From Pachysolen tannophilus NRRL Y-2460 (Eukaryota), in contig KV454012.1 of the NCBI GenBank assembly GCA_001661245.1, positions 62,001 through 126,000 on the forward strand: a DNA stretch of 64,000 nt. The letters run 5' to 3'. Below, piece by piece: positions 1 to 64,000 of the stretch (position 1 is the stretch's first letter; each line of letters opens with the position of its first letter). Made by a program: the position numbers and the translations under genes. Under the pieces are notes generated by a model. That model had not been told where the DNA came from and ran no database searches. It worked only from the letters and a program-made list of their open reading frames with translations.

Positions 1-278
1 CTTTTGTATAATGAAAAAAAAAATAGAACAACAACTTTTACTTAGTTTGATGAGCATTTCATAGCATGATTTTTATCAAAATTAGATTTGAAACAGTTAC
101 CGTTAGAGACATCTTTCGATGTATCTATCCATCAATTTATCAATCTCTCGGTAAATATATAAATGTCTTTCAAGTACTTGATTCAATGTAAATTTTTTAT
201 TTTATTTTATTTTATTTTCATTCAATTCAATTCAATTCATCATTTTTAGATATATAAATATTTTTTATAAATTACATA

Positions 279-1163
279 ATGGCTACTGACAATTCAACTG
301 CTGATAACGACATTCATTCTGTCAAGAGTGATAATCAGGAAGGAGAAGATAAAGAATTTAATCCAGAAGATGATTATAGAAGTTTACCTAAAATTAATAA
401 GACTCAAACAGGTGCTTCTACAATTCGTCTTGATAGAGATAATATTTATCTTAATGAAATTCCAATTCCAAAAGAAGATTTTCAAAATATGGTTTATGCA
501 TTTGGTGGTACTTTAAATCCAGGTGCTAGAAGAGCTCCATTAAGAGAATTTGGTAATCCTGTTCCAGCTGGTTTATTTTGTTTTTCATTGACTTGTTTTA
601 CTTTAGGTTTAATAGAATGTGGTGCAAGAGGTGTTACTGACCCTTCAATTTTAATTGGTTCATGTCTTTGTTCTTCTGGTTTAGTTTTATTTATTTGTGC
701 TATTTGGTGTCTTATTGTTGAAAATACTTGGGGTTCTGTTGTTTTATTTGGTTTTGGTGGTTTTTGGAGTGCTTATGGTATTATATTATGTGATACTCTT
801 TTCGGTGTTAGTTCTGCTTATGAAACAACTCAAGATTTTAATAATGCTGTTGGTTTATTATTTGCAGGTTATGTGATATTCTCATTTTTACTTTGGGTTT
901 GTACTTTTAAATCAACAGTTCCATTTTTTCTATTATTTTTCTTTGTTTGGTTTTTCATATTATTATTGGATATTGGTATATTTACTGGTCATACAGGTGT
1001 TACTAAAGCTGGTGGTGTTTTTTGCTTTATCACAGGTATCTTAGGTTTTTATAATGCTTTTTCAGGTATGGCTGATAAAAGTAATAGTTATTTTGTTGTT
1101 CATCCTTGGTTCATGCCAGGTGCTGCAAAACCAAAAGATATTGAAATGGAAGAAAGATTATAA
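279..1163 (+). CDS. GPR1/FUN34/YaaH (ATO/AceTr) family acetate/ammonium transporter
   Basis: AFGGTLNPG and FGNPVPAGL family motifs; about 6 hydrophobic TM segments. Confidence 0.93.
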   Translation: MATDNSTADNDIHSVKSDNQEGEDKEFNPEDDYRSLPKINKTQTGASTIRLDRDNIYLNEIPIPKEDFQNMVYAFGGTLNPGARRAPLREFGNPVPAGLFCFSLTCFTLGLIECGARGVTDPSILIGSCLCSSGLVLFICAIWCLIVENTWGSVVLFGFGGFWSAYGIILCDTLFGVSSAYETTQDFNNAVGLLFAGYVIFSFLLWVCTFKSTVPFFLLFFFVWFFILLLDIGIFTGHTGVTKAGGVFCFITGILGFYNAFSGMADKSNSYFVVHPWFMPGAAKPKDIEMEERL

Positions 1164-1605
1164 ATATTGTTATTTTTATAACAATATTTTACTTTTCTTT
1201 TATTAAATTTATTTAACCACTTTTTTATTTTTATTTTTTGTCCAAGAGACTCAACTACATATATACTTTCAGAATAATATTTTGTTTTTTTAAATCACAT
1301 TATAACTTCTTCCCAGTAATTTCATCTATTTAAGCACATTTCAAGTCTTTTCCTCACCAACATAGAAACATCTTAAACTTTTTACTGCTATAACTTCAAC
1401 AATCCGGGGTCAAATTGAAAACATCTATTTTTTTTCAAATGCATGATTATGCAAGTAAATCGTAGTAGAGAAGACACTAGATAACTAATTATCTATATCT
1501 ACCATCATTACAATCAAAAAAAAAGAACAAAAGAAAGAACTCAAATCAAACTTGAAACTACCCTTTTTTGAACTACCAACTTAAATAGAAAATAATATGT
1601 ATTTT

Positions 1606-1637
<32 letters not shown>

Positions 1638-1739
1638 ATCTGTATATAATAACAATCTTGTACATAGAAATAGAGATAATGCATGAAATAATAGTTAGTT
1701 ACTATTACATTATGAAGGCGAAAATATATATATATTAGG

Positions 1740-2060
1740 AGCGTGAGCGTGCTCGCGCGCACACAACTACTATCTATCAGTGCACACAATTTGGTACTAG
1801 CAAGTACAAGTACGCACTTTTCCTACCGCACTTTTAATCTCAAGTGCTGTACCGCATTTGACTTCGCACATAAGAGTTTTAAAAACTTATAAGCGCACGC
1901 CCACATATACGCATTATAGTGTTGTTAGTGTGTACGCAGATAGAAAAACTAGTAAAGAAAAAATTACCCCCACATGTGCGCATTGCCACACACAAAGAGC
2001 GCGCGCACTTCTAAACGCGCTTTGATCCGAATGTTGTGTGACGATAAGCGCCGATAAGCA
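1740..2060. promoter_or_regulatory. GC-rich island with ~10 same-strand CGCA(C/T) motifs, CGCG runs and two GATAAG
   Basis: Motif cluster bracketed by (TA)n tracts at ~1610-1637 and ~2112-2143, upstream of ORF 2311. Confidence 0.45.
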
Positions 2061-2310
2061 AACATAAAAAACTATAAACACGTTCTATAAACATAAACCT
2101 ATTTTGTGTAATATATATATTTATATATATATATATATATATATTTAATTGAATTTATAAACAATATTTATTTATTTATTTTAATCATCGTTCACTTAAT
2201 AAAGCTAAAGCTTGAGCTACTGTTTTAAGCCAAATTCTTTAAACAACTTTCCAAATCTTTTTTCTTTTTTTTTCTCGTTTTCTCGTGTTCTCCGTGTTCT
2301 CCGTGTTCTT

Positions 2311-2928
2311 ATGTTTCAATCATTCGCTGCATTCTTTAAATCAAAACCACAAAACAGTATTAATAATACCGACAAGAATAATAATAATAATAATAGGAAT
2401 AAGAATAATGTCATTACGATTCCGAGAACTATAGAGATTACTGTTAATCAAGTTGAAGATGAGGATGATTTCATGGAAATTAGAACTCGGAAGAAATCGT
2501 ATTTGGAAGTTGCTAAAGATGCTCTAGTTAATCCTGGTAGAAATTTTGATAATTTTGATAATCCAATTATCTCTATTGATGGTGTTTTGAATAAAAACCA
2601 AAATTCAGCAATTTCAAATTCTAGCAGCGCTCGTACTGGTACTGGTACTGCTAGCGCTATTGGTGCTGGTAGTGCTACTACTGCCACTGGTAGCGCCACT
2701 GGTAGTGCTACTATAGATAATATAGATGAAGATCTGTTAGCCGCCTCGGAAACAATTTTGAAAAATTCTTCTTCGTCAACAGATTTTGATAATATCAATT
2801 ATAATTTGAAAAAATCTAATCGTCATAATTTAAAATTGAAAAATAAGAAAAATCCAGCTTATTATAAAGCAATGAAAGTTCATAGAGTTAAAAAGAAGGA
2901 TAACAGTAATAATAATAAAAGTTTATAA
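2311..2928 (+). CDS. Hypothetical low-complexity protein (205 aa from first ATG)
   Basis: Open frame from ATG 2311; N/S/T/A-rich with a KKSYLEVAK segment and basic C-terminus; family not recognised. Confidence 0.7.
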   Translation: MFQSFAAFFKSKPQNSINNTDKNNNNNNRNKNNVITIPRTIEITVNQVEDEDDFMEIRTRKKSYLEVAKDALVNPGRNFDNFDNPIISIDGVLNKNQNSAISNSSSARTGTGTASAIGAGSATTATGSATGSATIDNIDEDLLAASETILKNSSSSTDFDNINYNLKKSNRHNLKLKNKKNPAYYKAMKVHRVKKKDNSNNNKSL

Positions 2929-3292
2929 ATTAACTAACTAACTGAATGAATGATTGATTGATATTGTTTGATATCAATAATTTTGCAACAAACACATATC
3001 TTTTCCTCTTCTTCTTTTCTTCATTTAATTCTTTTTTATAATACACTAGTTGTTTTTTTTTTTGTCTTTATTATTTATTATTTTTTTAAAAACCTCTTAA
3101 CTTTTGAAGAAGAAGATATTCAAAACCAAAAAAAAAAAGAACCGATGCTGATGATAATCACTTTATTATTATCTTATAATATTTTTATTTATAATTAACA
3201 CTCTTAGATTTTTATTGTTTCAATTAATGCCCTCAATTAATAACGAATTGTTTATTATTATTATTATTATCATTTTTAAAAAAAATAAATAT

Positions 3293-4159
3293 TTAGATCA
3301 AATCATTAACATTATGATTTTTAAATTTCTTATTTGCTCGATCATAACTCTTGATTAAAAATCTATTCCCTATAACACTGAATTCTATTAATTCTTGATC
3401 ATTTATTGGTAAATAAAATCCAAATATAGTATTTCTCTTGGATATAATTCTGATACCACCAATTTTTTCCTTTGAAGTATAATTAACAGATAGTGTTGGA
3501 ATTGGAATATTAATATCATCTTTCCAATTATTATTTCTCGGTGTCACTATTATAAAATTATATTGTGATTCCCATATTACTATCCCAGCAATTCCAACAT
3601 TATTATATGTAGATGATTTTATTACTGTAATAAATGATCCTATAAGATCAGCAGAAGATAATTTTGATAACAGTGCTTGCACATTTGGTAGCTTATTATT
3701 AGATACTGACAACAAATTTTTAAGATACGAATTCCATAATTCATTAATCTTGATGAAATCTTCAAATTTTAAAATCTCATTAAACTCTTGAAAACTTTCA
3801 ACACTATTAGTGGTACAAGATAACTTTTTATTCAAGTTTTTTTGTAATTTTAAATTATTCTTGATGAACGTCTTAAACTCATTTCTTGTACGAAGTCCAT
3901 TAAACTTATTATTATTATTATTATTATTATTACCAGTATTACTGGTTATCTGTCTCAATATACTCAATGACTTCTTCTTTCTTTTCTTATTCTTTGACGT
4001 ATTATTATCACCTTCTGTCGGTTTCAATATTAAATAGTTTTTTTGTGATCCAGTGAGAGAATACCTTGAATCCAACAGGTCAACTATCTTCTTTTCATTG
4101 TTGAAATTAGAGCACCTGGATAAAAGCTTATACTCTATAGAATCTTTCGAATTGTTCAT
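3293..4159 (-). CDS. POP4: RNase P/MRP subunit Pop4/Rpp29
   Basis: INELWNSY, KLSSADLIGSFITV..S, GIAGIVIWES, GNRF...DRANKKFK; first ATG at 4159. Confidence 0.92.
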   Translation of the reverse strand: MNNSKDSIEYKLLSRCSNFNNEKKIVDLLDSRYSLTGSQKNYLILKPTEGDNNTSKNKKRKKKSLSILRQITSNTGNNNNNNNNKFNGLRTRNEFKTFIKNNLKLQKNLNKKLSCTTNSVESFQEFNEILKFEDFIKINELWNSYLKNLLSVSNNKLPNVQALLSKLSSADLIGSFITVIKSSTYNNVGIAGIVIWESQYNFIIVTPRNNNWKDDINIPIPTLSVNYTSKEKIGGIRIISKRNTIFGFYLPINDQELIEFSVIGNRFLIKSYDRANKKFKNHNVNDLI

Positions 4160-4333
4160 CTTCAATAATATCTTCAATAATATCTTCAATATAATTTCAA
4201 CTTCATATTAATTTAAATTGAAAATTTTTTACTTTATAAAAAAGGTGAAAAATTAAATAAAAAAAAAATTAACCAAAAAGAAAAAAGAAGAGATAAATTT
4301 TATAAATCATATTTACAAACAATAAATACGCAA

Positions 4334-6091
4334 ATGATCAAAAGTTTGTTGTTTTTGAAACCCCCAGCCGCGAGGAGGGCTCAGTTAGTTTCTTATTCAT
4401 GCTGCTGGCTACGACCATACAGTTCATCATCATCAAAACCGCCTTTCAAATATGCGGATATTCCATCAACTAAAGAAACTTTAGAAAATTTTCCAAATCT
4501 TGAAGGCTTCATCAATATTGATGCTGGTACCAATACTTCCGAAACGCATAATGAGGCAACTACTACTGGCCAGGTTAGTGATCCATTTGATTTCTCTGAT
4601 ATTCCTTTTTTCAAAGATGATGATATTCCGAAATTGAGTGGTTTACGGACTTCAAATGATAGCTTTAACACTTTTAATCCCAGAGTGGATGGTGATGAAT
4701 TATCAGGAATCGATTTTAATAGACTGTACGGTGCAAATGAGGTATTGGATATTCCAGGAATAGAAAAGCTTTTGAAAGATAACAATTGGGATGATGACAA
4801 GGCTTATGTTTCTGATATTCCACCAGAACAAAGTAACCCCATTATTGATATTAAGCAAAAACACAACAAGCTAAACGTTTCTGATTTCAAAAAATTTAAA
4901 CAGCTATTGAATGGTGATGTTAGTAATCCGAAAAATAAGTTAATTGATTTATATAAAATTGTTACTTCTAAAGATCCAGTAGTTTTAATATCTAGTTTCC
5001 ATAATCCATACATCAATTTGGCATTGGAAAATTATATATATGATCATACACCAGTTACTCATACACCACATAGTCATGTTCCAAGAAGATTAATTTTTTA
5101 TAAAAATAATCCATGTATCGTTATTGGGAAAAATCAAAATCCTTTTAAAGAATTAAATTTGCATTATTCTAACCTTAAAAATTTTTCGTTGTTAAGAAGA
5201 AACTCTGGTGGTGGTACTGTTGTTCATGATTTAGGAAATATGAATTTTTCATTTATAGATAGAAAGGAAAAGTTTAACAGAACTCATTTTACAGATTTGA
5301 TAAGTGGAAATTTGAATGAACTAGTTGGACAGGAAGATATCATGATATCTCAAAATAAGATAGTGATGCCCAAATCTTATTTGTCTACAAATGAAAAAGG
5401 TGATATTATCAACAAGGTTAACGAAAAGAAAATTAGTGGGTCAGCTTTCAAATTATCCAAAGGAAAATCATTACACCATGGAACAATGTTACTAAATGCA
5501 GACTTGAAAGCTTTGAAAAATTGCTTGAATTTACATGAGAATAAAAAAACTTTAATAAAATCAAAGGGTACCGATTCGATTTCATCTCATGTTGAAAATT
5601 ATGATATCGATGAAGATTTATTCATATATTCTTGTTATCAAACTTTTATAAAAAATTTCTGTGATACTGAGGAATCATCTTTAAAGATTGTAATATTAGA
5701 TAACTTTAGTAATTTGCCAGTTGAAGTAATCGATTATTCAAGGAAAATTCAAAAATGGTCATGGGTATTTGGAAAGACTCCAGATTTCACTCAGTACTTA
5801 TATAATAATAAGTATAGATTTAAAATCGAAGTAGAAGTTAAAAGTTGTTATATCAAAAATTTTAAAATTGAAAAAATGTTTAATCCTGAATCGTTACCAA
5901 ATTTAAGTTTAAAAATTGATTCAGCATTTGCTGAACTCAATACTTTAATTAATGTTGATGAAGAAAGAATAAAGTTCCATGGTGAAGATTTGAAGAAATT
6001 TATTGATGATGAAGAGTTGAAAAATTGGATAAGTTGGGAGATTGACTATAATATTGACTACCAAAACTTCAACATATCGATTGACGAATAA
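4334..6091 (+). CDS. AIM22: Mitochondrial lipoate-protein ligase (LplA family) with long N-terminal extension
   Basis: NPYINLALE, IVIGKNQNP, RRNSGGGTVVHDLGN, KISGSAFK, HHGTML; presequence-like N-terminus. Confidence 0.92.
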   Translation: MIKSLLFLKPPAARRAQLVSYSCCWLRPYSSSSSKPPFKYADIPSTKETLENFPNLEGFINIDAGTNTSETHNEATTTGQVSDPFDFSDIPFFKDDDIPKLSGLRTSNDSFNTFNPRVDGDELSGIDFNRLYGANEVLDIPGIEKLLKDNNWDDDKAYVSDIPPEQSNPIIDIKQKHNKLNVSDFKKFKQLLNGDVSNPKNKLIDLYKIVTSKDPVVLISSFHNPYINLALENYIYDHTPVTHTPHSHVPRRLIFYKNNPCIVIGKNQNPFKELNLHYSNLKNFSLLRRNSGGGTVVHDLGNMNFSFIDRKEKFNRTHFTDLISGNLNELVGQEDIMISQNKIVMPKSYLSTNEKGDIINKVNEKKISGSAFKLSKGKSLHHGTMLLNADLKALKNCLNLHENKKTLIKSKGTDSISSHVENYDIDEDLFIYSCYQTFIKNFCDTEESSLKIVILDNFSNLPVEVIDYSRKIQKWSWVFGKTPDFTQYLYNNKYRFKIEVEVKSCYIKNFKIEKMFNPESLPNLSLKIDSAFAELNTLINVDEERIKFHGEDLKKFIDDEELKNWISWEIDYNIDYQNFNISIDE

Positions 6092-6125
6092 GAAAAAGTC
6101 AAAGTCAAAGTCAAAAAAAAAAAAA

Positions 6126-6272
6126 NAANNNNNNNNNNNNNNNNNNNNNNNNNNNNNNNNNNNNNNNNNNNNNNNNNNNNNNNNNNNNNNNNNNNNNNNN
6201 NNNNNNNNNNNNNNNNNNNNNNNNNNNNNNNNNNNNNNNNNNNNNNNNNNNNNNNNNNNNNNNNNNNNNNNN
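6126..6272. other. Assembly gap
   Basis: Run of N. Confidence 1.
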
Positions 6273-6643
6273 GGTCATGGGTATTTGGAAAGACTCCAGA
6301 TTTCACTCAGTACTTATATAATAATAAGTATAGATTTAAAATCGAAGTAGAAGTTAAAAGTTGTTATATCAAAAATTTTAAAATTGAAAAAATGTTTAAT
6401 CCTGAATCGTTACCAAATTTAAGTTTAAAAATTGATTCAGCATTTGCTGAACTCAATACTTTAATTAATGTTGATGAAGAAAGAATAAAGTTCCATGGTG
6501 AAGATTTGAAGAAATTTATTGATGATGAAGAGTTGAAAAATTGGATAAGTTGGGAGATTGACTATAATATTGACTACCAAAACTTCAACATATCGATTGA
6601 CGAATAAGAAAAAGTCAAAGTCAAAGTCAAAAAAAAAAAAAAA
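6273..6643 (+). repeat. Identical copy of 5757-~6125 (3' end of AIM22), probably an unmerged contig overlap
   Basis: Same sequence at a 516-bp offset, starting immediately after the N gap. Confidence 0.9.
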
Positions 6644-6747
6644 ACTAGTATATATATATAAATGGTCATTAAATTATAACATTAATAGAAATATAAAAAA
6701 AAAAGAATATAGAATTATAGAATTGAAAGATGTTAATAGTAATACAT

Positions 6748-8205
6748 TCATATTTTAACATTTGAATTTCCGTGAGTTTCATTAGTTTGTTGATGCAGAT
6801 CATGGGTGAAATTTAATACAGCGCTGAAATTTTTCCATTCAGGATCATCTGATCTATGATATGGATTATCGTTAATTATATTTTCATTGTCATTCAAAGA
6901 AGAATCTTGTGGAAATTTTTCATGTTCGTTATGAGAATAAGTCATTTTTAAATTTCCTTCGATACTATTGTAAATAACTCCTAATTTCGATTTACAGTCG
7001 AAAATGTTTTTATTATTTGTTAGTTCTGCTTTCTTGTAGTGATTGTCTTGTCTACAATAATAACTTAATACAAAGTTGCCATTCTGGCTTATATCTCTTC
7101 TTTTCCTAGAAAATTGATAATTGGTTAAAGCTGATATCTTCATAATATATTTTTCAAAAATTTGATCATTAATTTTTTTCTTCAAGTAAAAAGCTTCATC
7201 TAAATTACTTAATTTAGGAACAACAAGGTATTCATTAATCATTGTTGGTAAATCTTTAACTATGGAGAATTTATAATTTTTAAAATATTTATAAGCTTGA
7301 TTTGAAAGACTTGCATTAATAGCATAAATATTAAATATAAAAGTTATTTCATCTTGTAATTTTGAAGAATTTACTTCATTCAGTTTGATATAGTTTCTCA
7401 TCATTTCAAAATTTTGTAATTTAATAATCAATTGATCCAATATTTTTTTGTTATTTTGAATTAAGAAAGAATTAGAATCTGGTTGATTAACTATAATTAA
7501 CCCAAATTTCTTTTCAATATATATGCTTGCAATGGATAGTAAAGGTGATGATACAAGATTTAATAAGCTCATCACAGTAGATGATTCTATAATACTAGTA
7601 GGTTGAACCAACTGAATAAAATCAGACATTATACTCTCATCCTCATAAGATACATTATCAACAACATTTAAATCTTTACTTTTACTTATAGTCTTAGCCC
7701 CAATTGATATGAAATCAAAACCTTTTGGAAACCTAGAAATTTCTGTTGCAGAAACAACCGTTTGAAATATAAGTTTAGTATGATGTCCCTTTATCATAGA
7801 ACAACTCACCAAATAATTTAAAAACTCTGTAGAATTATAAAATTTTTTAAAATCTTGTTCTTCCAGGTTATCTTTTATAATAGCTGCAGAAGTATTAGAA
7901 TCATTTTGAATACTTCCAGTTGTTATTGATTGTAAACTAAGCTCTGGTGCAATCCGTTCTTCTAACGACAGAAACCCAAGTCTTCTTCTCTTATTTGTTC
8001 TTTCCCTCTTATTCTTCATTCTCTTTTTTTGTCGGCATTTGAAACACCATTTATACTTGTAATCATCTACATCGTTTTGAAAATTACAATCACATTTATT
8101 ACATTTTTTAATTGAATTATCCATAACAGTTTCATCATTTATCTCTAGCTGAGAACTCTCTGTGGAATTGAAATTCACTATGCTATTAAAGGCTGATTGA
8201 GCCAT
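6748..8205 (-). CDS. Putative DNA-binding protein: N-terminal CxxC...CxxC finger plus NLS, C-terminal WRKY/FAR1-like C..C..HxxH finger
   Basis: KKCNKC...WCFKCRQKKR; SYYCRQD...FDCKSKL...YSHNEH. Confidence 0.6.
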   Translation of the reverse strand: MAQSAFNSIVNFNSTESSQLEINDETVMDNSIKKCNKCDCNFQNDVDDYKYKWCFKCRQKKRMKNKRERTNKRRRLGFLSLEERIAPELSLQSITTGSIQNDSNTSAAIIKDNLEEQDFKKFYNSTEFLNYLVSCSMIKGHHTKLIFQTVVSATEISRFPKGFDFISIGAKTISKSKDLNVVDNVSYEDESIMSDFIQLVQPTSIIESSTVMSLLNLVSSPLLSIASIYIEKKFGLIIVNQPDSNSFLIQNNKKILDQLIIKLQNFEMMRNYIKLNEVNSSKLQDEITFIFNIYAINASLSNQAYKYFKNYKFSIVKDLPTMINEYLVVPKLSNLDEAFYLKKKINDQIFEKYIMKISALTNYQFSRKRRDISQNGNFVLSYYCRQDNHYKKAELTNNKNIFDCKSKLGVIYNSIEGNLKMTYSHNEHEKFPQDSSLNDNENIINDNPYHRSDDPEWKNFSAVLNFTHDLHQQTNETHGNSNVKI

Positions 8206-8381
8206 TTTCCAATCATCCTATTACATTAAAGTATATATATATATGAATATATGAATATATATTTAAATGTATTATAATTTAAAGGTATTATTGAATTTTT
8301 TATTTATTTCTCAAATGGTGAAACTAAACTATTTTATTGTTACTATTAATTAAAACTAATTTCAAAACACAATAATAGATA

Positions 8382-8993
8382 ATGTCGGATATAATATCAC
8401 ATAAGAAGCAAATCAGGATCAAGAATAATATCAGCGATAATAGAAGGAGAGCTTTGAAAGAATTTTATAAGTTACAACAACTGAATAAACAGGAATTGAA
8501 TAATTTAAATACTATACGTGAAGATGATGGTAGTAGGAATGGCAATGGGAACGAAAATGGCAATGGCAATAACAATGGCAATGGCAAACTGGAACCGGAT
8601 TATAATAGTACTAATGATGAGGACTCAAATGATGCATTGAACTTGGAGAATTTTGATAAATATGTCAAGGAGAAAGATTTTAGGAAATTATTACTGAAAG
8701 AGAATTTAATAACAGAAGAATTAAATATCAATCAAGGTGAAATTAAATCAATAATTTATAATAACTATTATGAATTGATCAAAATTAGTAACTATTTGGA
8801 AAGCTTGAAGAAAGGAGGAGATTCGAAGGATATAAATAAGAAAACTACAAGCAATGTTATATTAAATGATGATGCCAAATTTACTGTAGGAGATGAAGAT
8901 AGTGATGAAGATAATGAAGACGCTTTTATCAAAAATTTAAATAGGATTAAAGAAGGAATTAGCGCAATTAAAAATACAGACTTTACTATATAG
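8382..8993 (+). CDS. VPS51: GARP complex subunit Vps51
   Basis: NRRRALKEFYKL and EIKSIIYNNYYELIKIS; adjacent to an ALY arrestin as VPS51/ALY1 are in S. cerevisiae. Confidence 0.9.
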   Translation: MSDIISHKKQIRIKNNISDNRRRALKEFYKLQQLNKQELNNLNTIREDDGSRNGNGNENGNGNNNGNGKLEPDYNSTNDEDSNDALNLENFDKYVKEKDFRKLLLKENLITEELNINQGEIKSIIYNNYYELIKISNYLESLKKGGDSKDINKKTTSNVILNDDAKFTVGDEDSDEDNEDAFIKNLNRIKEGISAIKNTDFTI

Positions 8994-9116
8994 ATATTGC
9001 TAATACATTAGAATGTCATTTTACCTAATCTAAAATCATAAAAACCCAATACTGTAAATATAAAAAAATGGTAACATAAAAATAAAGTATGATATTTTTT
9101 TTTCTTTTTTCAGCTT

Positions 9117-12100
9117 TCAAAAAGCAGTTGATATTCCATGATCGTCAGTATTACCATTATTATGATTTCTCCTATCACTTTTCACTTCATTAATACTACC
9201 AACTAATATATCCCTCTCGCTATTGTTACTGCTTCCTTCATTTTGAATAACATGCAAAGTATTATTGCTATCTTCAGAGCTCAAACTATCATGCAGACTA
9301 CCACTAGTTGCAACTGATTCTACATCTGCTAATCCATTTTTATGGGCAGAATTATGTATATTTTTGAAGACAGGAACTACCCCAAAGCTAGTGTTTCTTT
9401 TGGTCCTAGCATTTACAGGATCGACAGGACTTGGTATTTCTGGATCATCTAAATAGCTTTTATTGAAAAGTGTAGCATCACCGGGTTTAGTATTATCAGT
9501 AGATTTTTTGGTCTTAATAGTCAATGGTTTATTGATGCTAGAATAATCAGAATTGAAAGTATGCCAAATTGATTCCGACCTTTGCTGTTGTGGCATCGTA
9601 GAAGAATATTTATCACTAACGTCATTATTGGTAGTGGTGGTGGTGATGTTATTATTATTATCGTTATTATTATTACTATTATTATTATTATTAATATTAT
9701 TATCATTATCATTATTGTTGTCAGCTTTATTGTTATTATTCGAGATTGGACCTGATAAATCGTAATTACCAAACATCGAAGTTATATCTATGCTTTCATT
9801 TCTTTGATTAGCTTCATGGTAAGGAGAAGGATGATATAGACCTTCTCTACTTACTGTTTTCGACATTGCCCGAGAAGTGTTCTGTAACAAAGGCTCGCCT
9901 ATCATTGTATCCTGTACAGATGATTGTTGGGACAATTGTGAATGAAATGAAGACACTGAAGAATTTCTGCTTCCAGGGAAATAATTGGATAATCGCATCT
10001 GAGGTCTATCCAATTCAGAAGCGGTCATTTGAGGTCCAACATTAGTGTTATCTAAAGCTGTGGTAGCAGGCAGTGTTCCTGGAGAGCTTGGAGAGCCTGG
10101 AGAACCCAGTTTTGATGTTAACACATCATCAGCTTCAAATTCTAATTCATTCAATATCGATTCTGCTGTAGTCGGTAGCAATTGTCTCGGATGTGGTGTG
10201 TGTTTATTTGCTGATGTTGAAGAATTTTCACCGTCTACCGCTTTTGGTCTTGCAGAAGCGGTACGACCTCTTACTTCAGGTGCCACAGCCGATAAATTCA
10301 ATCTTGAAGATCCTGGAATTGGGGAAGGCAGCCTTGAAATTGAAGCAATTCTTTCCGGGCTAGTGGCTCTCATTATTGAGTTTGGCATATTTGGCGATAA
10401 TCCAGTGAATTCAAAAACGTCACCAATATCGGCTTCTTTATCAAGTTCATCATAAGGAGGTGGTTCATCATCACATGGTGGTGGAGAAAACTCAGCATCA
10501 AAAGGTGGGGGATTCATAGAAGGGCGTCTTAAGAAATGAATTGGTCTTGTCATTCTTTGTGAATTTCCAGAAAGTGTTAATTGGGATGAAGATCCTGTAT
10601 TTGGCAGCAAATCGACATTTTCCGGTGAGTTTACTAATTCCTTTAATATTGGTGATAATACTTGCATTTGTGGTGAAACAACAGGTGAGAATGGTTGAGC
10701 CTGAGGAGATGTTAATTCTGGTGCAATATCCTTTGGTTGATAAATATTTGAAGATAAATGCATATCTGGCACATATACATCATCATGGTATAATCCATGA
10801 CCACGAGGATAATGACGGTCACTTGTCATAATTGAATCTAATGAATTATCAACAGCCACAACACCCGGTGATAATGGAGGAACGTGTAAATAATCATGAC
10901 TATGATCAGGTAGTGAAGCTGCCAGAGAGGTAGTAAATATACGTCCATCATATGAAGGTAACAACGTATTTGCATGAGTTGCCAATGATGAAAGAACATG
11001 GATTGGAGAATCAATAGAAATTTCATAATGTCTTCTTTTCTCTGGGTTTTCTGGGTCTACTTTAGATAATCTAAGACAAATTTTGATCCAATGATGAGAT
11101 TGAATATTTTGATATGAAGTATCTGGATGTAATTTTTGTCTTTCGTTCAATTTTTCTGGAATGAAAACTTGGAATTCCAATTCTTTTGTACTAATTTCGT
11201 TATCTCCTAATAAATTATCATGTCCTTCAAGTGGTTTGTGTTCCAATAATAAATATTTTTTTGTTGGTTCTAAACGATGAACTCTTTTATCCCTACAATA
11301 GTATTCCAAATTTTCTGTTAAATAAACTCTAATTCTATGAAGCTTTACTTTTGCTAATGGAGTTAATCTGAAAGCCAATGGTAAATAAGTATTTAATATT
11401 AAAGCTTTTGAAGCTATTACAATTTCATAATTTAATTGATCTTCCCAATCTCTAGTTATGGCAATTGGTTCATTTTCTGATAATGATAAATCTGATGGAA
11501 TTCTAATTATCGTTATATCCTCTTTCCCAAATAAACTTGTCTTGAAAGCTCCAGCTCTTTCAACAGAAGCTTCCAAAGCATAATCAACAGAACCAAAAGT
11601 TACACCTATTGTCTCAGGTGTAGAAGATTCAATGGGCAATTCAAAGTTATATATATAATCTCCCGGTGGGAAAACCTTATTATCTGAATAGTCTGTTATT
11701 GTAGAAGCAGATTTGACCGATGTCAAGTCATTTGATGAGTTATTATTATTATTATTATTGTTGTTATTATTGTTATTATTATGGTCATTGATGTTACTCC
11801 CTGTCAAATGATTGAATAGATTTGTTGCAGCTGTATTTGACCTCGATCTTATTGGGGAAGGTGATGTAGCTCTTCTCAAGACGCTTGCTATTGAATTTGA
11901 ACTATCTCTATTATTTGCGGTCTCTCTTGATATTGTTGAAGTTAAATTTCTTGATACTGTTGGATCTAAACTAAAAGAAGAAATATCATCATTATCCTGT
12001 GATTGCCTATATATATTGGCACCTTTATTAGGCAAGATCACATCTGATGAAGAATTGAAAAAATTCCATTTATGTTTTAATATAGTATTAATCTCAGCAT

Positions 12101-12404
12101 ATTCTTGCTTTTTTGGAGGTATACCTTCAGGCCACTCTGTACGAGCAAGACCAACAAATTTTAAAGAAATCGATTTAATTTTCACCGGCTTTGTTATCCT
12201 TAAGAACAAAGAACCTCTTAGCATCAGAGGAGGTCTTTCCTTATATTCAGATTCTTCAAATCCTTGAACATATAAAATTTTTTCAGCTAATATAACATAA
12301 AGTTGAACCGACCCGGAATGTGCCAATGGCTTTGGTGGTAATTTCACAGAGGTAGAACTAGATAATGCCTGCTGTGGAAATATGGGGGAATTCACACCAT
12401 TCAT
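9117..12404 (-). CDS. ALY2: Alpha-arrestin, Aly1/Aly2 type
   Basis: LRGSL...RTEWPEGIPPKK, DWEDQLNYEI, RRHYEISIDSP; PY motifs LPSY and PPPY; first ATG at 12404. Confidence 0.85.
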   Translation of the reverse strand: MNGVNSPIFPQQALSSSTSVKLPPKPLAHSGSVQLYVILAEKILYVQGFEESEYKERPPLMLRGSLFLRITKPVKIKSISLKFVGLARTEWPEGIPPKKQEYAEINTILKHKWNFFNSSSDVILPNKGANIYRQSQDNDDISSFSLDPTVSRNLTSTISRETANNRDSSNSIASVLRRATSPSPIRSRSNTAATNLFNHLTGSNINDHNNNNNNNNNNNNNNSSNDLTSVKSASTITDYSDNKVFPPGDYIYNFELPIESSTPETIGVTFGSVDYALEASVERAGAFKTSLFGKEDITIIRIPSDLSLSENEPIAITRDWEDQLNYEIVIASKALILNTYLPLAFRLTPLAKVKLHRIRVYLTENLEYYCRDKRVHRLEPTKKYLLLEHKPLEGHDNLLGDNEISTKELEFQVFIPEKLNERQKLHPDTSYQNIQSHHWIKICLRLSKVDPENPEKRRHYEISIDSPIHVLSSLATHANTLLPSYDGRIFTTSLAASLPDHSHDYLHVPPLSPGVVAVDNSLDSIMTSDRHYPRGHGLYHDDVYVPDMHLSSNIYQPKDIAPELTSPQAQPFSPVVSPQMQVLSPILKELVNSPENVDLLPNTGSSSQLTLSGNSQRMTRPIHFLRRPSMNPPPFDAEFSPPPCDDEPPPYDELDKEADIGDVFEFTGLSPNMPNSIMRATSPERIASISRLPSPIPGSSRLNLSAVAPEVRGRTASARPKAVDGENSSTSANKHTPHPRQLLPTTAESILNELEFEADDVLTSKLGSPGSPSSPGTLPATTALDNTNVGPQMTASELDRPQMRLSNYFPGSRNSSVSSFHSQLSQQSSVQDTMIGEPLLQNTSRAMSKTVSREGLYHPSPYHEANQRNESIDITSMFGNYDLSGPISNNNNKADNNNDNDNNINNNNNSNNNNDNNNNITTTTTNNDVSDKYSSTMPQQQRSESIWHTFNSDYSSINKPLTIKTKKSTDNTKPGDATLFNKSYLDDPEIPSPVDPVNARTKRNTSFGVVPVFKNIHNSAHKNGLADVESVATSGSLHDSLSSEDSNNTLHVIQNEGSSNNSERDILVGSINEVKSDRRNHNNGNTDDHGISTAF

Positions 12405-13157
12405 CTTCCTGGTGATTATATCCAATCTAATCTATAATATGATTTGTTGTATAACCGCCGTTTGATTTCTTTTTTTTTATAATATTATATTACTATCTGG
12501 TACTTATCCGGCGTTATATTTTAGATAACCAGCAGAGAAATAATAAAAACTGAGAAATTGAAAATTAACATAGAAAAATAGAAAGTAGTTCACTAAAAGC
12601 ACAAAAGTACTTAAATGGAAATTTGAGCCATTTTCAGGTCTTTTTTTTTTTGTTTAAAGAACAAGAAAAAAGTTAAAAAAAAATGTAAAATAAAGGTAGT
12701 GTGTTAGTTGTCCAATACGTTCGGATATGGAAGCTATTTTTTTTTTTTTTTCTTTTCCTTTTTTTCCTTTTTTTCCTTTTTTTTGCCTTTTTCGAAAATG
12801 CTAAATTAGTTTCCCAATTAGGCAGTTAGGCATTAGGCATTAAGCAATTAGGAAATGTGTTCCAAACACCCTAGATTACAAGGGTATCTTCTTTATACAC
12901 GTGAATAAATCCAGTTTTAACAGTTTTTCTCTCTTTTTTTTTTTTTATTTAAAAAAAAAATCTTGCCCTTCTGCCCGTCTGTCATTTCCAAAATTTCAAA
13001 AAAAAAAATTTTTTTTGATTTTTTTTGATATTTAAAACTTGCATCTTGCATGAATAAAGGTGCGGCTATTAAACTAGATGAATGCAGAATTACAAACCTA
13101 AAAAGAAAAGAAAAGTTATATATCTATAATTGGATACTATTATTATATTATTCCTAT

Positions 13158-14273
13158 TTATTTTCTCTTATTCAGTACTAGTTCACCCAACAAAGCAAAT
13201 AATAACAAGACCATGCATTCCTCGATAAACCCAACACCAAGGTAAATTTTCCAATCACCTAATAAGATGGTATACTTGTAGTCACTTTCATTAATAGTAC
13301 CATCAAAGACATAACCATGGAATTTTAAAGCTCCACATAAGGAATATATGATTCTTAGAAAAAGGAAAACTTGAACTGCAAATAAGATGTATAAAACTGG
13401 TCCAACTGAATATTCAGCATCTTTTGAATCTTTTGTTTTTAAATATATGGTGAATTTCATCACTAATAAGAATAATGCTGCTAATGCAGATGCCAAATAT
13501 AAGAAAGATGCAGCTATCAAGACTTTTTTCGCATCTTGAGTGTCCTGTGATGATAAGCCAGCACCAATCAGAGATAAAATAATGGCAATTCTAGTTAACA
13601 TAGCAGTAATTCTTTGTAATAATGGCATTGCATATTTTGAATTATTTGCATTATTTGGACCACCATCATTAGTTTTTTTTTGATGAATAGTAGATTCTCT
13701 TGATTGTTTATTTTTAGCCTGCATTTCTAAAACTGTAGTAACCAGTTTTTTCAATAATCCATAAATAATAGAACCAGGTAAATACCTTGCCCTTGAATAT
13801 GATCCTCCTTTTAAAGTGTCAACATCAACTTCTGGATCCTCTCGATGCTTATACGTTTCATAGATATAACCATCATCAACAATTTCAGCATTATTATCGC
13901 TAACATCTCTATCAGAAACATCAATATAACTTAAGAAAAATGACTCAATTCTCAATAAGAAACCAAGACAAACAGAATCTAAAACTATAGAAGCAACACT
14001 AAGACCTATTAAAGTATTAGAAGAAGCATTATTCAATCCATATAACAAGACACCACATATACCACCGCCAACTTTAAATGAACAATATAATGAAAAAAGG
14101 AAAATAAATGGGAAAAAATAGAAAAACCTGCCAATTAAGCCACCTTTAGGTGCCAATCTCTTTTCTTTTGAGAATCTGTGACATACATAACCCAAGTGTA
14201 CGGCTAATAAAAACGCAACAGCATAGTAAAATATTTGAACATATGAAATAACTTTCCAACCACTAACAGACAT
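13158..14273 (-). CDS. Fungal multi-pass (about 7 TM) integral membrane protein
   Basis: Several hydrophobic helices; FLFLRIIYS and GFIEE motifs near the C-terminus. Confidence 0.75.
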   Translation of the reverse strand: MSVSGWKVISYVQIFYYAVAFLLAVHLGYVCHRFSKEKRLAPKGGLIGRFFYFFPFIFLFSLYCSFKVGGGICGVLLYGLNNASSNTLIGLSVASIVLDSVCLGFLLRIESFFLSYIDVSDRDVSDNNAEIVDDGYIYETYKHREDPEVDVDTLKGGSYSRARYLPGSIIYGLLKKLVTTVLEMQAKNKQSRESTIHQKKTNDGGPNNANNSKYAMPLLQRITAMLTRIAIILSLIGAGLSSQDTQDAKKVLIAASFLYLASALAALFLLVMKFTIYLKTKDSKDAEYSVGPVLYILFAVQVFLFLRIIYSLCGALKFHGYVFDGTINESDYKYTILLGDWKIYLGVGFIEECMVLLLFALLGELVLNKRK

Positions 14274-14771
14274 TCTTTCTTTCTTTCTTTCTTTGCTTCT
14301 TGATAATAAAACAATTCCTTGATTCTTGAATAAATCTCAAATTTTCTCAAAGCCGTACCTTCACCTCTTTATACCTTTCCCAATTCTCTTCTTTTCCATC
14401 ATCTTTTGATGGTTGACGCAGGTAAAGGACGCAGGTAACAGATTTATTTAAAACGCGATTACGTAATCGGGAAGTTTTCTAAAATAGTCACTATCTCCAT
14501 GAGTAAAAGGCAAAGTATTAATCAAATAATTAATTAATTAATACCAATTTTTATTATCTATTCTAATTCTTTATAATGTGAAATTGTTTGGTGGTCATTA
14601 TTATTGAAAAAGAAAGAAAAATAGGAAAGCCAAAAAAAAAAATATTTTTTGGGTTGTTAATAATTCTATTGTTCTTACTTACCGATTATCTAATCGCATC
14701 AAGTTTAAAAATTGAAAAGGCTTATTTATTATCTTTATATAAACTGACTCAAGCTTGTGACAGGGTAAAAA

Positions 14772-16487
14772 ATGGATGAGATAGGTGTTGAAGATATTTT
14801 ATGCTCGTCATCCGAAGGTTCTAGTGTTTCAGACAATATTGATTTGATTGAGTTGATTGAATCTATAGATGTTGGTGATAGGGTTGATGGCGTCAATGCA
14901 TCATTTCGTGAACCATCTTGTGATGACTCTTTAGAGATGAGACACCATAAAAATTCTAAAAAATTCAAAAATAAAGATGAGATTTCAAATATTAAAAATA
15001 AAACTAAAAAAAGACGACCCCCATCATTAAAGAATCCTGCTTGTCTTAGTTGTAAGAAATTGAAAATAAAATGTGATCGTGTTAAACCAAAATGTGAATA
15101 TTGTCATCATACGGGGAGAAATTGTACTTATCCTGTTCTTCTGATAGAAAATTTGAATTATAATCATAATTCTTCTTTTAAAAATAAGAAAAAATTACAA
15201 AAAAAATTACAAATGGATTTAAAATGTGCTGAATTCTTGGTAAATCAAAGAAATTCAAATACTTTACTTTTAAATGTAACTCTGACAGAATTACAATTGT
15301 TACTGTTTTATAGGGATTTTAACCTGCAATGGTTTTGCTGCGAGGAAAATCCAGAAGCTCTGAAAGTTTGGAGTGAAACGGTTCCCGCATTATGGAAGGA
15401 AAATAAAAATATAAGAGATGGAATATATTGTATTAGTTCGATCCGTTTATGGTCTGAATACGATTTAAACTCTTTGCAAAATGTTCGTTTAAATCAAGAA
15501 GATGAATCCTTGTATGAATATACGGGGAAATATTTTGGTTTATGTATACAACTGTTACAAGAAGTTTGTTCTGCAATAATAAACACTAAAAATCAAAAAG
15601 ATATTGATGATAAAGTTGGTGAAATTATGGTTTTAAATTATATAATATTTAGCTTCTTGGGTATACATCCACACAAAGTGGTACCTTTAATTAATTTGAA
15701 AGGATTAGGATTTGATTTTGATGATCGGCTCATGTTCAACGTAAATGATAATGATAATAACAATGATAATGATAATGGTAAATTTGATTGTGATTATGAT
15801 GATGATGGACTGGATATATTTTCAATAGTAAGCGGGTTTAAATCATCAATGGCTGCATGCTTTGATAGAGTTGTAGCTTCTGATTTCAAAGCTTTATTAT
15901 ATTTGAAAGAAAGAATTCGCCCTGAAGAAGACATGAATTTTACCGGATTTTCCTTCATTTCACATTTATACTCAAAATTAGATCGGGTAAAATTATGTTT
16001 TTCAACAGATGAATATAACACTTTGCATCAAACTATCAAAGAACTAGAAGTTTGTGCTTATAGGTCAACAAAATTTGAATATCTGTTTCCATTATTTCGT
16101 TTCCTATTCCATGTTCCCTCAAATTTCAAGACAATTTTAAAAAATGGAAATATTTTTGCAATGAAAGTCTTATTCATCTATTCATGTGCTTGTGTATTAA
16201 CATGTTTCCATCTTTTCAAAGAAACAAATATTTGGGTCGATTTCATCTATTTTTACAGAAACTTAAAAGTTGCAGGTAATTATCAAAAAAGAAATAAATT
16301 TAGAAACATTTACAATATTGATACCGGTATGAATAATATTGATTATGAAAATGTTTTATACGATACTATTTTATGGGATTCAGATGATCAAAAACTTTAT
16401 AACTTTGTATTTGACTCTCGGTTCCAGTTAACAAGGCACAACGAGATTGAAAGTTTATTTCAAAAATTAGAAGAGCTACATATTTAG
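14772..16487 (+). CDS. Zn(II)2Cys6 transcription factor with Upc2-like C-terminal domain
   Basis: ACLSCKKLKIKCDRVKPKCEYCHHTGRNCTY; ELQLLLFY...VWSETVP. Confidence 0.88.
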   Translation: MDEIGVEDILCSSSEGSSVSDNIDLIELIESIDVGDRVDGVNASFREPSCDDSLEMRHHKNSKKFKNKDEISNIKNKTKKRRPPSLKNPACLSCKKLKIKCDRVKPKCEYCHHTGRNCTYPVLLIENLNYNHNSSFKNKKKLQKKLQMDLKCAEFLVNQRNSNTLLLNVTLTELQLLLFYRDFNLQWFCCEENPEALKVWSETVPALWKENKNIRDGIYCISSIRLWSEYDLNSLQNVRLNQEDESLYEYTGKYFGLCIQLLQEVCSAIINTKNQKDIDDKVGEIMVLNYIIFSFLGIHPHKVVPLINLKGLGFDFDDRLMFNVNDNDNNNDNDNGKFDCDYDDDGLDIFSIVSGFKSSMAACFDRVVASDFKALLYLKERIRPEEDMNFTGFSFISHLYSKLDRVKLCFSTDEYNTLHQTIKELEVCAYRSTKFEYLFPLFRFLFHVPSNFKTILKNGNIFAMKVLFIYSCACVLTCFHLFKETNIWVDFIYFYRNLKVAGNYQKRNKFRNIYNIDTGMNNIDYENVLYDTILWDSDDQKLYNFVFDSRFQLTRHNEIESLFQKLEELHI

Positions 16488-17074
16488 CTTTATGCTAATA
16501 CAACGTTACAAAAAAAAAATTTTTAAAAATGTATACCATTTATAATAAAATTTATGTTATTGTTTATGAAGATTGCCAGTAGAAGTGTTTTTCAAAGGTA
16601 TTCTCCGTTTATTAACTTCTTTTTTTAGATTCCAAAATTTTCACTTGCTTCGATGACAAATTTAATAACGATACTTTTAGTAAATGATGCTTATGTAGAA
16701 AACGTTTTCACTAAAAATAAACAGCAAATAACTATTTCTAGAAAATATTGAACAATTGGTTACACCAATATATTTTCTTTTCAAAAGATTTAAAAGGAAT
16801 TGAAAAATAAAGTTTCGGTTCGTACTTATTTTAAATTAGAGTTATTTATATATCAACAGATGATTAAGACAAGATGCTGAAATTTGTTTTAAAAATAGAT
16901 AGGATGATGACCTTGTGTTTTTCTATAATTAATACTTTGACTCGGTTATTGAGTTATTGAGTTATAGAAGAATTAAAGAAAAAAAAATATATAAACCCTT
17001 TGAAACTCCCATCTTTTCGTCTTCAGAATTATCTGTAATAGCAATTTACTTATTATTGATAACATTAAAAGAAA

Positions 17075-17536
17075 ATGAAATTTACTTTATTAACAGCTTT
17101 ACTTTCGCTCGCATCTATCGTTTCATACGGCGTTGAAGGTGCAACTTCAACTATTGAGTTGAAGGCAGTCTCTAATAATTCAGCAGTCAATGGTTTGGGT
17201 TTGTCTTCAGTTCATGAAGGTGCTGGTATTAATTACTTTTTCTTAGGTCAAGGTTCTGAAAAGTTAACTTATGATGGTGTTAGCACAATTTACGTTGAAG
17301 ATTCTTTACATCAAACTTTTCAAGTTGATAGTTCAATTCTTGAACTTTCTGTTACTACCACCTATAATCATTGGACTTTTGACAATAATAATTACTTAGC
17401 TCTCAACGGTTCAACAGATGGTTTTTACGCATGCAAAAACTTTAATGATCCTTACAGTTACTCTTCAAACGAGTATGGTGTTCTTACAGAAAAGGTCAAC
17501 TCTGATTGTTTACCAATTAAGATTTCCAAGGCCTAA
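17075..17536 (+). CDS. Small secreted/cell-wall protein (Candida Pga29/30/31-like domain, no GPI tail)
   Basis: Signal peptide; HEGAGINYFFLG and FYACKNFNDPYSYS motifs. Confidence 0.8.
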   Translation: MKFTLLTALLSLASIVSYGVEGATSTIELKAVSNNSAVNGLGLSSVHEGAGINYFFLGQGSEKLTYDGVSTIYVEDSLHQTFQVDSSILELSVTTTYNHWTFDNNNYLALNGSTDGFYACKNFNDPYSYSSNEYGVLTEKVNSDCLPIKISKA

Positions 17537-18989
17537 ATCGAGTTAAATAAAAAAAAAAAAATTCAAAAGCACCGTTTTTTTTTTTGCATTCTTGTTGAAG
17601 CAAGTTAGATCTTTTTTTTTTTCAAGGTGTGCTATTCAGTAATTAAATCTATAGCTTTATTTTCCCATTTTCTAAAACTTCTTCTTTTTTTTTCTTTTTC
17701 ATTTTTTTCATTTACTCTTCATTTTTAGTTAAAAATAAAAAAACTTTTCTATAACAAAATATCAATAACCAATTACGTTGAAAATAAAGTAAGAGTTCCT
17801 CCCCCCAAAAAAAAGAACTTTTCTTTTTTCTTTCAGGGACCGTTAGCCTAAATTATCGTTGACCTGAAATACGGTTTGAGAAAAAACACACAAGATATAT
17901 TAATTATTGAATTACTTACTAACTTTTGTCTAGTACCATTTATCCAATTTATCCAATTTATTCAATTTATTCAATTTATTCAATTCATCAACTAATCCAT
18001 TTTCAATTATGAATAAAAATAGGTATTTTTCTTTTCCTTTTGGAATAGATGCATATAGATGCATATAAAGAAATTTAAGCTGCTTTCTATTTAAAGATCA
18101 TTTTAGTGCTTATTATTGTTATTATAATTATTCAGGGTCCAGTTGAAACCTTTTTAGAAATCTTTAGTAACGTAATTTTTTAATCTTAAAAATGCACTTG
18201 AAAATTGATTTGATTAGTCAGTTTCTTGTGAGCTTGTAAAATACGTTACAAGAATCTTAGTTCGATATTAAACTGTAATATATTTTCCATTGGCTTATTC
18301 CCACAAACTTTGGAATTAGTTTTTACAATTCAACGAGTTTTCAACTAGCAATTTTTTTTTTAAAAAGTTGTTTCTCAATTAGAGGCATTAAGCACTTTGA
18401 AGTATTTCCACTATTCTTTTTTTTTGCCAAAAATGATTTACAAAATAAACATTTTTCAGGGAAATACCTTTTCTATAACATCTTTGACTCGACTAATTTA
18501 TTAAAAGGTGAGGCGTATTTTTGATTAACGCACCCTTGCATACACCATTTCTTCTTCTCAGTAAGGAATAGAAACAAATATGCATGACAAGTACAAATAT
18601 AAATAATACCATAGAAAAAAGAAAAAGCAAAAATAAAATACAGAAATGAAAGAACTTCAGCTAAACTAAGACAAAAATTAAGAAATATGCTTGTATTTCA
18701 AGAAAACTCACTCAAAACTTTTTCAAATGGTATCAGTTCCTGTTATATGATTTTATTGGTATTAAAGATTGGTTCCAGTTAATACTTATGTAAGCGGGAG
18801 ATTACGTAAGTCATCATATATTTAATACCGGGAAATCTATAATTCATTACTATAGACAGAGGGCAGTAAGGTTAAAAAGCTTTCAGCTCAATTAGTTTGA
18901 AGACGTGTCGGAACACGTATTTATTTTTTGTTTTTGAGCTTCGGTGATTGAGAATAATGATTATACTATGATACTATGACTTTGATACC

Positions 18990-19590
18990 ACCCAGATGGT
19001 GAGATAGCAGATATTTGGAATTTTAACAGTACCAAATCTATGGAAACTATGGAAAGAAAATACTATAGTTCGAGATAGCATATATTGTATGTCTTCAGTC
19101 TATTTGTGGTCTAAATATGATTTAAATTCTTTAAAAGATGTTCGTTTGGAAGATGAACAACTTACTCTTTGCGAAAGTTCAGGCTTATACTTTAATAGTT
19201 GCTTGAAACTATTGCAGAGTTTGTGCATGGAATTAACTAATAATTCACATCAAAATATGAATGATAATGATGTTGGATTTGTTGCAGTTGTAAACTACAT
19301 TTTTTTTGCTTTCTGAAGTATTCATCCACATTAGTGTAATTCCCTTGGTTAACATACCTAGATTTAATAGTAACAATATGGTTTACGAAGAAAATAACGT
19401 GGACTTGAATTAGTCAAGGAGTTTAGAAGCTTCACAGAGATTTGCTTCTCAATGATTGTATCTTCACAATTCAAATCATTATTTTTTTTTGATGAGGAAA
19501 TTTACAAACTTTTTCCCTTTATAACCGATTTGTCTAAAAAATTGGATATGATTAAAAGTTATGTTCCAAAAAAGAATTTCAAACTTTAAG
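18990..19590 (+). pseudogene. Degenerate paralogue of the Zn-cluster gene at 14772
   Basis: LWKENTIVRDSIYCMSSVYLWSKYDLNSL versus LWKENKNIRDGIYCISSIRLWSEYDLNSL; stops (FAF*SIHPH*), frameshifts, no Zn cluster. Confidence 0.85.
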
Positions 19591-19756
19591 TATTGCTATG
19601 GGATTTTTTATGATCAACAACTTTTTAATCTCGTTTTCCAAGGTCAATTCATATTAACTAATTGTCGTGAAATTAATACTTTATATCAAAAATTAAAAGA
19701 GTTAGGTATCTAGATTTTTTATCAAATGGAAGAAAAATGAACTAAATAACTTCTTT

Positions 19757-20119
19757 CTAATCTTTTTGGTTACAACCCATTTCTTCCAACACATCCACTA
19801 GTCTCAATTGACGTTGGTCTGCTATTATATTGACTAATCCCATACCAATATCTTTTAAATCATTGTATTCCCTTAATTTTCTTAGATGTTCCTTAACTAC
19901 CAACTCAGGGGTATCTTTTCCAAAACTTTTAAACAAATTAGTAAACTATAAAACTCAATTATTTTTATGATATATTTCCTAACTCATAAGAATAACATAC
20001 TCTATATCTTCAGCTAATTTTTCGTATTCTTGTTTGAGCAGTGCCAATTTACTCGATTTGGTACTCACTCTCCTCTCAATAATTTCTAAACTATTCGATG
20101 GTAACGAAAACTTGAACAT
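19757..20119 (-). CDS. SAE3: Swi5/Sae3 meiotic recombination mediator; exons 20119-20001 and 19925-19757, 95 aa
   Basis: Exon 2 encodes HLRKLREYNDLKDIGMGLVNIIADQR; 75-nt intron GTATGT...TACTAAT...AAG joins in frame; next to a LAM4/YSP2 gene as in S. cerevisiae. Confidence 0.92.
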
Positions 20120-20840
20120 TTGAAACAATTTCAGTGATAACCAAATTTTGGTCTTTTTCTTTTTTTTCTTTTTCTTTCTTTGTTTTCTAAATTGTAAAAT
20201 GGCGCTCTATTTATACCTATTTATTCTTTTTGGCCAAACCACAACATTCGAAATGTCGTACTTCCTTTTTGGGAAAATTGCTTACGGAAAGACACTTTAT
20301 ATATATTTATAATTATAGACATTCTTGTAAAACGATTAATATCAATATTGTTGATTAATAATTAAAGTGAAAGTAGCAGTCTCTTAAAGTCATTGGGAGG
20401 AAAAATTGACTGCAAAGAGAAAAAAAGAAAATTTATAATCAACAACTTATGTGATCGTATATAATGAGTACTGCATTTTTCCTACGAATTAGAATCTTGG
20501 AAATGCTCATACTCAATTCATTTTCTTTTAAGTTGACAATCCCTTCAGAGCTAGGAAGAAGCAAAAAAAAGTAGAACATGTAATCTTAATGCTTTAAAAT
20601 TAAAGCAATACTGCAATTTTGAAAGGTTTAATATTACTTCTTAAGCCCTACTCAGCTTTCTGTATTTTCATCTAGAGAAAAGCAAAAAAAAACAAAAAAA
20701 AAAAGAAAATAACTTTACAAAGTACAAGTTTCAATATTTAAACTTATTTATATTTCATTCTTGAATTAATAACATACATTAGCTATAATATTAATATTAA
20801 GAAAAAAGCTAAAAAAAAAAAAAAAAAAAAACAAAGTTCA

Positions 20841-23800
20841 CTAGTCCAACTGGTCACGTAATTCATCTAATCTCAGTTGCATTAGTCTCACCATTTCCTC
20901 TAAATTCTGCCTGGAATGGTGGTCTTTTATGTCAAATTCTTTGTCTTGAAGCTTTTTATTAGAAGTAGACTTTTTCATATGATTTCTGTCGTCAATCCAA
21001 TTCCAGATGTTGTACTCCATTTCGTTTGACAAGTAGTTTTCATCATTAAAACCTTGATCGCTAGGAATCATCAAATACTTCCTGCCGTTGATGATAACAT
21101 TTGAGGTTCCGCTTATCTCCATAGATGGCGAAACAGAAGGCAGAGACCTGAAAAGAGTCAAATATACAATTAATAAAAACATGAAAATACCCAATGGAAG
21201 TCTTAAAGAAGCAGGAATCATAGATATAATATCAGAGATCATCGATATATAATTGTTTTCAGTCTTCACTTCATGATCAGCTTCTTCTACTTTAATCTTA
21301 TCTTCTTCCTTCCTCCGAGATTTTGTGCTTGCCCTTTTGCGACGAGATATTGTATTAGTTCTTTTTCTTGTTGATAATGCTCCCAACAGAATAGTTGATT
21401 TCAATTCTGACAATATAATCTTTATGAATTCTTTCTGCCCGTCAATAGTACCTCTTTCAACTGCACCTTTAATCCAACTTTTACTAGTCCAATCAATTGA
21501 AGTCATCACCACAATTCTGGTGCGATTGTTTTCTGCCCATGAAAGCAAAAACATCGTCTTAACTGAAAATGAATTCCCACTTGGAACATCCGGAGTTTGG
21601 GTAGTTTGCAAGACATGAATTGTACTATTTAGATCAAACTTCTCAACTGTTTCTGTAATAATACATTTTGTTTGTTTTGGTCCAACAGGGGCATTAAGTG
21701 GTTTTTTATAGCTGTAACTTCTCAGCTTAATGTCATTTTCATTCCTTTCCATCTTTGGGATATCACTAATTTCATAGTTTTTGGCTTTTTCTAACGTACT
21801 CTTTATAAATAAAGAGTCATCGCCAAACAACAATAAATATATTACACCAAGAGGGCCATTAACTTTTTCATCACAAATTAATACATCGTTTGGTTTCTTA
21901 ACATACTCATTTTCCGTTGGATGGTGGGTTTTTGGACCAACCAATGGTAAACCATTAATGGATTCCTCATAATATGGTGCTCCACCTAAATGATCGGCAT
22001 AATCTTCCTGCTTTTGATTGAAATTTTGCTGTTCATCTTTATCAGACTCATTTGTCATATTTTCCATATCGGAAGTAACATCAGATACATTTACGTTGTG
22101 ACCATCGTAATCAACGTCATCACCGCTGGTATATGAATCCTCTGATCCATACGATTCAGTGTCATCTCCAGCAAGATCAACATCTTCGGCGCTTCCACCT
22201 TCAAGTTCAGAACCTAAAGCAGCACTATGTATGTTTTTATTCCAGACCACAGTCAAAAGATCAAAAGTACTATCACGAGATAGTAATGATGCAAATATAT
22301 GTTTTGAATGCAATGTTTGCACGAGTATAGCATTCGGAAAGACACCAGCTGTGGTTTTCTTTTCGATTTGAATTACCTCTTCCAACGGTATGACAAAGTT
22401 TTTAACCCAACCTAATATATTAGAATTAAAACAAATATGATTTTCACTGAGGTATATTCTCCCTTGAACTAATATTTCCCTTTGCAAAGCACAACTATAA
22501 TCTTCAATCAATCTTTCCTTTGGAGAAATCTGTTTAAAAATTTGATGAAATTCGGCCTGTGTCTTTTCATTAGCAAACGTTATATCTTTCGAATCAAACT
22601 TATTAAGGGTCATTGTACTGACCACTTTAGAAAGCAGAGGTGATAATGTACTGAGTCCATCATCATTTGTATCAGAATTATAATCAACTGCATCATCTGA
22701 AGCTGCAATCGATTTTTTGTAATTCTTTAAATGCAATTGTTTTTTTTTACGTATTATGTTTTCTGGTGCAAGAGAGATGGAATCACTGAACTTCAGAAAG
22801 CTTGGCGATAATGTTCTTCTTCTTGGAGAGATTGATTTTCTTTCAAGACCCGATTTAGCTGAAGGAGTTCGCACAATAGAATTATTATTACTAGTAGTAG
22901 CAACAGGAGCACTTAAAAATCCCTGATTGACATTATTTGTTTCCTGCTGTGGAAGTAATGGTCTCTTAGTTGTCTCCTCTGGTAATTCAATTGAAATTCT
23001 TGGAGGAACATTGTCATTTACAGCTGGTTGTAGCTCTTCACTCAGCTCCTCGTTTGAATTGCTGTTGCTGCTGCTATTTTTATCATTGAAATCTGATAAG
23101 TTCAAATCTCCTTTACCCAAAGTATTTAATTGTGACTTTCTTACTGCTTTAAATGTTATTCCCTTAGTAATGTCTTCAATTGGAGAGTCTGATAATGGTT
23201 TCATATTACTTGGTGTTTCGTTAACATTTTTGTTGGTTAAAATTGTGTCAATATGTTGCGATAAGGAATCATTGTATAAATTATTTAAATAGAATGATGT
23301 ATTATTAGAATTTGAACCAACAGCGTCTGAAGCTAAAAGTTTTATTGTAGAAAGAACATCACTGAATTTTGATTTAGGTTCAGCTTTCAGTTTAATATTA
23401 TTATTTATTCCAGTAGAATTTATCATGGAATCTTTATCATCATCGTCATCAGTTTGTCCATTCAATGATGCATGTGTTGCATTTTGATCAGGACCCATTG
23501 AAGTGATATGACTAGCAGCATTCTGAGCTGCTGAAATAAAAGATGAAAACAATCCACCTCCTTCATTAGAAACACTATTGTTTCTTTTACCACTACTGCT
23601 CAGACCGTTCAGATGACGCGAATCACCTTCCATCACTGATGAATCGTTATTCACTGTACTAGTGTTAATATCTGTTGAATTTGCAAAAGAAGATGGAGAA
23701 AGTGGTCTTCGAAAATTACTTGTATCAGAACTATTATCTTTAAATGACGTTACTGGAGAAGACAAATTGCTACGTGTCTTCCTCAGTTTCTTGGTAGAAG

Positions 23801-24506
23801 AAAACAGCCTACCAACTGCTAAAGATGGAAGCTTTTTCAATTGCTCTGTATTTGAAGTATACAAAGGACTTGGTGCTTCTAATATACTATTTCCCTCGCT
23901 ATAATTATTTTTCAAATTAGAAGAAACTTCTTCAATACTATCATTATCATCCATTTGTAATTGAAAAGGAACTTTTAGTACCACCAGATCTTGATTATTT
24001 TGATTAGTTTTTGTTGAAGAATGTGACTTGACAGTATTTATACGTAATTGATCTGCAAATTGTAATGGTGATGTAGGTTTTTTATGACGAATTTTTTTAA
24101 AACTTGTATCAGAATGATTATTGTGACTTGTATTCCCATTATTATTTATTGGAGCCAGATCATTTTTCAAAACTGATCTACGTGAGAAAAAACTTCCTGA
24201 TCCATGTGGATTATCATTAGACACCACTGAATTATTTTGATCATTTTGATCATTTTGAATATCATGATTTTTTGATTTTGGTTGAAATAATTTTTTCAAT
24301 CTTCTACTTGCCAGAGTAGATGAACTTCTATCTACATTATTATGTGATCCCCTTTTCATCTCCCCCAGTTTCCCATTTCTCTTTGCCATTGAGTTTGAAT
24401 CCTGTGATACGTCACTAGATTCTATTGATTTATCGTTATTAATATTTTTCATGAATAATTTTGAACTTAATGAACCACTTCGATTCATAACATCCGTTTC
24501 GGACAT
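20841..24506 (-). CDS. YSP2: LAM/LTC sterol transfer protein (GRAM + StART-like + TM), Ysp2/Lam4 type
   Basis: GRAM (DYSCALQREILVQGRIYLS), StART-like (QTPDVPSGNSFSV), C-terminal TM; neighbours SAE3, SKP1, PEX3. Confidence 0.85.
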   Translation of the reverse strand: MSETDVMNRSGSLSSKLFMKNINNDKSIESSDVSQDSNSMAKRNGKLGEMKRGSHNNVDRSSSTLASRRLKKLFQPKSKNHDIQNDQNDQNNSVVSNDNPHGSGSFFSRRSVLKNDLAPINNNGNTSHNNHSDTSFKKIRHKKPTSPLQFADQLRINTVKSHSSTKTNQNNQDLVVLKVPFQLQMDDNDSIEEVSSNLKNNYSEGNSILEAPSPLYTSNTEQLKKLPSLAVGRLFSSTKKLRKTRSNLSSPVTSFKDNSSDTSNFRRPLSPSSFANSTDINTSTVNNDSSVMEGDSRHLNGLSSSGKRNNSVSNEGGGLFSSFISAAQNAASHITSMGPDQNATHASLNGQTDDDDDKDSMINSTGINNNIKLKAEPKSKFSDVLSTIKLLASDAVGSNSNNTSFYLNNLYNDSLSQHIDTILTNKNVNETPSNMKPLSDSPIEDITKGITFKAVRKSQLNTLGKGDLNLSDFNDKNSSSNSNSNEELSEELQPAVNDNVPPRISIELPEETTKRPLLPQQETNNVNQGFLSAPVATTSNNNSIVRTPSAKSGLERKSISPRRRTLSPSFLKFSDSISLAPENIIRKKKQLHLKNYKKSIAASDDAVDYNSDTNDDGLSTLSPLLSKVVSTMTLNKFDSKDITFANEKTQAEFHQIFKQISPKERLIEDYSCALQREILVQGRIYLSENHICFNSNILGWVKNFVIPLEEVIQIEKKTTAGVFPNAILVQTLHSKHIFASLLSRDSTFDLLTVVWNKNIHSAALGSELEGGSAEDVDLAGDDTESYGSEDSYTSGDDVDYDGHNVNVSDVTSDMENMTNESDKDEQQNFNQKQEDYADHLGGAPYYEESINGLPLVGPKTHHPTENEYVKKPNDVLICDEKVNGPLGVIYLLLFGDDSLFIKSTLEKAKNYEISDIPKMERNENDIKLRSYSYKKPLNAPVGPKQTKCIITETVEKFDLNSTIHVLQTTQTPDVPSGNSFSVKTMFLLSWAENNRTRIVVMTSIDWTSKSWIKGAVERGTIDGQKEFIKIILSELKSTILLGALSTRKRTNTISRRKRASTKSRRKEEDKIKVEEADHEVKTENNYISMISDIISMIPASLRLPLGIFMFLLIVYLTLFRSLPSVSPSMEISGTSNVIINGRKYLMIPSDQGFNDENYLSNEMEYNIWNWIDDRNHMKKSTSNKKLQDKEFDIKDHHSRQNLEEMVRLMQLRLDELRDQLD

Positions 24507-25212
24507 TATAATACTTGTAATATATTATGTTTATACAATTATTAAACTAGTAGCATGAATTAATATATTATCTACTGTACAATTTCTTATTTCCTTAATG
24601 CTAAAGCAATTTATTAATTGAAATCAAAATTAATATGATCTTCTTGTAAATATACTTTGTTGCTTTATGTAGTAATGCAATTTTGACACAGTATAGCTGC
24701 AATTATACAAAAAAAAAAAAAATTACAAATCAAAATTTAACAAAAATTACAACAAATTGAATTAAATTCTCTTGATAAATCAACACCAATCACTATTTGA
24801 TCGAGGCAGAATATACCTGTCTCTCGGTAGAATATAATTCAACCTTTTTCTTTTTCTTTTTCTTTAGTATTATGTTGTTACGTTAGGTTACGTGTAGTTT
24901 CTATTTGCTAAATAGTAGTCATTGAAGCTTCTGGTTTCTTTTTTTTTTTTTTTTTTTTGTTCATATATGGTTAATCTTAATTCAATCTTTATGATTCTGA
25001 ACAACTTTTAACTGAAATCTAAACTATATGATTGTCTTTTATTTCAAAATGACAAATTTCAATTGTTTTCTTTTATCAAAATTCTTTGTATTTTATTTAA
25101 CTTTTCATATATTCCGTATGAGGAAAGTAGTAAAAAATATAGATAATAATAATAAAATTGATACCAATCAATACTTTTATAAAATAAAAATAAAAATGAA
25201 AATAATTAAAGG

Positions 25213-25815
25213 TTAACGATCTTCAGCCCATTCATTTTCACGTCTTATTGCAGCTTCTTCTTCTGGAGTAAAATCATTTACGATATTAAAAGTTTTCCTA
25301 ATTTCTTCTGGAGATTTGCCTCTTATCATTTCTGCAACCATTTTACAACCAGCATTTAATAATGGTTTAATATTCATATAATTTGCAGCCAATATAATTT
25401 CATATAACATTTCTTGATCTGTATTGAGGAAATTCTTATCCCATTCATCGATAGGAGCCGATTTCTTAGAATCATCATCTTCATCATCTTCAAAATCAAC
25501 ATCTTTATAATGTTCACACCATTCCAAAATAAATTTCATCACAGATGAAGACACATTAGGAAGCGGTATTTCAATTGGTTCGTCATCATCATCTTCGTCA
25601 ACATCATTTTTCTCACCATTACTGCCATTGCCCACACCTGAATCATTACCGTTATTTTCTAAATTTTTATCTTTATTTTCATCTTCATCCTCTTCTTCTT
25701 CACCAGCGAAAAGATCTTTAAGCATATTTTTCAACAAAATTGACTTCTCCATCACCTTCCTCTCTGTTGGAAACTTTTCATTATCAGAAGAAACCAAAAC
25801 ATAGCGCTTAACCAT
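25213..25815 (-). CDS. SKP1: SCF/CBF3 subunit Skp1
   Basis: [14 protein letters not shown]...[37 protein letters not shown]. Confidence 0.98.
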
Positions 25816-25866
25816 TTTCTAATATTATTATTATTATTATACTTTTTCTTTTTGTTCAATTTAAAT

Positions 25867-26059
25867 CTAAAACAATATATTTAGCATTAGTATGCCGCAT
25901 AAATTTTAAAATCATATAATATCATTCATTCCATGAGAGAGAGAGAGAAAAAAAAAAAAAAATTAGTTTTTTTTTTAAAATAACCTCTTTTTCTTTCCCT
26001 TTTCTCACCAAAAAAAACAATTCATCAATATAATCCAATAGATGATTAGAATTACTTAC
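25867..26059 (-). other. Candidate 5'-UTR intron of SKP1
   Basis: GTAAGT at 26059, TACTAAT at 25892-25886, TTTTAG ending 25867, about 50 nt before the ATG. Confidence 0.5.
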
Positions 26060-26569
26060 TTCTTAAAAACCTTATACAATTAATAATTAAAGCTATTCTC
26101 TTATTAATTTAATACCTTTGTGAGAGCTTTTCGAACACACACTTTTTTTTTTAGTAAGACAAAAAACAAAAAAAAAAATTAACAGTTAAAAAAGGTCGTA
26201 CGAAATCAAACCAAAAATCTATAAATGGACTTTGGTAATGGAGAACACGACTTTAATATTATTATGTAAATCTTTTCCAGATCAACTAGTTAGTTGTGAT
26301 AGTACCGACAACAACGACTAGAAGAGATTATTCTTCTGTATAGGCAGTCATTGACTGTGATTGTTGCATGTTTACTGCAAGGTAAATAGGGATGATTCTT
26401 AGTTGCAAAAAAAAACAAAAGTAAAAGAAAAAAAAAAAAAAGAAGCAGACACTTCAGTTAATATTAAGAAAGTTAAAAACAAAACAGATATACACTAATT
26501 CACATATTAAGAAAAAAACCAAAAACCAAAAAAAAAGAAGAAGACGGGAACCATAAAGCAAAAGAGTGT

Positions 26570-27769
26570 TTAGAAATTGGAATAAACACTGGCACTTAAA
26601 TCATTAAGCTCATCAATAGCTTGTAGTTGCTGAGTATCATCATTTGGTGTCATCTTTGTTAATTGTACTAATAACGCTGCTAATTTTTTTTTATTAGTTG
26701 TAGCATCATTATCAGACAATAATGAATTTTTAATTCTTTCAATGTTTCCAATAAATAAATGATCGATAGTAATTAATGTTTCTGAAGAATTGAAATAGTT
26801 GATTAATTCATTTTTCAATATTTCAAATTTATCATTTCCATTAAAATTTAAAGCATTATTATTAATATCTAAGCTAGATAAAGGTGATAACTTCTCAGAA
26901 TTTCCATCAATCAGGAATCCTAATACTTCATTTGGGTCCACTTTAATTGATACTGCAGTTTTTTTAATTAATTCAAAAAAATCAATTATAGTTAATTCTT
27001 GTCTAACATTTATATCTTTAAAAATTAATTCAACTTTAATTTGACATTCTTTAACAATTTTTTTATAACCATCACTTATTAAATAGTAAGTTAATGAAAG
27101 AAATTTTTTTTCAGCTTCTAAATCTTTAAAATTTAATTCTTCTTCATCTTCTAATGAACTACGTATTGGTATACCTTGTGTCTTTGATGCTAAATCAATC
27201 GCTGTTGCCAAATATGCTTTTCTCGATAAAATATTCAATTGAATATGTATTAATACTAATAACATTGATTGAGCATAAATAGCTGAAAGAAATCTTGCTA
27301 TAGAAACAATTTTTAAATCAGACCATAATTGTGTCTTAGACTTGGAATTTGAATTTGAATTTGAATTGTTTACGGACTTGATCCCAGATCCAGACTGAGA
27401 AGAAGACAAATCATCAGAATTTATAGTTGAAGAACCACCAACGTTATTATCACCACCATTACCTAATTGTCTTTCTAATCTTTTCAATTGTAACTCATTT
27501 GTAATTTTTTCAACAGGTAAATCTTGGAAAATAGGCTCGTTTAAAACAGGTATCAAACTTAAAAAAGTCAAATAACAATCTTTTTGAGTCTGCTGAAACC
27601 TCCTCTTAATCTGTTCCTTTGCAAAATTCTCTTCTTCAACCCTTTCTTGAAATTCATTTATCTTATCTTGTATATATCTTGTACCAATATAAACTAATGA
27701 AGCAATAGTTGTAGTTACTATAATTTTTTTCTTATTCCTATTGAAAAAACTCCTCAAATATCCAATCAT
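26570..27769 (-). CDS. PEX3: Peroxin Pex3
   Basis: RNKKK plus TM, FAKEQIKRRFQQTQKDC, C-terminal LSASVYSNF; first ATG at 27769. Confidence 0.96.
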   Translation of the reverse strand: MIGYLRSFFNRNKKKIIVTTTIASLVYIGTRYIQDKINEFQERVEEENFAKEQIKRRFQQTQKDCYLTFLSLIPVLNEPIFQDLPVEKITNELQLKRLERQLGNGGDNNVGGSSTINSDDLSSSQSGSGIKSVNNSNSNSNSKSKTQLWSDLKIVSIARFLSAIYAQSMLLVLIHIQLNILSRKAYLATAIDLASKTQGIPIRSSLEDEEELNFKDLEAEKKFLSLTYYLISDGYKKIVKECQIKVELIFKDINVRQELTIIDFFELIKKTAVSIKVDPNEVLGFLIDGNSEKLSPLSSLDINNNALNFNGNDKFEILKNELINYFNSSETLITIDHLFIGNIERIKNSLLSDNDATTNKKKLAALLVQLTKMTPNDDTQQLQAIDELNDLSASVYSNF

Positions 27770-28043
27770 GTTCAATCACCAACCTAAAAAACAATCTCAA
27801 TCACTTCTTCTAATAGATTTTATACAAATATTAATCTTCAATTCTTTAATCAATTCGTTATCTTCTTCATTTATTCAATAAATAAATTTCTTTTAAAAGT
27901 ATTAAATACACATACATTATTTTCCACGACTTGTTTTATGGCCATTTTTTTTTTCTTTTGTAGAAAACTTTTCATTTTTAAAAATGACTTGATTTCATTG
28001 GGATATTATTTAGGAGTAAGAGGTTATTCTAGGGTTTAGGAAG

Positions 28044-30500
28044 ATGTTTATGAGAGTGGGTATCAGGAGGCTGCTGTTATCAAGGCTGGTACAGCTGGTA
28101 CGGTTGATGGAACTAGGTTTTTTAATTCCCAAGACAAAGGTGAATGATGGTTTGATTGCATATAACGGTATGAGGTTCAATTCCTCATCATCATCTTCAT
28201 CGTCATCGAGTTTATTGTCGAATTTCCCTAAAAATAAGAAAAGAAGTTCTTTGGCTAAATCTTCTAAATTTGGATCAAAGATAAGGAAGCAAGATGTTGA
28301 AGTTAAAGATGAGGGAAAGAAGAAAGAACAAGAGCTGCCTCACGAAATACAAGTAGAAAATTCGAATGACAAGTCAAAACTGAAAATGGATTTATCAAAC
28401 CATACTAATGTCAATTCAACTAAAGATTTTAAAAATAATAGAGACAGAAGAAATTTGAAGAAATCATCTGAAACTAAAAAGATAACAGAGGAATTTGCGA
28501 AAAAATTAGAACAAGAACAAAGATCAAAATCAAATAAAAATAAAAATAAAAAAAAATCAATGGAATTAACAGATTTAAAACAAAAACATTTAAATTCTTC
28601 ATCAATTACTAAAATACCTTTAGCAATACCAACTTTCTTGACTGTGGCAAATCTTGCAAATATCTTGAAAATTAGAATGGACAGTTTATTACAAAAACTT
28701 GAAGAATTGGGATTTAATAAAATAACTTATAATTATATCTTGGATAATGAAACTGCTTCTTTGATTGCCGATGAATACGGATTTGAAATAGTAGTAAATG
28801 ATGATTTAGGACTGGATTTGTTCCCCAGTGAACAAACTAAAGATGTTTCATTATTGAAACCTCGTGCTCCCATTGTCACCATCATGGGCCATGTTGATCA
28901 TGGTAAAACTACAATTTTGGATTTTTTACGTAAATCTTCTATAGTATCTAAAGAACATGGTGGAATAACACAACATATAGGTGCATTTTCTGTAATTGTA
29001 CCAAATTCAGGGAAAAAAATCACTTTTTTAGATACACCAGGTCATGCCGCTTTCTTGAAAATGAGGGAGAGAGGAGCAAATATTACTGATATTGTCGTTT
29101 TAGTAGTTGCTGCTGATGATTCCGTTATGCCACAAACTAAAGAAGCCATAAAACATGCAAAGAAAGCAGGAGTTCAAATAGTTGTTGCCATAAATAAATG
29201 TGATAAGCCAAATGCTAACCCACAGAAAGTCATTGCTGATCTTGCTGCTAATGGTATTGATGTAGAAGATTATGGTGGTGAAATTCAAACAGTAAAAGTT
29301 AGTGGAAAGACAGGTTTGGGTATGGAAGAGTTGGAAGAAGCCATTGTTACATTACTGGATATTCAAGAATTGAAAGCTCAAGTTTCTAAAGTTCCTGTAG
29401 AAGGATGGATTATTGAATCAGAAGTCAAGAAAGGTCTTGGAAATGTAGCTACTTTTTTAGTGACAAAAGGTACATTGAAGCCCGGATCGATATTAGTAGC
29501 AGGAAAAACTTGGTGTAAAGTAAAATCTATGAAAGATGAATTTGGTGTAACAGTTAAATCCGCAGCTCCATCAACACCAATAGAAGTTATTGGTTGGAAA
29601 GAGCTTCCAGAGGCAGGTGATCAAGCAATTGAAGCCAAAGATGAGTTATTTGCTAAAAAAGTAGTTAATAATAGAATTACTAGAGATGAAAAGATTAAAG
29701 AGGCCAAAGATATTGAAACTATTAATCAAAGAAGACTAGAAGAACAAGAACTGCAACTGCGTAAAGAAAAATTGCAAGAATTGAATAAATTGGGACTTTC
29801 TTTAGAAGATATAAAGGATAAAAATTTGTTGGATAATGAACAATTACAAGAATTTGAGTCATTAAAACCAAAGACTAAAATAGTTCCTTATATCGTTAAA
29901 TCGGATGTAAGTGGTTCCTCAGAAGCGATTGTGGAGAGTATTTCTAATTTGGGTAATGAAGAAGTTAAATCTTCCGTGTTATATAGCGAAGTTGGTTTTC
30001 CAACAGAGAGTGATATTGATAGAGCAGAAACTTCTGGTGCAACTATTATATGCTTCAATTTGAAAGTTCCAAAAGAAATTTCTAACAAGGCGTCAAGGAA
30101 AAATGTTATCATAAAGGAGCATACTGTAATTTACCACCTCATCGAAGATGTCGTTGAGCAATTGACTTCTTTCTTACCACCAAAAATTGAAATAAAAGTA
30201 TTAGCCACAACAGAGATCAGGCTGACTTTTAATATTACTGATAAAAACAAAAAAGTATTTAAAATTGCTGGATGTAGAGTTCAGGATGGAGTTTTGAAAA
30301 GAAATTCCAAAATTAGAGTTATGAGAAATAAGAGCCCTATATATGTTGGCCAATTGGATTCTTTAAAACATGAAAAAGATGAAGTTATTGAAGTTAAAAA
30401 GGGTACTGAGTGTGGGTTATCTTTTGGAAAATGGCAAGATTTCCAAGAAGGTGATATCATAGAGTCATATCAAGAAGTTGAAATTAAAAGATACTTGTAA
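28044..30500 (+). CDS. IFM1: Mitochondrial translation initiation factor IF2
   Basis: TIMGHVDHGKTT, GGITQHIGAF, DTPGHAAF, NKCD. Confidence 0.97.
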   Translation: MFMRVGIRRLLLSRLVQLVRLMELGFLIPKTKVNDGLIAYNGMRFNSSSSSSSSSSLLSNFPKNKKRSSLAKSSKFGSKIRKQDVEVKDEGKKKEQELPHEIQVENSNDKSKLKMDLSNHTNVNSTKDFKNNRDRRNLKKSSETKKITEEFAKKLEQEQRSKSNKNKNKKKSMELTDLKQKHLNSSSITKIPLAIPTFLTVANLANILKIRMDSLLQKLEELGFNKITYNYILDNETASLIADEYGFEIVVNDDLGLDLFPSEQTKDVSLLKPRAPIVTIMGHVDHGKTTILDFLRKSSIVSKEHGGITQHIGAFSVIVPNSGKKITFLDTPGHAAFLKMRERGANITDIVVLVVAADDSVMPQTKEAIKHAKKAGVQIVVAINKCDKPNANPQKVIADLAANGIDVEDYGGEIQTVKVSGKTGLGMEELEEAIVTLLDIQELKAQVSKVPVEGWIIESEVKKGLGNVATFLVTKGTLKPGSILVAGKTWCKVKSMKDEFGVTVKSAAPSTPIEVIGWKELPEAGDQAIEAKDELFAKKVVNNRITRDEKIKEAKDIETINQRRLEEQELQLRKEKLQELNKLGLSLEDIKDKNLLDNEQLQEFESLKPKTKIVPYIVKSDVSGSSEAIVESISNLGNEEVKSSVLYSEVGFPTESDIDRAETSGATIICFNLKVPKEISNKASRKNVIIKEHTVIYHLIEDVVEQLTSFLPPKIEIKVLATTEIRLTFNITDKNKKVFKIAGCRVQDGVLKRNSKIRVMRNKSPIYVGQLDSLKHEKDEVIEVKKGTECGLSFGKWQDFQEGDIIESYQEVEIKRYL

Positions 30501-30591
30501 AATTAGTTATATAGGAAACATAAAAATCTTCCAAAAACTTGTATATATAAATATATTATTATTAGTCAAAAAAATTAATATTTTTTTACAA

Positions 30592-31086
30592 TTATACAGA
30601 TTCTTCCCATTGAACACCACACCATTCCTCTATGTATCCAACATGATTTTCATCTAAGTGAGGCATATAATCCTCAACATCTGTACACACAATAATAGTC
30701 CCCCATTCCATTCCGTTAATTATATCAATGTTATCCTTTTCCAAATCTAAGATAGCTTGTGGCATTAATTGTAATTCAAATTGCCGTGTACTTGAAGGAT
30801 TATAACCAGGTATAGGAATCTTAAATTCGCCATCTTTATTATTGAAGATTTTATAAATGTCATCCTTACCTGAATAAAGTAAAGGTTTCCCACCTAAATC
30901 ATACCTTAAGACTTGTGATGGATTGTGAGAAATGAGCTGAGTCAAGTTTTGGAAAACAGGATCATCGAGCATAGAGACAATTCTTTGCGATTCTTGTCTA
31001 TCACCTAATTTAGAATCTCCAGTATTGTCAGAAGATGAACCAACTTCAAATTCTGTATCCAAGACAGAATTATCCAACTCATCAAG
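30592..31086 (-). CDS. TSR4: Tsr4 C-terminal part (PDCD2_C), separated by inversion
   Basis: HNPSQVLRYDLGGKPLLYS, FELQLMP, GMEWGTIIVCT, VQWEE; no ATG start of its own. Confidence 0.92.
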   Translation of the reverse strand, partial: LDELDNSVLDTEFEVGSSSDNTGDSKLGDRQESQRIVSMLDDPVFQNLTQLISHNPSQVLRYDLGGKPLLYSGKDDIYKIFNNKDGEFKIPIPGYNPSSTRQFELQLMPQAILDLEKDNIDIINGMEWGTIIVCTDVEDYMPHLDENHVGYIEEWCGVQWEESV

Positions 31087-31176
31087 AGTGGATTTGGAAG
31101 AGAATTGGGAGAAAGTGGACTAGATATGTACCTCCAAACAAAAGCAGTCCACTTTAACTTATCCAGAACGCTATGA
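31087..31176 (+). CDS. Last 29 codons of the aldehyde dehydrogenase, displaced by inversion
   Basis: Reads SGFGRELGESGLDMYLQTKAVHFNLSRTL*, the canonical ALDH tail that follows PFGGxKx. Confidence 0.93.
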   Translation, partial: SGFGRELGESGLDMYLQTKAVHFNLSRTL

Positions 31177-31489
31177 GAAACCTTTTTTTTTTTTCTTGCT
31201 TGCTTGCTTGCTTGCTTGCTTCATAGCCCAAATGGTAGATTAATCCCAAATGGTGGATTACATAGCCAAATGGCCAACCTGTTGTTGCTCCATCTTTTGG
31301 TATCTTATTGAATGGAAGCTTTCTGAAGGTAGTTCGGCTCAAATCAAACTTCTCAAAGTGTATAATGTATAGCATAAATAGAACATAAAACTTTTCACTT
31401 TTGTAATTATCTATTTTCAATTCCATAATATATCAAGTTTAAAGAAGCTACTTTTTTGTTGGTTTTTTATTGTGAAGAAGTAAGAGAAG

Positions 31490-32242
31490 ATGTCGAGTTA
31501 TAATGATCTTTCATCAGATGATGAAGATGAAAGTTTATCGAATTCAAAGCCTAGTGTTGTCTTAGGGTTTGTTGATGCTCCGATTACTGAAAATGATAAA
31601 CCAACATTTGAAGATACATTTCTTGGAAGTGTTCCAGTTTGGTTAGATGAGAATTCGCCTCCTTCTTTGGAATTATTATGTTGTAAATCGTGTGGTGGGT
31701 CAATGGCATTGCTACTACAGGCTTTTTCACCGATGGAAAATACTTTTTATGATAGGGTTATTTATATTTTTGCTTGTAAGAAGCCATCTTGTAAGCGGCG
31801 TAAAGGTTCAATAAGAGCAATAAGGTCAATACGAAAAGATCCTATAAAGATGAAAGAGTTGGAAGAACAAACATTGGAATCTGATTTGAAGAATAAATTA
31901 GAATTAGACAATCAGAAAAAATTGGAGGTGGATTTTACAAAAGATTTATTTAAACAGGGTAATAGTCAAAACCAAAACCCATTTGCATCATCAAACCCAT
32001 TTGAAAATAATCCATTTAGTTCAAAGACTGAAACTGAAAAACCAGAGAAATCTCAAAAGAAAGAAGTTTCAAAGCCAACATTTGCAGATATACTGTCTAC
32101 TAAAAATATAAAAGATGTTAAGAAAAAATCAAATAAAACTTCCAAATCAATAACTTTAGAAGAATATCCAGGTTCTTTCTTATACGTTCTGCCTGAAAAA
32201 TTCAAAAAGACAAATCAAGATCAAAATGAAATGAAACAGAAA
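31490..32242 (+). CDS. TSR4: Tsr4 N-terminal part (251 codons) inside the inverted segment
   Basis: VVLGFVD, DTFLGSVPVWL, CKSCG..MALLLQAFSP, YDRVIYIFAC; after 32242 the frame runs into the ALDH antisense strand. Confidence 0.92.
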
Positions 32243-33655
32243 CATTTTGACTCCACCAAATGGGACTCTAAAATCACTAGCATTGGTGCTATTAACCCAT
32301 ATCTGGCCACTTTGCACCTTTTTAGCAAAATTGTGAGCTCTTTTGTAACTTTCTGTGAAAATTGAGGCACCAAGTCCATATTTGGTATCATTTGCTAAAA
32401 AAATACCTTCTTCATCAGTTTTAAATTTAGAAACCGTTACAACAGGTCCAAAAATTTCCTCCTGAACAATTTCCATATCTTGTGTTACATTTGTGAATAT
32501 AGTTGGTTCTATGTAACAACTCTCTTCAGGAAATCCAGATGGAGCTTTCCCACCAAGAATGATTTTGGCACCCAGTTTCTTACCCGAGTCAATGAAGCTC
32601 AAAATACGCATCTGTTGAATTTTAGATACTTGTGGACCAATATTAGTTTCTTTTCCAAAAGGATCTCCCGGTTTGAAAACTTCTTCAACTCTTTTTTTCA
32701 ATTTTGGTAAAAATTTATCATATACATTTTCTTGGACATAAATTCTTGATGTACCAATACAAATCTGGCCCATATTATACATAATACCAAAAGCTGCCCA
32801 TTTCAGAGCTTCATCAAGATCGGCATCGTCACAAATTAATAATGGAGACTTCCCACCGCATTCCATTGTGACAGCTTTCAAGTTTGATGAAGCTAATTGC
32901 TGAACAATTTGACCAACTTTAGTAGAACCGGTAAAAGAAATCTTATCAACATCCATATGAGAAGCAAGTGCGGCTCCTGCTACTGGACCATGGCCAGAAA
33001 CAACATTAAATACACCAGGTGGGAACCCAGCTTCAACAAAAAGTTCGGCCATTTTCAAAATCGATAATGGTGTATTTTCTGCTGATTTCATGATTATCAC
33101 ATTCCCTGCGGCTAATGCAGGTGCAATCTTCCATCCAGCCATACATATGGGATAGTTCCATGGAACAATATGTCCAACAACACCATATGGAATTTTTTCA
33201 TAGTAAGCAAACTTTTCATTTCCAACTGGAATGGTCCTACCATGTGTCTTATCGCAATAACCAGCATAATATCTAAATACATTCACAGTATATTCAATAT
33301 CAAAAATCAGATTGGTGTATCTTGGCTTCCCAGAATCATAACTTTCAATATCAGAAAGTAAATCTTTATGTTCTTCCAACAACTCTGCAAATTTGTACAT
33401 CAATTTACCTCTATCAGTACCGGATATGTCATTCCAAACGTTTTCAAAACAGTCTCTAGCACACTTAACAGCCACATCGACGTCTTTCTCATTACCTTCA
33501 TAAACAGAACAAATAATTTTTCCTGTTGAAGGATCCACTGTGTCAAGCGTTTTCTTGTCAATAGATTCAACAAATTGATTATTGATGAATAAACCTCTCG
33601 GTTGTCTATACTTTTTACCAGTAGGAAGCTCAATATCGATTTGGAGTTGACTCAT
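32243..33655 (-). CDS. Cytosolic aldehyde dehydrogenase (Ald2/Ald3-like), codons 1-471; tail at 31087-31176
   Basis: IVPWNYP, KSAENTPLS, FTGSTKVG, MECGGKSP, GQICIG, EEIFGPV, PFGGVKM. Confidence 0.93.
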
Positions 33656-33839
33656 TTTACCAATATCAGCCAAGCTAAAAATTTGAAATCTTGGACAGTT
33701 CCACTTCAATAATCAACTGGAAATCAACTCCAACTTATTCATTTATTTTTAAGACAAAATTACACTCTGCTACCTGTCAAACCTTCTAATCACAACTGCT
33801 CAAAATGCCTATCTGCTCAAGGCAGAAGATGCCAGTTTG

Positions 33840-33876
33840 GGCGGTATTTTACCCGACAATGGTGGAAAATTCCGCC
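33840..33876. promoter_or_regulatory. Two opposed SGCGGNWTTT (UAS-GABA/Uga3-type) sites upstream of ALDH
   Basis: GGCGGTATTT at 33840-33849 (+) and GGCGGAATTT at 33876-33867 (-). Confidence 0.5.
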
Positions 33877-34117
33877 GCAGAGTAAAACCCACATATAACA
33901 TGCATATACTTGCTTACATATAAGAGATCAATAATACCGTAGATAAAAATTTGATTCTTGATATTGTCAAAAGAAATCTAAATGATTGTGATGAACGTAA
34001 GTATCATTTCAAACGATAATAGTATTCATAACTAACTATAGTTAAAGTATAGAATTTAAAAAGAGAAAAAAAAATAAAAAAATAAAAGAATAAAATTAAG
34101 CAACCACATATTAATGT

Positions 34118-36244
34118 CTAAAAAGAAATATTTTCTACCTCAACCCTATCAAACAATAAATCAAATACTTTAAACCCAGTTTCTCCATAAATTTTAAATT
34201 CCAAAGCTTCCCTTTCCCAACCTTTTTGCAAAATACTCAATATATTAGTTCCAACCTCTGAGCAAAGCAAATTTGAAATTTCAATTAATTTCGCAGTCAA
34301 GAATTGTCTTTGACTCTCATCTATTGTGACTAATCCACATATATATAATCCCCATAATGCTAGACAAGAAGAATGATCAGTACATGGAATGTTAATTGAA
34401 ATTTCCTCTAAAATGGCGTCTGCACTTTTTTGTATCAGTGGCAAATACGAAGGTATTGAAGGGTCAATCATCTTTTGAGTTACAATGCAGCATGCATGAT
34501 AAATAATTGATGATACAGCTAGATTTGACCTTAACGAAATCTTCTTGTTAAAATTTTCACCAATGACATCTGGTATATTATTGATTTTTTCTAAATTTTT
34601 TTGAATTGATTCTTCCACAGAATCAAGTTTCAGCTTCAAAGAAGTAATTATTCTCCAAAAATCATCTGTATGAACATAATTTTCATTTTGTGAATCTATA
34701 CAATAATGAAGTCTTAATAACCAGTTCAACTTTGCAGTAACTTCAAACTCATCCAATGCAGATCCCAATATGGGATTATTCATCCAAGAAACATCACAAT
34801 TTTGATATATGGGAACACTTAACCAATTGCGCAATTCTGAAAACACTTTGAAAGGCGAAGGAAGATCTAGCAACAGTTTATGTGAACAAGTATACAATAC
34901 TATAGAATAATTGAAAATAAAACTCTCCAATAAAGTTCTTTCTGTTGGAGTTATAGTGATTGATATATCATTTACCCTATTATCAATTTTCAAATCGGAA
35001 ACAGAAGTTTCTACTTTATTAAATTGTCTAATTTTTTGAACTTCACGTTGTTTGATCATTTTATATGCAGCAGACAAATGATTGGCACATCTTGTTCCGT
35101 TAGCACCTGATGCCCTATCTCTTAAACACAAAGTTAAAATAGCAACCAATAACCAATCTTCAGTGCCGTCAACTTCATGGCTCCTTATAGAATCACTTAT
35201 CAATCTTATAGATCTAGCGTATGTTTCAGTAGCAACTTTTAAAAAACTTGTATCTCTGTATGCCAACAAAGAAGCACCACAGCTGAAAAATACTTCTCTC
35301 AAGACAGGAGACTGTGATGCATAAGGAATAAAAATCTGTCCAGGAGCTAATAATGGATGTGAATGTGTTGGTGTTATCGCTGGGATAAATTGGTTTACAA
35401 AATAGTAATAAAGTCTTGAATTTGTGACAGAAAGTTCAACATTTGGTATCCACTGCGAAAAACTGGATAGAGGAAAATTTGCTGTGAGGTTATCAGCCAT
35501 AGTATTCATCAGCTCCACATCTTGAAAATTTTTAACCAAGTCTACTCCCAGTATATTAGAAACCTCAATATCGTTATTATTATTATTATTATTATCATTA
35601 TCTTCAAATTTGAGAATAGACTCTCCGAACTCACTATTCACAGGACTTGATTCGGTTTCAGATTCTGAAATTAAATTTTTATTTTGGAAAACTTGAGGGC
35701 CGATTGATTGCAGAAACAGCAGCATCAGTAGCAGTTGCTGCTGTTGTTGTTGTTGAGGTTGAGGTTTCTTGAATTTGAAATTAGGACTTGATGTAATCTT
35801 CAACTTGCTATTATTATCCATTATTTGTTCCCCAATTGCAATCACTGTTTCCGAACTAAGTTTAAAATCTTTAGGAAGTATCTGGTTTGGATATTGAGGC
35901 CAGCAACATTTTAAATCATTTCTTTTACAACCAGAACATACTGGTCTAACCTCATCGCATTTTTTCTTCCTCTTACGACAACAGAAACATCCAGATTTCA
36001 CTCTCATCTTACTCGAAGAACTGTTGTTGTTGTTGTTGTTATTCTTATCAATCCTCTTTGGAAATGGTTCATGTTTTAATACCGGGACTAATTTAGCAGA
36101 TGCAGTAGTTACAAGAGCAGCTGCCGCTGACGTAGATTCAGTAGATCGAGGAACTAATAGCAGCTCCTTCGAATTGGAGCCATTTCTATTACTTTTTTCG
36201 TCCTCATCTCTATTAAACATATTGAAGTGTCCCACTGTAGTCAT
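34118..36244 (-). CDS. Zn(II)2Cys6 transcription factor with Fungal_trans_2-like domain
   Basis: GCFCCRKRKKKCDEVRPVCSGCKRNDLKCCW; long helical C-terminal domain. Confidence 0.9.
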   Translation of the reverse strand: MTTVGHFNMFNRDEDEKSNRNGSNSKELLLVPRSTESTSAAAALVTTASAKLVPVLKHEPFPKRIDKNNNNNNNSSSSKMRVKSGCFCCRKRKKKCDEVRPVCSGCKRNDLKCCWPQYPNQILPKDFKLSSETVIAIGEQIMDNNSKLKITSSPNFKFKKPQPQQQQQQQLLLMLLFLQSIGPQVFQNKNLISESETESSPVNSEFGESILKFEDNDNNNNNNNDIEVSNILGVDLVKNFQDVELMNTMADNLTANFPLSSFSQWIPNVELSVTNSRLYYYFVNQFIPAITPTHSHPLLAPGQIFIPYASQSPVLREVFFSCGASLLAYRDTSFLKVATETYARSIRLISDSIRSHEVDGTEDWLLVAILTLCLRDRASGANGTRCANHLSAAYKMIKQREVQKIRQFNKVETSVSDLKIDNRVNDISITITPTERTLLESFIFNYSIVLYTCSHKLLLDLPSPFKVFSELRNWLSVPIYQNCDVSWMNNPILGSALDEFEVTAKLNWLLRLHYCIDSQNENYVHTDDFWRIITSLKLKLDSVEESIQKNLEKINNIPDVIGENFNKKISLRSNLAVSSIIYHACCIVTQKMIDPSIPSYLPLIQKSADAILEEISINIPCTDHSSCLALWGLYICGLVTIDESQRQFLTAKLIEISNLLCSEVGTNILSILQKGWEREALEFKIYGETGFKVFDLLFDRVEVENISF

Positions 36245-36924
36245 CGGTATCTCTAATATATATGCTCTTCTAATTCAGTATGCTAGGGCCAAAAAAATAA
36301 TCCATCTCTGGTATACAACAAGATAAAATAATAATTAGTACCTGAAAATTTAACCAGCTGAAAAAAAAAAAAAATTAAATTAAATTAAAACTCTTTCTAT
36401 AACTAACTAAGTTTATCCTTTCTTAGTCTTTGTAATTGCCCCGAGTTTTAAAAACTCATTGTATATATTCAATCAATATGATTCTCATAATATGAATTTA
36501 CAAATTAAACTAGAAATGTTTAAACCAAATTATTTATCAAACTTGAGAATAACCCATTGTTATATCGCTCCATAGTGATTAAACAGAATAAGCGGTACTA
36601 AACAAAATTGACCGGAAGGAGAATAACGAAAACTTCAAAGGGCTGCCCAAGAAGAAGCCGCCCTCCACGGGGCAGACCCCCGCCGCTCCACGCCAAAAGC
36701 CAATCAGAAGTCTTTCCGCCAGAAACATTACTATACAATTTTTCTCCTCTTCTAATATACAGGTTAGAGTAACCATATTCGGAGGCATAATGTTGAAAAT
36801 ATACTTACTATCTAACCAACTAACCGATCTAGGTCATAAATCGTCATCATCAATAGTAGTATTAATATCTTGTAACTGCATAAGCTGCCCTTTGAAGGAT
36901 CAATTAGTCGGTCAGATAAGTATT

Positions 36925-36960
36925 TAGCCCATATATATATATATATATATATATGGGCTA
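36925..36960. repeat. Perfect 36-bp palindrome TAGCCC(AT)12GGGCTA
   Basis: Read directly from the sequence. Confidence 0.95.
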
Positions 36961-37322
36961 TAATATACACATAGTACACCTGTGGCTTGCAGATATTTCA
37001 TTAGCGCATCTATCTGCGGCGTAATCGGTGCACACATTTACTTTTTACGGGCGCGCGTTATTTTGATAACAGAGATAATCTCGGCGCAAAATACAATAAG
37101 GGAAGGCTGCATACGTACATACATACATACATAAACCCACTGATAGGAGTTGCCGACAATGATTACTTTAACAATATATGTTAATCTATATATATATATA
37201 TATATAATATTGGGAATTTCCTTTAAATGTTTGTTATCCTTTGAAGAAAATTAGTTGATTGGAAGGTTTCTTTTTCTTTTTTTTTCTTTTTCCTTTTTTT
37301 ATTATTAGTATTGTTGCTGAAA

Positions 37323-39017
37323 ATGGTTGATATCAGTGGGTTATTAAACTTCACAGACGATGTTTCGAATTTCAAACTCTACGAGTCGGAATGGGTTCCT
37401 AAAGTTGTTAAATATAATGAAGAGTTAAAGAAAAAAATTCCTGCTGAATACCAAATTGATTCGTCGTTGGTGCCAGGGGATTTGGATGATTCCACTTTTA
37501 GTCCTATTAAATTTTTGTATGATAATAAGATTTTAAGCAAAAGAGAATTTGAAATTACTGATACTCCTGCTCATTTACTTGTTGAAAAGATTGCCTCAAT
37601 GGAATTGTCTTCTGTTGAAGTTTTAAAAGCATTTGTTCATAGAGCTGTTATTTGTCAGCAATTTACAAATTTTGTTATGGATTTTTTTTTCGAAGAAGGT
37701 TTAAAGAAAGCTCTGGAATTAGATAAGATTTTAAAAGAAACAGGTAAAACTGTTGGTCCATTACATGGACTTCCAATTTCTTTAAAAGAACAAGTTGGTT
37801 ATGGTGGTAAAATCACCACTGGTGGCTGGGTCTCTAATATAGAAAATGTCTTAGAAAAAGATGCAGTCACAATTCAAGTCTTGAGAAAACTAGGTGCTGT
37901 TTTTTATGTTAGAACAAGTCAACCTCAAACTATTATGCATTTGGATACCGATAATAACATCATTGGAAGAACCAGAAACTCCTATAACACCTTGTTGTCT
38001 CCAGGTGGCTCCAGTGGAGGTGAAGGTGCTTGCGTCTCGTTTGGAGGCTCGGCAATGGGTGTTGGTACAGATATTGGAGGTTCAATTAGAGCTCCTGCAG
38101 CATTTTGTGGATGTTTTGGATTGAGGCCGACTAGTAGAAGAATCTCTACTGCTGGAGGTGTCTCAGCTGCTGGAGGCCAAGAATCTGTTGTTGCCGTTTG
38201 TGGACCGTTAACTAGATATATAGATGACGTTGAATTATTTATGGAAAGTTATATCAACTCAGGCAATCCTTGGGATATTGATCCTTGGAGTCTTCGTATT
38301 CCTTGGAGGAAAATATCAGCTCCTATCCCACAAAATTTAACCATTGCAGTTATGTATGATGATGGTGTTGTAAAGCCATTACCTCCAATAGAGAGAGGTT
38401 TGAAAATTGTGGTTGAAAAATTGAAAAATGCAGGTGTTAATATTATTGAATTTAAACCTATAAAAACACAAGAAGCTTATGAAACAGTTAATATCTTGTA
38501 TAATTGTGATGGCAATGAGAAACAGAAAAGTTTATTAAAACCTTCTGGTGAACCACTTTTGCCTTTAACAAAATGGTGTTTAAGTTTTGGTAAAGGTGAT
38601 AAACCATTATCTATTACTGAAAATAGAAATTTAAACATGATTCGTGATTATTTGAGAGGTTTATATTTAGATTACATGGTTAATAACAAGGTGGATTTCA
38701 TTCTTTCACCAAATTATCCAAGTGTTGCTCCTTCACATAAGGAAGGCCCTCATTACTGGGGTTATACTTCACTTTGGAATATCTTAGACATGCCTTCTTT
38801 AACTTTCCCTACATATTTATATCAAGATCCATCGATTGACATAGTCAAAGATCTGTCTTATAAGCCAAGATCGACAATTGATGAAATCGAACAGATCAAG
38901 TACGATGCCAAGTCAGCACTGGGTGCACCTATTGCTTTACAATTAACCGGTAGAAGATATTTCGATGAAGAAGTTGTTGCAGCAGGTAAAATGATTGATC
39001 TGTTATTGAAAGCTTAA
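37323..39017 (+). CDS. Amidase-signature family amidase (acetamidase/Amd2-like)
   Basis: GPLHGLPISLKE, PGGSSGGEG, GVGTDIGGSIRAP; first ATG at 37323; GATA sites upstream. Confidence 0.95.
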   Translation: MVDISGLLNFTDDVSNFKLYESEWVPKVVKYNEELKKKIPAEYQIDSSLVPGDLDDSTFSPIKFLYDNKILSKREFEITDTPAHLLVEKIASMELSSVEVLKAFVHRAVICQQFTNFVMDFFFEEGLKKALELDKILKETGKTVGPLHGLPISLKEQVGYGGKITTGGWVSNIENVLEKDAVTIQVLRKLGAVFYVRTSQPQTIMHLDTDNNIIGRTRNSYNTLLSPGGSSGGEGACVSFGGSAMGVGTDIGGSIRAPAAFCGCFGLRPTSRRISTAGGVSAAGGQESVVAVCGPLTRYIDDVELFMESYINSGNPWDIDPWSLRIPWRKISAPIPQNLTIAVMYDDGVVKPLPPIERGLKIVVEKLKNAGVNIIEFKPIKTQEAYETVNILYNCDGNEKQKSLLKPSGEPLLPLTKWCLSFGKGDKPLSITENRNLNMIRDYLRGLYLDYMVNNKVDFILSPNYPSVAPSHKEGPHYWGYTSLWNILDMPSLTFPTYLYQDPSIDIVKDLSYKPRSTIDEIEQIKYDAKSALGAPIALQLTGRRYFDEEVVAAGKMIDLLLKA

Positions 39018-39154
39018 AAAAAAATTAAAAATATTAAACATAAAGTCACCTTTTATTCTCCTCTAAATAAATGAATAAATAAATAAATAAATTAAAATCA
39101 AACCCCTAAAAAAACAAAAAACATAAAACAAAAAAAAAAAAAATGAAAACGGCT

Positions 39155-39844
39155 TCAATTCAATAGTGATTGAACCGTTATTGCTCTTGGAAATGAAGTT
39201 GGCGTATTTCTCATACCCTTTGTGGCATTTGCCTTGACAGCAGTGACGATGAAATTGTGGCTTCTTGTACCGTTACTGATATCAAGGCTACTAGTCTTTG
39301 TAGTCAAGTGTGGATCATCTCTAATGATTAGTACATTATTATTTAAATCAAACGATGTAATATTAAGTTGTGGAAGATTAGAGTCATCATCAACATTACA
39401 AAAAAATCTTGGAGTTATAGAAGGAGTTCCGGAAACTTGTACTGTAGCATTTTGAGTTGGCCAACAACAATCCAAGAAATTTCTTGTACACCCACCACAT
39501 TTCGGATGAATCTCATCACATTTCTTACGACGACGTCTACAACAAAGACATCCATTTTTGCTTCGTGTAATCTTGGCCTTTTTATGGACTTTACCCTCTA
39601 TCATCGACTCATGATCATGGCTCCGAAGCGTGAAATTGTTATCCGAAAGGAAAGTGGTTGGACGGGTTAATACTGGTGATGCTAATGGCGAAGATGCACA
39701 ACTACTGCAGGAGTTTAAACTCGATGGAGAAACCAATCTCAGTTTTTCTTTTGAATTCCTCGACCCCTTTGAGTTCTTCAACTCTTTTTGCTCTTTCTTG
39801 GAAACGTTAATCTTTATAACCTGTTGGTAGTCTCGATAGTTCAT
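39155..39844 (-). CDS. Short Zn(II)2Cys6 protein lacking a regulatory domain
   Basis: RSKNGCLCCRRRRKKCDEIHPKCGGCTRNFLDCCW; ends VQSLLN. Confidence 0.85.
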   Translation of the reverse strand: MNYRDYQQVIKINVSKKEQKELKNSKGSRNSKEKLRLVSPSSLNSCSSCASSPLASPVLTRPTTFLSDNNFTLRSHDHESMIEGKVHKKAKITRSKNGCLCCRRRRKKCDEIHPKCGGCTRNFLDCCWPTQNATVQVSGTPSITPRFFCNVDDDSNLPQLNITSFDLNNNVLIIRDDPHLTTKTSSLDISNGTRSHNFIVTAVKANATKGMRNTPTSFPRAITVQSLLN

Positions 39845-40500
39845 CTTTTTCTTTCTAATTTTGGGGTAAAAGTAAAATGTTTAATACCAAATTGTATTGT
39901 AATTTGTATATAATTTCCGGTATTAAACAAATAACTATGAAAACTTTTCACTTTTCTTTTTCCAACTCGATCATACAAATAAAAATAACTTTTCACTAAA
40001 GCTCATCGTTAGTGCCTTCATGAGCCATATATAACAATTTTGCAAAGTGAAAAATTTCTTCTTATTTATTGTTACTCATCAGGTTGTAGACATAAATCTT
40101 AAACTGTTGTTAATATTAACAGAAACTAAAAGCGAAAGGTTAGGAACACAGTTTCAACACAGTATTCAAACGCGAAGATCAAATCTGCTCATCTTTCCCT
40201 TTAGAGAAGTCCACAGAGAGACTTTCCGTATCTGGACTATTGTAACCAGATATGCACGCCCTCTCTCTATCAATTACCCTTTTTCAAAAGAAAGCATTGT
40301 GAGATTTTGAGATCAGAAATTGTAACAGGAGATTTAACCGCGCTTACCGAATTAGGAAGCAATAATAGTAAACTAACATAATAAAAAGTCCACATATAAT
40401 AAAAATATACTATAAAAAATAAGTAACTAGCTAGCTATATCATTATCATCATAATCATAATCGAATATCAATTTCAAATAGCAAGAGCACAGAGATAGGC

Positions 40501-40504
<4 letters not shown>

Positions 40505-40538
<34 letters not shown>

Positions 40539-40653
40539 TTTTTTTTTCTTTTTTCCTTTTTCTTTTCTTGCTTGTCTCTTGATTGTTTTTCCTATAGCGC
40601 TTTTTTAAAAATAAAATAAAATAAAATAAAATAAAATAAAATAAAATAAAAAT

Positions 40654-40712
<59 letters not shown>

Positions 40713-41100
40713 ANNNNNNNNNNNNNNNNNNNNNNNNNNNNNNNNNNNNNNNNNNNNNNNNNNNNNNNNNNNNNNNNNNNNNNNNNNNNNNNNNNNNNNN
40801 NNNNNNNNNNNNNNNNNNNNNNNNNNNNNNNNNNNNNNNNNNNNNNNNNNNNNNNNNNNNNNNNNNNNNNNNNNNNNNNNNNNNNNNNNNNNNNNNNNNN
40901 NNNNNNNNNNNNNNNNNNNNNNNNNNNNNNNNNNNNNNNNNNNNNNNNNNNNNNNNNNNNNNNNNNNNNNNNNNNNNNNNNNNNNNNNNNNNNNNNNNNN
41001 NNNNNNNNNNNNNNNNNNNNNNNNNNNNNNAAATAAATAAATAAATAAATAAATAAATAAAATAAAATTTTTTTTTTTTTTTTTTTTTTCTTTTTCTTTT
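40505..41100. repeat. (TG)n, (AAAAT)n, poly-T and (AAAT)n tracts around an assembly gap (N 40714-41030)
   Basis: Read directly from the sequence. Confidence 0.95.
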
Positions 41101-43065
41101 TTATGCTAGAGAAATCCTATAATTCTCATCCGCAACAAATAATTCCCAATCGTTTTTATAACCTAAATATCTATTGCCATTTACATTATGGTTTCTGGAT
41201 TTATGTAAATCCGAAGCCATGGTTTCATTTAAATTCAAATCTCTTTTTTTCCATACGTTTAATATAATCTCGCGTGCTTTGTTCACGTTTCCCAAACTAT
41301 AAACTTCTAACCGTTCTAATAATTGTAAACTTAAATACCTATAACTTTCACATTCTGGATCCAATACGGAAATTTCAACCGCATTCATGAAAACAGACCA
41401 GATTAAAGTTGAAGACCATTTAAAATCATTTTTCAATACTATTAATTTCAAATATTTAAAAATTTGTTTTACAGTTTTGTTAACAAATGCAACTTCTGGG
41501 GATCCTGTTAATAAACAACATTCATAATAAACAAGTGTTGAAAGTCGTTTAACTTCACATGATAAAATAAAACAAAATTCTTCAATATCAATATTTGGAT
41601 TATAAATGAGTAAATCACTATTATTAACTTCAACTTCATCTTCTGCTGTGATTGCAGTAATATTATTAAAACTACCCATTTCAATTAAAAAATCTTGAAT
41701 ACTCATGTTTAATTTCATAGAATTTAACCTATCAGCAATATTATGTGCCAATAAAAGATAATTTTGTTCTGTAATTTTTTTATTAACTCTTTCAAATGAT
41801 AAATCAGTAATATCAGATATTGAATTAACTAATTTTACATCACAACCCATCCATGAAATCATAACAGTGCCTTCACAATTTATTACTTGATCATAATAAC
41901 TCTTACCATCTTCACTATCTTGAATAAGTTTTGGATTTTTCTTATGATTTTTATTTAAAAAATTTAAGAAAAAACTATTTGTATCTTTACAAGCAGTTCT
42001 ACCCATTGATTCTTGATAAAATAAAAATTCTAAACAAAATTTTAATATTGACATTTCTAAATCACTTGTTGGATAAATGAAATTTTTAGAATTCATCATT
42101 TTTTTACATTTTTTCAAATATAAAGTCCATTTAGCATTACAATCATTGGCAATTTCATAAAGAATTAATAATGTAAAAGATAATAAAATATCTGTTGACA
42201 GAGTTATTTCATCTTCATTTATATCTAATTCTAATTGTAAAAGTAAATCATATAATTGATTTAATCCTAATCTTTGGAAATTTTCAGCTTTCAGTAACCA
42301 ACCATTAGGATCATCAGTTAATTTTGAAAGATACATTGAACCTAATGATAATACTAAATAAAAAATATGTGTAAAATTTTGTGAATATTGAACTAATTCA
42401 TTAATATTTAAACCTGGACTCATTGTAATAGTACCATGTAAAACTTCTCTTTGTAAAAAATCATTTGAAATATTACTAATTGGATTTAAAATTGGTGAAA
42501 TATGACCAACATAATAATTTAAAGCATAATTTAAACTAGAATCATAATCAAAACAACTAAATTCAAATAAATCCCTTGGTATTATTGAAGGTTGTAACAG
42601 TGGTTCTAAATAATTACCATAATTTTTAACATCATTAAAATTAAAATTAATGAATTTTAAACTATCTTGATTAGAAATTCCAAGATAATATGAAATTTTA
42701 CTCTTCAGTATTAAAGCTTGAAAATTATCCCTATCCTGACGTTTATTCTTTGACCATACACCTTCTCTTCCAAATTTTTTACCCTTTTTCTCCAAATCTT
42801 CTCTAAATTGTAAAGTTATCTTATATTGACATTGAAATCCTTTAACCTCACATCGATGACATTCAGGTTTATTCTCATCACATTTAAGTCTTCTTGCCTT
42901 ACATTGTTCACACCCAAATCTCGATCTTGAAAGAGTCCTAGAAGTACTCTTTGCTCTAACACCACGCCCATTACTACCATTACTACTAGGCTCTGAAGAA
43001 ACAGAAGAACTAGGAGAACACAATACAGGACTTTCCATATTCCTCAACTCACCTTCTCCTTTCAT
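41101..43065 (-). CDS. Zn(II)2Cys6 transcription factor with Fungal_trans_2-like domain
   Basis: RSRFGCEQCKARRLKCDENKPECHRCEVKGFQCQY; SWMGCD, LIWSVF, GNV..A..I...VW. Confidence 0.9.
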   Translation of the reverse strand: MKGEGELRNMESPVLCSPSSSVSSEPSSNGSNGRGVRAKSTSRTLSRSRFGCEQCKARRLKCDENKPECHRCEVKGFQCQYKITLQFREDLEKKGKKFGREGVWSKNKRQDRDNFQALILKSKISYYLGISNQDSLKFINFNFNDVKNYGNYLEPLLQPSIIPRDLFEFSCFDYDSSLNYALNYYVGHISPILNPISNISNDFLQREVLHGTITMSPGLNINELVQYSQNFTHIFYLVLSLGSMYLSKLTDDPNGWLLKAENFQRLGLNQLYDLLLQLELDINEDEITLSTDILLSFTLLILYEIANDCNAKWTLYLKKCKKMMNSKNFIYPTSDLEMSILKFCLEFLFYQESMGRTACKDTNSFFLNFLNKNHKKNPKLIQDSEDGKSYYDQVINCEGTVMISWMGCDVKLVNSISDITDLSFERVNKKITEQNYLLLAHNIADRLNSMKLNMSIQDFLIEMGSFNNITAITAEDEVEVNNSDLLIYNPNIDIEEFCFILSCEVKRLSTLVYYECCLLTGSPEVAFVNKTVKQIFKYLKLIVLKNDFKWSSTLIWSVFMNAVEISVLDPECESYRYLSLQLLERLEVYSLGNVNKAREIILNVWKKRDLNLNETMASDLHKSRNHNVNGNRYLGYKNDWELFVADENYRISLA

Positions 43066-43287
43066 ACAATATATATATCCACCCTATTATCAATCTCAAA
43101 ACCCGTAATTATAATAATTATAATAATTATAATAATAATCACAACACAACTGAACGGAAAAAAAAAAACAAAAAGAAAAAACAAACAAACAAAAAAAAAC
43201 TAATTTAAAAATTAAATATCATTAAAATATATAATAATATTATACGATCTATTGATTTCCGAAATAATATGATATGAGTTTTGGAAA

Positions 43288-45075
43288 ATGTTCAATAGTC
43301 AAACAGGTTTATTTTCCAAAATCACTTGTCCATCAATAATTAGAAATGAACAATGTGAAACGTTGAATTGTCTTTTTAATCATTCAAATGTGGAGGAAAA
43401 AGGAAAATTTTTTGTGGAGAAGAAGAAATTATTGAATATACAGAATTCCAGGAACGACAAGAAACAAAAAGTACATGAAAAGAATGAGGGAAAGGAGAGT
43501 GTAGTTGGGAAAGCATGCCACGAGCCTTTGATTGGCTACAATAGTAGGAAGGACGCCATTAGACAAGCATGTCCTGTAATAAGCACGGCTATTGATGCAA
43601 CTAGTGGGTCTGGGGTTCTGCGTACTACTGAAATCAGGAATGACCATGAAAAAATAGATGAAACACCACCAAGTAAAAAACAGAAAATCACGGGTTTACA
43701 ATTACTAAAGAGTCTTGAAGAAGGAAATAAGTTGGTTCAAGGTGGTGATGATAGTGATGATACTGGTATTGAAGTTGGAATTAGTAATGGTAATGGAAGT
43801 AGCGAATTATTACCTGCGCCCAGTTTAAATAAGCAGTCGCAGTTATCGGAGTCGAAGAATCATAATCATAATCATAATTTACAATTTTTGAAATTGAATT
43901 CTCATTCAAATGAAATACAAGTATCATCAGATATACCATTAATTCCACGGCCAGTTTTACCTAATGCCCCAGTTACCACTCAGGTAAGATTAAAATATCT
44001 TAAATATTTGAAACTTCAATATGAAAAAATTCATACCGTTTTCCCCAATAAAAAATCAGTTGAAAAAGAATACGAATTTGCTTCAACATTATCATCTACT
44101 GTTTATACATCAAAAGTTAAAAGATTAGTTTATAATTTACAAAAATATGGTAAAGAAGATCCAAATGAAATTGGAGAAAATCAAAATCCCCAAATTGAAG
44201 AATATAATTTAGAAAATTTATTAATTTCAAAAGAAAAATTAGCCAAAAATGGGTTTATAGTTGATGTTCCTATAATACCTAATAATTATAAAACTTATAC
44301 ACATAAGAAATGTCAACGATGTGGTGAAATATTTGAAGTTGATAAAATTTTAAAGCGTGTCAAATGTGCTTATCATCCTAATAGATATTATATTAGCAAA
44401 TTAAATTCCCATTCATATGCTTCAAATGATTTTAATTCTAAATTTTTCCCCTGTTGTAATCAACCTATTACAGAAGCACAAGGCTGCAAACAAGCACTAC
44501 ATCACGTTTTCAAACTAGATGATCCAATAGAATTACAAGCTACAATTCCTTTTGTCTCTACAAAGACATTTCCCTCAAAAAAAAATTCTCCTTATAAAGC
44601 AATTGCTCTTGACTGTGAAATGGGATTCACTTCATTGGGATTTGAATTAATTCGAATAACAATGATCGATTTTCAAACTGAAAAAGTTTTGTATGATAAA
44701 ACTATTCAACCAAGGGGAAGAATTTGTGATCTTAATACCGAATTTAGTGGTGTGTCTGTTATTAATGAATCTGAATCTCCAAAATTTAATCAATTTTTAA
44801 ACGAAATCAAAGAATTTATAAATTCAGATACTATATTGATAGGTCATGGATTGGAAAATGATTTGAACGTTATGAGATTATGTCATGATAAAATTATTGA
44901 TACAAGTTTGATGTTCATGAATGGATTGAAAAGAAAATCTTTAAAAGACTTAAGTTTTGAATATTTAAGTAAAAAAATTCAAACTGGTGAGCATGATAGT
45001 TATGAAGATACACAGAGTTGTATTGAATTGATCAAATGGAAATTGAAAAATAAAAATAACCCCAATAGACGATAA
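43288..45075 (+). CDS. REX3: RNA exonuclease Rex3 (DEDDh)
   Basis: MF...GLF..I.CP N-terminal finger; ALDCEMGFT, GHGLENDL, HDSYED. Confidence 0.9.
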   Translation: MFNSQTGLFSKITCPSIIRNEQCETLNCLFNHSNVEEKGKFFVEKKKLLNIQNSRNDKKQKVHEKNEGKESVVGKACHEPLIGYNSRKDAIRQACPVISTAIDATSGSGVLRTTEIRNDHEKIDETPPSKKQKITGLQLLKSLEEGNKLVQGGDDSDDTGIEVGISNGNGSSELLPAPSLNKQSQLSESKNHNHNHNLQFLKLNSHSNEIQVSSDIPLIPRPVLPNAPVTTQVRLKYLKYLKLQYEKIHTVFPNKKSVEKEYEFASTLSSTVYTSKVKRLVYNLQKYGKEDPNEIGENQNPQIEEYNLENLLISKEKLAKNGFIVDVPIIPNNYKTYTHKKCQRCGEIFEVDKILKRVKCAYHPNRYYISKLNSHSYASNDFNSKFFPCCNQPITEAQGCKQALHHVFKLDDPIELQATIPFVSTKTFPSKKNSPYKAIALDCEMGFTSLGFELIRITMIDFQTEKVLYDKTIQPRGRICDLNTEFSGVSVINESESPKFNQFLNEIKEFINSDTILIGHGLENDLNVMRLCHDKIIDTSLMFMNGLKRKSLKDLSFEYLSKKIQTGEHDSYEDTQSCIELIKWKLKNKNNPNRR

Positions 45076-45208
45076 GCAAAAATTAGAAAAAAGTAGAAAA
45101 ATTAGAAAAAAATAGAAAAATAAAAAAATAGAAAAAAAATAATTCCTAACTTTTTTTTTTTTTTTTATAAAAGCAATCACGTTAATAGATGTAAAATAAA
45201 GTTTCCCA

Positions 45209-46348
45209 TTAATCTTTCAACTTATTCATAATAAATTCTTGATTTTTCACAATTTTTAATAGCAAATTTTTAACTTCGCTGATATCATTTTCTTGTTGCA
45301 GTAACTTTTCTTTTATCTTGTATAAATCATCATCTTTCAGTACAATTTCTGGTATTTCAACTTTTCTTAAGAAAGCTGTTTCTTCTTCTTTACGTAATAA
45401 ATCACTTGATTTTTTGACCTCATTTTTCATAGTATTAGTATTATTGTCACCGTTGTCATCCATTGGGATATTGGGTTCATTGTTTTCAATTTTTAATAAA
45501 TTTTCCTTATTTGCTAAATCAAATTTGACTTTTTTTTTCGTAAAAGAAGAATTTGTTCGATTACCTTCTTCAAAAATATTTGTTCTTAATGAGGGTAATT
45601 TTAAGCAACTTCTCAGATTATTACGGTGATTCTCTGGTTTAACGTTATTACTATTTACTTTGGACTTGTGGAATTTATCTCTTCTAGTTGGTGAAGGTAA
45701 CTCATCACTAACTCTTGTAGAGGAAAAAAGCATCTTAGAAGAAGAAGTATAAGAAGAACTTGTGGGTATTTTCGATTCACTATGATATAATCGGCTAGTG
45801 ATAACCGGTACTTTGAGTGATGGTGTTTTCGTAACATTTTCCAATTCAAAAGAAGGTGGTGGTTTCAGAGTAATTGGTTTTTTCAAATCAGTAGTAGAAT
45901 CATTGTCATTGTGAGGCACCAACTCTAATTCTTGAGCGGTAACATATTCAACCTGGTTCCTAGTTTTATTAATCTTTATTCTTCTTGGACTTTGCTTAAA
46001 TATCCTATTCTTACTACTTTGCTGTCTTTGAGGTGATATTCTTATTGGAGGTAAAACTTTGATTGATTCATCTTTAGTACGATCATGAAACGACGAAGAC
46101 GAGGATAGTGATGAAGATGGGCGCGATGACGATAGAGACAGAGAAGAAGAAGCATCCTCCATACTTATCGAGTTTCTCAATGGTGATTTTCTGGATGGCG
46201 AATATTTCAATACCGATAAAGTTGACAAGTCGGGGTAGAGTGAAGACGATAACGGACTTTTCACCTTAGAAGCACTAGCAGCGCTAGAAGCACTAGAAGT
46301 ACTAGCATCATTGGAAGCACTAGCAGAACCACCAATTTTTTCAAACAT
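45209..46348 (-). CDS. S/P-rich protein with PP1-docking motifs and C-terminal coiled coil (Fin1-like)
   Basis: Many SP/TP sites; RSCLK (SILK-like) followed by KKVKF (RVxF); terminal heptads; first ATG at 46348. Confidence 0.6.
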   Translation of the reverse strand: MFEKIGGSASASNDASTSSASSAASASKVKSPLSSSLYPDLSTLSVLKYSPSRKSPLRNSISMEDASSSLSLSSSRPSSSLSSSSSFHDRTKDESIKVLPPIRISPQRQQSSKNRIFKQSPRRIKINKTRNQVEYVTAQELELVPHNDNDSTTDLKKPITLKPPPSFELENVTKTPSLKVPVITSRLYHSESKIPTSSSYTSSSKMLFSSTRVSDELPSPTRRDKFHKSKVNSNNVKPENHRNNLRSCLKLPSLRTNIFEEGNRTNSSFTKKKVKFDLANKENLLKIENNEPNIPMDDNGDNNTNTMKNEVKKSSDLLRKEEETAFLRKVEIPEIVLKDDDLYKIKEKLLQQENDISEVKNLLLKIVKNQEFIMNKLKD

Positions 46349-46524
46349 CTCAAAACAGCAAGCCACACAATACCCAGCTAACAATGATAATAAATAATAA
46401 ATACAATGACAATGATGATGATAATTATCTCTACTTGTTGTACTTAAGGCTTGCTTTTGTTTACTTTTTACAAATTATAGGCACACATATACACCATCAT
46501 CACCGGACAAGATGAGTCGCATCT

Positions 46525-46731
46525 CGTGTCATTCCGGTGTCACTAAAATGTGTCACTTGAAGATGTCATAACAGATGTCTCTATTTGGTGTCACTTAAAG
46601 ATGTCATCCGAAATGTCGCAAAATTAAATGACGGTGTCATGACGCACCTTTTTTGTGACACACTTGTGACACTTTTTTCTTCTTGTTTTTTTGTTGGACA
46701 CAAAGGATTCGATGAGGTGTCATGTGACACC
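46525..46731. promoter_or_regulatory. Array of ~11 TGTCA/TGACA motifs including an MSE (GTCACAAAA)
   Basis: MSE at 46659-46651 (-); 20-bp direct repeat GTGTCACTT(G/A)AAGATGTCAT at 46550 and 46588. Confidence 0.6.
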
Positions 46732-46995
46732 GAAATTTTTCAGTTCATTTTTTCTTTTCTTTTTTCTTTTTTTTTAACATGCTTTTTCTCGTTAGAGGTA
46801 TTAAAGTGAATGAACTGATTAAATATTTAAAATTTCTTTTTTATATTTGATAGCATGTGTTTATAGTAAAGAGGTTGGTTATTTTTTTTTTGCTCTGTAG
46901 CTTTTATCATATTAGAGGTTTGGAGGGAGTTGGTTTATAAGATTTATTGCAATTTTTCAGCTCAGCATTTATCAGTAGTATTGATAATAGAAAAA

Positions 46996-48135
46996 ATGGG
47001 TATTAAACATGACGATATATTCGAGCAGCAACAGAATGATAACGAGTTGGAGTTAACAAAAATGAATGAGATATCTCCATATTTCAAAGTGGTAGAAACT
47101 GAATCCAGAGGTAGGGGATGTTTTGCTACGAAAAGGATTTCAAAAGATACTTTAGTTTTGAAATGTTTAAGACCTTTAAGTTCTACAGTGGTGAAACCGT
47201 TTAAAAAAGAAGTTTGCCAATGGTGTTTCCATTATGATCGTGGTAATAATATGAAATTTAAGCTTTCAAACTCAACAAAAGGAAATTTTTCTATCTTTTT
47301 TTGTTCACAAGTATGTTTAGATGAGTTTAAAAAAGACGATTATCAATCAATTTATTTAAATAATTTAATTGTGATTGAAAAATTTTTTGCAAATTTAAAA
47401 CAAGATAATAATCAAGAAACTGAAATAAAATTAACTAGTAAAGAAGATATTGATAATGCATGGAAGGATGTGGAAATATGGGAATCCAATTTACCTTTAA
47501 AGGAATCTAAAAGATTAAATCATTTACCCGAATTTGATTCTGATGATAATAATGATGTATATGTTGAATTAAAATATTTATCAGGTATATTATTTCAACT
47601 TTATAAAAGTCAAATTTTGGAAACTGATATTACATTCATGAATTTAGAATTGGAAAATTTCCAATTATTACAATCTAACGAATATTCAAAATGTTTAAAA
47701 TATCCTTATTTACTACAAAAATTTATAAAAATTTATAAATTTGTTAAAATCTTGTTTCCTCTGGAATTTCAATTTCTTGTAAATACTAAGTTTATTAGAT
47801 CAGCAATTGGGAAAGAATTAGGTAACGCTTTTGGAATATGGTCAAAAGAAGAAGGTTCAAACGAGTTTCAAGAATATTTTGGTTATTCCGTTTATCCTTC
47901 AGCAAGTTTTTTCAATCATTCTTGTTCACCAAATTTGAAAAGAGAACGTATTGGGAATACATTGATATTTAAAACTATAACAGATATTGAGAAAAACCAA
48001 GAACTCTGTATAAATTATGGTTATAATTTAAATGGAGACTTATTAAAAAGACAGTCATCTTTAAAAGAATGGTTTTTCGATTGCAATTGCAACAGGTGTG
48101 AAAGGGAAAAATTTGGAAATGGGATTATAGAATAG
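46996..48135 (+). CDS. SET6: SMYD-type SET-domain methyltransferase Set6
   Basis: ISPYFKV.ET..RGRGCFA, KKEVCQWCF, YPSASFFNHSCSPN, ELCINY, WFFDCNCNRC; first ATG at 46996. Confidence 0.9.
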   Translation: MGIKHDDIFEQQQNDNELELTKMNEISPYFKVVETESRGRGCFATKRISKDTLVLKCLRPLSSTVVKPFKKEVCQWCFHYDRGNNMKFKLSNSTKGNFSIFFCSQVCLDEFKKDDYQSIYLNNLIVIEKFFANLKQDNNQETEIKLTSKEDIDNAWKDVEIWESNLPLKESKRLNHLPEFDSDDNNDVYVELKYLSGILFQLYKSQILETDITFMNLELENFQLLQSNEYSKCLKYPYLLQKFIKIYKFVKILFPLEFQFLVNTKFIRSAIGKELGNAFGIWSKEEGSNEFQEYFGYSVYPSASFFNHSCSPNLKRERIGNTLIFKTITDIEKNQELCINYGYNLNGDLLKRQSSLKEWFFDCNCNRCEREKFGNGIIE

Positions 48136-48286
48136 TTGGTCATATAGATTTAATTTATATTATTTTTGGATCTAAATTAGCATTGTTTCATGGAAAATAG
48201 GAATTTTATTTATTTTTGTTATTTTTTTTTTTTTTTTTTTTTTTTGCAAAAAAAAAAAAGGCTAAACACTTTATAAATTATAAATT

Positions 48287-49411
48287 CTAATCAATAGTTG
48301 CTAATCCTTCATCAATAACTTCAAATTCTCTATAAGTACCTTTGACATAATTGATAAGTTCTTTTAATTGTTCAATAGTCTCCAATTGATCAAAATCCTC
48401 GCCATTATCCAGCTTTTTTCTAACGGTTTGCTTCAAGTTTCTTACTCTTGCTTCTAATACACCCATTCTGTATTCAATCCAATCTGGATAAAATTCGTTA
48501 TATCTGGTTCTATGCAACACGCTTGGTTTAATTGTTGTAATGACAGTGACATCGTTTAACAATGGATCGGCAGGTAACAATGCTTGTGCAATAGCAATTC
48601 TCTCAGTAACACAAAATGGTAAAAGTGCAAGATGTCTGATTGCCCCCGCTTGAACAAGTGATACTGAGCCTTGAGGAGTTTGTTTTGTAAGAACAATTTC
48701 ACCTGAACCTTTTGTTAGAGCTGTTTCTCCTCCAATCATTTCATCTGTAGGCGAAAGCATAATAACAGCAGTATATGGGTTTGAATCGAAATGCCAGTTA
48801 ACAACAGAATCAATAGCCGATGAATCACCTTTTAAGAAAAGTTGAGTTTTCAGTTCAATCTCAGTAATGCTTTCTCTTTCAATAGCTGCTTGCTCTTTTG
48901 ATTTTATACCAAAATTTATATGTCCATTTTCAAAATCACAAAAATTTCTAACTTGAAGACCAATAACTTTACTGAAAACTTCTAAAGTTCTTGGATGAGA
49001 TAAAGCATCTTTTAAAAATGGGGAAGTACCATATTTAGTGAAACCACCCAACTGTACATCTAAAGCAGAAGTAGATAAATTTGCTAATCTAGCATATTTC
49101 TTAAAAGTAGATTCAGTCATAATTTCACGGCGAATAATATCAATTGCTTCCTGTGTGAAAAGCGGCAAAGGATCACAAGCAGCAAAATCATTAACTGCTC
49201 TTTTTGGGTTTGTAATACCCAAATCCTGTAAAGTATATGTTTTCAACGTTTCAATATCTTCTGCTTTGCAACTTAAATGAACATCTGGGTCAAATTTAGT
49301 TCCAAGTCCCGCATCTTTCACTTTCTCATACAATGGCTTAATGAATATCTCATAAGTAGAATCTGGAACTGATTTATGAATATTCCCCTTAATTACTTCA
49401 ATGGAAGGCAT
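48287..49411 (-). CDS. Fungal Fe(II)/2-oxoglutarate dioxygenase-like protein
   Basis: VNWHFDS (HxD), GGET, IRHLA (distal H), TERI; GATAGATAAGATAAG upstream at 49530-49544. Confidence 0.8.
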   Translation of the reverse strand: MPSIEVIKGNIHKSVPDSTYEIFIKPLYEKVKDAGLGTKFDPDVHLSCKAEDIETLKTYTLQDLGITNPKRAVNDFAACDPLPLFTQEAIDIIRREIMTESTFKKYARLANLSTSALDVQLGGFTKYGTSPFLKDALSHPRTLEVFSKVIGLQVRNFCDFENGHINFGIKSKEQAAIERESITEIELKTQLFLKGDSSAIDSVVNWHFDSNPYTAVIMLSPTDEMIGGETALTKGSGEIVLTKQTPQGSVSLVQAGAIRHLALLPFCVTERIAIAQALLPADPLLNDVTVITTIKPSVLHRTRYNEFYPDWIEYRMGVLEARVRNLKQTVRKKLDNGEDFDQLETIEQLKELINYVKGTYREFEVIDEGLATID

Positions 49412-49911
49412 GATGATACTATTCTACACCAACTCCACAGAATTCTGAATTCAATATTTCACCTCTACGAAAAAAATAATAAACAGGGAAGATCCATCTT
49501 AATTTATAATGCAAGTCTTATTTATGTCCGATAGATAAGATAAGAATTATCACTTCTTCGCTTTATACCTCTTTAGGAAGCAGTTGAAATATGAGCCATA
49601 ATGATTGATGTTTTTTTATATAGGTAATTTTATGCGAATTCTAAAGTTTTCTTTTAAATTTGTTTCTATTCATAAAAGGGCAGCTAACAGACCGTTTAAG
49701 TTTAGATCAGCCGACTAAGACAACGTTCAAGGGTTTTGAAGTACTTGTTTAAAGAAACTATATTTTATATAGTCTGCAAAGCAAAGATTGTGCGTTAGAA
49801 ACTTTCAACTTCCAATTTTTTTTTTTTTTCAATCAAACGATATACATCGTTATTGGCATAGGGGTAATTCATTTCGTTTGTGGTTTTGAGTTGGGATAAA
49901 CCATTTGTCTA

Positions 49912-51054
49912 ATGAATATAATTAATAAATCAAATTTGCAATTACCTAAATTTTTTCATAGAACTAGAACCATTAGTACCAACTCATCTTATAGAATTTC
50001 GTCATTGCTTCAAAACTATAATACTTCTGCACAATTTTTAGTAACAGATAATGATATTGGTAATGGTGAGGTTTCTACTCTGATTGATGCTACTAAGAGG
50101 TCAAGTACAAGCTCTAGACCATTAAGTTTTGAAAATTATTTTAAATTTGAATACGCAAATTCCAATTATGTTCATCATGGTAAGCCGGGAAGGCATTTAC
50201 CGATGGTTTCATCACTTTCAGATTTATCAGATTCTACTCAAATTGCAGCTTTAATGCCTGCAAGGCGGCCTATTGGATCTCCTACTGACACAATATCCAT
50301 CAGAAGTGGTGATGACGCCTTGTTATGTTCACGATATTTTCTTGGAGTAGCAGATGGTATTTCAAGTTGGGGTGAAAATAAAGATGCAGGACTTTGGGCT
50401 AGATCAATGTTAGAACTGATGAGTCGAAATTTAACTTTTTATGAAAGAAAAATATTATCACAAAATAGGAGCATTAACGATGAAGAGATTGAAATGTTAT
50501 TGGATGATTCATACATGAGAACTGTTCAATTAATGAGAGATGAAGGTTTAGAAGGTTCATCCACAATATTATTATGCATTATTCTAGATCATAATTTGAA
50601 AATTGTAAATATAGGTGATAGTAAATTTTACATGTTTAGAGATGGAAAGATAATCAAGACTAATAAAGAACAAATGAAATCTATTCTTTGCCCCGAACAA
50701 TTGGGTACTAATGACAAAATTGATGAATTACCTTCATCAAAAGCTATATTTGATTCTGAAGAACTTAAAGAAAATGATATTTTAGTTATTTGCTCCGATG
50801 GTTTAAGCGATAATTTATGGCAAGATGAAATAGAGCTTTACGTGAATAAAATCATTTTCCAAGAGGGTAAAACCCTTCAAGAATTAGCAAATTTTTTACT
50901 TAAAAAGCTGAAAAATGTAGCATTTGATAACTACGCTGTATGTCCTTATGTTGAAAAAATTAACTCATTACCTTTTGAAATTAGAAAAAGTTATATCACT
51001 GGTGGGAAAGTTGATGATATAAGTGTTTGTGTTGCAAAAGTTTTAAAGAACTAA
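49912..51054 (+). CDS. PP2C phosphatase of the Ptc7/Azr1 family
   Basis: SGDDA, GVADGISSW, GSST, NIGDS, CSDGLSDNL, GGKVDDISV. Confidence 0.92.
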   Translation: MNIINKSNLQLPKFFHRTRTISTNSSYRISSLLQNYNTSAQFLVTDNDIGNGEVSTLIDATKRSSTSSRPLSFENYFKFEYANSNYVHHGKPGRHLPMVSSLSDLSDSTQIAALMPARRPIGSPTDTISIRSGDDALLCSRYFLGVADGISSWGENKDAGLWARSMLELMSRNLTFYERKILSQNRSINDEEIEMLLDDSYMRTVQLMRDEGLEGSSTILLCIILDHNLKIVNIGDSKFYMFRDGKIIKTNKEQMKSILCPEQLGTNDKIDELPSSKAIFDSEELKENDILVICSDGLSDNLWQDEIELYVNKIIFQEGKTLQELANFLLKKLKNVAFDNYAVCPYVEKINSLPFEIRKSYITGGKVDDISVCVAKVLKN

Positions 51055-51236
51055 ACTAAAAGTTTGTTCAAAAATTAATTAATATCGGTAAACAATTGAA
51101 ATAATCTTTTGTCTACACACTATATATATATATTGGCATTTTTTGAATTTGAATCTACCACCAGGTGTGACCTTCTATGTCACACGCTGTTTGTCACTTA
51201 AAAAGAACCACTTTTAAGGGTTTTAATGTTTGTAGA

Positions 51237-51595
51237 AATTGTCTTGACCAAATGGTACTTACAACTATTCGTATTCGATTACCACTTCTTTCAGTGATCA
51301 ACCAAAAAAGTGTCGACACATATCAAAAAGTTCAAGTAAACCTATACCATAGACTTTTCCTTCCACCTAACTTATGAAAACTAAACTATTCATCTACAAC
51401 TAGGAAAGCAAAAAAATCATAAAGAGAACAAGAAGAAGATAGTAATTTCAAATCCTGTTTCCAAGATTGGCATATTTCAATTAAAACGTAAAAAGTTTCT
51501 CACTGGAAAAGTGCAAAACACACACAAAGATAGGCACTATCTCTTATCTGATCCAATGCTATTATGAGCTTCCCCATCACGCTTGGATCGCTATT
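51237..51595 (-). ncRNA. Candidate long box H/ACA snoRNA (~360 nt)
   Basis: 5' hairpin GAUCCAA...UUGGAUC with pocket, H box AGAUAA 14 nt from the upper stem; 3' hairpin (51301-51244) then ACA+3 nt; TATA about 25 nt upstream; no credible ORF. Confidence 0.45.
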
Positions 51596-51875
51596 AAAAT
51601 CCAACCTTTTCTGTATTTATATATATCTACTTTTATTGCTAGACATAGCGCTTCACTACAATTGCCTAAACTTAAAAATAAAAGTACAAACTTATACATA
51701 CACCAAACCACCAAATAAACCTATATAAAGGGAACTCTAGCACCAATCACTTATCTCCTCTTATCCTGACCTAACTAAATACTCTTTAACTTGAATTCTG
51801 TTTTAATTCTGTTGATCTTCAACTTGTTTCAATTGAAACCTCCAAAATTCCGCACGGGAAACACGATTTTACCAA

Positions 51876-51881
51876 ACGCGT
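51876..51881. promoter_or_regulatory. MCB element ACGCGT upstream of MSH6
   Basis: Exact motif ~130 nt before the ATG of a G1/S DNA-repair gene. Confidence 0.65.
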
Positions 51882-52005
51882 ACCAAACCAATTAATTTAT
51901 CATATAAATATAAATATATATAAATATATTGATATTGATAATTTACCAGTTTTCCGAGAATAACTAATTGATTGGGAGTAATTTGAAGGTGGGAAAGGAT
52001 ATAGA

Positions 52006-55000
52006 ATGGCGGTTTCTTCTACTCCTTCGAAGAGATATGTAAAAGAATCTCCTGCTTCGAGTAATTCAAAATTAAAGCAAAGTTCATTGCTATCGTTTTT
52101 CAAGAAAAAAAGTAGTCCAGCTGGAGTACCACAGTCGTCATCACCAATTAATTCGTCGCCAACAAGAGTTAATAATGATATTGGTGAGGTTTTGAAAAAA
52201 GATGCTGGGTACGACGAGAGTGGGTTTTCGGATGGTAAGGAGAATCAGGATCCGTTATCAGTTATAGCAAGTGATACCACAATGGTGGACGTGACTCCAG
52301 AAAAGAGTCAAGAGTCGAGAAAACAAAAATTACCAGAGAAAGAAGAAGCTGGTAAGTGGGAAGATAACCAGCAAGAAGATGACCAGGAGGATGAGGAAGA
52401 TGAAGATGAAATTGTCATTTCATCAAGTCGTCGTGGTAATGCTAGAAGGAAGATTAATTATTCCGAATTATCAGATGACGATGATGAAAATGTTCCTTCC
52501 AGTTCCAAAAAGAAAAGAAAAGCCATTGAATATGAAGATAGTGACGATGAATTCATAGTAGCAGATGACGAAGTAAGTGAAGACGATGTCGTTCCTGCAG
52601 ATGATGTAGCAAATGATCTAGCAGACGATGACGACGTTGTTGTTCCAGATGCTCATGATGATGACTTTAGCGATGAAGATGATTATGGAGAAATGGAGAA
52701 AATTAAAAAAATTAATGACGCGAAACCTAAAGCTAGAAATTCTAGTTTCAACTTATCTAGCAAATTCAATGCCGATTCAAATTATATATCATCTTCACCT
52801 TCTACTCTGAATAATAATAAACCAAAAACACTGCATCTGCCTAGTAAAACTCTAAGTGCAAGACAAAATTTTACAAAAGAAAATGAAGAAAGATATAAGT
52901 GGCTTATTCAAATTAAAGATGCAGAAGGAAGATTAGAATCAGATCCTGAATATGACCCAAGAACTTTATATATTCCGTCTTCAGCTTGGGCTAAATTTAC
53001 TCCTTTTGAAAAACAATATTGGGAGATAAAATCCAAAATGTGGGATTGTATTGTTTTTTTCAAGAAAGGTAAATTCTTTGAGCTTTATGAGAAAGATGCA
53101 GATTTGGCACATAATCTTTTTGAATTAAAAATTGCTGGAGGTGGTAGAGCCAATATGAAACTTGCCGGTATTCCAGAAATGTCTTTTGATTACTGGGCTT
53201 CTTGCTTCATCAATAAAGGTTATAAAGTGGCTAAAGTAGATCAGAAAGAAAGCATGTTGGCTAAAGAGATTAGAGAAACCAAAAATAATAAAAAGGAAGC
53301 ATCAGTTATAACTAGAGAATTATCATTTGTGTTAACGGGTGGTACCTTAACGGACGAGAACATGTTAACTGATGATATGGCTACCTATTGTCTTGCACTA
53401 AAAGAATGTGATAATAATGATGGATCAAAATCATTTGGTGTCTGTTTTGTAGACACAGCAACTGGTAGTATCAAATTGACCGAGTTTCAGGATGATCCAG
53501 AATGTAATCATCTAGAAACTTTATTAGCCCAAGTCAGACCAAAAGAAATTATAGTAGAGAAAGGTCACATTTCATCTTTAGCACTAAGGACGCTTAAATT
53601 TAACTCGACACCAGGTTGTATCTGGAATTTTTTGAAAAGCGGTGAAGAATTCTTAGATGCAGATTCTACCTTTGAAAATCTTACTAGAGGTAAATATTTT
53701 GAAGCAAAAGATTTGGATGACTTGTCAAATTATCCGAGTATCTTGGTTGATTACTCTGAAAATCATCATGTTGGATTTAGCGCATTTGGTTCATTGTTAT
53801 GGTATTTGAAATCATTGAAATTAGATCACGATATCATCTCCACAGGAAATATCACAAAGTATGATTCAATCATGAACTCAAACAGTTTGGTATTGGATGG
53901 TGTTACACTTCAAAACTTGGAAATTTTTTGTAACTCATTTGATGGTTCAGACAAGGGAACCCTTATCAAGATATTAAATAGATGTATTACTCCGTTTGGA
54001 AAAAGGATGTTCAAGACCTGGGTCATTCATCCCTTGTTCCAAAAACAAAAAATTGAGGAAAGATTGGACTCTGTTGAGTTGTTGTTGAATGATGGTGATT
54101 TGCGCCATCTATTTGAATCAAAGTTAAGTAAAATTCCTGACTTGGAACGTATGTTAGCACGTATACATTCCGGTGGCTTGAAAATTAAAGATTTTGTTAA
54201 AGTCATTGAAGGTTATGAAACAATCGACACTCTTATCAATTATTTGAGAACCCAGTATGGAGACAACTTTGAGAAAGTAGGAGGATCCATAGGTAAAATT
54301 TTGAAGAAATTTCCTAAGAATTTATCTGAATGCATCTCTAAATGGTCTGACGCCTTTGATAGGAATGAAGCCATTAATAATGGACTATTGATACCAGAGC
54401 CAGGTGTGGAACTAAGTTTCGATGAAAGTAATTCTCATATTGAAGAATTAGAAAAAAGTTTGAACAAATTGTTGTCGCAATATAGAAGAGAATACAAATG
54501 CCAAGAGATGTGTTTTAAAGATAGTGGAAAAGAAATATTTTTAATAGAAACTCCTTCCAAAATTGCAAACAAGATACCCTCGAGTTGGGATCAAATGGGA
54601 TCCACTTCTAAAGTTAAAAGATATTGGTCTCCAGAGGTCAAAAAATTAGCCAGAAAATTAATGGAACTGAGAGAATTGCATAAAATTTTAATGGATACTT
54701 TACAGCAGAAATTATATTCAAGATTTTACGAAGACTATAAAACTTGGGCTGCCGCATTCGAACACATTGCTAATATAGACTGTGTCATTTCTCTTGCAAG
54801 GGCATCGGAATCGATTGGATCTCCCGCTTGTAGACCACAGTTTGTTGAAAACGATGGAAAGGGAATGATTAACTTCGAGGAATTAAGACATCCTTGTTTT
54901 ATTGAGGGAGGAGCCTCTGGTACAACAGATTTTATCCCAAATGATGTTAAGCTAGGAGGAGATTTTGATTCAGCTAATTTGGCTTTACTCACGGGTGCTA

Positions 55001-55254
55001 ATGCAGCTGGAAAATCGACTTTATTAAGAATGACTTGTGTAGCAGTGTTAATGGCCCAAATTGGATGTTATGTTCCTTGCAGATCTGCACAGTTGACTCC
55101 TATCGATAAGATCATGACCAGGTTAGGTGCGAATGATAATATTATGCAAGGAAAGTCTACCTTTTATGTTGAATTATCGGAGACAAAGAAAATATTATCT
55201 CAATCTACCCCTAAATCTTTAATCGTCTTAGATGAATTGGGACGTGGAGGTTCT
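52006..55254 (+). CDS. MSH6: MutS-alpha subunit Msh6, codons 1-1083 (broken after DELGRGGS)
   Basis: PIP box QSSLLSFF, FFKKGKFFELYE, LTGANAAGKSTLLR, STFYVEL, DELGRGGS. Confidence 0.97.
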
Positions 55255-55377
55255 TTAGTTTTTAAGATTTTACAGATTTACGAATATATGATGGTATTTT
55301 TTATGGTGCAACAAACTCTATTTTATTCTAGATTCATTGGACATCTATGAATCAAAAAAAAAAAATATTCAAATACA

Positions 55378-55862
55378 TTAATTTAAACCTTCAATCATCT
55401 TAAAAATACTTTTTAAAGCATAACCCTTATCGTAACAGGCAATGTCTTCGCCAATCTTATGTTTCTCACTCAACAACCATGCAAAGTCACTTTGCAATCC
55501 TAATGGAATTAATTCAGATTTCCCTTCTCCTATAATCAATTTCCTGTTCTTTAATTTTGAAGTGTGTTCGAATTCTTTTGCAGCAGTTTCTGCATTATCA
55601 ACAATGATATCTTCAATACCACACATCGACGCTACATGCATACCAAATGACCCCGAAGATGCTCCGTCTTCTAATTTGTATAGAAATGTAATATTTCTCG
55701 ATTTTGGTTCAACTAAGATTGCCATTCTCAACGGCTTGACTTGTGGATGGGTCTTGAAAGAGTTACCCAACGTTCCATAATGCGTAGCAAAAAACCAATA
55801 GACTGAATATGTGTTGCAACATGATGTAAAACCGCTTCTGCTATAGCAAACCCATCTGATGA
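55378..55862 (-). CDS. MSH6: Msh6 C-terminal ~161 codons, inverted, with a 1-nt frameshift in a T run
   Basis: SSDGFAIAEAVLHHVATHIQSIGF / FATHYGTL...ITFLYKL..G..SGSFGMHVASMCGI. Confidence 0.95.
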
Positions 55863-56069
55863 AGTACAATTCGACATAAAAATAGGAAAATGGAAAAAAT
55901 AAAAGAAAAAAAAGACAAGTTAAAAATCTAAATATCTCCCAATCCTTTTCATTCATTTTTATTTTTATTTTCTTTCTCTTTTTTTTTTTCTTCTGAAAAC
56001 TATCTTATTTTAATAATATCCCAAATCAGTAACAATTCGTTATATAAAACGTGAAAAATGTGATATCAA

Positions 56070-59000
56070 TCACTTGTGATTTTGCTGCTGTAATTGCTGT
56101 AACTGGTAATTATAATTAATGAACTCCTTTTTAGAGTTCAGGGATCCGTAAGGTTGAGGGAATGTTCTGGTATTTTGTATTGTTTCTTTATAAAACAGCG
56201 GAAAGTGATTACCATACTGTGCTGGTAAATTGTGATTATCCGTATTACTATTTATATTGTAATTTTGATTGACTATGAAGTTTTGGTCATTGGTATCTGT
56301 TTTCTTGACATTCTTCCTCTTTGGCTTTTGTTGAGTACCGCTTTCGAAAGTATAGTTATCACCAAATACGGCCATTCTCTTTTTTATACGCTTTTGCTCT
56401 CTTCTTTTCTCAACTTCTTTTTTCAATAAAAAGTTCTGATACATGGGATCATTAGGCTCAGTGGCATTGATATTATTTGCAAACCTTGCAACTTGATCAC
56501 TAGAAGCATCATACATATAAAACCAAAATTTAGACCTTTCGTCACCTGGAGCAAGTTCTATTTTATCTGAATAGTCAAAATTTGGTTTCACCACTTCTAT
56601 AAAATTCACTGGTTTTTCATTCAGATAAATTTTATCATAAGTCAATGTTTGCTTCTGGTAATCCGTAGAGTTCTCTTTATTTTTAAATATTTTCTCCAAT
56701 TCAAATTCGTTTATTTTTTTCGATACTATAGAAAAAATTGAAGAATCTGAAGGTGTTTTCCATTGCCATTCCTCTTCCTTTTTTTTCATTTTCTCTGATT
56801 TTAATCTTTTTCTTTCCTCTCTTTTTTGCTCTTGTTTTAATAATCTTTTCATTTCTAGTTCCGCATACGCTATAGAGGAATCTTTGCATGAGATTTTATC
56901 ATAATTCTCTGCGGGTATTAAAATATTCTCATACGACACTTCAAGAACTTCATCATTATTTTTAGAATTCGGATAAATCTGCAAATTCACTGAAGACTCA
57001 GAGCAGTTATTAGAAATGGTCACCGCACAATAGTAGTCATTATCAATTTTAAATTGAATGAAATCACCTTTTGCCAAATCTTTTAGATAATTGAAACTAT
57101 AATCTTGGTCAAAAGAAGTATTTTTGGGTCTATGATATCGACACAAAGAGCCAAAATCCTTTGTTAATAATACTCCTCCGAGTAGTGAGCAAGTACCATG
57201 AAACGCTCTTGTACACTTCTTATAAGAACATTGAAAACAAATACCTTTAAATTTTAAAGCTGCCTGTTCTTGGACTTGCAGTAAGGAAGTTAAAACAGAA
57301 GTACATATTGAACATTTCAAATTCTTCCTTGCCGTTGGTATTAAATCATACCCTATTACTACTTCATTATTATTGACTTCGTTATCATCTTCAACCAATT
57401 TATTGCTTCCATTTTCACCCTGCTCTGTGTTATTTAAGTCATTTGAAATTTCAACTTGTTTTTGTTCATTGAAAGTATCAGATTTCTCTTTATCATTTTT
57501 TAAACGTATCCAATCTTTTTCCTTAATTATTTGTAATTCAGCAATAAACTCAGAACAAATTCGATGGCACTTCCAGTATTTCCCATATTTCTCACCTTTA
57601 TTATAATGATTACAATCGACAACATCCAATAATTCAAATTTCTTTAGCTTTAGGTAAGCTTGAGAAAGCTTATTAGGACAAAATATACACTGTTGTACTT
57701 CTTCTTTTGGTATAGTTTTTCTAGAAGCCTTATGACCAGATTTTGAAAGCTTCTTAGTATCTGATGTTGCTGGTGATTGTGATTTACTTCCTGTTCCTGT
57801 TTCATTTGCAGTTTCAGGTTCTGAACCGGGTTCAATTTCTGAATCACTTTCTGTTAAATCTCCATTTAATCTTTTAACAAATTTTCGAATATCAATAGAA
57901 ACACTATCATCAACACATTCACATTTTTTAGATACCGCACCAATATCCAACCACTCTTCTAAGGCAAAATTTACCGATTCTGCCAAGTTATAGCCATAAT
58001 TAAATCCCGAATGATAACCATATGGATAAGTTATAATGAATTCTCTTTCTCTGTGTATTATTTTATTTACTTGAATTCCATGTTTAGTTAAAAATTGAGG
58101 TGATGCAGTAAAAGTTTTGTGACGTAAAAATTCTGAACAATTATTATAGTCATCGGGGAAAATTTCAGTCATTAATTTATAAAATTTCAAATGTTGATCT
58201 TGAGGAATAGAGTACCATTGTTTTGGAGCTCCAAAATGCAAATAATTGATTGAATACAAATCTTGATCTTCTAAATGCCAACTAAAAGTTGCCTTCCAAA
58301 GCCCAGCGTATAGGTAAGCATCATTGACTCCAGGTAATTTTGATGGTAACCAATCCAATAAATTAGGTAAATGTGCAACATTCCAAACTCTATGATCATC
58401 TTTGAACAATGACCCCAAAGAATCTGCTCCATACAATGGTGATGAAAATGAAATTGTTTTCCAATATTGTTTTTCCAAGAAATCACATTTTTCATCGGTA
58501 TATATTGAAGTATCTATATTATAATTAAAACCTTTTACCGCGTCTTCTGGTAAATGATTTGAATTTCCCTTTATTAAATTAAATTTTTTTTGATCAGCTT
58601 TTGATATCTTATTATATTGAGGATTTTTTTCACCTCTAGGTACAGGTAATAGATAATTTGGTTGATAACTTAATTTTTTCCATTGTAATAAATTGAAAGA
58701 TTTTTTCTTTTCAATATTGTTAATTGAAAAACATCCAGCTTTATCATTTTGACTTGTAAACTCTTGCGTTATGGGAGATTTAAATGTGATCTTGGCAATA
58801 TCATCCTCTGAATAATGACTTGGACCTCCTCCATGTGTAAACCATTCATTAGGTGGTATAATTTTAACTATACCAGATGACATTCCATACCGATTTATAG
58901 ATTTTTGGAAAATATAAAAATCTTTAAATTCATCCCATGAAGGCTTAAAAACTGGTACCCCATTCTCAACATGATCAGGCTTAATATCAAATAATTCATA

Positions 59001-59159
59001 ATGTCTTTTCAAAGGGGGCACTTCCAGATCATCATGTCCCAACTTAACATCACCAGTAAAACCTTCTTCATGATTCGATTTATTCGATTTACTACATCCT
59101 TCTTCTCCTTGAGATAACACATCACTACAATCACCATAATCCATTATTCTCTCAATCAT
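56070..59159 (-). CDS. RPH1: KDM4-type JmjN/JmjC histone demethylase with PHD-like fingers (Rph1/Gis1 locus)
   Basis: GVPVFKPSWDEF (JmjN), FSWHLEDQDLYSINYLHFGAPKQWY, Cys/His finger region; neighbours MSH6, RAD24, GRX. Confidence 0.85.
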   Translation of the reverse strand: MIERIMDYGDCSDVLSQGEEGCSKSNKSNHEEGFTGDVKLGHDDLEVPPLKRHYELFDIKPDHVENGVPVFKPSWDEFKDFYIFQKSINRYGMSSGIVKIIPPNEWFTHGGGPSHYSEDDIAKITFKSPITQEFTSQNDKAGCFSINNIEKKKSFNLLQWKKLSYQPNYLLPVPRGEKNPQYNKISKADQKKFNLIKGNSNHLPEDAVKGFNYNIDTSIYTDEKCDFLEKQYWKTISFSSPLYGADSLGSLFKDDHRVWNVAHLPNLLDWLPSKLPGVNDAYLYAGLWKATFSWHLEDQDLYSINYLHFGAPKQWYSIPQDQHLKFYKLMTEIFPDDYNNCSEFLRHKTFTASPQFLTKHGIQVNKIIHREREFIITYPYGYHSGFNYGYNLAESVNFALEEWLDIGAVSKKCECVDDSVSIDIRKFVKRLNGDLTESDSEIEPGSEPETANETGTGSKSQSPATSDTKKLSKSGHKASRKTIPKEEVQQCIFCPNKLSQAYLKLKKFELLDVVDCNHYNKGEKYGKYWKCHRICSEFIAELQIIKEKDWIRLKNDKEKSDTFNEQKQVEISNDLNNTEQGENGSNKLVEDDNEVNNNEVVIGYDLIPTARKNLKCSICTSVLTSLLQVQEQAALKFKGICFQCSYKKCTRAFHGTCSLLGGVLLTKDFGSLCRYHRPKNTSFDQDYSFNYLKDLAKGDFIQFKIDNDYYCAVTISNNCSESSVNLQIYPNSKNNDEVLEVSYENILIPAENYDKISCKDSSIAYAELEMKRLLKQEQKREERKRLKSEKMKKKEEEWQWKTPSDSSIFSIVSKKINEFELEKIFKNKENSTDYQKQTLTYDKIYLNEKPVNFIEVVKPNFDYSDKIELAPGDERSKFWFYMYDASSDQVARFANNINATEPNDPMYQNFLLKKEVEKRREQKRIKKRMAVFGDNYTFESGTQQKPKRKNVKKTDTNDQNFIVNQNYNINSNTDNHNLPAQYGNHFPLFYKETIQNTRTFPQPYGSLNSKKEFINYNYQLQQLQQQNHK

Positions 59160-59461
59160 TATCGCAAAACAGTCCTAACCTAGCTCCACCTCGAAACCAA
59201 ACTTAGATCTATCCGCTGATTACAATTAAAAAAATCAACTTTAATTTATATATATATTAAACCAAACCTTGAAAGATTTCCAATTCGTTATCTTTCCCAT
59301 CCATCATCACCTCTGGTGTATTTTTTAAACACGACCAATTTTTTTTTTTGGCTTTGGCGCTAAGAAATCTATTTGTTATTTAAATAAAACGACGTTAACG
59401 AAGCTTGATTTGGAAGTATAATCCTAGGTAATAGAGATTGGAGGTAGTATAAGATGGTGCT

Positions 59462-61741
59462 ATGAGAGCTACTAGAAGTGGGAGAAGTCGCGGTAGAAAA
59501 GCGCTGTTGTCGGATGATGAGATTGAAGTACAGGAGGTGAAGCCTAAAATGCAAAAGAAACGGAAACCATCTCATTCAACAAAGTCATCAATTTCGTCGT
59601 TATCGATGTTGTCACGAACTTTCAATGAAGGTAAAGTTTCTACCGGCGCTAATAGTGCTGATAGCGCTGTCAGCGCTATCAGCGCTAATAACAACAAGAA
59701 AAATGAAGTAGGGAAAGGGGGAATGGGTGGTGATGATTCGAGGCAATGGATTGATAAATATGCACCTTTAAGTTTACTGGATTTGGCAATCCATCCAAAG
59801 AAATTACAAGAAGTTAGGACAAAGTTAAAAGAAATGGTTAATGGAGAGACAAATACGCGTATATTACTTTTAACCGGACCTGCAGGGTCGGGGAAAAGTA
59901 CTGTGGTAAAGCTTTTAGCTCAAGAATTGATGCATGAGTATCTGAAAAATGTAAAAATTAATAAGGATTTCTTGATCAATGAAAATGAAGAAGAAAATGA
60001 TGATGAATCTTCTAAATATTTAGTTGAATTTATAAATTCAAACCTATCGGAATCCCAATCAATGGTGACACAATTTCTGAATTATTTAAGTGAAGTAAGT
60101 TTTTTAAAAGGACCGAATTTAAAATTAATTTTAGTTGAAGAGTTACCCAATATATTTCATTCAGAGACTAGGATTAGCTTTCAAAAAGCTGTAAATGATT
60201 GGTTATCATTGCCAGGATCAAAACTTCCTCCATTAGTATTTTGTATTACTGAAAATGAGTTTAATGATGACCAAGGAGAAAGATTATACAATGTGGAAAA
60301 TAACTTTATTCTGGAGACAATTTTTGGTTCACGTATTTTAAATAATAACAAATTACTGAGAATAAAATTTAACCCAATTGCGAAAACTTTTTTGAAAAAA
60401 CAATTGGATAAAATTTCTACTTGTGAATCTGCTTCATTAGTTGATATATCTAAATCTAAAATTGATGAAAAAATTGAAAAATTGAGTTTAAATGGTGATA
60501 TTAGATCTGCTATAAATTGTTTTGAATTTTGGGCAAGATATTATAAAAAAATATCAAACGAAAATAATGATGATGTTGATGATTTATTCTTAACATTTGG
60601 TAAGGAAAGCAATTTGAATTTATTTAATGCAATAGGTAAAATTATTTATGGTACAAATCATAGAGATATTGAAATAATTAACTATTTGAAATTACAAGAT
60701 ATTCAAAATCATGGAAAGGATTATTCCAAAATTGATCAAAAAATTGCAAAATTGAGTCAATCAGAAATTGATCAAATAACAATATCAAATGTCTTGGCTT
60801 CTTTCTCAAATAAGTCAGTTTTTTTTAATTTAAATTTATTAGAAAACTATAGTATGTTGAATTCATCTAATTTCCCCGTTTGTGATGAATTAGCTTCATT
60901 AGTTGACAATTTGAGTCTTGCTGATATTTATAATTCTAAACAAATGACTGAAATTGGGGCCTTGTTAGCTATTACGTCAACCAGGTATAATATGAGATTA
61001 ATAAAGGATAAAATAGATGATGATGAGAACCTTGATAATGCATATCTTAAATATAAAAACAATAAGCTTAATTTCTCCAGGCATTATAAATTTTTAAGAA
61101 TGTTCAATCAGGTTAAAAACGGCATAAAAGATTATCAATTATGGAAACTAAGCAAATTATCATCATCAACATCATCGTCATCATTCTTACAAGATGAAGA
61201 TTACGGTCCAATTCCAACAACTTTATCTGAGACTGATTGTATAACTATTGACGGATATTTGGAGCCATTGATTTTGAATTCTTTCAGAAATCAAGAAAAA
61301 TTAAGATTAAAGATATTATCATCACATTCATCTGGTGTTAACTATGTGCCGTCAGCAATGTTACCAAAGTATCCAAGAGTTGGTGGGCCATTTCGTAGTA
61401 TACCAAATTTATTATCAGACAAGCAAGTAGTGGTAGATGATTCTGATCTTTTACAAGATGGCAACCAGTACAAATCAATTGAAGAAAAAATTTTGAATAT
61501 ACTTGTTGGAGATGATAGTAAAATTAATGATGAGTTCAATAAAGATGTTGACAGTTCTGACACAGAGTTTGAAAACGATCCAATTGTAGAAAGTGATGAA
61601 GATACAGGTACTGGAATTAAGAAAGAGAAACCAAAGGATGAATTTTTGAACGATTTTGATGATTCTTTTAGTAGTTCAGAGAATGAATCCTTTTTAGCAA
61701 ATGAAGAATTAGAAGCATTATTATCTCAACGGAAAAAATAA
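59462..61741 (+). CDS. RAD24: Checkpoint clamp loader Rad24/Rad17
   Basis: WIDKYAP...LAIHPKK, GPAGSGKST, LVEELPN, IKFNPIA, GDIRSAI. Confidence 0.95.
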   Translation: MRATRSGRSRGRKALLSDDEIEVQEVKPKMQKKRKPSHSTKSSISSLSMLSRTFNEGKVSTGANSADSAVSAISANNNKKNEVGKGGMGGDDSRQWIDKYAPLSLLDLAIHPKKLQEVRTKLKEMVNGETNTRILLLTGPAGSGKSTVVKLLAQELMHEYLKNVKINKDFLINENEEENDDESSKYLVEFINSNLSESQSMVTQFLNYLSEVSFLKGPNLKLILVEELPNIFHSETRISFQKAVNDWLSLPGSKLPPLVFCITENEFNDDQGERLYNVENNFILETIFGSRILNNNKLLRIKFNPIAKTFLKKQLDKISTCESASLVDISKSKIDEKIEKLSLNGDIRSAINCFEFWARYYKKISNENNDDVDDLFLTFGKESNLNLFNAIGKIIYGTNHRDIEIINYLKLQDIQNHGKDYSKIDQKIAKLSQSEIDQITISNVLASFSNKSVFFNLNLLENYSMLNSSNFPVCDELASLVDNLSLADIYNSKQMTEIGALLAITSTRYNMRLIKDKIDDDENLDNAYLKYKNNKLNFSRHYKFLRMFNQVKNGIKDYQLWKLSKLSSSTSSSSFLQDEDYGPIPTTLSETDCITIDGYLEPLILNSFRNQEKLRLKILSSHSSGVNYVPSAMLPKYPRVGGPFRSIPNLLSDKQVVVDDSDLLQDGNQYKSIEEKILNILVGDDSKINDEFNKDVDSSDTEFENDPIVESDEDTGTGIKKEKPKDEFLNDFDDSFSSSENESFLANEELEALLSQRKK

Positions 61742-61960
61742 AGAATATTACATTAACAGCAAACTATTATTATGGGAAATACACATTATAAAGATCTCAG
61801 ATTAGATCAGTAAAAACAAAAAAAAAAAAAAAAAAGAAGACGATAGTTTATAGTGAAGGAGTAATTGAAACACTATTTCCTTTTTTTTTTTCTTTTTTGT
61901 TTTCTTTTCAGGAAAACGAAGAAGAAGAAATAAAAAAGGGGGGGGAATACCAAAAATATA

Positions 61961-62791
61961 TTAAATTTCATTATTTAAAGCTTTATTGAAAAATTCAGAA
62001 TCATCCTCAATACTCTCTTTAATAATATCCAAACCACCTTGAAATGTTCCATTTATGTACAATTGTGGGAAAGTTGGCCAATCACTAAATTTTTTCAATC
62101 CTTGTCTAACTCCATCATCTTTCAATATATCAAAGAAACCAAATCTAACTTGGTTTTCTCTTAATATTGCAACCAACTGTCTAGAAAATCCACATTGAGG
62201 AGATGCAGGTGTACCTTTCATGAATAACATAACAGGTGCTGCAGAAGTTAATTTTTTCAATCTTTCATTTAATTTTTCTTCTGATTCTGATTCTGATTCT
62301 GCATCTTGATTTTGTTGTTGTGCATTAACACTATTGATTTTTTGTGATTGAAATTGTGTTTGCCCTATTGAGGAGTTACCGTTACCATTACCAGCATTTG
62401 AGGTGGATGTAGAGGATGAATTTATGGCAGCAGCTCCCGGAGCTCCTGATGGATATGAGGTCGACTGTTCTTGGAACTGGTTCAACGAGGTGATGAATTC
62501 TTTTGGATCCGCTCCAGATAATTCTTTTAATATAGTACCATTTTGAATCAATACAAAAAATGGAACTGCACTAACATCAAATATTTCCGATATCTGTGGA
62601 TGGTCTTCTGCATTAATTGAAATAAATACAGTTGAAGGATTAGCTTCAGCTAAAGTTGTATAAACAGTATTCATCTGAACACAAGGTGAAGCCCATGGTG
62701 TATGAAAATATAAAGCAATCAATTGTTTCGGATCCGATTGTGAAGTTAACTCTGTAAACTGTTCCTCTGATCTTATTTCAATAACAGACAT
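61961..62791 (-). CDS. GRX3: Monothiol glutaredoxin Grx3/Grx4 (Trx + CGFS Grx domain)
   Basis: WASPC; LFMKGTPASPQCGFS; WPTFPQLY; GGLDI. Confidence 0.95.
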   Translation of the reverse strand: MSVIEIRSEEQFTELTSQSDPKQLIALYFHTPWASPCVQMNTVYTTLAEANPSTVFISINAEDHPQISEIFDVSAVPFFVLIQNGTILKELSGADPKEFITSLNQFQEQSTSYPSGAPGAAAINSSSTSTSNAGNGNGNSSIGQTQFQSQKINSVNAQQQNQDAESESESEEKLNERLKKLTSAAPVMLFMKGTPASPQCGFSRQLVAILRENQVRFGFFDILKDDGVRQGLKKFSDWPTFPQLYINGTFQGGLDIIKESIEDDSEFFNKALNNEI

Positions 62792-63003
62792 TCTTTACTT
62801 TTTTTTTTGAATCCGCTGATTTTTATAATGATACAAGAAAAAAAAATTTTTTTTCTCTTTATAAAATCCTGAATTATATTTATCGGATATAAATTTGCAA
62901 AGAATAAGTTTACTTAATTATCGATTATAAATATATATATATATATATATATGGATGGATTTGATAATTTTTATTTGGTAATAACATGTAAAATAGCAGC
63001 GCA

Positions 63004-63254
63004 AGTCACATGACTTTTTTTGGGTATGATTACTTTCGGAAAATTTTTATTCGCAATTTCCTTTTTGGGAGTATCTGGCTAGTACCGCACTACCGTGGGG
63101 CAAAAAAAAATAAAAAAAACATTCCCAAAACAAAGGGGCTGTCTATATTTAGGGGCTAATTGGAAGAAGGGGCTAAGAAGAAAAAAAAGAAACCTTCCAT
63201 GATCAGCATTTCACGCACTACCCTTATTTTTGGTTTGGCTCGTATTGCACTACC
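63004..63254. promoter_or_regulatory. Motif cluster: 3x AGGGGCT (STRE-like), 3x GCACTACC, E-box GTCACATGAC
   Basis: AGGGGCT at 63134/63151/63168; GCACTACC at 63087/63215/63247. Confidence 0.55.
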
Positions 63255-63510
63255 TGAAACTGGATCAAATAAAAAAAAAAAAAAAAAATTATTTTAAGAT
63301 TCCCTATCAGAGAGATTAGTACTGCCATATTGTGCATATTCTTGCATTATTCTATATAATCAAACCGCTAGACACTAATCTAAAGTAGACTAAACTCATC
63401 AAGTTCACGAATTGATAATTTAAAAATACGATTGATCGTAAGCTGAATATAACAAGATGTATTGGGCAGCACTGATAAATACGTTTATGTATATATGATA
63501 TGATATGTAT

Positions 63511-63565
<55 letters not shown>

Positions 63566-63643
63566 ATATCATATGGTGGTTGAAGAAGGAATTGAGATTC
63601 TTTTAATTTTAAGTTAATCAAAGTTCTCTCTTTGGTGGGCAGG

Positions 63644-64000
63644 ATGATTAAGAAATTATTCAAAGTTTTCAACAAGAGAGGTAGTGTTGACGGGAGTAGT
63701 TCTAGAACATTTGGGGATTTTACCAATGGTTCTTTTGATATTGATGAAATATCAATACTGGCACTGGAAGAATTTGAATCTGCTCAAATCATTTGGAATT
63801 TTGAAGATAATTTTTCATTTTCAAATTTAAATGAGACAAGGCATTTGGATGAAGAATATTTTGAAAATTTACCCTTTTTCGAAGAGGAGTATAAGGAGGG
63901 GCAATTTGAAAATAATGATTATGAAGGGAGTTTAAAATTTTCAAATCATTTTTTAAACATTGATAATTTAAATTTTGAAAAAAATGATAATGATGATGAT
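63644..64000 (+). CDS. 5' part of an unknown gene running off the window
   Basis: ATG at 63644 (MIKKLFKVFNKRGSVDGSS...) stays open for 119 codons to the window end. Confidence 0.65.
   Translation, partial: MIKKLFKVFNKRGSVDGSSSRTFGDFTNGSFDIDEISILALEEFESAQIIWNFEDNFSFSNLNETRHLDEEYFENLPFFEEEYKEGQFENNDYEGSLKFSNHFLNIDNLNFEKNDNDDD

Follow-up and report, generated by a model that had tools for sequence, protein, structure and literature searches.

The window analysed here, by which the whole stretch of 64,000 nucleotides is meant, contains a place where two neighbouring genes change strand in the middle of their reading frames. One is a Tsr4/PDCD2-type gene and the other is an aldehyde dehydrogenase (ALDH) gene, and both are interrupted by the same short segment, 31087-32242. 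The question raised by this locus is whether the segment is turned around in the DNA of Pachysolen tannophilus NRRL Y-2460, where it would break both genes at once, or in the deposited sequence.

Structure of the flipped segment and of the two genes it splits

The features of the locus, with the evidence on which each was assigned, are as follows.

31087..32242, no strand: flipped segment of 1,156 bp, reverse-complemented relative to its flanks (un-flipping opens both genes; contigs of sequencing run X1)
32243..33655, minus strand: ALDH, first 471 codons, ending ...RVPFGGVKM (Pfam Aldedh; residues 4-464 of 496 of PDB chain 7kqv_A)
31087..31176, plus strand (the wrong strand): ALDH, last 29 codons, SGFGRELGE...HFNLSRTL, and stop (PDB matches; relative P0138)
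31490..32242, plus strand (the wrong strand): Tsr4/PDCD2-type gene, first 251 codons (16 relatives with PF04194; alignment to relative P0005)
30592..31086, minus strand: Tsr4/PDCD2-type gene, last 164 codons and stop (PDCD2_C domain; alignment to P0005)
31177..31489, no strand: spacer from the ALDH stop to the Tsr4 start, inside the flip, with T12 (31183-31194) followed by (TTGC)n
28020..30500, plus strand: IFM1-type mitochondrial IF2 gene, the left neighbour (GTP_EFTU, IF-2 and IF2_N domains)

The original prediction described an exact inversion of 1,156 bp that breaks TSR4 and ALDH together, and every coordinate and residue that it gave was found to be correct to the base. When 31087-32242 was reverse-complemented by script, a 500-aa ALDH and a 415-aa Tsr4 were obtained, the lengths that had been predicted, both open from their first Met. 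Both genes are then full-length and colinear, with no base gained and none lost. The breakpoints can equally be written as 31086/32243, owing to an ambiguity of 1 bp, and the 1-bp microhomology that had been proposed was recovered in the comparison of the junctions as well as in the X1 contigs. The locus was also said to be free of an inverted repeat, and among the 25 longest of the 91 inverted pairs between 30500 and 32900 none links the two junctions. Within these 25, a single pair, I2, spans a junction at all. It is 26 nt long and 73% complementary and pairs 31080-31105 with a site 484 nt past the right junction, which is regarded as chance-level pairing since the DNA has 30% G+C. In the restored orientation the local order is IFM1 (+), Tsr4 (-) and ALDH (-), three intact genes, and the IFM1-type gene and Tsr4 of this window are convergent.

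On the minus strand the ALDH reading frame opens with a Met codon at 33655; past 32243 it gives meaningless residues. As predicted, the gene is split at PFGGVKM, the Met codon of which is 32245-32243, and its tail lies on the plus strand from 31087, where 31087-31176 encode the missing end SGFGRELGESGLDMYLQTKAVHFNLSRTL and a stop. The N-terminal part matches Pfam Aldedh (PF00171) with an E value of 1.9e-161 over profile positions 2-439 of 461, cut at the C-terminal end, and the 29-aa tail by itself matched no Pfam family. A full PF00171 match, including the C-terminal ...GG.K.SG.GRE.G segment, is obtained only after restoration, when the tail supplies the rest. The two parts abut exactly on PDB chain 7kqv_A: the penultimate residue of the N-terminal part aligns to residue 464, so that this part ends at 464/465, and the tail starts at 466 and extends to 491 (E 0.026; best chain E 0.004). 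At E<=1 the tail matched 49 PDB sequences, each bearing the name of a dehydrogenase that acts on aldehyde-type substrates and each matched near its C-terminal end. The tail also aligns at 76% identity with the final stretch, residues 479-507, of the relative P0138 (507 aa). This protein, from another yeast and 70% identical, reads uninterrupted as ...PFGGVKMSGFGRELGESGL... across the break.

The Tsr4 gene starts at 31490 on the plus strand and reaches ...NEMKQK at 32242; the minus strand takes it up again at 31086 and carries it to 30595, and the stop codon follows at 30592-30594. This bears out the proposed plus-strand reading to ...MKQK (32242) with resumption at LDELDNSVLD... on the minus strand from 31086. 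The C-terminal part is a complete PDCD2_C domain (Pfam, profile 1-111 of 111, E 5.1e-31), and the 251-aa N-terminal half alone matched no Pfam family, two of the four pieces of both genes having had a match. Residues 19-240 of the N-terminal piece align to residues 3-229 of the 411-aa relative P0005 at 49% identity, and residues 32-164 of the C-terminal piece align to residues 270-411 of the same protein, so that it is a variable linker that the break interrupts. PF04194 is carried by every one of the 16 relatives found with the N-terminal piece (best identity 49%), and this indicates that both Tsr4 halves belong to one polypeptide in other yeasts. The restored 415-aa protein is colinear with relatives of 361-440 aa, and only in the restored form does it have the features of a Tsr4/PDCD2 protein of about 400 aa.

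Tsr4/PDCD2 has been described as a dedicated chaperone of the ribosomal protein Rps2 (uS5) in the available portions of three reports (PMC6648895; PMC7736825; bioRxiv 10.1101/559146). The original prediction called TSR4 an essential gene of S. cerevisiae, in keeping with the sections available of one of them (PMC6648895), in which removal of the last 8 residues of S. cerevisiae Tsr4 is reported to abolish Rps2 binding. Because so small a removal abolishes binding there, the Tsr4 of the window, which lacks 164 residues, should be non-functional. A Tsr4 model of P. tannophilus was not found among the proteins of 138-440 aa in the protein collection, where the 16 relatives all come from other species, and this absence would fit a missing or odd gene model.

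Orientation in read-derived contigs

Eight public sequencing runs were listed, none of them of RNA, with X1-X4 belonging to study P1 and X5 to study P2. The contigs of X1, X2, X5 and X6 (Logan) were compared with the window, and those of X1 were informative. Record 1 of X1 (5,644 nt, depth 17.2) passes from 31229-32242 (+) directly into 31086-30400 (-), and record 2 (4,163 nt, depth 18.8) passes from 31178-31086 (-) directly into 32244-33000 (+). Neither record has a differing letter or a gap, and on their shorter sides they extend for 255 and 93 nt. The two joins coincide exactly with the restored junctions, the one with Tsr4 intact and the other with ALDH intact. The window-type junction was found in none of the 8 aligned contig records, among which the informative contigs come from X1. 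The T12/(TTGC)n tract (31179-31228) marks the end of both X1 contigs, and X1 is identical to the window over 2,551 of 2,551 aligned bases. From X2, only scraps of 18-21 nt from an unrelated high-depth contig were aligned; X6 gave five pieces of 100-209 nt, all away from the junctions. No contig of X5 was aligned, possibly falsely, as the contig filter loses contigs by chance.

Since de Bruijn contigs break at branches, the lack of a branch at either restored junction in X1 argues, by inference, against a mixture of about 50:50. Compared with raw reads, contigs show that the restored form is present, but a minor flipped variant could have been dropped from them; X1 is also not necessarily the assembly's own sample. 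Whether reads show only the restored orientation, the check proposed with the original prediction, can thus be answered with yes for the X1 contigs, of which two bridge the restored junctions and none a window-type junction. At the level of words, all five of the runs X1-X5 contain 0.95 of the sampled 31-mers of 30400-33000. The predicted share is 0.946 if 60 junction-spanning words and about 80 words of the uncovered repeat are missing out of 2,571, and 0.97 if the junction words are kept. The observed share is a weak indication that the junction words of the window are lost in these runs, since it gives a proportion in which the missing words themselves are not visible.

A second flip and the public gene models

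A further segment of the same kind, recognised by protein colinearity, lies in a homologue of MSH6, 24 kb from 31087-32242 and within the same 64-kb window.

55255..55862, no strand: second flipped segment of about 608 bp, which splits the MSH6 homologue (MutS_V split; colinearity with relative P0018)
52006..55254, plus strand: MSH6 homologue, N-terminal 1,083 codons, ending ...DELGRGGS (reading of the DNA, protein matches, public model P0017)
55381..55862, minus strand (the wrong strand): MSH6 homologue, C-terminal part (reading of the DNA; P0018 and 2o8b_B)

The MutS_V domain is divided between the ORF 51982-55347 (+), which matches profile positions 2-92 of 188, and the ORF 55381-56004 (-), which matches positions 108-188. 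The minus strand reads SSDGFAIAEAVLHHVATHIQSIG from 55862 to 55794 and then, after a frameshift, FFATHYGTL...KMIEGLN to 55381. This 1-nt frameshift in the flipped tail lies at about 55789-55794, where the minus strand has T6 and the SIGFFATHY of the relatives needs T7; it is a homopolymer-length error of a kind typical of draft consensus. The three MSH6 pieces occupy residues 770-1058, 1059-1081 and 1082-1219 (the end) of the 1,219-aa relative P0018, with zero gap and zero overlap, and they are colinear with human MSH6 (2o8b_B) up to residue 880 and from residue 907 onward. PDB searches with the 44-aa and 23-aa MSH6 pieces returned no match even at E<=10; the 23-aa piece matches P0018 at 91% identity. 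Read from the DNA and these alignments, 55255-55862 is a second base-perfect flip, with breakpoints ambiguous over 3 bp (55253-55256 / 55861-55864). A single gene is broken by this flip, the opposite end of which falls in the spacer before a JmjC gene.

Searches with the pieces led to two gene models that stand in the public record under the name Pachysolen tannophilus NRRL Y-2460, both on a contig of 2,193,613 nt. The ALDH model P0137 (515 aa) is 99% identical to the ALDH of the window, and the MSH6-like model P0017 (1,092 aa) is 100% identical. Both were rebuilt letter for letter from the window by a script using NCBI table 26, in which CUG is Ala, and they match the window only when CTG is read as alanine. 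The 1% mismatch of P0137 is explained by three CTG codons read as alanine in the model, as compared with standard-code translation. P. tannophilus has been shown by proteomics to read CUG as alanine, according to the part available of PMC4937558.

The structure of both models follows the breakpoints. P0137 joins 33655-32244 (-) to 32188-32056 (-) across a 55-nt GT..AG 'intron' that begins exactly at the breakpoint, 32243. Its end runs from ...RVPFGGVK into ITYKKEPGYSS...GFETSFF, a tail of 45 residues, of which 44 are the antisense of the flipped Tsr4 N-terminal half (minus-strand ORF 32053-32214) and the remaining one is the junction residue I. P0017 joins 52006-55257 (+) to 58901-58924 (+) across a GT..AG 'intron' of about 3.6 kb from 55258, 3 nt past the second breakpoint. 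Its second exon, 58901-58924, is a fake exon of 8 codons, and the model stops about 160 residues short of the C-terminus, so that the last part of the ATPase domain is missing as well. The letter-exact rebuild is possible only through these spurious introns at the breakpoints, and hence the annotation was made on sequence that was already flipped.

The remainder of the window was surveyed through its ORFs. Of 51 ORFs of at least 110 aa, 30 were scanned against Pfam and 22 of these had a family at E<=1e-5. The 21 ORFs outside the scan comprise 3 pieces of the finding (their coding parts were scanned apart), 17 that are enclosed by a longer ORF in a different frame or on the opposite strand, and 36592-36924 (+). 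Among 101 short ORFs outside the long ones, one had a Pfam match, a 62-aa ORF at 19760-19945 (-) that covers positions 29-79 of 80 of the Swi5 profile. This fragment sits in a 3.3-kb stretch (17533-20844) without an ORF of at least 110 aa and may be one exon of a spliced gene or another broken gene. A possible intron is indicated in a Skp1 homologue at 25216-25818 (-), where the match to the POZ domain comes in two parts. A tRNA scan of the window found no genes, and its G+C content is 30.4%.

Assembly fault, rival explanations and known systems

We put the probability at roughly 0.9 that the deposited draft assembly has the 1,156-bp segment in the wrong orientation and that the organism's DNA carries IFM1 (+), Tsr4 (-) and ALDH (-) intact. 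A mis-oriented assembly fragment was also the reading preferred in the original prediction, and it gains support from the X1 contigs at both junctions, the apparent second flip and the N-gapped state of the draft. The window contains N at 6126, 6129-6272 and 40714-41030, as in a scaffolded draft. The available part of PMC13232491 gives the strain's assembly, of about 12.6 Mb, as scaffold-level, its contig and scaffold N50 values falling in the 10^4 and 10^6 bins, respectively. A second flip in MSH6 together with an N-gapped, scaffolded draft fits a recurrent assembly fault. What speaks against an artefact is the nature of the breakpoints, which are base-perfect, lie in unique sequence and show no N and no lost bases, which is atypical of scaffolding errors. 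The case for the artefact draws on the contigs of one run (X1) and, for the second flip, on protein colinearity.

Several other explanations place the flip elsewhere. It is improbable that a blunt inversion became fixed in the assembled isolate or laboratory lineage, X1 then coming from a lineage without it. The flip is present in the deposited assembly, beyond the window alone, its clean breakpoints with 1 bp of microhomology are such as precise two-break end joining could give, and X1 need not share its source with the assembly. However, X1 is identical at all 2,551 aligned bases, which points to the same or a nearly identical strain, and the word share of 0.95 is the same in all five runs X1-X5. 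Such an inversion would also destroy Tsr4, essential in S. cerevisiae according to the sections available of PMC6648895, and with the MSH6-destroying flip 24 kb away a very high rate of gene-killing inversions would be implied. That the flips are real in the sequenced culture, as base-perfect, repeat-independent micro-inversions of 0.6-1.2 kb arising at high frequency, has a slimmer chance again; if it were true, one would knock out Tsr4 and ALDH and the other MSH6, and X1 would stem from cells or a lineage without the flips. It is, in our estimate, very unlikely that the base-perfect breakpoints, which resemble an in-silico operation, came from handling of the window only, after deposition. 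Indeed we give that origin practically no weight, and it was rejected: P0137 and P0017, with introns starting at 32243 and 55258, are rebuilt letter for letter from the flipped sequence, and the flips thus predate the annotation of the public record.

The original prediction had kept in reserve, as a fallback, a real blunt inversion or a switch that toggles two genes together, and no support was found for either, the informative contigs being those of one run (X1). A reversible or heterogeneous inversion in part of the population, toggling ALDH and Tsr4 and caught by the assembly in a minority state, would be a highly improbable account. Rare variants are lost from contigs, so a minor flipped population in X1 is conceivable, and flip/flop inversion at MAT loci is known in this yeast group, including P. 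tannophilus (PMC5720833, available part). Yet the segment here is without flanking inverted repeats, as against the 2-kb inverted repeats described for Ogataea in the same source, and the flipped state breaks both genes with no re-wiring, the ALDH profile ending at 439 of 461 and Tsr4 losing PDCD2_C. No recombinase or integrase domain was found in 135 ORF translations of the window (4 + 30 + 101), 11 ORFs of at least 110 aa being without a Pfam match or unscanned. Three of the four defining features of an invertible switch are therefore lacking, namely inverted repeats, a functional flipped state and a recombinase. As to the fourth, orientation, the X1 contigs show the restored form alone, with the proviso that contigs drop minor variants; their unbranched course through the restored junctions speaks against a mixture near 50:50. 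The nearby second flip shares no sequence feature with the first.

For the mis-oriented fragment, the fault would have arisen during assembly or gap closure. It can be imagined that gaps at homopolymers were patched and that patches were stitched in backwards. The short-read contigs of X1 also break at the T12 tract, which would fit such a patch. Each flip holds a 12-nt homopolymer about 96-100 nt inside its left end (T12 at 31183-31194 and A12 at 55354-55365), and past the right end of the second flip, at a distance of 116 nt, there is a T11 run (55979-55989). For three of the four breakpoints an A/T run of 11-12 nt is thus found at 96-117 nt, and for the fourth none occurs within 1 kb. A13, T50 and T22 adjoin the N gaps of the window, and the 64 kb hold 47 A/T runs of at least 10 nt. 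The link to homopolymers was left out as evidence, since it came to notice in hindsight and does not extend to the fourth breakpoint. The T50 is found at 40656-40705, 8 nt before the 317-N gap, and the T22 about 40 nt after it; run lengths such as T50 are unreliable in draft sequence.

Most likely, then, the genes are intact in the organism, and the locus is no biological feature. In practical terms, the public protein set annotates Tsr4, the present ALDH and MSH6 of this yeast wrongly. In comparative studies that score gene presence, an essential chaperone of ribosome biogenesis (Tsr4) could falsely appear to be lost and a mismatch-repair gene (MSH6) to be truncated. Since 64 kb contain two flips, the assembly of about 12.6 Mb may hold many further base-perfect micro-inversions.

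Four known systems offer a comparison. The Tsr4/PDCD2 family is matched by the restored protein, which has a complete PDCD2_C and the conserved N-terminal half, whereas the gene of the window is cut after codon 251 and loses the whole of PDCD2_C. The Ogataea-type MAT flip/flop system resembles the locus in that a chromosomal segment inverts in this yeast group, changing gene expression. In that system, as far as the available part of PMC5720833 describes it, the inverting 19 kb are flanked by a pair of identical 2-kb inverted repeats, and either state is functional. The segment here is 1.2 kb long, has no inverted repeats, destroys both genes when flipped and is seen in the contigs in the restored state alone.

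Micro-inversions by template switching are usually tens of bases long, carry characteristic local signatures and are real, so that they are present in reads. Replication template-switch events share with this locus a small size, the lack of long flanking repeats and the ability to split a gene, but the segment here is 1,156 bp long and its flipped form is absent from the X1 contigs. Assembly evaluators count 'inversion' as a class of misassembly. With inversion-type misassembly in draft scaffolds the locus shares a short reverse-complemented segment that is contradicted by independent read-derived sequence, an apparent recurrence in the same assembly, and a scaffold-level draft with N gaps and a homopolymer indel. 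It differs in its breakpoints, which are base-perfect, without N, overlap or loss, and so cleaner than in the usual scaffolding error.
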